64,000 nucleotides of DNA from Macrostomum hystrix (lineage: Eukaryota; Animalia; Platyhelminthes), in assembly GCA_950097015.1 (NCBI GenBank), contig CATNEN010000033.1:5146001-5210000 (forward strand), written 5' to 3'. This document shows, piece by piece, positions 1 through 64,000 of the stretch. A program made the position numbers and the translations under genes. Numbering within the stretch: position 1 is the stretch's first letter; every line of letters starts with the position of its first letter. Below the pieces are notes generated by a model. It was not told where the DNA came from and made no database searches. It saw only the letters and a program-made list of their open reading frames with translations.

Positions 1-3000
1 CCCTGATCCCCTCTCTGTTCCTCACCCTAATCCCCTCTAAGTTCCTCACCCTAATCCCCTCTCTGTTCCTCACCCTAATTCCCTCTCAGGTCCTCTCTCT
101 GATCCCCTCTAAGTTCCTCACCCTAATCCCCTCTCTGTTCCTCACCCTAATTCCCTCTCAGGTCCTCTCTCTGATCCCCTCTCTGTTCCTCTCTCTGATC
201 CCCTCTCTGTTCCTCTCCCTGATCCCCTCTCTGTTCCTCTCCCTGATCCCCTCTCTGTTCCTCTCTCTGATCCCCTCTCAGTTCCTCTCCCTGATCCCCT
301 CTCTGTTCCTCACCCTAATCCCCTCTCTGTTCCTCACCCTAATTCCCTCTCAGGTCCTCTCTCTGATCCCCTCTAAGTTCCTCACCCTAATCCCCTCTTT
401 GTTCCTCACCCTAATCCCCTCTCTGTTCCTCTCTCTGATCCCCTCTCTGTTCCTCTCCCTGATCCCCTCTCTGTTCCTCTCTCTGATCCCCTCTCTGTTC
501 CTCTCCCTGATCCCCTCTCTGTTCCTCTCTCTGATCCCCTCTCTGTTCCTCTCCCTGATCCCCTCTCTGTTCCTCTCTCTGATCCCCTCTCTGTTCCTCT
601 CTCTGATCCCCTCTCTGTTCCTCTCCCTGATCCCCTCTCTGTTCCTCTCCCTGATCCCCTCTCTGTTCCTCTCTCTGATCCCCTCTCAGTTCCTCTCCCT
701 GATCCCCTCTCTGTTCCTCACCCTAATCCCCTCTCAGTTCATCACCCTGATCCCCTCACAGTTCCTCACCTTAATTCCCTCTCTGTTCCTCACCCTGATC
801 CCCTCTCTGTTCCTCACCTTAATCCCCTCTCAGTTCCTGACCCTAATCCCCTCTCTGTTCCTCTCTCTGATCCCCTCTGTTCCTCTCCCTGATCCCCTCT
901 TTGTTCCTCTCCCTGATCCCCTCTCTGTTCCTCACCCTAATCCCCTCTCAGTTCCTCTCTCTGATCCCCTCTCAGTTCCTCACCCTAATCCTCTCTCAGT
1001 TCCTCACCCTGATCCCCTCACAGTTCCTCTCTCTGATCCCCTCTCAGTTCCTCACCCTAATCCCCTCTCTGTTCCTCACCCTGATCCCCTCTCAGTTCCT
1101 CACCCGAATCCCCTCTCTGTTCCTCACCCTGATCCCCTCTCAGTTCCTCACCCTAATCCCCTCTCTGTTCCTCACCCTAATCCTCTCTCAGTTCCTCACC
1201 CTGATCCCCTCTCAGTTCCTGACCCTAATCCCCTCTCTGTTCCTCTCTCTGATCCCCTCTGTTCCTCTCCCTGATCCCCTCTCTGTTCCTCACCCTAATC
1301 CCCTCTCTGTTCCTCACCCTGATCCCCTCTCAGTTCCTCACCTTAATTCCCTCTCTGTTCCTCACCCTGATCCCCTCTCAGTTCCTCACCTTAATCCCCT
1401 CTCTGTTCCTCACCCTAATCCTCTCTCAGTTCCTCACCCTGATCCCCTCTCAGTTCCTCACCTTAATTCCCTCTCTGTTCCTCACCCTGATCCCCTCTCT
1501 GTTCCTCACCCTGATCCCCTCTCTGTTCCTCTCCCTGATCCCCTCTCTGTTCCTCACCCTAATCCCCTCTAAGTTCCTCACCCTAATCCCCTCTCTGTTC
1601 CTCACCCTAATTCCCTCTCAGGTCCTCTCTCTGATCCCCTCTAAGTTCCTCACCCTAATCCCCTCTCTGTTCCTCACCCTAATTCCCTCTCAGGTCCTCT
1701 CTCTGATCCCCTCTAAGTTCCTCACCCTAATCCCCTCTTTGTTCCTCACCCTAATCCCCTCTCTGTTCCTCTCTCTGATCCCCTCTCTGTTCCTCTCCCT
1801 GATCCCCTCTCTGTTCCTCTCTCTGATCCCCTCTCTGTTCCTCTCCCTGATCCCCTCTCTGTTCCTATCTCTGATCCCCTCTCTGTTCCTCTCCCTGATC
1901 CCCTCTCTGTTCCTCTCCCTGATCCCCTCTCGGTTCCTCTCTCTGATCCCCTCTCTGTTCCTCTCCCTGATCCCCTCTCTGTTCCTCTCCCTGATCCCCT
2001 CTCTGTTTCTCTCTCTGATCCCCTCTCAGTTCCTCTCCCTGATCCCCTCTCTGTTCCTCACCCTAATCCCCTCTCAGTTCATCACCCTGATCCCCTCACA
2101 GTTCCTCACCTTAATTCCCTCTCTGTTCCTCTCCCTGATCCCCTCTCTGTTCCTCTCTCTGATCCCCTCTCTGTTCCTCTCCCTGATCCCCTCTCTGTTC
2201 CTCTCCCTGATCCCCTCTCGGTTCCTCTCTCTGATCCCCTCTCTGTTCCTCTCCCTGATCCCCTCTCTGTTCCTCTCCCTGATCCCCTCTCTGTTCCTCT
2301 CTCTGATCCCCTCTCAGTTCCTCTCCCTGATCCCCTCTCTGTTCCTCACCCTAATCCCCTCTCAGTTCATCACCCTGATCCCCTCACAGTTCCTCACCTT
2401 AATTCCCTCTCTGTTCCTCACCCTGATCCCCTCTCTGTTCCTCACCCTAATCCCCTCTCAGTTCCTGACCCTAATCCCCTCTCTGTTCCTCTCTCTGATC
2501 CCCTCTGTTCCTCTCCCTGATCCCCTCTCTGTTCCTCACCCTAATCCCCTCTCAGTTCCTCTCTCTGATCCCCTCTCAGTTCCTCACCCTAATCCTCTCT
2601 CAGTTCCTCACCCTGATCCCCTCACAGTTCCTCTCTCTGATCCCCTCTCAGTTCCTCACCCTAATCCCCTCTCTGTTCCTCACCCTGATCCCCTCTCAGT
2701 TCCTCACCCTAATCCCCTCTCTGTTCCTCACCCTGATCCCCTCTCAGTTCCTCACCCTAATCCCCTCTCTGTTCCTCACCCTAATCCTCTCTCAGTTCCT
2801 CACCCTGATCCCCTCTCAGTTCCTCACCTTAATTCCCTCTCTGTTCCTCACCCTGATCCCCTCTCAGTTCCTGACCCTAATCCCTTCTCTGTTCTTCTCT
2901 CTGATCCCCTCTGTTCCTCTCCCTGATCCCCTCTCTGTTCCTCACCCTAATCCTCTCTCAGTTCCTCACCCTGATCCCCTCTCAGTTCCTCACCTTAATC

Positions 3001-6000
3001 CCCTCTCTGTTCCTCACCCTAATCCTCTCTCAGTTCCTCACCCTGATCCCCTCTCAGTTCCTCACCTTAATTCCCTCTCTGTTCCTCACCCTGATCCCCT
3101 CTCTGTTTCTCACCCTGATCCCCTCTCTGTTCCTCTCCCTGATCCCCTCTCTGTTCCTCACCCTAATCCCCTCTAAGTTCCTCACCCTAATCCCCTCTCT
3201 GTTCCTCACCCTAATTCCCTCTCAGGTCCTCTCTCTGATCCCCTCTAAGTTCCTCACCCTAATCCCCTCTCTGTTCCTCACCCTAATTCCCTCTCAGGTC
3301 CTCTCTCTGATCCCCTCTAAGTTCCTCACCCTAATCCCCTCTTTGTTCCTCACCCTAATCCCCTCTCTGTTCCTCTCTCTGATCCCCTCTCTGTTCCTCT
3401 CCCTGATCCCCTCTCTGTTCCTCTCTCTGATCCCCTCTCTGTTTCTCTCCCTGATCCCCTCTCTGTTCCTCTCTCTGATCCCCTCTCTGTTCCTCTCCCT
3501 GATCCCCTCTCTGATCCTCTCTCTGATCCCCTCTCTGTTCCTCTCTCTGATCCCCTCTCTGTTCCTCTCCCTGATCCCCTCTCTGTTCCTCTCCCTGATC
3601 CCCTCTCTGTTCCTCTCTCTGATCCCCTCTCAGTTCCTCTCCCTGATCCCCTCTCTGTTCCTCACCCTAATCCCCTCTCAGTTCATCACCCTGATCCCCT
3701 CACAGTTCCTCACCTTAATTCCCTCTCTGTTCCTCACCCTGATCCCCTCTCTGTTCCTCACCCTAATCCCCTCTCTGTTCCTCTCTCTGATCCCCTCTGT
3801 TCCTCTCCCTGATCCCCTCTCTGTTCCTCTCCCTGATCCCCTCTCTGTTCCTCACCCTAATCCCCTCTCAGTTCCTCTCTCTGATCCCCTCTCAGTTCCT
3901 CACCCTAATCCTCTCTCAGTTCCTCACCCTGATCCCCTCACAGTTCCTCTCTCTGATCCCCTCTCAGTTCCTCACCCTAATCCCCTCTCTGTTCCTCACC
4001 CTGATCCCCTCTCAGTTCCTCACCCTAATCCCCTCTCTGTTCCTCACCCTGATCCCCTCTCAGTTCCTCACCCTAATCCCCTCTCTGTTCCTCACCCTAA
4101 TCCTCTCTCAGTTCCTCACCCTGATCCCCTCTCAGTTCCTCACCTTAATTCCCTCTCTGTTCCTCACCCTGATCCCCTCTCAGTTCCTGACCCTAATCCC
4201 CTCTCTGTTCCTCTCTCTGATCCCCTCTGTTCCTCTCCCTGATCCCCTCTCTTTTCCTCACCCTAATCCCCTCTCTGTTCCTCACCCTGATCCCCTCTCA
4301 GTTCCTCACCTTAATTCCCTCTCTGTTCCTCACCCTGATCCCCTCTCAGTTCCTCACCTTAATCCCCTCTCTGTTCCTCACCCTAATCCTCTCTCAGTTC
4401 CTCACCCTGATCCCCTCTCAGTTCCTCACCTTAATTCCCTCTCTGTTTCTCACCCTGATCCCCTCTCTGTTCCTCACCCTGATCCCCTCTCTGTTCCTCT
4501 CCCTGATCCCCTCTCTGTTCCTCTCCCTGATCCCCTCTCGGTTCCTCTCTCTGATCCCCTCTCTGTTCCTCTCCCTGATCCCCTCTCTGTTCCTCTCCCT
4601 GATCCCCTCTCTGTTCCTCTCTCTGATCCCCTCTCAGTTCCTCTCCCTGATCCCCTCTCTGTTCCTCACCCTAATCCCCTCTCAGTTCATCACCCTGATC
4701 CCCTCACAGTTCCTCACCTTAATTCCCTCTCTGTTCCTCACCCTGATCCCCTCTCTGTTCCTCACCCTAATCCCCTCTCAGTTCCTGACACTAATCCCCT
4801 CTCTGTTCCTCTCTCTGATCCCCTCTGTTCCTCTCCCTGATCCCCTCTCTGTTCCTCTCCCTGATCCCCTCTCTGTTCCTCACCCTAATCCCCTCTCAGT
4901 TCCTCTCTCTGATCCCCTCTCAGTTCCTCACCCTAATCCTCTCTCAGTTCCTCACCCTGATCCCCTCTCAGTTCCTCACCTTAATCCCCTCTCTGTTCCT
5001 CACCCTAATCCTCTCTCAGTTCCTCACCCTGATCCCCTCTCAGTTCCTCACCTTAATTCCCTCTCTGTTCCTCACCCTGATCCCCTCTCTGTTCCTCACC
5101 CTGATCCCCTCTCTGTTCCTCTCCCTGATCCCCTCTCTGTTCCTCACCCTAATCCCCTCTAAGTTCCTCACCCTAATCCCCTCTCTGTTCCTCACCCTAA
5201 TTCCCTCTCAGGTCCTCTCTCTGATCCCCTCTAAGTTCCTCACCCTAATCCCCTCTCTGTTCCTCACCCTAATTCCCTCTCAGGTCCTCTCTCTGATCCC
5301 CTCTCTGTTCCTCTCTCTGATCCCCTCTCTGTTCCTCTCCCTGATCCCCTCTCTGTTCCTCTCCCTGATCCCCTCTCTGTTCCTCTCTCTGATCCCCTCT
5401 CAGTTCCTCTCCCTGATCCCCTCTCTGTTCCTCACCCTAATCCCCTCTCTGTTCCTCACCCTAATTCCCTCTCAGGTCCTCTCTCTGATCCCCTCTAAGT
5501 TCCTCACCCTAATCCCCTCTTTGTTCCTCACCCTAATCCCCTCTCTGTTCCTCTCTCTGATCCCCTCTCTGTTCCTCTCCCTGATCCCCTCTCTGTTCCT
5601 CTCTCTGATCCCCTCTCTGTTCCTCTCCCTGATCCCCTCTCTGTTCCTCTCTCTGATCCCCTCTCTGTTCCTCTCCCTGATCCCCTCTCTGTTCCTCTCT
5701 CTGATCCCCTCTCTGTTCCTCTCTCTGATCCCCTCTCTGTTCCTGTCCCTGATCCCCTCTCTGTTCCTCTCCCTGATCCCCTCTCTGTTCCTCTCTCTGA
5801 TCCCCTCTCAGTTCCTCTCCCTGATCCCCTCTCTGTTCCTCACCCTAATCCCCTCTCAGTTCATCACCCTGATCCCCTCACAGTTCCTCACCTTAATTCC
5901 CTCTCTGTTCCTCACCCTGATCCCCTCTCTGTTCCTCACCTTAATCCCCTCTCAGTTCCTGACCCTAATCCCCTCTCTGTTCCTCTCTCTGATCCCCTCT

Positions 6001-9000
6001 GTTCCTCTCCCTGATCCCCTCTCTGTTCCTCTCCCTGATCCCCTCTCTGTTCCTCACCCTAATCCCCTCTCAGTTCCTCTCTCTGATCCCCTCTCAGTTC
6101 CTCACCCTAATCCTCTCTCAGTTCCTCACCCTGATCCCCTCACAGTTCCTCTCTCTGATCCCCTCTCAGTTCCTCACCCTAATCCCCTCTCTGTTCCTCA
6201 CCCTGATCCCCTCTCAGTTCCTCACCCGAATCCCCTCTCTGTTCCTCACCCTGATCCCCTCTCAGTTCCTCACCCTAATCCCCTCTCTGTTCCTCACCCT
6301 AATCCTCTCTCAGTTCCTCACCCTGATCCCCTCTCAGTTCCTCACCTTAATTCCCTCTCTGTTCCTCACCCTGATCCCCTCTCAGTTCCTGACCCTAATC
6401 CCCTCTCTGTTCCTCTCTCTGATCCCCTCTGTTCCTCTCCCTGATCCCCTCTCTGTTCCTCACCCTAATCCCCTCTCTGTTCCTCACCCTGATCCCCTCT
6501 CAGTTCCTCACCTTAATTCCCTCTCTGTTCCTCACCCTGATCCCCTCTCAGTTCCTCACCTTAATCCCCTCTCTGTTCCTCACCCTAATCCTCTCTCAGT
6601 TCCTCACCCTGATCCCCTCTCAGTTCCTCACCTTAATTCCCTCTCTGTTCCTCACCCTGATCCCCTCTCTGTTCCTCACCCTGATCCCCTCTCTGTTCCT
6701 CTCCCTGATCCCCTCTCTGTTCCTCACCCTAATCCCCTCTAAGTTCCTCACCCTAATCCCCTCTCTGTTCCTCACCCTAATTCCCTCTCAGGTCCTCTCT
6801 CTGATCCCCTCTAAGTTCCTCACCCTAATCCCCTCTCTGTTCCTCACCCTAATTCCCTCTCAGGTCCTCTCTCTGATCCCCTCTCTGTTCCTCTCTCTGA
6901 TCCCCTCTCTGTTCCTCTCCCTGATCCCCTCTCTGTTCCTCTCCCTGATCCCCTCTCTGTTCCTCTCTCTGATCCCCTCTCAGTTCCTCTCCCTGATCCC
7001 CTCTCTGTTCCTCACCCTAATCCCCTCTCTGTTCCTCACCCTAATTCCCTCTCAGGTCCTCTCTCTGATCCCCTCTAAGTTCCTCACCCTAATCCCCTCT
7101 TTGTTCCTCACCCTAATCCCCTCTCTGTTCCTCTCTCTGATCCCCTCTCTGTTCCTCTCCCTGATCCCCTCTCTGTTCCTCTCTCTGATCCCCTCTCTGT
7201 TCCTCTCCCTGATCCCCTCTCTGTTCCTCTCTCTGATCCCCTCTCTGTTCCTCTCCCTGATCCCCTCTCTGTTCCTCTCTCTGATCCCCTCTCTGTTCCT
7301 CTCTCTGATCCCCTCTCTGTTCCTCTCCCTGATCCCCTCTCTGTTCCTCTCCCTGATCCCCTCTCTGTTCCTCTCTCTGATCCCCTCTCAGTTCCTCTCC
7401 CTGATCCCCTCTCTGTTCCTCACCCTAATCCCCTCTCAGTTCATCACCCTGATCCCCTCACAGTTCCTCACCTTAATTCCCTCTCTGTTCCTCACCCTGA
7501 TCCCCTCTCTGTTCCTCACCTTAATCCCCTCTCAGTTCCTGACCCTAATCCCCTCTCTGTTCCTCTCTCTGATCCCCTCTGTTCCTCTCCCTGATCCCCT
7601 CTCTGTTCCTCTCCCTGATCCCCTCTCTGTTCCTCACCCTAATCCCCTCTCAGTTCCTCTCTCTGATCCCCTCTCAGTTCCTCACCCTAATCCTCTCTCA
7701 GTTCCTCACCCTGATCCCCTCACAGTTCCTCTCTCTGATCCCCTCTCAGTTCCTCACCCTAATCCCCTCTCTGTTCCTCACCCTGATCCCCTCTCAGTTC
7801 CTCACCCGAATCCCCTCTCTGTTCCTCACCCTGATCCCCTCTCAGTTCCTCACCCTAATCCCCTCTCTGTTCCTCACCCTAATCCTCTCTCAGTTCCTCA
7901 CCCTGATCCCCTCTCAGTTCCTCACCTTAATTCCCTCTCTGTTCCTCACCCTGATCCCCTCTCAGTTCCTGACCCTAATCCCCTCTCTGTTCCTCTCTCT
8001 GATCCCCTCTGTTCCTCTCCCTGATCCCCTCTCTGTTCCTCACCCTAATCCCCTCTCTGTTCCTCACCCTGATCCCCTCTCAGTTCCTCACCTTAATTCC
8101 CTCTCTGTTCCTCACCCTGATCCCCTCTCAGTTCCTCACCTTAATCCCCTCTCTGTTCCTCACCCTAATCCTCTCTCAGTTCCTCACCCTGATCCCCTCT
8201 CAGTTCCTCACCTTAATTCCCTCTCTGTTCCTCACCCTGATCCCCTCTCTGTTCCTCACCCTGATCCCCTCTCTGTTCCTCTCCCTGATCCCCTCTCTGT
8301 TCCTCACCCTAATCCCCTCTAAGTTCCTCACCCTAATCCCCTCTCTGTTCCTCACCCTAATTCCCTCTCAGGTCCTCTCTCTGATCCCCTCTAAGTTCCT
8401 CACCCTAATCCCCTCTCTGTTCCTCACCCTAATTCCCTCTCAGGTCCTCTCTCTGATCCCCTCTCTGTTCCTCTCTCTGATCCCCTCTCTGTTCCTCTCC
8501 CTGATCCCCTCTCTGTTCCTCTCCCTGATCCCCTCTCTGTTCCTCTCTCTGATCCCCTCTCAGTTCCTCTCCCTGATCCCCTCTCTGTTCCTCACCCTAA
8601 TCCCCTCTCTGTTCCTCACCCTAATTCCCTCTCAGGTCCTCTCTCTGATCCCCTCTAAGTTCCTCACCCTAATCCCCTCTTTGTTCCTCACCCTAATCCC
8701 CTCTCTGTTCCTCTCTCTGATCCCCTCTCAGTTCCTCTCCCTGATCCCCTCTCTGTTCCTCACCCTAATCCCCTCTCAGTTCATCACCCTGATCCCCTCA
8801 CAGTTCCTCACCTTAATTCCCTCTCTGTTCCTCTCCCTGATCCCCTCTCTGTTCCTCTCTCTGATCCCCTCTCTGTTCCTCTCCCTGATCCCCTCTCTGT
8901 TCCTCTCCCTGATCCCCTCTCGGTTCCTCTCTCTGATCCCCTCTCTGTTCCTCTCCCTGATCCCCTCTCTGTTCCTCTCCCTGATCCCCTCTCTGTTCCT

Positions 9001-12000
9001 CTCTCTGATCCCCTCTCAGTTCCTCTCCCTGATCCCCTCTCTGTTCCTCACCCTAATCCCCTCTCAGTTCATCACCCTGATCCCCTCACAGTTCCTCACC
9101 TTAATTCCCTCTCTGTTCCTCACCCTGATCCCCTCTCTGTTCCTCACCCTAATCCCCTCTCAGTTCCTGACCCTAATCCCCTCTCTGTTCCTCTCTCTGA
9201 TCCCCTCTGTTCCTCTCCCTGATCCCCTCTCTGTTCCTCACCCTAATCCCCTCTCAGTTCCTCTCTCTGATCCCCTCTCAGTTCCTCACCCTAATCCTCT
9301 CTCAGTTCCTCACCCTGATCCCCTCACAGTTCCTCTCTCTGATCCCCTCTCAGTTCCTCACCCTAATCCCCTCTCTGTTCCTCACCCTGATCCCCTCTCA
9401 GTTCCTCACCCTAATCCCCTCTCTGTTCCTCACCCTGATCCCCTCTCAGTTCCTCACCCTAATCCCCTCTCTGTTCCTCACCCTAATCCTCTCTCAGTTC
9501 CTCACCCTGATCCCCTCTCAGTTCCTCACCTTAATTCCCTCTCTGTTCCTCACCCTGATCCCCTCTCAGTTCCTGACCCTAATCCCTTCTCTGTTCTTCT
9601 CTCTTATCCCCTCTGTTCCTCTCCCTGATCCCCTCTCTGTTCCTCACCCTAATCCTCTCTCAGTTCCTCACCCTGATCCCCTCTCAGTTCCTCACCTTAA
9701 TCCCCTCTCTGTTCCTCACCCTAATCCTCTCTCAGTTCCTCACCCTGATCCCCTCTCAGTTCCTCACCTTAATTCCCTCTCTGTTCCTCACCCTGATCCC
9801 CTCTCTGTTTCTCACCCTGATCCCCTCTCTGTTCCTCTCCCTGATCCCCTCTCTGTTCCTCACCCTAATCCCCTCTAAGTTCCTCACCCTAATCCCCTCT
9901 CTGTTCCTCACCCTAATTCCCTCTCAGGTCCTCTCTCTGATCCCCTCTAAGTTCCTCACCCTAATCCCCTCTCTGTTCCTCACCCTAATTCCCTCTCAGG
10001 TCCTCTCTCTGATCCCCTCTAAGTTCCTCACCCTAATCCCCTCTTTGTTCCTCACCCTAATCCCCTCTCTGTTCCTCTCTCTGATCCCCTCTCTGTTCCT
10101 CTCCCTGATCCCCTCTCTGTTCCTCTCTCTGATCCCCTCTCTGTTTCTCTCCCTGATCCCCTCTCTGTTCCTCTCTCTGATCCCCTCTCTGTTCCTCTCC
10201 CTGATCCCCTCTCTGATCCTCTCTCTGATCCCCTCTCTGTTCCTCTCTCTGATCCCCTCTCTGTTCCTCTCCCTGATCCCCTCTCTGTTCCTCTCCCTGA
10301 TCCCCTCTCTGTTCCTCTCTCTGATCCCCTCTCAGTTCCTCTCCCTGATCCCCTCTCTGTTCCTCACCCTAATCCCCTCTCAGTTCATCACCCTGATCCC
10401 CTCACAGTTCCTCACCTTAATTCCCTCTCTGTTCCTCACCCTGATCCCCTCTCTGTTCCTCACCCTAATCCCCTCTCTGTTCCTCTCTCTGATCCCCTCT
10501 GTTCCTCTCCCTGATCCCCTCTCTGTTCCTCTCCCTGATCCCCTCTCTGTTCCTCACCCTAATCCCCTCTCAGTTCCTCTCTCTGATCCCCTCTCAGTTC
10601 CTCACCCTAATCCTCTCTCAGTTCCTCACCCTGATCCCCTCACAGTTCCTCTCTCTGATCCCCTCTCAGTTCCTCACCCTAATCCCCTCTCTGTTCCTCA
10701 CCCTGATCCCCTCTCAGTTCCTCACCCTAATCCCCTCTCTGTTCCTCACCCTGATCCCCTCTCAGTTCCTCACCCTAATCCCCTCTCTGTTCCTCACCCT
10801 AATCCTCTCTCAGTTCCTCACCCTGATCCCCTCTCAGTTCCTCACCTTAATTCCCTCTCTGTTCCTCACCCTGATCCCCTCTCAGTTCCTGACCCTAATC
10901 CCCTCTCTGTTCCTCTCTCTGATCCCTCTGTTCCTCTCCCTGATCCCCTCTCTTTTCCTCACCCTAATCCCCTCTCTGTTCCTCACCCTGATCCCCTCTC
11001 AGTTCCTCACCTTAATTCCCTCTCTGTTCCTCACCCTGATCCCCTCTCAGTTTCCTCACCTTAATCCCCTCTCTGTTCCTCACCCTAATCCTCTCTCAGT
11101 TCCTCACCCTGATCCCCTCTCAGTTCCTCACCTTAATTCCCTCTCTGTTCCTCACCCTGATCCCCTCTCTGTTCCTCACCCTGATCCCCTCTCTGTTCCT
11201 CTCCCTGATCCCCTCTCTGTTCCTCTCCCTGATCCCCTCTCGGTTCCTCTCTCTGATCCCCTCTCTGTTCCTCTCCCTGATCCCCTCTCTGTTCCTCTCC
11301 CTGATCCCCTCTCTGTTCCTCTCTCTGATCCCCTCTCAGTTCCTCTCCCTGATCCCCTCTCTGTTCCTCACCCTAATCCCCTCTCAGTTCATCACCCTGA
11401 TCCCCTCACAGTTCCTCACCTTAATTCCCTCTCTGTTCCTCACCCTGATCCCCTCTCTGTTCCTCACCCTAATCCCCTCTCAGTTCCTGACCCTAATCCC
11501 CTCTCTGTTCCTCTCCCTGATCCCCTCTCTGTTCCTCTCCCTGATCCCCTCTCTGTTCCTCTCTCTGATCCCCTCTCAGTTCCTCTCCCTGATCCCCTCT
11601 CTGTTCCTCACCCTAATCCCCTCTCAGTTCATCACCCTGATCCCCTCACAGTTCCTCACCTTAATTCCCTCTCTGTTCCTCACCCTGATCCCCTCTCTGT
11701 TCCTCTCCCTGATCCCCTCTCTGTTCCTCTCCCTGATCCCCTCTCTGTTCCTCACCCTAATCCCCTCTCAGTTCCTCTCTCTGATCCCCTCTCAGTTCCT
11801 CACCCTAATCCTCTCTCAGTTCCTCACCCTGATCCCCTCACAGTTCCTCTCTCTGATCCCCTCTCAGTTCCTCACCCTAATCCCCTCTCTGTTCCTCACC
11901 CTGATCCCCTCTCAGTTCCTCACCCTAATCCCCTCTCTGTTCCTCACCCTGATCCCCTCTCAGTTCCTCACCCTAATCCCCTCTCTGTTCCTCACCCTAA

Positions 12001-13439
12001 TCCTCTCTCAGTTCCTCACCCTGATCCCCTCTCAGTTCCTCACCTTAATTCCCTCTCTGTTCCTCACCCTGATCCCCTCTCAGTTCCTGACCCTAATCCC
12101 TTCTCTGTTCTTCTCTCTGATCCCCTCTGTTCCTCTCCCTGATCCCCTCTCTGTTCCTCACCCTAATCCTCTCTCAGTTCCTCACCCTGATCCCCTCTCA
12201 GTTCCTCACCTTAATTCCCTCTCTGTTCCTCACCCTGATCCCCTCTCAGTTCCTCACCTTAATCCCCTCTCTGTTCCTCACCCTAATCCTCTCTCAGTTC
12301 CTCACCCTGATCCCATCTCAGTTCCTCACCTTAATTCCCTCTCTGTTCCTCACCCTGATCCCCTCTTAGTTCCTCACCTTAATTCCCTCTCAGTTCCTCA
12401 CCCTGATCCCCTCTCTGTTCCTCACCCTGATCCCCTCTCAGTTCCTCACCTTAATTCCCTCTCAGTTCCTCACCCTAAGCCCCTCTCTGTTCCTCTCCCT
12501 GATCCCCTCTCTGTTCCTCACCCTAATCCCCACTAAGTTCCTCACCCTAATCCCCTCTCTGTTCCTCACCCTAATTCCCTCTCAGGTCCTCTCTCTGATC
12601 CCCTCTAAGTTCCTCACCCTGATCCCCTCTCAGTTCCTCACCTTAATTCCCTCTCTGTTCCTCACCCTGATCCCCTCTCAGTTCCTCACCCTAATCCCCT
12701 CTCTGTTCCTCACCCTAATCCTCTCTCAGTTCCTCACCCTAATCCCCTCTCTGTTCCTCACCCTAATCCTCTCTCAGTTCCTCACCCTGATCCCCTCACA
12801 GTTCCTCACCTTAATTCCCTCTCAGTTCCTGACCCTAATCCCCTCTCTGTTCCTCTCTCTGATCCCCTTTAAGTTCCTCACCCTGATCCCCTCTCTGTTC
12901 CTCACCCTAATCCTCTCTCAGTTCCTCACCCTGATCCCCTCACAGTTCCTCACCTTAATTCCCTCTCAGTTCCTGACCCTAATCCCCTCTCTGTTCCTCT
13001 CTCTGATCCCCTCTAAGTTCCTCACCCTAATCCCCTCTCTGTTCCTCACCCTAATTCCCTCTCAGGTCCTCTCTCTGATCCCCTCTCAGTTCCTCACCCT
13101 AATCCCCTCTCTGTTCCTCACCCTAATCCCCTCTCTGTTCCTCTCTCTGATCCCCTCTCTGTTCCTCTCCCTGATCCCCTCTCTGTTCCTCACCCTAATC
13201 CCCTCTCAGTTCCTCACCCTAATCCTCTCTCAGTTCCTCACCCTGATCCCCTCACAGTTCCTCACCTTAATTCCCTCTCTGTTCCTCACCCTGATCCCCT
13301 CTCTGTTCCTCACCCTAATCCCCTCTCAGTTCCTCTCCCTAATTCCCTCTCAGTTCCTCACCCTAATTCCCTCTCAGTTCCTCACCCTAATCCCCTCTCA
13401 GTTCCTGACCCTAATCCCCTCTCTGTTGCTCTCCCTGAT
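1..13439. repeat. Satellite array, 24-bp monomer (approx. CCCTRATCCCCTCTCWGTTCCTCW) with occasional 22-bp monomers and higher-order repeats; continues past the window start
   Basis: Uninterrupted tandem monomers with the + strand almost purely pyrimidine. The TTTG variant recurs at 399, 1739, 3343, 5521, 7101, 8681 and 10045. The array ends abruptly near 13439 before unique sequence. Confidence 0.98.
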
Positions 13440-13828
13440 GTACTCAACTCAACTCAACTCAATGTATGTACTCACGGTGGCATTTCAAAGTACTCTTTGT
13501 CTTTGTACCTGCATGGGCATTGGTTAGTGTGAAGTGGAGATTGTCAACGAGCAATTAGTATAATAGCACTCCAAAACTCAATCATGTAATATAATATCAA
13601 CACTGACTTGTCACTTCTGGCTCCTACCAGCCTTGCCGCTGAATACGTGACATGAGTTGTATGTGTGTCAATTAGATTCTGCTAGCAATGAGAACAATGC
13701 ATTTCATGGCACCTTGAAGGAAGTACATGACTCAGCATGGCTAATAGGTCAGCTGACCCTCAACTGCACCTAGCAGCAGGGAGGGCATAATGTGCCTCAT
13801 CTCCCCTGTCTCATCCCTCACCTGTCGC

Positions 13829-13992
13829 ATCTCCCCCCAGTTGACAATCATCCCCCAGTTGACAATAATCCCCCAGTTAACAATGATCCCCCAGTTGACA
13901 ATCATCTCCCAGTTGACAATGATCCCCCAGTTAACAATGATCCCCCAGTTGACAATGATCCCCCAGTTGACAATGATCCCCCCAGTTGACAT
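13829..13992. repeat. 18-bp minisatellite (GATCCCCCAGTTGACAAT), about 9 copies
   Basis: Direct tandem copies; explains the IIVNWG-type repeat ORFs. Confidence 0.93.
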
Positions 13993-14519
13993 TTAAATTC
14001 AAAATTAAATTCATTGCTCATAGAAATGACATTTTTCGAAAAATTTAAATACAAAAACAAAATCGTTTTTACGCTGTCATTTTATTTGTGTTTTATTAAA
14101 ACCACTACCTGATTATTGTTTTAACAAAAAATAATTAGAATTTAAAACAAAGCACGATACCTATAATTTTAGTTATAGCACGACTGTACATAGCTACCGG
14201 AAGATAAAAACCTAATTAAAAGCGCAAAAGCATGAAAAACGGCTTGACACATGCGGTATTTTGAATTAAAATTTGAGGAAAACATTTTGGTAACTTATAA
14301 ATAAATAATGAATGAACGGAATATAAACAATTCAAATGGAAAAATATATTTCGCATTAGTTAGATCGACTTTTGTTACAATTGTGAAAATCTAACTTGTT
14401 TGATGCAGACGTGTACTAAAAATTAAACAAAGTGTACAAGCAACATAATATATACTGAATATTTGACTTATATAATCTTTCTAGAACGTTATGAATTGGT
14501 CGTGATTAGATTTATTAGG

Positions 14520-14820
14520 ATACTAGATGGAATTGATTTGGATTCTAGACGAAATTGATTGGGACTCTAGATGGGATTGATTTAGATTCTAGATGGGATT
14601 GATTTAGATTCTAGATGGGATTGATTTAGATTCTAGATGGGATTGATTTAGATTCTAGATGGGATTGATTTAGATTCTAGATGGGATTGATTTAGATTCT
14701 AGATGGGATTGATTTAGATTCTAGATGGGATTGATTTAGATTCTAGATGGGATTGATTTAGATTCTAGATGGGATTGATTGGGATTCTAGATGGAATTGA
14801 TTGGGATTCTAGATGGGATT
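14520..14820. repeat. 22-bp minisatellite (CTAGATGGGATTGATTTAGATT), about 13 copies
   Basis: Direct tandem copies abutting the 3' end of the GCM reading frame. Confidence 0.95.
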
Positions 14821-14915
14821 GCTGTGAAGGTAAGTCTGCTGCTGCTGCTGCTGCTGTTGATAGTAAGCTGTGTATCCGAAAGCGGGGTAGTTAATTTCGT
14901 CGTAGTAAGCAGCAA

Positions 14916-14971
<56 letters not shown>

Positions 14972-15986
14972 AGATAATGACAATGAGGACATTGAGGACA
15001 ATAAAACGTGTTTTGAAGGACCCGTTTCCGGCGTGTTTCCGGCGGCCAGGCCTCCGGCGCCGGATGATCGTGACAGCCCTTGGCCTGGAAGTACACAAGG
15101 CCATTGTTGGCGTGTCTCCAGAAGTGAGTGACTGGGAAGCCGCAGTGGGCACTGGCGAAGGTACAGACGGCCATCCGGACACTTGGGATTCGGACAGCGA
15201 GAGCCTGAGCCAGTGTTTAAGCAATGGATTGAATTTGTGTGGCGCATCCAAATGACTGCGTACATGTATTCTGTCCGTGGACTGGGGAGCTGTGGCTGCG
15301 GCTATTCAACCTCTCCCAGAACTCTACCTCTCTCCCCCAGTCTACCTCTCACCCCAAACTACCTCTGTCCCCACTTTTCCTCTCTCCTCCATTCTACCTC
15401 TCTCCCTCCACTCTACCTCTCTCGCCCACTCTATCTCTTTCTCTGCAGTCTACCTTCCTCCCTCCACCCTACCTCTCTCCCTCCAGTCTACCTCTCTCCC
15501 TCCAGTCTACCTCTCTCCCTCCAGTCTACCTCTCTCCCTCCAGTCTACCTCTCTCCCAGAACTCTACCTCTCTCACTAAGTATGAGATGTGGGATCTATC
15601 TATTAGATTGGGATCGGATATGGATTATTTTGATTCAGGATTTAGATTCTATCATGTCCAATCTCTCCGCTCACCGCACTCCTTTCGCCTGGCCTTGTCG
15701 CAGATGGCCGGTCTAAGGCAGATCCGTCTAGCTCCGGCCGACTGTTGCTCAGCCGCTGTCGCTGGCGGAAGAGTGCACGCTGAGGAGCACAGCAGCACAC
15801 CCAGGCAGGACTTCTTCAGCACGCTGACATTGTGATTGTTGGTATTTCGCATTGCCCAGCCGCTGGTGTGTCGGCGAACTTCTTCGATGGCCTCGGCGTA
15901 GATAAAGCGGCAGTGCCCGTTAGGCCACTGATTGTAGGGGTCCAAGGACTGCGGCTGAGGGTGCCAATCAAGGGTATTGTAGATGC
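14809..15986 (-). CDS. gcm: Glial cells missing (GCM) transcription factor, partial; frameshift inside the GCM domain (pseudogene or assembly error)
   Basis: Exon 15986-15675 encodes [11 protein letters not shown]...[25 protein letters not shown]...[12 protein letters not shown]. Intron 15674-15205 (GTGAG...CAG, phase 1). Exon from 15204 encodes GSRCPNPKC...RQC, then after a frameshift near 15148 [12 protein letters not shown]...[14 protein letters not shown] and a poly-Q tail. These are hallmark GCM-domain motifs. The first exon was not located. Confidence 0.93.
15309..15575. repeat. CT-rich degenerate tandem repeat (CTCTCCCTCCAGTCTAC-like) in the GCM intron
   Basis: Repeated CTCTCTCCCTCCAGTCTAC units between the two GCM exons. 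Confidence 0.85.
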
Positions 15987-16006
15987 CTATATGACTGCCA
16001 GTGGAT

Positions 16007-16140
16007 AAGAGAGAGAGGAAAGGAGAGAGGGAAGAAGCGGGAAGAAGAGAGGGAAGGAGAAAGGGAAGAAGAGGGAAGAAGAGAGGGAAGGAGAAAGGGA
16101 AGGAGAGAAGGAAGGAGAGAGGGTGGAAGAGGGAGGGTGA
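16007..16140. repeat. GA-rich low-complexity tract
   Basis: AGAGGGAAG/GGAAGGAG iterations; a polypyrimidine tract on the GCM coding strand just upstream of the 15986 acceptor. Confidence 0.85.
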
Positions 16141-16554
16141 GTAAAAGGGTTTTAAATATTAGAGGATTTAGAAATGTAAATTGATCTATTTGAGAAAGGT
16201 TCTAACAGGTACGAATAATATGACGATTTAAAGAGACGAAAATTAGATAGGAACATATGTACGTGTTTAACTTACAACACTAGCTGTATCCATTGAGATT
16301 GGGTTGTATCCTGTATCCTGTAAGCTGTATCCATTAGGGGAATATGCGATACGAATTGTATATTTAAATGGGCGGCATAAATCGAGCGGCATAAATCGAG
16401 CGGCAACCAATGAGAATTCGACTTAAAGTGAGTGCTCTATGGTCCTCCTTCTAATTGGTTGCTGGGTTGGACATAGTTTAATTCGATTCATTCTATTCTT
16501 CGTTTGAATAATTGATTAATTGTTAAGGGGATGAATAGGGAGAATTGGGTGATA

Positions 16555-16730
16555 TTGGGTTAGACTGCATGAGATTTAGTGAGATTGAGGGACATTGGAT
16601 TGTTATGGGAGAGAAAGGGTGAGATTGGGTTAGATTGAGTGAGATGGGGTTAGATTGAGTGAGATTAAGTGAGATTGGGTGAGATAGAGTGATGCTGAGT
16701 GAGATGGGTGAGGTGGCGTTAGGTGAGGTG
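16555..16730. repeat. Degenerate approx. 10/20-bp repeat (GAGATTGGGTTAGATTGAGT-like)
   Basis: Repeated GAGATTGGGT / TAGATTGAGT blocks. Confidence 0.7.
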
Positions 16731-16732
16731 GC

Positions 16733-17985
16733 AAACAAAGCGTTTCTTTAGGGTAGCATATAGATAGCTTACATTGTAACTTGGCTAGCTGTCTAAAGCG
16801 GATACATGCACCCACAATATTTTTTCCAACAACTATAAGCAACAAAGCGGAAGCGGCCAAGAGTAATATTAACTGCTTCCTCTTAGAGGCTGTGCCAGAC
16901 ACTGGGACCATGAAGTTTGATAGCCGAAATACAACTGAATCCCTAAAGGTAAATCTATAATTCAAGACAGTGACTGGTAGTTCTATGGGAGACAGTGGGT
17001 ATCTCGTAGATTTTCTAGGTAGCTAGCTTATAGCTAGAAAGACAGTTACTATAGCAATACTTTATTGCGGAGACTGGCTAGTTTGTCTAGCTATGGGATA
17101 CGCTGTCTAGATTGATTGTTCACGGGAGACAAGCTAATCGCAAACTCATTTATTCTTACCAGCCCGTCGATGACCTGAGCGGTCAGCCAAGACTCAATCT
17201 ACGGCCATGAGCTTCTGCTGCAGTTTCATGATGCTCGAACTTCTGGGAAGCAGTCTTAGAATAGACACAAATATCAATGTCATCCGCAGCTTCCGTTTGT
17301 AAAAGTACATTTCCGCAGCTTCCAAAATCTGTAAAGCGATAGGTGTCCAGACTAAATAAACACAGCAGTGATAAGAAAAACTAGAGTCCAGACTAGACAA
17401 ACAAAGCGTTTCTTAGAGTAGCATATAGATAGCTAGCTTATTGTAACTTGGCTAGTTGTCAATAACTGAGACACCCACCATAATTGTTTCTCTGTAACTT
17501 TTTCTCTGTTTCCTCTTTCCTCCTTCTCGCCTTAGAAGCCGTGCCAAATAATCGGGCCATGAACTTTGATCGCGGAAACGGAAATGCAACTGAATCCGGA
17601 GAGGTAAAACTATAAATCGAGAAAGTGGCTGGTTGTTCTATGGGAGACAGTGGGTAGCTACTACGAGTAGATCAAAATCTTGTAGATTTTCTAGATAGTT
17701 AACTATAGCTAGAAAAGACAGTTACTATAGCAACACTGCCTATTGCAGAGAGTGGCTAGATTATCTAGCTATGGTAGATGGTGTCTAGATTTATTATTCA
17801 CGGGAGACAATGTAGGCTCTTGGAGATCTGGTGATAGAGATAGAGATAATCACAAACCCATTTCTTCTTACCAGCCCGTCGATGACCTGAGCGGTTTAGA
17901 CGCCTTGGACTTCACCGTGATGCGCCGTGAATTCGTTGACCTCCAATCTTACGACAGCACTACACGACTGAGTTGGTTTCATGAT
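16733..17985. repeat. Diverged local duplication, copy 1 about 16733-17232 and copy 2 about 17399-17985
   Basis: Shared blocks in the same order: ACAAAGCGTTTCTT..GTAGCATATAGATAGCT, TTCTATGGGAGACAGTGGGTA, GACAGTTACTATAGCAA, TTCTTACCAGCCCGTCGATGACCTGAGCGGT, GTTTCATGAT. Confidence 0.88.
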
Positions 17986-18711
17986 TTTAAATGATTTCCA
18001 CTCGAACTTATTAACCTGGAAAGTCACCTAGAAAATCCCGGGCTCTATGAGCAATGGGATATTGCATGCATGCGACTTTCCCAGTGCTATTTTTAGAGCA
18101 GCACATGAACAAACAGAGCTGGGAATTGCCGTTCGAGCTGAGCATGACAGCTAGGACTGATAAGAAGTTTCTATAGAACGGAAATCAGCGGAGCGGGGAT
18201 AGAGACGTTTTCTAGCACCGAAAATGTAAAGGAAAGACATGCGTTCACGCATGTACATGTTGGCAATAAAGCTATTTAGAAAGCAGCGAAAAGTGACGTA
18301 CAGTCACACAGTTTTAAAGCTCACCAGAACTCTAGAGCAGTGTCTCGTTGGCACATTGAGGATCTGGGATTGTCACCAAACTGAGGATCTGGGTTGTCAT
18401 TAAACTGAGCTTTAAATTTTTACTTGTTGTATACCGACTGAACACATGCGGGATGAAGGCTTAGTTCATTTCGTTGTTTCAAACATTTTAATTAACTAAT
18501 ACAAATCTTAAAACAAATATATGTCTATAAATATATGGTCAGTTAAAGAGTGACTAAGCATGCCAAACTTAACTGGTGCTTACGAGAGAAATCAACTAAT
18601 GCGAAACTAAAAATTTAAACTCTTTCTGTCTCAAATCTTTTCTTTGATCTCTTTCTGACTTCTCATGCCATTAATGGCATTAATGAAATTAATCGTAATT
18701 AAAATTTAAAC

Positions 18712-19000
18712 ATTCTACTACATCTCACTACCCCACTTCCCCTCACTCTACTGCATCTCACTACCCCACTTCCCCTCACTCTACTGCATCTCACTATCCC
18801 ACTTCCTCTCACTCTACTGCATCTCACTATCCCACTTCCTCTCACTCTACTGCATCTCACTATCCCACTTCCTCTCACTCTACTGCATATTACTACCACA
18901 CTTACTCTCACCCTACTGCTCTCCCTCTCACCCTACCTGATCCCCCTTTCACCATACCTGCTCTCCATCTCACCCTACTGATCTCCCTCTCACCCCACTA
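18712..19000. repeat. 33-bp minisatellite (CATCTCACTATCCCACTTCCTCTCACTCTACTG), about 6 copies plus a degenerate tail
   Basis: Direct tandem copies; source of the VRCSRVRGSGI ORF. Confidence 0.9.
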
Positions 19001-19493
19001 ATCTAGGGAATCTAGGGATTCTAGGGAAGGCACGGAATCGATTTTGGGACCTCCCTTAATCCAGATTGATCTCGACGAATTTTGAGTCCCTATGCTCTAT
19101 GATAAATGTAGAGGAAATTGAAAATTAGAAGCAACCATGTTAATTTATATACTAGCTAGCTATTATACTAAGTTGTCATGCAGAGTCATATAATTTCAGT
19201 CTACATGTACAGGTCTTTCGGAAAGAATGAGCTATAGGATATGACTGAAACAGTATCCTATCGTTTCTACTAATAGTAGCACATGGCGAATTAATCTTCC
19301 TCCAAATATTTTCGCATACGAAAAAAAAGTTGGAAAATTTAGTAGAAAATTTCGAAAATGATGCAAACAATATTTCCAAATTTAAGAGCAACTAGACATG
19401 TTAAAGGTGAAATAATATTTTTCTGCAACCATAAGTCACGTGTACTACACGAAAAGAAAAAAAAACCGCGTAAAAAGTGATGTTTACAAAACC

Positions 19494-19660
19494 GTGCGCC
19501 CAGGCGGCGGGAGGCGTATAGCAAGGGCGTATAGGAAAATCACTATGCGCCCAGGCGGCGGGAGGCGTATAGCAAGGGCGTATAGGAAAATCACTATGCG
19601 CCCCGGCGCCGGCTGGGCGTATAGCGGGGCGCACGGCGCCCCACTCTGCGCCCCAAAAAG
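19494..19660. repeat. GC-rich repeat block: 54-bp unit x2 plus a hairpin, with GGCGTATAG five times; probable transposon subterminal region
   Basis: TGCGCCCAGGCGGCGGGAGGCGTATAGCAAGGGCGTATAGGAAAATCACTATGCGCCC is duplicated, followed by the inverted segment GGGGCGCAC...GCGCCCC. Confidence 0.75.
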
Positions 19661-21733
19661 CTGTCCCACCGGGTACTGGTAGGTAAATCAAACCCTGGTG
19701 AATGACTACTTCGGGTCGATACCCAAAATGGCAAGCCTGCACCTCGCGGGCACACTTTCCCGAGAAATTCTCGGAGAAGTCAACATGAAGCAGAACTTCG
19801 CCGTCAGACAGCATCGCCTTGGCTGTGCGAATAGCTGCAAACTGATGTCGCACGCGGTAAAAGTGAGCTGCATACGCAATTAGCAGTGCTTCGAATCGCG
19901 CAGATGCGTCCCTGAAGTCAACAGTTTTCTAGAAAATTACTAAAACAAAACATACGACATTCATACAGCCTCAGATGGGCATTCGAAATCAATGTCGAGC
20001 CAGCAGTGGAACACAATGGTAAGAAAGAATTATATACTATACATGTACAGGTGTAATTCTCATTACAATATTCACCTACCGGTACACACTGTGTCGAAGA
20101 AGAACCGGTATTGCTGGTAACCACGCACCAAGAATAGTACGTTAGACTTCTTGGAGTCGTGTCAACGGGTTGCATGACGGTCCGATCTTTGCAGGCGGTA
20201 CACCGACGTAGCAGACAATCTGGTTTGTCGATACTGCAGGTCATTTGTTGTAACAATTGGTACTTGTCCCTTGTATTCAGGACTTTCTGTCCGTGAAGAG
20301 CCCCAGCTAGCAGCTGCATGTAAAAATTAAGTATGGAAGTGCTTTAAAAAAAGAAGTATGCCTTAAATTGGAGAAACAATTGCGAGAGATTCTTACATCG
20401 ACATTAGAGCATTGGCTACATAAGCACACCTGACGATTTTTGAGACTTGGCCGCAGCACAAAGAAGGGTCGTAAACAGTAAAACTGTGTCCGACTAATTC
20501 GCTGCTTTGGATTCTCGCTAAGAAATTTCTCATACAGCGATTCCACTGTAAAACAGAGATAGCGCCGCTGTGCCTTCTGCTTCTTAAACGTGACGGTTTC
20601 TTTTTTCCCTGCCGTGATGCGTGAATTGTCATCTCGGCAGTAGAAGTCAAAGACCGCACGGTGAAGGAGAGATGCTGGCTTGCGGACCTCGGGAAGTACA
20701 GCTGATGAATTTCGAACATCCAGCTGCTGTTTCACTGTCCAACGCAATGTCAGCTGCGCGTTTAAGCAGATCTTAAAATGAAACAATATTTTGATGTGAA
20801 CAAAACTGCACAATACATAATTGGTAAACATGTCTGTATCGTTTCAGCAGGTACCTTCTTTACCAGTGTGGCCGTCGCCCTATTTCGCTTGGTGTGGGCT
20901 AGTGATGACACAATATAGTCCTTCGCTTTCAATATGGCTGCCACCCGTGAGCCAGCAAATTTCCATCTATCACTGATTGGCGTTCAAGCTGGAGCTGCAC
21001 GTATTTCATTGGTAGCCTTAGCCTAGAAAATTGTATGATGACTTATGATGACTGTTGATTTCATGACAAAAAATAGTTTTCTGTGTGACATAATATAGAT
21101 TTTGATTTATAATTGTAATTTATACTTGTCATTCTCATTGTCTATGTCACTATCAGTCAGTGTCGTTTGGGGACATTTTTTTGCAACCCTGCAAGCTAAC
21201 AAATGTGAATATAAACGAGGTTGATATGTCGGCATAATCGTCTTTAACCATTGTCATGAATAGGTTGGCGCGATTCGACTTGCAATATACAGTTATTTAT
21301 TACAACGTGATATAAATTAAGAATGTAAAATAGTGTTAGTTCATACCTGTCTTGTAAGTCTCTTCTCAAGACGAAACACCTTCCTGCGGAGCATGTCCCT
21401 CTCCTTGAGAAGTTTCTGACGATTCATCTGACGCTTCTTCCTCTCTCGGTGACGAGCTGCTTCAGAACGATTGTGAGATTCCACCCTGGCTGTTGGCGCA
21501 TTGTTCACTGCAGCATTTGCGTACTTTAATCTATCGCGGCATGCCCTAACACGATCACGGGTGTTGTTGCGACTGACGATCAGCTTACGTTGACTCCTTG
21601 TCTGACACTGCTTAATATATGCTTTTCTGGCAGATTCCTGTCTCTCAGCCCTGCAGGCATCTGGATCGGTTGATAACTTCCTTTCGCGGTACCGACGGTC
21701 GCGCAGTTTCTTCTTTTGAATGTCAACTGGCAT
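19650..21733 (-). mobile_element. Degenerate intron-containing DDE-type transposase (DFSEN(Y/F) family, possibly Sola-like), truncated in the catalytic domain
   Basis: Successive minus-strand exons: basic N-terminus from ATG 21733 to donor at 21346; FYCRDDNSRITAGKKETVTFKKQKAQRRYL...ISRTQFYCLRPFFV...VCLCSQC; MTC..PDCLLRRCTAC; AHFYRVRHQF...LLHVDFSENFSGKCAREVQACHFG...HQGLIY. There is an in-frame TGA near 20985 and coding similarity stops near 19650. Motifs were recognised from memory of a widespread invertebrate transposase family; the superfamily is uncertain. Confidence 0.72.
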
Positions 21734-22799
21734 TCCTGAAAGGGTATACAGAGTGGAAGCAGTGCTGACGCAGGTATGCATAAAAGCCACATTGTCTCAC
21801 TCTATGCAACCAATAGCATAGAGTACATATATTGTAAAATTTACAAATTAAGTAGTGTAAAATACTTAAATGGTAACATTAATCTGCTGGACATGATAGA
21901 ATGAAAAATATATAAATCGACTCTCCCTAGTCCTCAAATTTGTGCCTCATAATCCCTTTTAATGGAAGTAGCATAAGCTTATGGGTAGGGCCTATATTTT
22001 TACAGTCAATATACATAAACTTTCAATAATTTTAACTAAAATATTTTCAGTTTAGCTGCAATACACTTCTGAGTTATATTTTTATGATTTGAATCTGCAA
22101 AATAATTTTGTTGTACTTCATGCACATGCAACTACAACATGTCACGTTTATATGCAATGATCATGCATATTGTAAGCATTTAAGCTTATTCAATTCATTT
22201 ATTGCAGGCATGATACATTATATATATAGTGTATGCACATTATGGTACACAAAATACTTTTTTGGATTACTTATGTGTCCATAGTAGTATCCCAATGGCA
22301 TACTATACTACCCCACGTAGTATCCCAATGCTTCATTCTATGCCATATGTTGCATATGCCATTTTATGTCTGTAACAGATACTATTAAACAATAGAGTAT
22401 ATCATAATGTAAAGAATTACAAAATAGGCACTTTCTGTCAAAACAAGATTTTTTGAAAACAGGAGCAGGAGGAACAGTTTTCTTGCACTGGTATGCAACT
22501 TGACAAACATCACAAAGTCATTTGAAGGCTGCAAATTATTAACCAATAAATTATAATATGTACTAGCTTTTTTTGCCCGTTGTTTTTGGGGCAGAAATTT
22601 AAAGCAAAGCAGTAAGCAATTCACGTCTCTGTATTAACTTTATAGTGAAGGTCACCATTTATATATTTACTGCATTAATGAAAAGTGAAGAGTTTGTTTA
22701 AGGGCGTTTTAAGTAAAAAATATGTGAAAAGTTTGTCCAAACAGCCCCCTCTTGATTACTTCTTTAGAAACATGTCTCTTAGCCACTCCTCTATACAGT

Positions 22800-23072
22800 C
22801 AGTGGCAGATCCAGGAATTTTGTTTTGGGGCGGTCTGTCAGGGGAGCGCCATGAGAATCACAGAGGGGGTGCCAGCGGCCGAAAAAGGGCGCCAGGAGCC
22901 AAGAAAGGGCGCCAGCGGCTGAAAAACGGGAGCCAGCGGCTGAAAAAGGGGCGCCAGCGGCCGAAAAGGGGCGCCAGTGCTGCGACTGGCGCCCCTGGTG
23001 GGGGCATCTTATTCCCATGATTAAAATTTAGGGGGGCGACTGCCCCCCCGCCCCCCCCTAAATCTGCCTCTG
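22800..23072. mobile_element. hAT-type MITE (273 bp) nested in the Helitron 3' region
   Basis: TIRs CAGTGGCAGAT / ATCTGCCTCTG (10 of 11 match). Perfect 8-bp TSD TATACAGT at 22792-22799 and 23073-23080. Internal GCCAGCGGCYGAAAAAGGG repeats. Confidence 0.92.
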
Positions 23073-23224
23073 TATACAGTATGCATGTACACGCGTATAC
23101 ATAAGGAAAATAGCCATGGCATGACAATAACAATGTCAAAGAAACAAAATTAAACTGTTTCAGAGTTCAAAGTTAGACAGGTCAAGGTCAATTCGTGACT
23201 ACTTTTCTATTAATTGCTTGCGAG

Positions 23225-23840
23225 TCACCTCAAGGCCTGGGGATACACCACATTCTTCGTTCTTCCCCTTGGTGCGAAAATGAATAGGCCAGCTGGAGTT
23301 CCAACACGGGAGCAGGCGACATAAAGCTGCCCATGCGAGAAGCAAGGAGTCTCCAGGTTGATGCCAGCCACCTTCAGCGACTGTCCCTGAGCCTTGTTAA
23401 TAGTCATCGCAAAGCACACTCTCACAGGGAACTGCAGTCGCTTGAACTGAAATGGCAGGTCCGTGGGGATAATTGGAATCCGGGGAACGAACACAGACTC
23501 TCCTCTGCCAGATCCAGTCATTATCGTGGCCTCAATCACGTGTGGGAAGAGCCGCCTGACTATCAGTCTGGTGCCGTTACACAGCCTTGGCGCATTCAGG
23601 TTGCGGAGGAGCATAATTGGTGCCCCAACTTTCAGCTGCAAGTTGTGCGATGGAGTTCCAGGAGGATCTAGAGAGTTCAGAAACTCAACAGGATACTCCA
23701 CAGCGGTGTCATCAGTCAACGTTGTATCAATTGACTTGTAGGTGAAAACTGCACCTGGCAACTCCTGAAGCAGTTGGCAGTTAATTTCGTTGGCGGCATC
23801 ATTTCTAGGACACAGAATTGCCCTCTCTGACAGCCAGTCA
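23225..23840 (-). pseudogene. Helitron RepHel PIF1-like helicase, C-terminal fragment
   Basis: WLSERAILCPRN...EFLNSLDPPGTPSHNLQLKVGAPIMLLRNLN..RLCNGTRL...PRIP...KRLQFPVRVCFAMTINKAQGQSL...FSHGQLYVACSRV...TKNVVY. The Rep domain and helicase N-terminal half are absent. Confidence 0.95.
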
Positions 23841-26800
23841 ACGCCAGCCTCTCTCTTTCTTCTATCCCAGGCTGGCTGGAGAGAAATATCGACCGGAGAG
23901 CCCTGCGCACTGGGACGCCACCGCACTCACCGCACTCAGTCTCAGTGCTGCTTGGGGGCCAGTAGACAGTCTAGGGGTTTGGGCTGTGTACATTCACGGC
24001 TTGAAATACAATGTACAGTCTGGGGCTTCGGCGCCCGGGGAAGGGAGGGGGTGGCTGTAATAAAATTTGGCCCGCAGAGTGGCGGAGGGGAGTTGGGGTG
24101 GCTGTCCTCGGAAAACAAAAAGTGACTCACTTTGAGATGATGCAGCTTTGCTCTGGATTGAGTAGAGATGTTCAAAATTGACAGCATTGTTGGAAAACAT
24201 GTAAAGTGTAAGTGGATCAAATTTGGAGAAAATCTGACGAAGTGGGGCGACGATATGTCGAATTGAGTGATTTTTTGACGATTTTTGAGCAGTTTTTTGC
24301 ACTTTTGAGCAGGAAGGAAATGATTTTTCGGGAATTTGAGTAGCCTATTGCACTCAGCGTAGGTGGTTTTAGGTATGTGCAAAGTTTGGTGCGATTTGGT
24401 TGAGCGGTTTCGGCGTCTATAAAGACAAAAGGTTGCACACACACAGACAGACAGAGTTTTCACTTTTATATATATAGATATTCTATGAAAGGATGTAATT
24501 GGGTCCTCCAATAGAAATAAAACATTATAAATCTAATGCTTGATTGGTATGTTCAGAAAAAAGTACAATACATATGCATCTAGGGAGAATAAATAAAAGA
24601 AGAGTCTGACATTCTCACAACAGACACAAGAAATTGTATGGTAAAAAAAGTCCAGCAAAATTGGGATGCCCCATTTTTACTCAGTGAAGCTAAAAATATT
24701 GTTCTCAGTAGTGGCTTCCACAATGAGAACTTTGACTTTCTAAAGCAAATCTCTAAAGCAAATCAGGCTATAAAATGTGTTTCATTTACCATCATAATCA
24801 ATAGCGACATTTCAATGTACGTGGAATTACAAACGCACTTAATTTCCAGGCATTTTTATTTCCATACGCTATTATCTTATGCTTAAAATTCTGATAACTA
24901 ACTGTGTATAACATAATTTTTTCAGTGAGGTCCAGCAAAGTGCTGTTCAAGAACATTACCATAGCTTTGTTTTAATACAGTTACAATCATGCTACCCAAG
25001 CGTCGGTTATGTTACATTTGTGGTGTTTTCATGCTTTCTAAAGTGAAGGCAAAGCACATAATTAATATCTAATACTTTGTTCAATACGTGTTGTAGAGTT
25101 ATATTCATTTTTTATGTCGAAATCTATGCCTTTAAAATGCTTTCCTTTATAGCGACAAAATTTCGGCGTCGGTTATGTTACATGCGGTACGTGCTCACCA
25201 AAAAGTTTATGACTTGAAAAAATATCAAACCTCGAAAAAATCTCGACGAGATGCGTCAACCCGATTAGCGCATTGAATTTATGAGAAACATTTACACATT
25301 TTAGTAAAGTTCTATTCCTAGATATTCATAAGGAGCGAAGAAACGGCGTCGGTTAGGTTACACGCCGATTTACGGACATCGATTTATCGCTCAGAGAATT
25401 TTCATTTTCTGCAAAAATTCGAAAACAACACATAAAGCTCCATCTTTGGAATGCTGTCTTTGTATATTTCATTTGCCCAACAGCCGATTCTAGACTTTTA
25501 GTGGAATAAAATAGGATATTAAAAAACAGCTCTTACTACGGACATCATAGTTGCACGCGTTTCGAGAAATAAATTGTCTGCTAATACTAAAACAAATCGG
25601 CCTTCAGCTGTTCTTTCTGCTACAAAGCTTTGGGTGACCATACGGTTGGTTTGTATATAAAATTGCCCAATTATATTATTGAGTTAAGAGAATATTTGCA
25701 CCGGACACATTTCTACAGATTTCAGCAGATCGTTTCGGATTTACCCATTTTAGGAACAAAAGTGTAAACAAACAAAATATAAAATATAGAGTGATTGTAT
25801 CAGAAAAGCAATGAAATAATTCTTAACTATATGTAAATGCTATTAACGTACAACTTAGTTTTACACTTCTTGCGCTTTACCATTGCTAGTGTTTATTTTC
25901 GACTTTGCTTTAAATTGAAGACTTTTTTATTTCGTATAAAGAATCCTAACACTACCGGCGGTGTCGCAGTAATACTTTTTAGGACTTTTGAAGATTTGCA
26001 ATTTAAGGAAATATTAATTAGCTCTATGATAAAACTGGTTTTATATTTTATTCTTTGTTGCGTTTTATTACTTGAATGAAATAAAGAGTGATTAGGCATT
26101 TTTACTTACATTTGCTTTGGAAATCTCAAGTGTTAAACTTTCACCGCATGCTATTCCGAACACTATTCCGCACGCTAGGGCCTATTCAGCACGCTAGTTT
26201 TACTTGGTTATTGAGATACCAGATTTCTAGTTCTAAAAAGATTAAATGCTAGCTTTAATCTCGGGGGAGCACCTACTAGTGCTATGTAGAGAGTGCTATA
26301 CAATATTTGGAAATGCAGGCTGGATTTCATATTTAAATGCTTAAAGTTTGTTACTTTGTTCTCGTGCATTCAGTCTAGAAAATTAGAAAAGACCCATGAG
26401 CCATGGCCTGTATGGTGCATAATGTACCAAATTATACAGCTGGTCTTCCTTGACTCATACTTAATGTATGGGATAGCATGCAGTGATAGTTTGACAAATG
26501 ACATCTTGAGAATCTAGGCCCTAGGGCCTATCAGTTTTCTGATCTGAATTATTTTAGGTACCTATTTTACTGATAAATAACCCATGGGCTACATACACCA
26601 AACATCAATTGGTCAAAAAACAAACTTCATGGACCAAAATAACCTAGAAGCTGACACAAACACTGTTGTGTGAGCAACAGGTTTCCTTCTTTGCACAATT
26701 TGTGATCATTTTGTTTTTTTGTTGTTTTGATATAATAGACTAGGATAAATATGCCTAATGTACCATAGACATAAAAACAAAAAATATATATAGTGAACAT

Positions 26801-28354
26801 AAAACATTAGAAAGATGCAATAACAATTAAACAACTAAATTTCTCATAAATATTTAATAATATAATAGCTACTGAGGAAAACACAAAATAAATTGCTAGG
26901 TTTCTAATTAAGTATTTAACCAAGTCTTGATTTATAGAAGCTCTACTATAGCAGTATAGGCCTATTCATTAAAAATAATAATTCACTCTATTGTATTAGT
27001 CATTGTCTTATCTATACTATAGCCAATTATCCAGGCTATGGCTAATGTCATTTCTAATTTTCTAGACTTAATGCACAAAGTAACAAACTTTAAACCTACT
27101 CCAACCACATCACAAGTATTTAAGTTCCCTATTCTTAAATTGAAATATAGAAGTAGCAAGTTCTATATATTTATTTATCTTAACCAAAGCAAAACAAAAC
27201 ATATCTGCTTAAAATGTATTTTTAGCTTTTTGTTGTAAGATGTTCTATTTAGGCATTAATATAGTTTAAGCTGCATAACTGTTTTTATTTACTTTGTTTA
27301 TAATAGGCCCTAGTAATATTGGTTGGTGCCAAAACTTAATACAATTTTATAAAGAGAAATACAATTAAGTGATAAAATATATGAATTTCAAAATCATAGA
27401 TAAATTCTTTAATATAATAAAGAAAGCAAATAAAACTGAAATTTGAAAACTAAAAAAATGCAAAAATGTGATTTTTTCCATTTAAAATCTTACAATTTAA
27501 TATATGCAAGCCAGGCCAGCTGGTTTGAGTTGACACTAGATTTGGACCTATTATGCCAACTGGCACCACAAGTCTGACAAAACAATGCACTGTGCTCTGT
27601 GTCTACCTTGTAATTTATCTGTGGCAGTGCTGAAGCCATTGTGTTTTAGAGTCAATAGTGTTTCAATACAAGCTATATATTAAAAAGGCCTTGTCATTTT
27701 TGCTGTTGGGAAAGTAAATTCTTGGTTCTTTATTCAGGTATAACCCTTATCCTTTATTATGTGATAGATAGTGACATACATGTGCAACCTCCCAAATCTT
27801 AGCCAGCCATGCGACATAGTTTTTGCTCTATTTACAACTAAGTTTGCTCTCAGTTGCAACTGAGTTTGTTTCATTGCTCTATTTACGACTTAGTTTGCTC
27901 TCATTTGCTCTTTTTTTCTCTCCCCTTTTTTCTATTCTTCACGCCTTCCTTTTTTGTCCCTTGGTCCCCCCTTTGATTTTTTGCGCTTGGTTGATTGGTT
28001 TTTGCAACTTACCTTGCTTGGCCCTCGTTTCACCCGGCCGTTTCGGCCGGGTGTTGTGCATGTATGGATAGTGATAAAGACAACCAGATTGATATGCAGA
28101 ACTCACACTCATACATTACATTTACACCAATCCCTCCTCCTCTATCCTAAGCCACCCAAATAAGTGCAATCCCCACCAGTCTAAATCATAGACCAGCTTT
28201 AAAGCTTTTTTGGCCTTTTACATGTTGGCTTATAGACTAGAAAAAATCCTTAGCTGCTAAGCATGGGACTTTCTCTCCCAAAGCCTAAAGATAAGGGAGT
28301 TTGTGAAATCAGAGTTTGCAGTTTACATTACTTTTAAGAGATTGCAGAAAGACA

Positions 28355-28416
28355 TGGGCCAGATAAAGTCTTTGTGGGCCAGATTTGGCCTGCAGGCCAG
28401 AGTTTATCAACCTCTG
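28355..28416. mobile_element. Degenerate hAT-like terminal fragment
   Basis: GGGCCAGATTTGGCCTGCAGGCCAGAGTTTATCAACCTCTG resembles right ends of the GGGCCGGATTTGGCCCGCGGGCC...GTTTG..ACCCCTG type; no matching left end was found. Confidence 0.4.
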
Positions 28417-29672
28417 ACCTGAGCTAGGCCCTATGCTTCCTTTAGAGACAAAAAATTTTAATTGGCTATCATTTCTTATTTCTCAAAGTGCAAGGAACTG
28501 TTGTAACATAAAATGTTTGTTGGTTTGATTAAATGAATGAATAAATACATCAAATCAAATAGACAAATAACAATATGATTAATAATATGGCAAACTCCTA
28601 GTCTGTGGAGATAAATTATTTTGCTTCTTTTTCCTTAGCAAAACTTATATGATAACTGCTAAAAGGACATAGCCAGCAATTAATAGTAGTGGGCAACCCA
28701 GTACTGAAATTTGCCAAGCATCTTTTCTAGGAAAAGGCAGTGCCAGAGGTACTCATTCAGGTGAGTCTGAAACAATGTGTCACTTGTGCCACACATCCTC
28801 CAGAAATTGTCACATCAATTATGTGTTTAGGTGGGGTCATTGGGGTCCACAAAGAATAGGCTCCAACTTGGCATTGCAGTTCAGGTGTTGCAAAGCAGCC
28901 CACATGTGACCAACTGCGCATGGTAAAATTCAGGTTGCATAGTTCATCAGCATATTCTCAATTGGCATAGGTTGCAATTGTCATAGGTGGCCTAGGTCAT
29001 TTAGCCATATTAATAGTCACCCATTACTCGTAGGCTGAAATGTGAAGAAAAAGTTGTTAAATAATTAAATGTCACAAAATAAGAGTTTGCCTTTATATAT
29101 TTTTATTATATGGCTATACATGACATGTAAGAGAAATAGTTTTCTCTCCCTCTAATACGCTCGTAGTTTTCATCAGAAAAGGGAAATAATTTACTATATT
29201 TTCCTTTACTGTAACACAGCTTACCTAATTTATCTAAGAACATTGGTAAACTGCAATATGCTGGGTTAAAATAGTAACTTGTAAGCAGTTTGTAATTATA
29301 TGCTAAAAATGATGGAATCATTGTCATCTACTCTTATAATTTCATGCACTAGTGTAGCTAATATACACAACTATATCTGTACCCCTGGCCATTCATTTTT
29401 AAGAATTTTGAAGTGGACAATTTATAATTTTTTTTATTAAACCATAAAAATGTCATTAATAAATACTAACTAAAGGGAAATAATTTTTTCATAAAAAAAT
29501 CCAAAAATAATTTGGTAACTAAGCACGCATTGTATTATTTTCACAGACCAGATAAAACGTCAGCAGGAGTTGGGCATCTGTGATTACAGTCTTGTGTGTG
29601 CTTCAATATTGACTGATTTCTGTAAAAGAAGGACGACAGAACAGCTGACACGGATCTTGATTTATCATCTCT

Positions 29673-32600
29673 ATGAGCCAACGTCAGCAGCAGCCTGCAG
29701 CTTCGGCTGCTGCGGCCGTGGCCGCTTTGCCAGCATCGGCGTCTGGCTCGTCGGCAGCAGCCGCAGCGGCTGCCACAGCGTCTCAGTCGCCAAGCCTGCC
29801 GCCTAGCCTGGAGGATCTGTGCGTTCGCCTGCTCGCCTCTCGCGGACTTCGCGATCTGGCCGGCCCAGCTGGCGACAGCGTCTGCAGCTCCCGCGTCTCC
29901 TTCTACCCCTGTGTGCCCTACTTGTACCCGGCCGTGGCCGACAAGCTGCTGAATGCTCTGGCGGCCGGTGGCAAGCTGACCGACCCGCTGCTAGGCGCCT
30001 TCACACCGGACAGATGCGGCCTGCAGTGCGTCCACCTCGAGAACGCTGAGGATCTGTCTCTAGAGAGCCTGAAGGTTAGCAATTGTTATTAAACAGGATT
30101 GCTTGCTTGCTGAAGCAAAATAAAATTTACCTTAAGACATTGAGTTCTTAAGATGTTAAGGCATTGGGGAAATTATACGATATGTAATGCAATTCCATTA
30201 TTGCCATCGTTGTTAGGAAACTAAAGCTGACTGGATCTAAGCATGTTCACATTTGTAATTGCATTGCAACTGTCACGTTTCACTGAACTTTTATTGAACT
30301 CCAAAACAGGTGCTGAAGCGGCATCGCCTTCTGCGACTAACCTGCGTGCACCTGGAACAGGTGAATCTGTACTCTCTGGTCAGCTGCCTTTCTGACGCCA
30401 GCAAGCAGCAGATGATCTCATTTAACCTGGCTGGCACTTCCATCCTGTGCGACAAGCTGCCAGTGATTGTCTGCCTGTCTGTGTTCCGCAGCCTAGCCAG
30501 CCTCAACCTGGCCAGCACTGAGCTCGACTGCAAATGCCTGGAGGTCATCTGCAACGATCTGCGTCACCTGGTCCATTTGGACATCTCCAAGACTGACGTG
30601 GTAGACATCTGGCCGCTGAGGCGAATGCGACACCGGCTGAAGTATCTGCGACTGTACGGCGTGAAGCCGAAGCAGGCCGGCAGATTCCTCACTGTACTGT
30701 CCGAGCTGGAGAATCTGCTGCTGTTAGACATCAGCGATGACACCAGCCTGGCCAGGTCTGCTCAGCTAATATTATTGCATCTACTATTTCTATGAGTAGT
30801 ACTAGTCTGTTCGTGTGCTTATGGAGATGTGCTCGCCGATTGATTTGAGTATTAAATCCTGCGACTCACACAACAGCCTTCATGCCTACACAAGCCCCAA
30901 ATTGGCCCGCACGCAGATCTATTTGGAGTTGCGCTGTGCTAATCATAATTTGCTTTTGATGTAATTGTTTCCCGCGTCTCGGTTTTCTCAGCGCCCTGTC
31001 TCCCGCCTCCGGCGCCCATCCGCCGCCTATTTTATCTTCAATTTTAGTAAAAACAACCATAAAAATTGGGCGAGATGACGACAATTTTTTCTCACAATTT
31101 ATGTAGCTTGGTTGTACGTGTTCTTCTGTGCCAGTGTATGTATGTGTGCCGAAGTCTTCAGCTGAAAATGTATTTTCCAGTGAATTTTCAAGGATTGTTA
31201 TTTGCTTGATGATCGAGACTGTAGAATTCGCATCCCAGCATGTGTACACAGCTGGGGCCACCCGTTGAAGGTCCAGAAGCTTCGCCTAAATGAAGGCCAG
31301 CAGACACCGAAGTCTGAGATGATGCAGATCATTTCAGAATCTTTAATTATTCATTTTTAGGAAAGTTTTCACGTGTTCTAGAATTTCTGGTATTATCGCG
31401 TGTCTATTGATCGCTTATCGATCGCCTATTGATCGAATTGCAGATTTGGCAAGCCGCAGATCCAGCAGCAGGTGCGCGAACTGTTCAGCTCACCCAGCTT
31501 CCTGCCCCGCCTGGAGCATCTGGACGTGTCTGGCAACAAGCTCAAGCTGGAAATCCCCCTGCTGCGCCAGTTCGTGCTGGCCAGGCCAAGTCTGAAATTC
31601 CTCGGCTTCGCCATGGTTGACGAACAGCTGACTGGCGAGCCGGAGCTGCCGGTTGAAATCGCCGGCTTCGACACCGAGGACCAGCTCATCCGCTGTCTGG
31701 AGCGTTACAGAGACAGGGAAAACTACATGCAGCAAACTCTGTGCGCGGTGTTCCTGCACACCAATCACATGTTCAACCTGAGAGAGCGCCTCCTGAGGGC
31801 CACCTTTCCCGTGCTGCGCAAGTATTCGCACAGGATGCAGCTGCAGCTGGCTGGCACGGCCGTACTGTACAATCTCACCCGCTATCAGCTGAGCTTCAAG
31901 CTCAGTCCCGCAGTTCGGAACACAGTCGTAGACCTGGTGCTAAACGCCATGGGCAATTTTCCAAAGCAGCAACAGTTGCAGAAGAATGCCCTGCTGACGC
32001 TGTGCAACGATTGCTTCCTGCATCAGGCAGAGTTCGACCGGCTCTGGTGCCTGTCCCTGGTGTGCGACGGCCTGGTGCAGTTCACAGACCAGCACATGGT
32101 GCGCATGCTGGTGGCCATAGTCAGCATTGTGTCAGCCAAGGTCAGCAGCCGGGATCTGGCCCTCCTGACCTCCCAGGACCGGCTGTTCGCCCGCCTGGTG
32201 GCCCTGGTGCAGGAGCGCCGCCGCCTGCTGCGCTCGCAGCTCACCGACCTGCCCAAGCCGCCAGGCCCGTCAGACCTGGACCCGACGCTGAAATTCGCTC
32301 TCAGCGCACTCTGGAACCTCACAGACGAATGCGAGCCCAGCTGCCGCCTGTTTGTTGGCGCCGGCGGCATCGAGGCCTACCTGAAGCTCTTCCGACTGCT
32401 GGACTGCGCCGCCGCTGCCGACGCCAGGCAGTGCATCCTGCCAAAGTGCCTCGGCCTGCTCAACAATATCGCCGAAATGCCGGCCACCAGGGAGTCCCTG
32501 CTGGATAGCGACCTCATCACTGTGAGTAATTCATGTATTAGTCCCATTCCATCCCCATGGGTAGCACAAACCTTCATCTCTCATCTATAGCCTCATCTCA

Positions 32601-33757
32601 GACCCCCTACTCTATCCCCCTATCTCCTCATTTTCTCCTATCTCCGCGCTTTCTCCTATCTCCGCGCTTATCCTGTCTTCTCGTTTTATCATACATATAG
32701 CTCCTCATTTTATCCTTTCTCCATCTCTCCTTATCTTCTTCCAGTACTTTCTTAGTTCAGCAGTTTTTATTGTGCAGCAGTTTCGAATTCCTCCCGAATA
32801 TCCTCCTCACCCACTCAGACGCTGAGCCAGCTGCTGACCGACACTTGCCTTAGCGTTGCCTACTTCGCCGCCGGAGTCCTGGCTAACCTCAGCCTCCTGC
32901 CCGACCGCGTCTGGCTAGAACGACTCAGTGAGCGGCCTCGCCGTCGCCTCCTGCCAGCTGTTGGCAACGCTGTGCTTTCCTGGTCCTCGCCGGATGCCGA
33001 GATGGTCGCCTATCGGTCGTTCCGGCCGTTTGTGCGCCTGCTGGAGCCCGGCCGGCACCCCAGCGCCCAGCTGTGGTCGCTGTGGGCCATCCGGCAGGTC
33101 TGCTGCCGAAACCGCCCCACCTACCTGCCGCTGCTGTCGCCCAGGCTCCTGCGCAACATTCGCGCCCTCCTGCCGCCGGAGGCCGCTGCCGCCGCCGCTG
33201 CGTCAATGGCCGAGCAGTTGGACGAAGCCGATGAAGACGACGATCGTTACCGCGACGATGTCCCCGCCGATGCTGACGCTGAGGCCGAAGTGGAAGTCAA
33301 TTCGACGACTTGCGGCGATGTCGACGACGCAGCTGCGGCCACAGCCGATGCGGACCGTCAGCAGCGACTCTGCGTCGCTATCGGCACCCTCGCTTCGGAA
33401 ATTCTCGCCCTTTTGCGCGCTGGCGATGGCGGCGACACCGAGACTGCCGGAGCTTTAGAGGACCGTCCAGAGTCGCAAGCCGGAGGCAGTGACGATGATG
33501 ACGATGACGACGACGAGGATAGCAACGTCGAAGACGGCTGCCGAAAGGAGGGCGACAGTGAGTCGTCCAATAGCGGGGGCGCCAAAAATCAGTCAGAGGA
33601 GGCGCCTGGCGATGAGGCGGCGAATGAGCAGCCGGAGGAGCTGCTAGGTGCTGTCGGTGGCGGTGGCAGCAGCGGCACAGAATCCTCCGTGCTCAAGTCT
33701 TCATCCAGGACCAGTTGTCGGGCCGGCGGGGGAAGCGGCAGCGCGGCCCTGCAATGA
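29673..33757 (+). CDS. zyg11: ZYG11-family LRR + Armadillo CRL2 substrate receptor, about 954 aa
   Basis: Exons 29673-30074, 30310-30755, 31444-32521, 32819-33757; all GT-AG and frame-consistent (2865 nt). Motifs PPSLEDLC, LRRs, QLAGTAVLYNLT, NFPKQQQLQKNALLTLC, LKFALSALWNLTDE, LGLLNNIAE, VAYFAAGVLANL and EMVAYRSFRPF match ZYG11 rather than ZER1. Confidence 0.92.
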
Positions 33758-35293
33758 TCGTCAAGCGCTTCATCGTCGCCGTCAGGTTCAGGTTCAGGCG
33801 GCGTGGGCGGAAGCGAGCATCAGAACCAGATAGAAGGCGCCTCAGAATTGAATAAGTTGTGATGCAATTGCTGCAAATCTTCTTTCTGTTTATTCTGCTC
33901 TGTCGGACAGTCTTTGTATCGCATTGATTATTGATTGGAGTGTCCCCTCTTATATTTTTGTATGCCCATCGGTGTTGCCTTGGTCACGGATTTGCCAGCA
34001 CCTTCCCCTCAGTTTCGCCTTGCCTCATCGCCCGCCAACAATGCCTACGGTATCGCTGCTGTGTTGTGTTTGAGCACTCTGGTTAATTTCTGTCGGCACC
34101 TGGTACCAGGTTCCTTAGCGGTGGACAAGAGGAGTTTTCGCTCCAGCCTAATTCGTTGTTCATGAAACTTGACTTGTCTTTTTTATTAAATTTGCAACAG
34201 AGAATCGTTAATTGTGACTCATCTACAGCTTATCTGATTCAACTATTCAACAATGCTCTCTTCATCTTCGAATTCGTCATTTGGTCTAGTTTTCTCCCCC
34301 ATTTTATTCCTCTTCTGTAAGCCTAGATCTGATATGAGCTCTCGGCCTGCTCTCTATGGTGTTTATAGCCGCTCTGTGATGAAGTATTTTGTTGTAACAA
34401 AGAACTATTCAAATATGACTAAACTAAATTAGCCTAGCAGACAGTAGCCTCAGTAAATATTGGTTTCTCAGATTACTTGTGCAATCGTTGTCTGCTCTTT
34501 TACTCTTAAGCCTGGCGTCCTGGGAAGGCTTATATCGATAAATCCGAATGCTCGATAGTCTTCTTTAATTTCCTCGCTACCGCTCCTTATATACTACTTA
34601 AAGTGTATTGCTATCAATTTCGGCACGTTTCACATTTTCGACACAGCGACTGTCGAGAATTCAATTGTGCTTTCCTGTTCTTCTCGCTAATCAATGCCGT
34701 TCTCATCTATTTCTGTCGGCCTGCCTGCACAATACTAGCCTTGCTTGGTTATATTATTCAAGTAATTGTATTTATCCAACATGAACTAAAACACTAGGTT
34801 TTTGGGCCGCAGTTTTTCGTCTGCATCAATGATTCAAGAATAAGCCGACTCTGATCTGTGCAGGGCTGTCCTTCTATGGTCCAAACCGAATTAGCGGCCC
34901 TAAGTTTGAGTTTGTCAGGTTCTTTTCTAGTTCGCAACTTGGTGTAACGAGATTTTTTTATTTTTTCCAAACTCCCTCTCCTAATGCTCTTTTGTGGCTA
35001 CTAGAAGTAGCAACGAGTGATTTTTATTAAGCACTGAATTAATTTTTCTTTTAAAATTCGCTTCGCCTGTCAGATTTGCTTATTTGATGGCCGTTGCTTC
35101 TTTACTGCCAGCGAAAATGCGAAAATAATAGTTGATTATAATAAAATATGCTGATATGGTCTCTTAAGACCCGAGGTATGTTCCGTTTGTGACCGGTTTA
35201 ATTCGTCCCGACATGCTTTGCACTTTTAATCGAAGTGTGCCAAGTTTTATTCGCCTTCTTGTTCATTTTCTGTCATAAAACGATTTATTAGGT

Positions 35294-35748
35294 CTCACTG
35301 AATGACCGATTCTTAGAGTAATCTGCTCACTGAATGACCGATTCTTAGAGTAATCTGCTCACTGAATGACCGATTCTTAGAGTAATCTGCTCACTGAATG
35401 ACCGATTCTTAGAGTAATCTGCTCACTGAATGACCGATTCTTAGAGTAATCTGCTCACTGAATGACCGATTCTTAGAGTAATCTGCTCACTGAATGACCG
35501 ATTCTTAGAGTAATCTGCTCACTGAATGACCGATTTTTAGAGTAATCTGCTCACTGAATGACCGATTCTTAGAGTAATCTGCTCACTGAATGACCGATTC
35601 TTAGAGTAATCTGCTCACTGAATGACCGATTTTTAGAGTAATCTGCTCACTGAATGACCGATTCTTAGAGTAATCTGCTCACTGAATGACCGATTCTTAG
35701 AGCAATCTGCTCTCTGAATGACCGATTCTTAGAGTAATCTGCTCACTG
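35294..35748. repeat. 32-bp minisatellite (CTCACTGAATGACCGATTCTTAGAGTAATCTG), about 14 copies
   Basis: Near-identical direct tandem copies. Confidence 0.96.
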
Positions 35749-36250
35749 GCCATAGTCAAACTCGCCAGACAAAAGTTACTTTTTAAAAGTCTGTCTGAAC
35801 TCTCAGACCCCGAGTCAATAGAAGGGACAAATAAGATGGGAGTTCTGGCCGCTTCGCATTGTTGATTGCTTTCAGCCTAATTGAAATTCTATTAGTTGCC
35901 AGCTTTTTAATTTGTTTCCTTTTTTCTGGGCAATAAATTACCTTCAGCACTGAAGCTCCTCCTGTGGTCAGGTTTTTGTTTCAAATTTCAATTTTCTTCT
36001 CCTGTGGGAATTAGAAGCTGGGAGTTAAAAATTCCCTTTTGGCAATTTCAAGGCTTCGGCAATCAGCGGGATGAGCTGCAGAACTGGCTCTTGCAGGATT
36101 TGTGTTTCTCCCCTTCTGGGAATTCGCTGCAGGACACCCGCATGGAGCTGTTTAGTTCACCCAGCCAAAATTTAACACGCATTTTTAGCCCGAAATGGCT
36201 TGAATGTCTTCTGCTTTTGAGCTATGTAAATGCCATACAGTGCACAGCAT

Positions 36251-36780
36251 GATCTATTGGGTTGTCATACTGTGCTCAGCCTGATCTATTGGGTTGCCAT
36301 ACTGTGCTCAGCCTGATCTATTGGGTTGTCATACTGTGCTCAGCCTGATCTATTGGGTTGTCATACTGTGCTCAGCCTGATCTATTGGGTTGTCATACTG
36401 TGCTCAGCCTGATCTATTGGGTTGCCATACTGTGCTCAGCCTGATCTATTGGGTTGCCATACTGTGCTCAGCCTGATCTATTGGGTTGTCATAATGTGCT
36501 CAGCCTGATCTATTGGGTTGTCATACTGTGCTCAGCCTGATCTATTGGGTTGTCATACTGTGCTCAGCCTGATCTATTGGGTTGCCATACTGTGCTCAGC
36601 CTGATCTATTGGGTTGCCATACTGTGCTCAGCCTGATCTATTGGGTTGTCATAATGTGCTCAGCCTGATCTATTGGGTTGCCATACTGTGCTCAGCCTGA
36701 TCTATTGGGTTGCCATACTGTGCTCAGCCTGATCTATCGGGCTGCTATAATATGCTCAGTCTGATCTATTGGGTTGCTAT
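36251..36780. repeat. 32-bp minisatellite (TGATCTATTGGGTTGTCATACTGTGCTCAGCC), about 16 copies
   Basis: Near-identical direct tandem copies. Confidence 0.96.
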
Positions 36781-37218
36781 AGTGTTTATACTGTGCTATA
36801 CTGCGGCTCCTGCACGGTGAAGTAAATTTGCTGAAGCAGTTAAACTTGTTACATGCCCAAGCAGGCAGCAGCCATGGATGCTACTTCCCTATAAGAGCTC
36901 TATTCTGATCAGTTAGTCAAAGAGCCGGGCAGACATTCTGCCCCCACCCAGACTATGGGAATATCTGCACGGGCTCTCAAACAACCGGCCTTGACCAACC
37001 TGATGCCGCGACTCTTACGGAGATGGAGGAGGAGTCTGTGCGTTGCCTCAGGGCAAACTGACCAGCCCTGCAATATGCTGGAGTGCCTTGATGGCTGCCT
37101 ACCCTGCTGCCGCTTGATTGTGCTGCACTGAAGACTCGATGAAGCAATCTTTGAATTAAAGAATCATACCCAGTCAGCGCTTCCTGCTTCGCTACTTTTG
37201 ATACTTGTCTCATCAGCT

Positions 37219-38245
37219 CTCTCACTGTCCAACTGCTCACTAACTCACCTGTCCACCTGCTGTCTCACTCACCTGTCCTCCTACTGTCTCACACACCTGT
37301 CCACCTACTGTCTCACACAACTGTCCACCTGCTGTCTCACTCACCTGTCCTCCTACTGTCTCACACACCTGTCCACCTACTGTCTCACTCACCTGTCCTC
37401 CTACTGTCTCACACACCTGTCCACCTACTGTCTCACAACTGTCCACCTGCTGTCTCACTCACCTGTCCTCCTACTGTCTCACACACCTGTCCACCTACTG
37501 TCTCACTCACCTGTCCTCCTACTGTCTCACACACCTGTCCACCTACTGTCTCACACAACTGTCCATCTACTGTCTCACACACCTGTCCATCTACTGTCTC
37601 ACACAACTGTCCACCTGCTGTCTCACTCACCTGTCCATCTACTGTCTCACACACCTGTCCACCTGCTGTCTCACTCACCTGTCCTCCTACTGTCTCACTC
37701 ACCTGTCCACCTGCTGTCTCACACCTGTCCACCTGCTGTCTCACTCACCTGTCCTCCTACTGTCTCACACACCTGTCCTCCTACTGTCTCACACACCTGT
37801 CCATCAACTGTCTCACTCACCTGTCCTCCTACTGTCTCACACACCTGTCCACCTACTGTCTCACACAACTGTCCACCTGCTGTCTCACTCACCTGTCCAT
37901 CTACTGTCTCACACACCTGTCCACCTGCTGTCTCACTCACCTGTCCTCCTACTGTCTCACTCACCTGTCCTCCTACTGTCTCACACACCTGTCCACCTGC
38001 TGTCTCACTCACCTGTCCTCCTACTGTCTCACTCACCTGTCCTCCTACTGTCTCACACCTGTCCACCTGCTGTCTCACTCACCTGTCCATCTACTGTCTC
38101 ACTCACCTGTCCTCCTACTGTCTCACACATGTCCACCTGCTGTCTCACTCACCTGTCCATCTGCTTTCTCACTCACCTGTCCATCTACTGTCTCACTGAC
38201 CTGACCATCTACTGTCTCACTGACCTGACCATCTACTGTCTCACA
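37219..38245. repeat. 24-bp (some 22-bp) minisatellite (ACTGTCTCACWCACCTGTCCWCCT), about 43 copies
   Basis: Direct tandem copies; source of the CETVGGQV ORFs. Confidence 0.96.
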
Positions 38246-38511
38246 GATATGTCTGCCTGCTCAGTTATATTTTGTAGCTGCAAAGCAGAGTGAAGAGGCA
38301 TGACCTGGTCTAAAATTGATGGAAAACTTCGTTTTCTTTTACTTTGATTTTAAACACGAAGCACTTGTTGCAGAACAGAACAGAATAACTTTTAACAGAA
38401 AATATACAGGCGTAATGCATGATTATCAGGATTACAGTGCAAAAAGCAAGACTGCAATTAAGATGGACTGTTTTTAATGGAGTAAGTGGCTGCTTCACCC
38501 ACTCCATACAC

Positions 38512-38657
38512 AGTGAGGTGCCCGCTGCCCTTCACCCACACTCAGTGAGGTGCCCGCTGCCCTTCACCCACACTCAGTCAGGTGCCCGCTGCCCTTCACC
38601 CACACTCAGTGAGGTGCCCACTGCCCTTCACCCACACTCAGTGAGGTGTCCGTCACT
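38512..38657. repeat. 32-bp minisatellite (GTGAGGTGCCCGCTGCCCTTCACCCACACTCA), about 4 copies
   Basis: Direct tandem copies, one with a small insertion. Confidence 0.9.
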
Positions 38658-38727
38658 CAGTGCAATGGCAGTATGAAAATACCGAAAATTTTCGTATAAA
38701 AGCAGTCAGTTATTTTAATATATTGAA

Positions 38728-41700
38728 TTAAAACTGCGTTGCCATGACAACCACCGAGTCCAGAGAGTCGCCCAGCAGAGGCGGCGGCGGTGGTGACGGC
38801 GGAGGCAGTGCAGTGAATGGCGTAGGCAACAGCGGCGCCGCAGCAGTCGCCGTACCCCGAGTCGAAGAGGACGACGCTGCCGTCGAAGACGGCCCAGCCG
38901 AAGCCGTGCCGTTGCCATGTCGACGTCGCCTGGCAGCCCGACTTCGCGCTCGCATTCTCCGACGGCCGAGAAGTCGAAGCCGCAGCACCTGGAAGACGCC
39001 AGTCACCAAGGCAAGGGCCACTTCCAGCACTTCGAAGAGGCCGACGAAGCTGACGCCGAGGTACAGTCCCAGCTGGCCGCCAATATCAGACATGAGCTGC
39101 GAGAACGGGAACTCGGCCGTCTCGACCACCATGTCCGAGTAGATGCTGCGGGCCCGCAGCTGCAGGTCTGAGCAGTCTGTGCGCAGCAGGTGGCTCACCG
39201 CCTGCACGGACATCGCCTGTGCCTGGTCTGCCAGCTCCGACTCGTTCCGCTCCGGATGCATGCGGCTCAGCACCTGGAAGGCGGCCTTCTGCGAGGGTCA
39301 GGCAATGGGGGTGGGTGGTGCACACTCTCCCTCTCTTCGCTTTCTTTTCGACTTGAATCAGGACCCGTCACTCCTCAGGACCCGTCACTCCTCAGGACCC
39401 GTCACTCCTCAGGACCCGTCACTCCTCAGGACCCGTCACTCCTCAGGACCCGTCACTCCTCAGGACCCGTCACTCCTCAGGACCCGTCACTCCTCAGGAC
39501 CCGTCACTCCTCAGGACCCGTCACTTCTCAGGACCCGTCACTCCTCAGGACCCGTCACTCCTCAGGACCCGTCACTCCTCAGGACCCGTCACTCCTCAGG
39601 ACCCGTCACTCCTCAGGACCCGTCACTCCTCAGGACCCGTCACTCCTCAGGACCCGTCACTCCTCAGGACCCGTCACTCCTCAGGACCCGTCACTCCTGC
39701 TAGTCAATCATGCTACTCAGGACCAGTCAATCATGCTACTCAGTACCAGTCAATCATGCTACTCAGGACCAGTCAATCATGCTATTCAGTACCAGTCAAT
39801 CATGCTACTCAGTACCAGTCAATCATGCTACTCAGTACCAGTCAATCATGCTACTCAGTACCAGTCAATCATGCTACTCAGTACCAGTCAATCATGCTAC
39901 TCAGGACCAGTCAATCATGCTACTCAGGACCAGTCAATCATGCTACTCAGTACCAGTCAATCATGCTACTCAGTACCAGTCAATCATGCTACTCAGTACC
40001 AGTCAATCATGCTACTCAGTACCAGTCAATCATGCTACTCAGGACCAGTCAATCATGCTACTCAGGACCAGTCAATCATGCTACTCAGTACCAGTCAATC
40101 ATGCTACTCAGTACCAGTCAATCATGCTACTCAGTACCAGTCAATCATGCTACTCAGTACCAGTCAATCATGCTACTCAGTACCAGTCAATCATACTCAG
40201 GACCAGTCAATCATGCTACTCAGACCTGTCCTTGTTGCAAGCTTTCTTTCACCGAAGTCAGAATCGAGTCCTATATAAGATTCCATGGGTATCAGGTACC
40301 AAGTCATAATTATTATTTTAATCCGAAATCTTTAACAAAATCATTAATCCTTGTACGCCCTACGTGGAAAATTCTCACTTGATTGTCAATTATGGTAGAT
40401 AAATTAAGCTTAGGAAAAGCACGGTGTGAACTTATCAATAAATCAATGCACAATGAAAGCTTAGATTTTGCGACATTCTTTGTCTTTAGTCAGCGACGCC
40501 AGAAATCCGTTGAATGGACGAGCCCGACGACATGAATTTTTGAAAGTGCAAATCCGCAGCGCTGAGACGGCATCGATCACGCAGTCAGCCGCCTGAGCTG
40601 GCCAGTATTGATTCGCGCAGACTTCTTAAGTCCCCTGGCCAAAATTCCCCCATCCACTAGGGGCAGTGGAGACAGCAAAGCTTAATTGATTTCTATGTGA
40701 GCTGGCCGCGCTGCTGCTCTAATCTTAGAGATTCCCGGCTACTCTCGGCGCAGATAGCATTCTCTGATCCTCGTAGCACGGCTGCCACCGGCGACTTGGA
40801 GCTGAGCGATGCTTTTTAATGCCGCTGTTTTGGGTTTCCGAAGCCTTGTATGGCTTGTGAATAATAGCTTACAGCCTCTGCCCTGCCTGCCCTGCCTGCC
40901 TGCCCTGTCTGCCCTGCCCTGCCCTGTCTGCCCTGCCCTGTCTGCCTGCCCTGCCTGCCTGCCCTGCCTGCCCTGCCTGCCCTGTCTGCCTGCCCTGTCT
41001 GCCTGCCCTGCCCTGTCTGCCCTGCCTGCCCTGCCTGCCCTTCCTGCCTGCCCTGCCTGCCCTGCCCTGCCTGCCCTGCCTGCCCTGCCTGCCCTGCCTG
41101 CCCTGCCTGCCTGCCCTTCCCTGCCTGCCCTGCCTGCCTGCCCTTCCCTGCCTGCCCTGCCTGCCTGCCCTTCCCTGCCTGCCCTGCCTGCCTGCCCTTC
41201 CCTGCCTGCCCTGCCTGCCTGCCCTGCCTGCCCTTCCCTGCCTGCCCTGCCTGCCTGCCCCTCCCTGCCTGCCCTGCCTGCCCTTCCCTGCCTGCCCTGC
41301 CTGCCCTGCCTGCCCTGCCTGCCCTGCCTGCCTGCCCTTCCCTGCCTGCCCTGCCTGCCTGCCCTTCCCTGCCTGCCCTGCCTGCCTGCCCTTCCCTGCC
41401 TGCCCTGCCTGCCTGCCCTGCCTGCCCTTCCCTGCCTGCCCTGCCTGCCTGCCCCTCCCTGCCTGCCCTGCCTGCCCTTCCCTGCCTGCCCTGCCTGCCC
41501 TGCCTGCCTGCCCTGCCCCACCCCCTCCGCCTTCTCCGCCTACGCCCTGCAGTGAGAAGGAAGCGCTTTTTATCCTTTCTCATATTTTCCCACGTCTCAT
41601 CTGCCTTGCAGTTCCAGCTGAAAAATTCCATCATACTAATATACATTAAGCTGAAGGCAGGTGAGAAGGCAGGTGAGAGTCAGACCCAATCTCATTGGCA

Positions 41701-43252
41701 GCAATATCCAATTCCATCCGTTCAAGTGTTTCGGCCAGTCACCACTGAAATCAAGTCCCACATGGCGAATGGCATCGCATACGAACGAGTTCAAGTTGAA
41801 GTGAGAGAAATTTCGATATTTTGCGTACAATTAATTCATTTGCATAACTTCTCCCTACATTCAAGTACCGCAGTATTCTTTTGTGACTACTCGTAAGAGA
41901 TGCACTTTTGAAAGATGGCTTTTCAAGTCACGTGACACAACTGAAACTAAACGAAATAGCGGTTTATCTGAGCTCACCCGCATCAGGTCCAGCCTGGCCG
42001 GGTTCATCATCTCGGACCAAAGTTCGGGCCACATGTAGTCCGAGCCCTCAATGATGTACTCCGTGTGGACGCACAGGCCGTCCTTCACATGGCCGCACTG
42101 GGCAGCCAGGAGGGCTTGGAAGAGCTCCTCGTTGGAGAAGTGCCAGTACACTGCGGCCAGGCACCTGGCGTTTGCTAGCAGCTGGTCGCGGCTGAAGGCG
42201 CTCATGTTGAAGCAGAGCCTTGGCGTGGAGTTGTCGAACTTGAATGCCGGCAGGAACGGGCTGTGGCAGCTGCAGTTGGTGAAGTATTGCCTTGCGGACA
42301 CCAAAATCTTGCACAGGTCGTAGTCCAGCTTCACCGGCCTGGCCTCCTGAAGCGATGTGTCGTACAATTCAACGAATTCCTCCCGCTCTCGACAGTTGCG
42401 CTTCTGGCGCAGCAGGTGGCTCACAACCGCTTTGAAGTTGACCCGCTGTGAATGGCCAGGAACAATCATGATGCCCTCGTCTGTTGGCAGCGTGCCGGGA
42501 TAGTGGACGAACAGGCGCGTGCCCTGGTGCGAGTAGGCCGAGTTGAATAGCATGTACGAGTGAAAGTCGTTCAGGATGACGAAAAACAGGCCCTGCAGGT
42601 GGTGATGGTTTGACTGGTTCTGGAACATGCGGCTAGTGTGCAGGGTGAGGCAGGGCGTGCGGTAGCGGTGGAAGTTTGTGGTGGCCGTCAGAAACTTGGC
42701 GGGCAGAGAGTCCAGCTGCTCCACGCTGGAGTCAACCTGAACATTTAGCGAGATGGCGCGCTGTCCAGTGTTGTAGCCCACGGCAGCCAAGCTCTTCTGT
42801 ATGCCCTCCAGGGTGACGATCTGCACGGTGGACAGAGCCAGGGTGAGGTTCACCAGGATGAAGTCCTCCAAGTCGGCCTGAGTCTCCATGCGGGCGCGAT
42901 CGCGAAACAGGCGAAAAAACTGCAGCATGTCTTCGGAGCGCTGGAACAGCGAAGCGTTGGCCAGGGCCTCCTGCCACTTGGCGTTGGCATCGCGCCCTGA
43001 CAGGCTCACCGGCACGTTGTTGCAGAAGGTCAGATCTGGCCAGTCCATCAGCACGGCGTTAGGAAAGTAAGAGGTTAATAGCGGCAAGGAGCGGAAGTGG
43101 TCCAGCGTGAAGGAAACGTTGTAAATGAAGGCAACGAGGCCTGTGAGGCACAGGGTGGCCCAGAAGGCCTGGCCCAAGCGGCTGTGCGAGTTGGACGCGT
43201 GGGCGAGGCCGTGTACAGTGGAACGCTGGAAAACAGCTGTCAGCTGGTGCAT
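38728..43252 (-). CDS. DEG/ENaC (ASIC/degenerin-like) amiloride-sensitive sodium channel, about 611 aa
   Basis: Exon 43252-41978: STVHG motif, TM1 FWATLCLTGLVAFIYNV, WPDLTFCN and the Cys-rich thumb; donor CGG|GTGAG. Exon 39288-38728 after acceptor CTCGCAG: SQLMSDIGGQLGLYLGVSFVGLFEVLE (TM2, GxS filter). Phase 0 join. The true start may lie further upstream. Confidence 0.92.
39359..39697. repeat. 17-bp minisatellite (CAGGACCCGTCACTCCT), about 20 copies, in the DEG/ENaC intron
   Basis: Direct tandem copies. Confidence 0.96.
39700..40224. repeat. 23-bp minisatellite (CAGTCAATCATGCTACTCAGKAC), about 22 copies, in the DEG/ENaC intron
   Basis: Direct tandem copies abutting the 17-bp array. Confidence 0.96.
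40877..41515. repeat. (CCTG/CCCTG)n microsatellite-like tract in the DEG/ENaC intron
   Basis: Continuous CCTG/CCCTG/CCCTT iterations. Confidence 0.95.
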
Positions 43253-45150
43253 TGTGACTATACAGGCTGGCACTTCGGGAGAGCTGCTGTTTATGTCATG
43301 GATTTGCTACCGTATTAGTAATCGGCCCTTAATTAAAAAGAGGATACGAAATGTCTGGTTCTTGAGTTACATCTCTGTATAGGACTCCCCTCTGCAACTG
43401 TATTTCTGCCTATCCGACACGCGCTTTATTGGTCCAATTCTTTCTGCCAATCGAATCCAATATTGTGAGCTGGCGCGATAAAATGGCTATTATAGACGAC
43501 TGTGTCTCTACACTCTACAGTTTACGGCACATTTTAATAATAGCCGTAGCTGTCAATAACTCAAGCTGTATGATGCGATTATCAATTGAAAGCTTTTTGA
43601 TTTAGATTTTATTTTAATTTTTTGTATCAAATTCTAATTAAAAAAACTCATTCTTAGTATTACGAAAGCATGCACTTCAATAAAAACGGATACTTAAAAA
43701 ATATAGCACTAGCTAATCCCTGTTCTTACAATTTCTCAGAAAGTGCGAATTGGTGCGAATTGTTCAGTCTGAGGTTCAATAAATTATAATTAGCAAGAAG
43801 TATTAAATTAAAAAATTCACATTTTCTTGAATAGCAATCACTACTTTTTCTACCAGTTCCGCTTATAGAGCATTGATTGACCGATAGTTTTCTAAAAAGA
43901 CCGGAAAATATACGTCATGTGCCAATTAGGACAGTAATACTAAAACAAATAAAATGACGCGCTATGCCGATCAGATAATCAGTCACATATAAACGATGCA
44001 AACATATAATTAATTAGTTAATAAGTCTGCTACAAACATTAAAAACAATGGACTACTTGCTTTTGCTTAAATTTTAAAACGATTTTCATTCGTCGAACAA
44101 TTTTTTTATTATTGATCTTACTTGCCGATTACACTAATTCGCGTCGTGTATCGGCATTTAATGTTTATTACCTATTTCTAACTGGGGATTGCCTACATAA
44201 AGAAAAGTTCCGGATAAACTTTTGTGTTTTATTAAAAGTATAGCTAAACTATTATAGTTAAAAAAGAATGTAAAGCATGTTTTTTGTTACACACGTGATT
44301 CTGTTAGGTATTCAGTTTTTGTTATTTACAGGCTTAACTTACATTGCTGTTCTTGTTACATTACATTACAGGCTTGTTACTATTAGTTCTATGTGTGCGT
44401 TATACCCACATCGAGCACTAAGTGTGCATGATGAGAATTGGGTGTGAGGCAAGTACACACTAATGTCACTAACCATGCACACATAATTTGGCAGGCAAAA
44501 CAGATGCACACCCAACATTTTTGGCATATTCTACATGATCCTGACTAGAGTAATAGAATTCAACAATGCTAACTAATTTTAGCTTGCCCATGGCACCTAG
44601 AACACAACACAATGTGTTCAACTGTGCCTGTCTTTGGGGCCCGTCCATGTCTGTTGTTGGCTACCCACAAGTGTTTTTTCAAGCAGCAGTTAAGAAGGAA
44701 AAGCACACATACCAACACTATATGCTTATGGCTTTATGCTCCTGCTGTGCTTTAGAAAAATCAGAGAAGCAGACCATAGATTGTCAGCTTTTTTCTATAC
44801 AGGTAGCTTGTCCTAACCTTATTTATAGCATTGCAAATGTACTTTTATACTCTAATTTGTGGCATAAGTATGGTTTTGTTTGTTAAACTCAAATTCGGCC
44901 AAAAAAATCGTCTATGGCCAAAATAAACCCCATGGTCGGTGGTGCTGACATGGCAGTTTAGCTGGTGAGGAGCACGTTTTTTTAATTCAAATCAGATACT
45001 TTTTGATATGGCTGGCAGATGCCCATCAGCACCGATTGTCCTCATCCCTGCCAACGAGGTGGAGAACCCGGCCATGCTGGAGCACCCCCATGCGACCTAC
45101 GATCCATACATGCTGTCACAGTGGCTGGCGATGAAGGTGCAAGGGCCACG

Positions 45151-45327
45151 ATGCACTTCCTTGCAAAGTACCACCTAATTGCGAATAGTCGCCAATGCTG
45201 CGGACAAGCTATGAAGCTTCAGCGCCGGCAAGTAGAATGGTTTATAGATGGTTGGGCCTAGAGTTGTAACACCTGCCATGGCCAATCTTCAGTGTGAAAG
45301 GGCTCCATTTTTGACGGTAGCTAGCTT
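45151..45327 (+). mobile_element. Relic of a Merlin/ISXO2 (IS1595-like) transposase N-terminal zinc-ribbon region
   Basis: Reads MHFLAKYHLIANSRQCCGQAMKL...DGWA*SCNTCHGQSSV*KGSIFDGS*L. This fits FL...C.CG..M.L...DG..W.C..C....S.R.GS.F..S.L, with stops at the W, R and K positions, each reachable by one substitution. Confidence 0.6.
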
Positions 45328-47146
45328 TAGGTAGCTTCTACCCAAAGGACATTATTCTGACATTTCTCCATGTTACATGTTATCCTTGTTACGCCAGTTA
45401 TCGTTTTTCGCGCGAACAAAACCATACTTATGCCCAATTTGTTTAAACTCTGAAAATTAGCATTTTGAACTTCTTTTGGAGCCTTTAATTCAGAATTTCT
45501 AAAAGTAAAGCAAGCTATCAGTTTTGGCTTAAAGTTTTTTCGCTTTAGGAAAATTTTCTGAAAGTAGGGAAGCAAATGCCTAAAATCTTTAGTAGTTAAG
45601 CATGAAATTTTATTTTTATTACACAGAAAAAGTTGTCTGTCTAATGCTTTACTAAGAATAATAAAATTATAAAGAGGGCTCCTATCAAACCATAAGACAT
45701 TATAAAAATGTATTGACTAAAATGCTTAAACACACTTGAGTCCATTCTTTGGACCACAACTAATATGTCATCATAATTCAAAAAGAAATTAATAAAAATG
45801 AATACCTAAAATTAAATTAGTTAATTGTCAAAGTCAATCAGATTGTACCAAGTCTACCTAGATGCCTTCAAAAAAGAAAATGCCATAGTCAGAATAGTGG
45901 TAGAGTGTGCACAGGAACACATTTTTGTGTTTTTGTGGTTAACCTAAATATTTTAGCATTTAATTTAAATGCTAAAATATAAAAATTTAATGTTGTGACA
46001 ATATTGTAGGACTTATTTGGGACTTAGTTTCTTAGAAAATCCTTCGAATGAAGAAAAAAGTTATTAACTAATAATGATGATAATAATGAAACTAATATTC
46101 CTAAAAATTCAGATAATATAATTATCTTTTTATCTTTTGTAAGATAATACAACAATTTTTTTGATAATATAATTATAGTTTTTTTGTATATTTAGTATTA
46201 TAATAATATTTTATAATAATAGTTTAACTATAATTCATTTTATGAATGTGCAGTCATTGCCAGCATTCACTGTGGTGACAAGGCAATAGAGGATACAGCC
46301 CTATATACTGAGCTTGCTAGTCCTTGTGTGGATGTGGGCTTAGTATAAAATGTTTGCAATCTATTATGAGGATTTGTTGAATAATATTGTGCATTTTTTA
46401 TGTATTTAATATATAATGTTATACACTTTATTTAAATATCTAAATAATAAATACTTCATTTAATTAGGAGCCTACATAAATTGCCTAATTTATCTACCAT
46501 TATCACATTTTAAAAATATTGATATTCAGTTCAGTATTTTATTGATAACTAAAGTACAAATAAATATTAAAAGAAAATCAGTGGACAGCAATTCAGCCTG
46601 CAAGCTGAGGAGCATGAATTAATTCAGCAATGATGCTGAGGGATTGCCTACCTACATGTCAGTGACAAGGTGGAGATGAATAATTGAGATAATTGTATGA
46701 ATAATATTTCTTATTAAGAAGACAAAGGAAATATTAGTGAGCTTTAATAAAATTTCTAAAAATGTGTTAGCTAGCTTGCTAAAGTTTCCCTCATACTTTT
46801 GGATTCCTAGAATTATTTGCACTAATTTAAACTAGCCTTAATAAGAGTAGAAATTGGTCATACTTTTAAAGGCTGTTTGTTAGTAAAGAAGCAAAAAAGT
46901 TTTTTTAATCTTAGCTATCATTATCTAATTTAGCAGGCATTTTTTGCTTGAAAGATGTCTGAAAGTATATCACAATTATGCTTTCAAGCCTCATTTTCTG
47001 CTGCAGTTCAAAGTGCCACAGAGCTTGTGTAGCATGAGTCACTGAACATAAAATTCTTACATATATTCCAGCTACACAAGACTCTGTAAACTGCTTAGTT
47101 TTCATTCTGTTCCAAAAAACGTGAACAGTTTCACTATAAGCAAGCA

Positions 47147-48167
47147 ATGGAACGCCGATTCATTTCGGAGAAACAATTGGCTGACATCGCCGAGCAGCGG
47201 AAGAAAGACCGCGGCCAGGCTGCCGACGATGAGGAACCCTACGATCCGCGATCGCTCTACGAACGGCTGCAGGAGCAGAAGGATAAAAAGCAGGCCGAAT
47301 TTGACGAGCAGCACGCCATGCGTAATCAGGTGCGAATTTCCTTGTCTTCATTTGCAATATTAGTTTATTATTGGCCGACGCAGCGCTGATATTGACTAGT
47401 CGAAGCAGGCCCAGTACAGTACTCTTACACCGGCAGTTCCGCCTAATCATCTACTTACTAGGTTACTAGTCCGGGACCCGGGAGAAATATGACATAGGAT
47501 AGATGAGACAGCTAAGAGATTAGGCATAGGAAAGATAAGCCATGTAAGTTGAAACAAGATAATCAAATTTCAACTTGACACCCAGCCATGAGCATCTTAC
47601 CCTTCAGCATTTATTGTTTCCCGCCATCCAACTGGCGCTCAGGTGTCTCGCATCACCGAAGACGAAGCCCGCTTCCTGTCCGAAGTAGCCGAGCGTCAAA
47701 TTGCCGAGGAGCGCCGGCGTCGTGATGAAGACCGCGCCATCATCGAGGCCTACAATCGGGCTGTTCAGAGTCGTAAGCCAGCAACTGGCGCTGAGCCGGC
47801 TGCTGACGGCACCCCGACTCTCACAGTGTCCATCTCCGTCTCAGCTAGCAGCGGGCCCGGCCCGGTGGATGCCGCCGGTACCAGAAAGACCAGCTGTCAG
47901 CGCAGCCTGCTTGGCCGGGCCGTTGCTGTTAAGCGGAAGCTGCCAGCCTCCGGTGCAACTGACGAACCGCCGAGTCAGCTGCAGCCGCCGAAGCAATCTC
48001 AGCCTGAGCTGGCAGCAGCTGCTGCTGATGGCTCTATAAAAGAATCAAGCCGGAGTCATGCCGTACCATCCTTGTTAGCCGCATATAGTACTGACTCAGA
48101 GGACGAGGGTTCGAATCCGGGCTCTGAGAATGAAACAAATGCGGATAAAAACAAGGCTGATTCGTGA
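47147..48167 (+). CDS. PSME3IP1: PSME3-interacting protein (FAM192A/NIP30), about 235 aa
   Basis: Exons 47147-47329 and 47643-48167 (phase 0). RFISEKQL...YDPRSLYERLQEQKDKKQAEFDEQ...NQ|VSRITEDEARFLSEV and C-terminal LLAAYSTDSEDE. AATAAA at about 48268. Confidence 0.93.
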
Positions 48168-48822
48168 TTCACAAAAATATGACCTTTTGCATTTCCTACT
48201 GCACTCCAATTTACTCATTTGTTGGATTATTTGAGTGTACATACCTACTTATCACTGTACAGTTTATTAATAAACTTTTATTAGTAATTATTAGTAAATG
48301 TTTATTAGTAAAAGCGCGGTCAGCCTTCATAAGCTTGCTCTCTTTTACTTTTTTATTTCTGTCCTTTTTCCCATTCTAGGCATGCTGAGTGATATGCGGC
48401 TAATGCAGTTGCAGAATAGTTTTGCTTGCGCATTTCCTGCGCGCCGGCGCACACACTAGCCCAGCTGATTCGGGCGGGTGGCACGCGGATGCAATAAATG
48501 CCTATTTTATTTCTCCTATTGATTTTGATTTCCCAATCGCTTCTCTTTCGTCATTCTCTCTGCCCCGCTAGCTGTAGGAAGTGGATTGAAATGGGATCAA
48601 TTTAAAGAAAATCCTGAACAGCTCAGTCGGTATGAGTAGGGCGGCAGCGCTAGCTGGGCCCGGAAAAATATTTCCTCAAACAGGAATGCGGGGCCTCTTC
48701 CACCCTCACCCTCTCAGCAGTTAATTGGCACACTGTCGAATATTTAAGAGTCGGGCCTCAGTCAGGCCGCATTAGTTTAAAACAGTTTGCTTCCTCATTG
48801 TGCCCCTTCCGCTTGCCCCTCG

Positions 48823-51800
48823 ATGTCTCTTAGAAAGGTGAAACTCCTGTTCCGCAATTTGCAGTTGCGTAATCAGCAGAACTCTTCCTCGTCTGCGTCC
48901 GCGGCTGCGGCCGCCGGCAACCGCTACGTGGCAGATCCTACTGGCTCTCCGGCTGCCGCCGCCGCAGCAGCCGCAGCCTCCGCGCTGTCGTTCTCAACCA
49001 CCGGTGGCTCGGCTGGAGCCTACAGAGGCATCGAGGATCCGGCTGACACGGTGCACTGCTGGAGCCTGGTCGGCAGCTGGGAAGAGATGAAGCGGAGCAA
49101 GCACACTATGGTGGCGCATGTGGAGGCCGGCAGGTACTTTCTATACGCATTCGGTGGCGATAATGGCCGCGCCACGCTTAACGACGTGCTGAGGTGAGAC
49201 TATTTCATATATAAATCATATTCTATCACTGACTATTGTCTAGTGTCTGATAAAAATCATAATCGATCTCCTTAATCTCCATGAGTCTAATACATTCCTA
49301 AATAACTTCTAAATTCTCTTAGATCTCATAGATTCCCCGTAGATCTCATAGACTCCCCGTAGATCTTATAGATTCCCCGTAGATCTCATAGATTCCCCGT
49401 AGATCTCATAGACTCCCCGTAGATCTTATTGATTCTCCGTAGATCTCATAGATTCCCCGTAGATCTCATAGATCTCATAGACCTCATAGATCTCGTAGGT
49501 TTATCAAGGCATTCTATTCTAGATTACTTTCAATCTGAAATCCTCGAAGGCCTGCAATATCCTCTTTCCTTTCCCGCTGTGTTGAATCTACTTTTCAGAT
49601 ACGATGTGGAAGCTCGCACCTGGACGCTGGTGCAGCCAGTGAATGGCACGCCGCCAGCGCCGCGCTACACCCACTCGGCGGTTGTGGCGGACGACTCCAT
49701 GCTGATATTCGGCGGCTACACTGGCGAGGAGAACAAGAACGACCTGTTCGAGTATCGGTTCGCCTCTCGCTACTGGTCCGAGTGGAAGTTCGATGCGAAG
49801 TCGCGCAAACCGGTGCCGCGGACCGCCCACTGCGCTTTCGTCCACAATGGCCGCATGTGGATCTACGCCGGCTATGATGGCAATCGACGGCTCAACGATC
49901 TCTGGCACACACCGGTGCCGTCATCATACAGCTCTCATTCGCCCACGACCACTCACTACTGGGAGGAGGCTGCTCAACTGGGCAACCAGCCCCCACCCCT
50001 GTGCAACTTCTCGCTTACGGTTAGAGCACTCGCCTAGCTGGCCTTGTCACTCTATGGGCTGTTATTGTAGCCTAACTAGCTGTCCTTGTCACTCTATGGG
50101 CTGTTACTGTAGCCTATCTAGCTGTCCTTGTCACTCTATGGGCTGTTACTGTAGCCTATCTAGCTGTCCTTGTCACTCTATGGGCTGTTACTGTAGCCTA
50201 ACTAGCTGTCCTTGTCACTCTATGGGCTGTTACTGTAGCCTAACTAGCTGTCCTTGTCACTCTATGGGCTGTTACTGTAGCCTATCTAGCTGTCCTTGTC
50301 ACTCTATGGGCTGTTACTGTAGCCTATCTAGCTGTCCTTGTCACTCTATGGGCTGTTACTGTAGCCTAACTAGCTGTCCTTGTCACTCTATGGGCTGTTA
50401 CTGTAGCCTAACTAGCTGTCCTTGTCACTCTATGGGCTGTTACTGTAGCCTAACTAGCTGTCCTTGTCACTCTGCTGGCATAAAATACAAATACGAATTA
50501 GTTATATTTTAAATACTGGGCCTTTATATTATACCTTTGCAAGAGCTCCTTGACGTCAATCGCAGGTTTGCCGCGACACCCTTTTCGTGTTCAGCGGGGA
50601 GAGCGGCAGCAAGTCGTCCAATAAGCTGTACCAGTACGACTTCTCCTCTAGCCACTGGTCTGTTATTAATCGCGACAATGTGCTTGGCTGCGTCGCACCG
50701 GCCCCTGAGAAAGTGTTCGGCCATTCCATGCTGAGCTATGGCAGGCATCTGTTCGTGTTCGGCGGAGTCACCGGCTCGTCTGTCATGAATCAGCTGTTTA
50801 GCTACGATTTAGACGACAAGACCTGGTCCACTGTGGAGCCTGCGTCAGGTTAGTTAGTTTATTATTGCAGATCACAAGTCCTAAGTAAAACATTTCCTCA
50901 AGCCAGTCCTTCATTTAGGTTAGGTCTGAGCCTTCCTCAGATAAAATCCTTTCTCAGATTCTCGGTTAAAACCTTCCAGATCATCATGTAAAACCTTTCT
51001 CAGATTCTGAGGTAAAACTTCCCTCAGATTCTCAGGTACAACCTTCCTCAGATCCTCAGGTACAACCTTCCTCAGATCATCAGGTACAACCTTCCTCAGA
51101 TCCTCAGGTACAAGCTTCCTCAGATTCTCAGGTACAACCTTCCTCAGATCCTCAGGTACAACCTTCCTCAGATCATCAGGTACAACCTTCCTCAGATCCT
51201 CAGGTACAACCTTCCTCAGATCATCAGGTACAACCTTCCTCAGATCCTCAGGTACAACCTTCCTCAGATCCTCAGGTACAAGCTTCCTCAGATCCTCAGG
51301 TACAACCTTCCTCAGATCCTCAGGTACAACCTTCCTCAGATCCTCAGGTACAACCTTCCTCAGATCCTCAGGTACAACCTTCCTCAGATCCTCAGGTAAT
51401 TTTTTCGGGTTATATGTTCGCTTCTTGCAGGCAGCCGCATACCAGATGGTCGGCTGTACCACAGCGCTGTACTGGTGGACTCTAGCATGTACATCTTTGG
51501 TGGCAACGTGGAGAAGAATCTATTTAGCGGGGACATGTACCGCATCCAGCTGTCCAGCTATCCCCGCTGCACTCTACAAGACGATTTTGGCCGCCTCCTA
51601 CAGTCCGGGATGCTGTGCGATGTGGAATTCCAAGTCGGACCAGACAAGCAGTCCATCATGGCGCACCAGTGCTTTCTGGCTGCCAGGTTGGGGCTATGAA
51701 ACATTGCTATGTGAAGCATTTCTTTAGCTCAATATACTACTTAGTAGCTTTTGTGTCGCAGGTTGCATTTGCCATTCCGCTATTCACAGATCCTGCTTCC

Positions 51801-53059
51801 TCCTTAATCGTATTCGCGAGGCTCGCCAGGCAGCCCTTCAATCGTCGTCATCGGCATCCACACAACCATCAGTGCAGCAGCGGTCTCCATCGCCTTCTCA
51901 GCAGCAGAATCTCGGTCAGTCATCCGGGAGCGGCAAACCGCTTCAAGTCCGCCTGCCGGACACGGATCCCACGGCCTTCCGCCTGATCCTGTCGTTTGTG
52001 TACACGGACCAGCTGCAGCCGGTGGAAAATGCTGAGGACATGCAGAACACTGGCACCATCCTGCTGATGATGCAGGTGTACCAGCTAGCCCTGCAGTTTC
52101 AGATGTCCCGCCTGCAGCACGTGGTCACCCAGTACCTCGAGTCCTGCATTAACGAGCGCAATGTTGTTGTGACCTACGAGAGATCCAGCGAGCTGGGTCA
52201 GGTCCCGTTAAAAGAGTACTGCCTGAACTTCATGACCAAAGACTCGGTGTACAAGTCCGTCATACACAGGTGCGACTGAATTTCGTTTTTCTAGAGTAGT
52301 CAATCAGTCAAGCTTTGAGATCAGTCTTTTCATATTGCACTCGATTGCAGCCGCGAATTCGAGGAGCTTGACAAGCCGCTGATCCTCGAGGTGGTGCGTC
52401 GCCGCGAGCGCTACGCAGCCTCGCCCGGAGGCGCTGGCGCCGGCACAACCGCCAATTCCGTCAACCGAATCATCGACGCGCACAAACGGGACATTCTTGA
52501 GCACACAAACAGCCTGAAGAAGGACATGGCCATCTTTCTGAGCACAGTCGGCCGCGACTACTCGGATGTGACGCTGCTATTAGGAGAGCATCGGATCCCG
52601 GCGCACCGTGCGGTGCTGGCCGCGCGCTGCGGCTACTTTGAAGGTTTCTTTCGTTCGTTTCCGCCCAAAGATGATCTGGTCGAAGTCACGTTTGGAAGCC
52701 ACGTGCCAACCAAGCAAGCTTTCACTAACCTGCTGCGCTACATCTATTGCGGCGATATGAGCATGCCGCCGGCTGATCTCATGTACATTGCCAACGCCTG
52801 CGACTATTATAACTTTGCTAACGACCGGCTGCAGGCCTACTGCAAGCAAAACATCGAGGTCAACATCTCGCCGGACAATGTGCTCACTATTCTAGAAGCC
52901 GCAGATGTTATCAAATCCCAGGGCGTGAAGTCTCACGCGTTGCGCATTGTGGCTAAGAATGCCAGACGCATTGTTGACGGCGAGCAGTCGGCTACGCTGC
53001 TGCGACTGCCGCAGCCGCTGCTGGTTGAAATTTTGCGGGCTATTGTGCTAGACAAATAA
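48823..53059 (+). CDS. LZTR1: Leucine zipper-like transcriptional regulator 1 (Kelch repeats + two BTB-BACK domains; CUL3 adaptor), about 839 aa
   Basis: Exons 48823-49193, 49599-50019, 50566-50848, 51431-51686, 51790-52269, 52351-53059; frame-consistent, 2520 nt. Motifs RSKHTMVA, FGGDNGRATLND, GTPPAPRYTHSAV, AGYDGNRRLNDLW, SSYPRCTLQDDFGRL, HRAVLAARCGYFEGFFRSF. Confidence 0.96.
49316..49495. repeat. 20-bp minisatellite (TAGATCTCATAGATTCCCCG) in LZTR1 intron 1
   Basis: About 7 copies plus 10-bp half units. Confidence 0.9.
50034..50473. repeat. 42-bp minisatellite (CTAGCTGTCCTTGTCACTCTATGGGCTGTTACTGTAGCCTAW) in LZTR1 intron 2
   Basis: About 10 direct copies filling most of the intron. Confidence 0.95.
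50925..51397. repeat. 24-bp minisatellite (CCTTCCTCAGATCCTCAGGTACAA) in LZTR1 intron 3
   Basis: About 16 good copies plus degenerate 5' copies; source of the antisense PEDLRKVV ORF. Confidence 0.95.
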
Positions 53060-53906
53060 ACTCTACTGGGTCCTCCTCTAACAAGAGTGCTCTGAGAGTA
53101 CTTTAAGGTCTATTAAGGTGTCCCGCCAATCAAAAATGAGGCTGGGATGTAAATGGAGTGGGGTGGCTGCGAGCCGATCGGGGATAAGATGACAACTAAT
53201 TAGGCAATCATGCATGGATTCTTTCATTTGTCCAGCTCGATCAAGTCTTGATTAAAGTGTTATATTTAATATTTTCAAATTTTGAGTCAATTCTTGTTCG
53301 CTAGCTTTGATTTCTGTGTCTGGAAAGTACACTAGAAAGACTGGAAAGACATCTTGATGCCTGCACATCACCCTATGCATAGTAGACTAGGCGCAGCATT
53401 TTTGATCGAAAGCTATTGTTTCTGTGAGTGCAATTTTGTTACTATTAGCAACCATTTCATTTTAATCTCGATTTCATATTCCGTAATCTGTACACAACTA
53501 GATTTTTTATGTTGAATGTAATCGTTTTTAATTAGTGTTTTGCCACCAGTGTTCGCTTTGTAAGCATCGTAACTGCAGGAAATCAAACTATTTTTTCAGC
53601 TCCATATTCAGCTGCAAGTGTCACAGAAGTTTTCACTTTGCTTTCAATGGATGCATTTGTTCTAAGAAATAAACATGCGACTCGAGGCGGTTAAACTTCA
53701 GCTCTTTGTTTTTGGCTACCTGCGGAATGCCAGACTTCATTTTCGCAAACTTTTTGTACATTCTCCATATTCATAGATTACTTAGATTTGATATATTATA
53801 TGACGCATTTTATCATAGGAGAATAACCTATAGGCGAGTATGAGTAACCCATAGGACTTAAAAATCAACCACGTAGGTCCATATGCCTCTTTTGACTGCC
53901 CACCCG

Positions 53907-55243
53907 CCATTTCACACCTTGACCTGGTTAATCCACCATTTCACACCTTGACCTGGTTAATCCACCATTTCACACCTTGACCTGGTTAATCCACCATTTC
54001 ACACTTTGACCTGGTTAATCCACCATTTCACACCTTGACCTGGTTAATCCACCATTTCACACATTGACCTGGTTAATCCACCATTTCACACATTGACCTG
54101 GTTAATCCACCATTTCCCACATTGACCTGGTTAATCCACCATTTCACACCTTGACCTGGTTAATCCACCATTTCACACCTTGACCTGGTTAATCCACCAT
54201 TTCACACCTTGACCTGGTTAATCCACCATTTCACACCTTGACCTGGTTAATCCACCATTTCCCACATTGACCTGGTTAATCCACCATTTCACACATTGAC
54301 CTGGTTAATCCACCATTTCACACATTGACCTGGTTAATCCACCATTTCACACCTTGACCTGGTTAATCCACCATTTCACACATTGACCTGGTTAATCCAC
54401 CATTTCACACATTGACCTGGTTAATCCACCATTTCACACCTTGACCTGGTTAATCCACCATTTCACACATTGACCTGGTTAATCCACCATTTCACACCTT
54501 GACCTGGTTAATCCACCATTTCACACATTGACCTGGTTAATCCACCATTTCACACATTGACCTGGTTAATCCACCATTTCACACCTTGACCTGGTTAATC
54601 CACCATTTCACACATTGACCTGGTTAATCCACCATTTCACACATTGACCTGGTTAATCCACCATTTCACACATTGACCTGGTTAATCCACCATTTCACAC
54701 ATTGACCTGGTTAATCCACCATTTCACACCTTGACCTGGTTAATCCACCATTTCACACATTGACCTGGTTAATCCACCATTTCACACCTTGACCTGGTTA
54801 ATCCACCATTTCACACCTTGACCTGGTTAATCCACCATTTCACACCTTGACCTGGTTAATCCACCATTTCCCACATTGACCTGGTTAATCCACCATTTCA
54901 CACATTGACCTGGTTAATCCACCATTTCACACCTTGACCTGGTTAATCCACCATTTCACACATTGACCTGGTTAATCCACCATTTCACACATTGACCTGG
55001 TTAATCCACCATTTCACACCTTGACCTGGTTAATCCACCATTTCACACATTGACCTGGTTAATCCACCATTTCACACCTTGACCTGGTTAATCCACCATT
55101 TCAAACCTTGACCTGGTTAATCCACCATTTCACACATTGACCTGGTTAATCCACCATTTCACACATTGACCTGGTTAATCCACCATTTCCCACATTGACC
55201 TGGTTAATCCACCATTTCACACATTGACCTGGTTAATCCACCT
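53907..55243. repeat. 29-bp minisatellite (TTGACCTGGTTAATCCACCATTTCACACM), about 46 copies, between LZTR1 and MFSD14
   Basis: Highly homogeneous tandem copies with an A/C polymorphism. Confidence 0.97.
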
Positions 55244-55403
55244 TGACCAGGTAAATCCAGCAGCTTAGACCAGGTTACTGAGACTGAATTCCATTTTTCA
55301 ATCATTTTGTCTAATGAATTCTATAAAATTAGCATCACAAAAATTTCAGCCGCATGACCAGCGGCAACTCTCGCGTCGCTTTCTAACAACAGTCCGGTCT
55401 ATT

Positions 55404-58400
55404 ATGCATTTGTACCGGGGTAAGCACAAGAAAAAGTACAACCCCATGGCCTTCCTGGACTGGACCAAGCGGTCCGATGTGAGTTGCCTACTTTCATAGA
55501 AATTCTCGATTCAAATATTTGTCTGAAGTCTAAGATCGATGGTGACATTTTGGTAGATAGTGTCTTGTTTGTTTGCTGGACGGTTAATTGTCGAAATTTA
55601 AATTACGTTTTCCTTGCTAACTTTCTTTTGCAATTTTGCAGTGCTCATCGGTAAGCTAACCGCATGGATTCCGGTCTCAATTGGCTCCTCATATTTTCAC
55701 CTGGTTCCTGTGATAGAGGGCTTCATTTTTCTTCTGGAATTTTACTCCTCGATATCCAGCCAGAGATTAGGTAGCAGCCATCGACATCTAGCTGGAGATT
55801 GGGTAGCAGCCATATATCTCTAGCTGGAGATTTAGTTCCAGCCATAGACATCTAGCTGGAGATAGGGTAGCAGCAATTGACATCTAGCTGGAGATTGGGT
55901 AGCAGCAATTGACATCTAGCTGGAGATTGGGTAGCAGCCATTGACATCTAGCTGGAGATTGTGTTGCAGCCATTGACATCTAGCTGGATATTGTGTTGCA
56001 GCCATTGACATCTAGCTGGAGATTGTGTTGCAGCCATAGACATCTAGCTGGAGATTGGGTAGTAGCCATTGACATCTAGCTGGAGATTGGGTAGCAGCCA
56101 TATATCTCTAGCTGGAGATTTAGTTCCAGCCATAGACATCTAGCTGGAGATTGGGTAGCAGCAATTGACATCTAGCTGGAGATTGGGTAGCAGCCATTGA
56201 CATCTAGCTGGATATTGTGTTGCAGCCATTGACATCTAGCTGGAGATTGTGTTGCAGCCATAGACATCTAGCTGGAGATTGGGTAGTAGCCATTGACATC
56301 TAGCTGGAGATTGGGTAGCAGCCATATATCTCTAGCTGGAGATAGGGTAGCAGCAATTGACATCTAGCTGGAGATTGGGTAGCAGCCATTGACATCTAGC
56401 TGGAGATTGGGTAGTAGCCATAGACATCTAGCTGGAGATTGGGTAGCAGCCATAGACATCTAGCTGGAGATAGGGTAGCAGCAATTGACATCTAGCTGGA
56501 GATAGGGTAGCAGCAATTGACATCTAGCTGGAGATTGGGTAGCAGCCAAAGACATCTAGCTGGAGATTGGGTAGCAGCCATAGACATCTAGCTGGAGATT
56601 GGGTAGTAGCCATCGACATCTAGCTGGAGATTGGGTAGCAGCCATAGACATCTAGCTGGAGATAGGGTAGCAGCAATTGACATCTAGCTGGAGATAGGGT
56701 AGCAGCAATTGACATCTAGCTGGAGATTGTGTTGCAGCCAGAGTTTAAAGCTGTAATATAAAGCTCCTTTCTCTGATTTCTAAGCAGTTGTTAGAACTTA
56801 GCTGTGCATTGTAGCTCACAGAACAATGTTTTTTAATTACCTGGTTTGTAATTCTTGCCTTTAATTTGACTGCATTGTTTTCTGTTATGAAGCATCGAAT
56901 ACACTTCTAATGTTCCAGTTGATTGCAGTTATACTCGTAAATCATAATTAATCACATAAAACGTGATTGCTTCTCTCTATTTTAGTCTAGTGATTAGATT
57001 TAGTATCAGTTTAATTTTATAATTGAATTTATTCTTTCATTTCTTTGCAGGCCTCATTCTTTCAGAAGCCTTCCGTTTATCACGCGCTAATCGTGATATT
57101 CCTGGAATTCTTCGCCTGGGGCCTGCTAACCAATCCCATGATCAACGTGCTGGAGGAGACGTTCCCGTCTCACAAGTTCCTCATGAATGGCCTTATTCAG
57201 GGCGTTAAGGTTGGTATTTTGTTATGTTTGCTGTATGCTCAGGGGACAGTATGGGGCGCTGACTGTGAGTGCTCAGGGGACAGTATGGGGCGCTGACTGT
57301 GAGTGCTCAGGGGACAGTATGGGCGCTGACTGTGAGTGCTCAGGGGACAGTATGGGGCGCTGACTGTGAGTGCTCAGGGGACAGTATGGGCGCTGACTGT
57401 GAGTGCTCAGGGGACAGTATGGGGCGCTGACTGTGAGTGCTCAGGGGACAGTATGGGCACTGACTGTGTGTGCTCAGGGGACAGTATGGGGCGCTGACTG
57501 TGAGTGCTCAGGGGACAGTATGGGGCACTGACTGTGAGTGCTCAGGGGACAGTATGGGCACTGACTGTGTGTGCTCAGGGGACAGTATGGGGCGCTGACT
57601 GTGAATGCTCAGGGGACAGTATGGGCACTGACTGTGAGTGCTCAGGGGACAGTATGGGGCGCTGACTGTGAGTGCTCAGGGGACAGTATGGGGCACTGAC
57701 TGTGAGTGCTCAGGGGACAGTATGGGGCGCTGACTGTGAGTGCTCAGGGGACAGTATGGGGAGCTGACTGTGTGAGTGATCCCAGAATATCCCCCAAAAA
57801 CGTTTCCAGGGCTTTCTGTCCTTCCTGTCGGCTCCCCTAGTTGGCGCACTGTCGGACGTGTTCGGCCGGAAGACCTTCCTGCTGGTGACAGTGTTTTTCA
57901 CCTGCTCCCCGATCCCCTTCATGCACGTCTCCCACTGGTGGTACTTCACCCTCATCACCGTGTCAGGCATGTTCTCCGTCACCTTCTCCGTTGTGTTCGC
58001 CTATGTCTCCGACGTCACTACGGAGGAGGACCGCAGCTGGGCCTACGGCCTGGTCTCGGCCAGCTTCGCTGCCAGCCTCATCACCTCGCCAGCCATCGGT
58101 GCTCATCTCGGCAAGCTCTATAGCGACAATTTTGTTGTGGCCCTGGCTACCTTTGTGGCCCTGCTGGACATCTTCTTCATCTTAACGGTGAGTTCATTGT
58201 GCGAGTTTAGGGTTAAACTATGTTATTTGATCGACTGACTGTTAGATCTGCAGGTAATTATCCAGACTGACTGTTAGATCTGCCGGTAATTATCCAGACT
58301 GACTGTTAGATCTGCCGGTAATTAGCCAGACTGACTCTTAGATCTGCAGCTAATTAGCCATATTACCTATCAGATATGCGGGTAATTGTTCATATTGACA

Positions 58401-60275
58401 ATTTGATCTGCAGCTAATTATCTGTATTGAAAAGCTGCCCGCCCCTCCCGCAGGTGGTGCCCGAGTCCCTATCGGAGAAAAATCGCTGCGTAGCCTGGGG
58501 CTCGCAAATCAGCTGGGCCAAGGCTGATCCATTCTCATCGTTGCGCAAGATGGGCGCCGATCAGCTGATCCTAATGCTCTGCATCACCACATTTCTCAGC
58601 TACCTGCCGGAGGCTGGGGAGTACACCTGCTTCTTTGTCTATCTCCGCCTCATCATGGGCTTCTCAGAGGAGGGCGTGGCCTATTTCATCTGCGTGGTCG
58701 GCATTCTGTCCTGCATAGCCCAGACAGCCGGGCTCAGCCTGCTCATCAAGCACTGCGGGCCCAAGCGGACTATCATGGTCGGCCTAGTCTTCCACATGCT
58801 GCAGATGGGTATCTACGGCTTCTCCTCCCAGACCTTCCTGCTCTGGCTGGCCGGCGGTCTGGCCGCTCTGGGCAGCATCACCTACCCGGCCATCTCCGCC
58901 TTCGTGTCCAACCACGCCGAGCAGGACCAGCAGGGCGTGGCTCAGGGCATCCTGACCGGCATTCGCGGTCTGTGCAACGGCCTGGGCCCGGCTCTGTTTG
59001 GCTTCATCTTCTACGTGTTCGAGGTTGACCTGAACGATGCTCCCAAGCTGGCCACGGCTCCACTGATCCGTGTGCCTCCCGGCGGCCTTACGGGAGCCGC
59101 CAACCGGTCTTTGGCTGTTACGGTTAGTGCCCGGGAGTGTTTTTTCACGCATTAGTTTTTAGTTACTGTCTCAACTTGTGTTATCATGGACATTTTCCTA
59201 CTTAAGCCATGGCCTTCTGTCTCATCTGAGATCGCCTCTACCCTAATTTCTCAGGCGGGATCGGTGGGTGTAACAGCACTCAGCTGGCAGCAAAGCATTC
59301 ACAACTTCAACAAGGCCATCATGCCGGGCCCGCCATTTGCCTTCGGCGCTGTGCTAGTGCTTCTGGCCATACTGGTGTCAGTGCTCATTCCAGACAATCC
59401 GCACTCAAGCATCAACATCAGCGTCAAGCCGGGCGATGGGCACAGGAGAACGCCGAGTTTGGTCATCAATTACCACCGGCTTGGTGGGTTCTGAATTTCC
59501 CCGTCTGCCAAGGATTCTTCGTCTGCCAGGGATTCCCCATCTACCAGGGATTCCTCATCGGCTAGGATTCTCCATCTACCAGAGATTCCCTTTCTGCCAG
59601 GGAGTCCCCGTCTGCCAGGGATTCCCTTTCTGCCAGGGATTCCCTATCGGCTAGGGATTCTCCATCTTCCAGGGAATCCCAGTCTGCCAGGGATTCTGCA
59701 TCTGCCTGAGATTCTCCGCCAGGGATTCTCCATCTGCCTGAGATTCTCCGCCAGGGATTCTCTATCTGCCTGGGATTCTCTATCTGCCTGGGATTCTCCA
59801 TCTGCCTGGGATTCTCCATCTGTATGGGATTCCCCGTCTTCCAGGGAATCCCATCTGCCAGGGAGTCCCCGTCTGCTAGGGATTCACTATCTACCAGGCA
59901 CCTGCCTGGGATTCTCCGCCTGCCTGAAAATCCTAATCCGCCTAGAAGTAGGTTTTACCTTTAATGTTGATTTTAGTTTTCTGAAGAATTTACCAATTCC
60001 CGAATGGTGAAACTCTTCAATTACCATACGAGTATGCCATGTTTTCCTCTGGTTTTCCTACTTGGTCGAGATTCCCATTTGGCAGGATTTCCCTATATAA
60101 GGCGCCATTTCTTATATAAACTATCAGTCATCGCAAACTTTTGACAGCCACCGACGATGAAGACCCGGAACAGCAGGCTTCAGCTGCGGGCACATCGCCA
60201 GCCGCTGCCGGTGGGTCGTCCAGCTCATCCGGCGCTGGTGGCAGCGGCAGCGGCGGAGCAGCTTCAATGAGTTGA
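55404..60275 (+). CDS. MFSD14A: MFSD14/HIAT1-family major facilitator transporter, about 548 aa
   Basis: Exons 55404-55478, (55642-55650 candidate microexon), 57051-57209, 57810-58187, 58454-59122, 59255-59483, 60148-60275; frame-consistent. Motifs PSVYHALIVIFLEFFAWGLLT, FLMNGLIQGVKGFLSFLSAPLVGALSDVFGRK, SYLPEAG, QGILTGIRGLCNGLGPALFG, MPGPPFAFGA. The A versus B paralog name is not resolvable in an invertebrate; first and last exons are less certain. Confidence 0.93.
55770..56740. repeat. 32-bp minisatellite (GACATCTAGCTGGAGATTGGGTAGCAGCCATT), about 30 copies, MFSD14 intron
   Basis: Direct tandem copies with recurring variant blocks. Confidence 0.96.
57236..57775. repeat. 33/34-bp minisatellite (GCTCAGGGGACAGTATGGGGCGCTGACTGTGAGT), about 16 copies, MFSD14 intron
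   Basis: Direct tandem copies filling the intron. Confidence 0.96.
58234..58350. repeat. 32-bp minisatellite (GACTGACTGTTAGATCTGCCGGTAATTATCCA), about 4 copies, MFSD14 intron
   Basis: Direct tandem copies decaying towards the 3' side. Confidence 0.88.
59498..59930. repeat. Degenerate approx. 20-bp repeat (GGGATTCYCCATCTGCCA-like), last MFSD14 intron
   Basis: Repeated GGGATTCTCCATCTGCC blocks. Confidence 0.85.
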
Positions 60276-61826
60276 AATGCGGTCGCACTCAGCTGCTTCA
60301 GCTGGAACAGAATTACTATGCTGGCTAATTTCTTTTTTAGTTTGTTCGGAATGGGCTCTGAAAAATTAGATTCATTTCGGTTCTTTCCTTTTACCTCAGT
60401 GCGCGTGAGTGGGGCTTAAGACCTGCTCGGAGGTTCTCATTGCTGTGTTCGGATTGTCTTATTGTCCCCACTTTGTGACCTTCACCCCCCCTATTTCAGT
60501 TGTCACTGGTCAGTATAGCAACAGAGATGAGCTCATATTTCATTTTTAGTGTGTATATATAAGTATCTAACTGTAATTTTATTTATTGATTAATATTTGT
60601 GAGTAATTTCTCAATTGCGCTGTGTGCAATTACCCATTTAATTCAGAACAGTTTTGTTAGATCTTTATCAGAATTCACCTGGGACTTTAAAGTCTAAGAA
60701 AATGACAGCCATGCAAATGATTAGCTGTAAAATTGGGATAAACAGCCCAATAATGCTGTTCTTGTTGTTCTTGGTTACTGGCTGGTTACCTTCATCCACC
60801 TAGGAATATGTAGATTTGTTATGGCACAGCATGCAGTGTAACCTGAGATTCTAACTAATACAAGCATTCCATGCTTCGTGCATCTATTTTTGTCATCTAT
60901 TATTCTCCGTGCCCGTAACAGCTACTTCTAGTAGTAGTTCACGCACTCATTTTTCGATTTGATTGAATTCCGAACACTGCTTTTTTGCAAGGCCGCTTCC
61001 CCCCCTATTAACTACTGGATTTTTATTTCCCTACTCAAGCTCCGCCATGCTTTGTACAGTGCTTAGGCGATGATTATTTTATTTCGGAACTTTTTGTACT
61101 TTTATTTTTTTCAAGCTAGCGATCAGTCGATTTGTCGCACTGTTAAAGCTTGATTTCTCGGTGTTCCCTGAGAATGACTAGGTGGGTTTATTGTGGGTGC
61201 AGGCGTGTTCCTATTATTCGATTATGATATTTTTCGGGTTTTCTTTGGGTCAGCCGATTCGTTTATTGTGTTTCTTGCTATTTCTGCTCGCTTTTTTAAT
61301 TTTCCTCGGCCACCCAGCCAGCCCCGCTGTGTTCGGATTCTCTCTTGCCCTGCTGCTTCCAGTTTTATCTGCGAGTGATGAATATTGGGCTATGGAAGGT
61401 AGCCAGCTTCATCTATGTCTGCTTTACGTGCTCTTTTTGGCTAGCGGCCAAGTGTGTAGGCTAGTGTGTTTATTTAAATATGAATCAGATCAATTTGAAC
61501 AGCATGTGGACAGGACTTATTAGACTGTTTGTGCTGTTTTAAATATTCGTTTTGCTTCTGCTCTGGCGCCCGAAAAAAATTAACGTAGAAAATTATTGGC
61601 TCTGTTTTCTTGCACAACAAAACAGATTCTCTGCTTTCGCTTTCTGCTAAATATCAGTTTGTGTGTATAAATTTGCGTGTTATTTGTATTCATTAATTTG
61701 GTATCTGGTTCTTATATTGTTGTCGCAAGCCAAATACATCATAGTGGTAACTTTCGCGGCAAATCGACTGCAGATTTTCATCGAGGGTTATCGATCGATC
61801 GCTTATCGAGGGTTATATGCCATATA

Positions 61827-62470
61827 ATGCTCACAGCTATTCATACCTGACAAGCCTATGCTCACAGATATTCACACCTGACAAGCCTATGCTCACAGCT
61901 ATTCACACCTGACAAGCCTATGCTCACAGATATTCACACCTGACAAGCCTATGCTCACAGCTATTCACACCTGACAAGCCTATGCTCACAGATATTCACA
62001 CCTGACAAGCCTATGCTCACAGCTATTTACACCTGACAAGCCTATGCTCACAGATATTCACACCTGACAAGCCTATGCTCACAGCTATTCACACCTGACA
62101 AGCCTATGCTCACAGATATTCACACCTGACAAGCCTATGCTCACAGCTATTCACACCTGACAAGCCTATGCTCACAGATATTCACACCTGACAAGCCTAT
62201 GCTCACAGATATTCACACCTGACAAGCCTATGCTCACAGCTATTCACACCTGACAAGCCTATGCTCACAGATATTCACACCTGACAAGCCTATGCTCACA
62301 GATATTCACGCCTGACAAGCCTATGCTCACAGATATTCACACCTGACAAGCCTATGCTCACAGATATTCACGCCTGACAAGCCTATGCTCACAGATATTC
62401 ACGCCTGACAAGCCTATGCTCACAGATATTCACGCCTGACAAGCCTATGCTTAGAAGATATTCACAGCTG
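61827..62470. repeat. 31-bp minisatellite (ATGCTCACAGMTATTCACACCTGACAAGCCT), about 20 copies
   Basis: Direct tandem copies ending about 40 nt before the SSB-like acceptor. Confidence 0.96.
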
Positions 62471-62511
62471 ACAGTCTGAGGCTCACATCTCTATTAAAAA
62501 CTTTTTTTCAG

Positions 62512-63351
62512 GCGCCTCTTCGCTTTCTCTCTGCGGCCGTCGCCAGTTTCAGCCGCCTCGGTGGCTCCGCCGGCTTCCTTCAGCGCGGGCCTAGGACCGT
62601 CGCCTCATTCAGTTCCGCAGCCGCCGACGAAAGCTACCAACCTGACGGTCAGCAGCAACAGAAGAACACTCGCCGAGTAGCCTTGGACTTCAATGAAGTT
62701 CGCCTAGTCGGTCGAGTCAACAAGGTGCTAGACCTCAGCGCATCCTGGGCCACCTTTCTGCTGTCTACAGAGAGGCGGCTGCGAACCAGAGCTCCGGACG
62801 GGCAGCAGCAGGAGGAGCAGCAGCAGCAGCCTGCTGTGCGTATCGAGCGTGCAGTTCATTTAGTAACCGGGCCCATCGTCAGCGCCAATGAAAGCAGCGA
62901 GTCTGCCGACGCCTCCCAGTATCTGTATCCGGGTAGCCGGCTTGAAGTGGTTGGCCAGCTGGCCTACCGCCCGCTCCGCCGACGTTCGGCCAGCGTAGAA
63001 GCCGCTGAATCCGACGCCGCCGATGATGCCGAGACCAGCCAAGCTGACGGCCCGGTGGCCTTGAAGTTCGAGCCAATCATTCGCATCGCCCGGCTGGTTC
63101 CCCTGGCTCTGACTGACCGCGCCGGCGGCAGGGTCGACGCCTCGTCCGCTCAGTTCGATGCTCAACAGCGCCGGCCGCAGCGTCGGCAACGTCGACAATT
63201 TGAAGACGACAACGTCCGAGGTAACAATCAGGTTGAGGAAGTCAGTCAGGCCGATGACGGCTGGGCCGACGAGAGTCCCAGCGTCAGGCGCCCAGGCGGC
63301 AGGCGGGGCGCCCCGCAGTCGGACTCCTGGGGTGACAGCAAGGACTTATAA
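62512..63351 (+). CDS. Divergent mitochondrial single-stranded DNA-binding protein (SSB OB-fold)-like; no in-frame ATG in the visible exon
   Basis: Frame open from acceptor TTTTTTCAG (62511). N-terminus APLRFLSAAVASFSRLGG...QRGPRTVASFSS looks like a mitochondrial presequence. FNEVRLVGRV, ATFLLST, ASQYLYPGSRLEVVGQLAY and IIRIARLVPL align by eye to SSB strands (compare LNRVHLLGRV, TIFSLAT, AYQYVKKGSRIYLEGKIDY). Confidence 0.72.
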   Translation, partial: APLRFLSAAVASFSRLGGSAGFLQRGPRTVASFSSAAADESYQPDGQQQQKNTRRVALDFNEVRLVGRVNKVLDLSASWATFLLSTERRLRTRAPDGQQQEEQQQQPAVRIERAVHLVTGPIVSANESSESADASQYLYPGSRLEVVGQLAYRPLRRRSASVEAAESDAADDAETSQADGPVALKFEPIIRIARLVPLALTDRAGGRVDASSAQFDAQQRRPQRRQRRQFEDDNVRGNNQVEEVSQADDGWADESPSVRRPGGRRGAPQSDSWGDSKDL

Positions 63352-63841
63352 ATATGAGGCTTTGCATTTGATTCTGCAGCTTCTCTCACTGCCCCATCTA
63401 GCTGATGTGGCCTTGTTTGAATGAGTGTCTATATCTGAGCCACGGCCTGTTTTACCTGGAAAGTAGACACTATCGATACTATTACTGTTTACCAGTTAGG
63501 CCGCTAGAACTGTCACTCCATCATATGCTAGCTAATACCAGTTGTTAGTATTTAAAATATTTTTTGTTAGCACAAATTGTTAAGAACCTTTGTTCTTGGT
63601 GGCGTGTAAGAAGCTGTTTCTGAAAACAAAGTCTTTTTAATTTTGCTACTAATTTTATTGTTTTTTACGGCTTTTTTTATTTGTTTTGAATTATTTAATT
63701 GATTGAAGCTAAAGATTAAACTTGTTTATAGTAGATTAAGCCCAAGAGACTAAAAATTAACTAGCAGCACATTTACTTTACTTCCCTACTTTCAGTAGAC
63801 AGACGCATCGCGTCGTACAAAAAAGAATTTAACAATCAGAC

Positions 63842-64000
63842 ATGCTCTCGACGGCTAGCAATGCAATTGCGCGTCGGCTTCTGCAGCAGCAGCAGCAGCT
63901 GGTGCCGCTCTGGTCGGCCAGCTTGTACACCTGGAATGGAAGGAATACCAACAATGACTCGAACTGGCAGCGATCCGGCGCCGGTGATTCAACTGGCCAG
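63842..64000 (+). CDS. N-terminus of an unidentified protein running off the window; presequence-like start
   Basis: ATG at 63842 after acceptor CTACTTTCAG (63795). MLSTASNAIARRLLQQQQQLVPLW... stays open to the window end with GC-rich codons like neighbouring exons. Confidence 0.5.
   Translation, partial: MLSTASNAIARRLLQQQQQLVPLWSASLYTWNGRNTNNDSNWQRSGAGDSTGQ

Follow-up and report, generated by a model that had tools for sequence, protein, structure and literature searches.

A spliced leader as the probable source of the start codon of a divergent SSB-like gene in the flatworm Macrostomum hystrix

Translation from the AUG at the end of a spliced leader (SL) was reportedly tested experimentally in the schistosome work of Cheng et al. 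2006. According to passages in two sources, all reported flatworm SLs end in an AUG that is able to act as initiator (PMC9851317; PMC12582326). The same passages state that in S. mansoni the leader AUG was in frame in 28% of the trans-spliced mRNAs, and that more than 40 cDNAs of this species need the leader AUG (Cheng et al. 2006, via PMC9851317 and PMC12582326). The initial annotation of the locus described here had taken the initiating capacity of flatworm leaders as established, for which these passages give stated precedent. Within the genus, the M. lignano leader is CGGTCTCTTACTGCGAAGACTCAATTTATTGCATG, with a GTAAG donor next to it in the SL RNA gene (PMC8629364), and an ATG end is also assumed for the leaders assembled for M. 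cliftonense and M. hystrix (PMC10468722).

The locus studied here lies near the end of the window, that is, the whole stretch of 64,000 nucleotides of M. hystrix DNA that was analysed. As in the schistosome case, an SL ending in AUG is joined in frame to an open reading frame (ORF) without a start of its own; unlike in the schistosome case, the host is a free-living macrostomid and not a trematode, and the junction is taken solely from RNA assemblies. The mechanism is already known, and the target gene is a further example of it among flatworms. Our main reading, to which we assign a probability of about 85%, is that the target is a single-exon, SL trans-spliced gene in which the leader AUG supplies the start codon of a 280-residue protein. 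On the protein side, the nearest described systems are mitochondrial single-stranded DNA-binding proteins (SSBP1; 6rup, 3ull, 1s3o) and bacterial SSBs. The target resembles these in a predicted b1-b2-b3-alpha-b4-b5 OB fold of approximately 100 residues (Z approximately 9), and perhaps also in a presequence-like N-terminal extension. It differs from both in a Pfam score below the cut-off, in having no relative outside Macrostomum detectable with HMMER, in its long, Gln-rich or acidic loops and in a C-terminal tail of approximately 75 residues rich in Arg, Gln and Asp.

The target frame opens directly after an acceptor made up of a polypyrimidine tract and CAG (62502–62511, plus strand; AG at 62510–62511), where the sequence reads tttttttcag/GCG CCT CTT CGC with GCG at 62512. 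In the window, ctctattaaaaac stands before this motif, and TTTTTTCAG stands directly 5' of the frame (62512–63348). Translation of 62512–63360 yielded 279 sense codons without a single Met, followed by the stop codon TAA at 63349–63351. With the AUG of the leader counted as codon 1, these are codons 2–280 (APLRF...SKDL), the encoded residues running from APLRFLSAAVASFSRL to GDSKDL, and the M. lignano homolog P0001 has the same APLR start. A phase-0 frame behind a strong acceptor, lacking any in-frame ATG, had been claimed in the initial annotation and was found as described. The nearest in-frame stop on the 5' side is a TAA at 62494–62496, six codons upstream, and the frame therefore has no cis extension in that direction; each of the in-frame ATGs within the 31-bp repeats further upstream is followed by a stop. 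Based on the ORF's own codon-position composition, the chance of a Met-free run of 279 codons is approximately 0.09, so the notable feature is the missing start codon rather than the absence of internal Met. Downstream of the stop codon, the 3' UTR was placed at 63352–63625 from contig ends at 63606 and 63625, which only approximate the mRNA ends.

A run search returned eight runs from two studies, four of which were compared with positions 62440–64000 (study P1: X1 and X2; study P2: X5 and X6). The RNA evidence consisted of assembled Logan contigs, from runs that carry no RNA label on record; such contigs can miss rare cis-spliced isoforms and true 5' ends. The contigs begin at 62511, end at 63606 (X5) or 63625 (X6), and are bounded by zero depth upstream (62440–62492) and in the intergenic gap (63659–63764), and were therefore taken to be transcripts. 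Directly before 62511, non-genomic letters (TGCGAAGACTCAATTTATTGCAT, ACTGCGAAGACTCAATTTATTGCAT or CGAAGACTCAATTTATTGCAT) were present in all four runs and thus in both studies. The ending ...ACTGCGAAGACTCAATTTATTGCAT, together with the G that it has in common with the acceptor, corresponds to the 3' portion of the SL published for Macrostomum, and the loose end of the SL abuts 62511 in X5, X6, X1 and X2. The aligner breaks before 62511 because the leader and the acceptor AG both end in the same G, and the exact cut at 62511/62512 rests on the canonical AG/GT rule, the donor ATG/GTAAG and the acceptor CAG/GCG giving an mRNA that reads ...TTGC ATG GCG CCT. In a model consisting of the SL and 62512–63625, no AUG precedes that of the leader, from which the ORF of 280 residues runs, and all other AUGs are either out of frame (longest ORF 88 aa) or located past the stop. 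The contigs also differed from the window at a few positions (G>A at 62617 in X6 and X2, T>C at 62860 in X2, and an 8-nt deletion at 63832 in the 5' UTR of the neighbouring gene in X6), which likely reflect allelic or strain differences.

The joining of an SL at 62512, proposed in the initial annotation from the genomic letters, was thereby recovered in SL-bearing contigs that join exactly 62511/62512 in all four runs. The same annotation had made its proposal depend on a host that trans-splices and on the lack of a joint to an upstream cis exon; trans-splicing is present in this host, with a leader ending in ATG, and the contigs of the four runs contain no joint from 62512 to any upstream cis exon. 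The main reading holds at the RNA level, at which both the junction and the frame were seen. An upstream exon with an ATG of its own could nevertheless be cis-spliced to the target and provide its start, in which case the SL form would be one isoform among others. Rare variants are dropped from contigs, and flatworm acceptors are often common to cis- and trans-splicing (PMC12582326), but the SL stood at the junction in four out of four runs, another joint in none, and the upstream MFS transporter gene appears to stop near 60273. The 2 kb upstream of the target are AT-rich or occupied by the repeat array and contain no convincing coding exon, as had been claimed for the region before the array. 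We therefore consider a cis-spliced start very improbable.

The outron contains a tandem array of a 31-bp unit (61827–62473; 20.8 copies with 96% match according to TRF), which ends 38 nt before the acceptor and falls outside the mature mRNA, contig depth being zero over 62440–62492. Within the 64-kb window, no copy of the SL RNA gene was found. Further upstream, a degenerate tandem repeat (59500–59900, with units like ctgccagggattc) is situated between the ORF-rich stretches of the MFS transporter gene and its apparent last exon (approximately 60130–60273).

A word search returned a single cluster of three M. lignano proteins (P0001–P0003, 272–274 aa), and the identity between the target and its M. 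lignano homolog was 43% by BLASTP and 46% in a MAFFT alignment. The corresponding loci (L001–L003) are syntenic with the window, having an MFS transporter gene upstream (57000–60273 in the window) and, downstream, a gene for a protein of 196/202 aa followed by a Mito_carr gene. This syntenic homolog with 43–46% identity supports the target frame as coding. All three M. lignano proteins are labelled "partial" by NCBI, and all start with APLRLCTLPVG.... For the Mlig_3_7 annotation, the TBONE pipeline used SL-trimmed reads to define the 5' gene boundaries, and TransDecoder was run afterwards (PMC5730564). With gene starts defined in this way, a "partial" coding sequence beginning at Ala indicates that the M. 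lignano gene, too, is trans-spliced directly before Ala2. Exact-sequence searches with Met placed in front of the M. lignano proteins, aimed at leader-bearing M. lignano transcripts, gave no match. Tandem arrays in the region are species-specific and differently placed: the 31-bp array of the M. hystrix outron is absent from the corresponding M. lignano position, and the arrays of M. lignano lie between the two SSB-like genes (L001 7140–8180) and inside an intron of the neighbouring gene (L001 8600–8950).

The M. lignano assembly itself shows a genomic ATG before Ala2 and no AG acceptor in all three copies, which read tc(c/t)tATG/GCACCC (ATG at 5998–6000 in L001 and at 2998–3000 in L002 and L003). 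Removal of the T from this ATG gives an AG/G acceptor like that of the window. In the M. lignano locus, three annotated trans-splice sites read CATG or TGCATG, the 3' end of the SL, at the place where an AG is needed. At the acceptor of the neighbouring gene, L001 reads TTACAG/TAGAC, and L002 (4997–5002) and L003 (5038–5043) read TGCATG/TAGAC, four consecutive changes that recreate the last six bases of the leader; for the Mito_carr gene in L001, the annotated start comes directly after ttttcATG (10289–10291). The Mlig_3_7 assembly was polished by Pilon with RNA-seq in addition to DNA reads (PMC5730564). Given this polishing and the SL-like letters at two other annotated trans-splice sites, the genomic ATGs of M. 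lignano are probably false, with leader bases imprinted over acceptors that were erased in the process, a reading drawn from the assembled letters. If the ATG were real, the M. lignano ortholog would have its own start, and a one-base switch between an own ATG and a leader ATG would separate the two species. Such an evolutionary switch (CATGG vs. CAGG) was set aside in view of the SL-like CATG/TGCATG at the two other sites and of the RNA-seq polishing. The locus points to a probable RNA-polishing imprint in the Mlig_3_7 reference, by which false genomic ATGs arise at trans-splice acceptors.

With the leader Met in place, the N-terminus (MAPLRFLSAAVASFSRLGGSAGFLQRGPRTVASFSSAAA) is 54% A/S/L/T and carries four Arg, its first acidic residue being D40, and the maximum hydrophobic moment of the segment is 0.53. 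Residues 2–39 of the leader-initiated protein (62512–62625, plus strand) are thereby presequence-like in composition, charge and hydrophobic moment, and by these simple composition measures it is plausible that the N-terminus serves as a mitochondrial presequence. In the M. lignano ortholog, this character is kept while the sequence drifts. These N-terminal features bear on whether the leader AUG might be ignored in favour of a non-AUG or internal start, for instance TTG at 62683, which would yield a shorter protein that is not targeted. A TTG-started ORF of 222 aa does exist mechanically, and near-cognate initiation is known in SL-bearing taxa (PMC9851317). The leader AUG, however, is the first AUG and in frame, and both APLR (residues 2–5) and the presequence-like character are kept in M. 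lignano at an overall identity of just 43–46%, which argues that the N-terminal part is translated. An internal start that bypasses the leader AUG is accordingly regarded as highly unlikely.

The initial annotation had described the gene as SSB-like, a claim that stood for the predicted fold (Z 8.8–9.8) and fell short of sequence thresholds. The sole Pfam match of the target was SSB (PF00436), with an E-value of 0.048 and 14.2 bits vs. a cut-off of 26, and sequence scores at this level place the protein outside the SSB family as delimited by Pfam; the M. lignano protein P0001 had no Pfam match. Searches of PDB sequences (phmmer and profile) detected no relative of the target, and a search of NCBIfam gave no match to it. 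Among 1.84 billion representatives, an exhaustive profile search with HMMER returned P0001 and P0004 and no relative outside Macrostomum; P0004 was rejected as a repeat-derived artefact, being a translated repeat. The target protein was absent from a collection of 5.8 billion proteins. In an Atlas language-model search, the top clusters were eukaryotic SSBs (PF00436) with a score of 0.89, which is below the level at which such a match counts as more than a lead, and two of the three clusters shown were named mitochondrial SSB.

Structure prediction with AF2 gave a pLDDT of 41 for the full-length protein, modelled from a 2-row alignment. The core (62659–63126, plus strand) was modelled from a 6-row alignment (A6) of the target core, its orthologs from M. 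lignano and the paralogs encoded by the neighbouring gene, and was of moderate confidence (pLDDT 68.8, pTM 0.59, 39 residues with values of at least 90). Its strands follow the order b1-b2-b3-short helix-b4-b5, with low confidence in the Gln-rich and acidic loops. The best 50 PDB matches in Foldseek (best E-value 1.4e-6, prob 1.00) were bacterial, apicoplast and mitochondrial SSBs as well as chains from the editing complex of T. brucei (RECC1) and related ones. VIA-align Z-scores to SSB and PriB ranged from 8.8 to 9.8; for human SSBP1 (6rup_A), 105 of 111 residues were aligned with a Z of 9.1, an rmsd of 3.2 and 23% identity. The core model thereby supports a domain with an SSB/PriB-type OB fold and long low-complexity loops, and the target is probably a very divergent SSB-type protein of mitochondria.

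The same comparisons leave some room for an OB protein other than a mitochondrial ssDNA-binding one, such as an RNA-binding or scaffold subunit with an SSB/PriB-like fold, comparable to the OB proteins of the trypanosome editing complex. T. brucei editing-complex chains (9dei) and PriB score level with SSBs, sequence relatives outside Macrostomum were not detected, and the target has low-complexity loops of unusual length. The only Pfam match is SSB, however, the nearest Atlas clusters of both the gene and its paralog are all PF00436 and eukaryotic, UniRef names the paralog an SSB, and the N-terminus of the target is presequence-like. We consider a function outside mitochondrial ssDNA binding unlikely on this evidence.

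The predicted fold also bears on whether the locus encodes a protein. An accidental frame in a transcribed pseudogene or non-coding RNA might be favoured by the GC content of the ORF (64%), which lowers the frequency of stop codons, and by its large low-complexity portions. The 279-codon frame is open in two species, however, its conserved blocks map to the beta-strands of the model and the gaps to the loops, and the transcript was assembled in all four runs, all of which makes an accidental frame extremely improbable.

Under the main reading, the outron of the pre-mRNA, including the 31-bp array, would be removed by trans-splicing, and a 35-nt SL with AUG as its last three bases would be joined at 62511/62512. 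The mature mRNA would then start with SL...UUGC-AUG-GCG-CCU, placing the leader AUG approximately 32 nt from the cap. We infer that translation initiates at this AUG, which would produce M-APLRFLSAAVASFSRL... with an Arg-rich, acid-free N-terminus of the mitochondrial-presequence type, followed by a very divergent OB fold of the bacterial/mitochondrial SSB type and a charged tail; the leader-initiated protein would presumably be imported into mitochondria. Since no start codon exists without trans-splicing, expression of the gene, and with it the N-terminal targeting signal, would depend on the SL.

The gene downstream makes a different use of the leader. Its acceptor AG (63794–63795, plus strand) is immediately followed by TAG (63796–63798), and contigs of X5, X6 and X1 showed the SL joined at 63795/63796, with its loose end before 63795. 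The leader AUG thus meets a stop codon at once and forms a frame of a single codon, and the gene's own ATG follows 46 nt further on at 63842 (MLSTASNAIARRLLQQQ...; 63842–64000 according to a frame check, cut by the end of the window). The motif CAG/TAGAC is kept in M. lignano L001. The M. lignano ortholog of this neighbour, P0005 (196 aa), bears the UniRef name "Single-stranded DNA-binding protein"; its nearest Atlas clusters were all PF00436 and eukaryotic, with a score of 0.86 that amounts to a lead only, and two of the three shown were named mitochondrial SSB. Over the whole OB core, the paralog aligned with the target family in hhalign with a probability of 75% and an E-value of 2.6e-5, and shared 27% identity in A6.

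In M. lignano, adjacent trans-spliced genes on the same strand that are less than 1 kb apart are regarded as an operon (PMC8629364). The two genes in the window receive an SL at 62511 and 63795, respectively, lie on the same strand, and are separated by approximately 170–190 nt between the end of the first mRNA (63606/63625) and the second acceptor, well below 1 kb. The target and its distant SSB-like paralog therefore probably form a two-gene operon, in which the paralog would receive the same SL, close the leader AUG by TAG and use its own ATG. Contig depth was zero at 63659–63764, a value compatible with a polycistronic precursor, as precursors are rare and contigs are not able to exclude one. 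A tentative and rather doubtful extension is that mitochondrial SSB function is provided by two divergent, co-transcribed SSB-fold paralogs whose pairing is conserved, with the SL AUG obligatory as start and generating the targeting peptide in one, and neutralised by TAG in the other; if so, the mitochondrial SSB would possibly be hetero-oligomeric.

On this extended reading, both SL arrangements would be kept between species whose proteins are only approximately 45% identical, which would suggest that the codon directly following the acceptor is under selection. For Macrostomum in general, gene models of this kind are not completable from genomic sequence alone, as the start codon exists only after trans-splicing, and for the target the same holds for the whole N-terminus predicted to direct the protein to the organelle. 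Genes without a start of their own get deposited as "partial", as happened to all three M. lignano copies, or are missed entirely. The two neighbouring genes, with a shared leader and a probable shared operon in an organism amenable to transgenesis, constitute a compact natural pair in which use of the leader AUG may be compared with its bypass.
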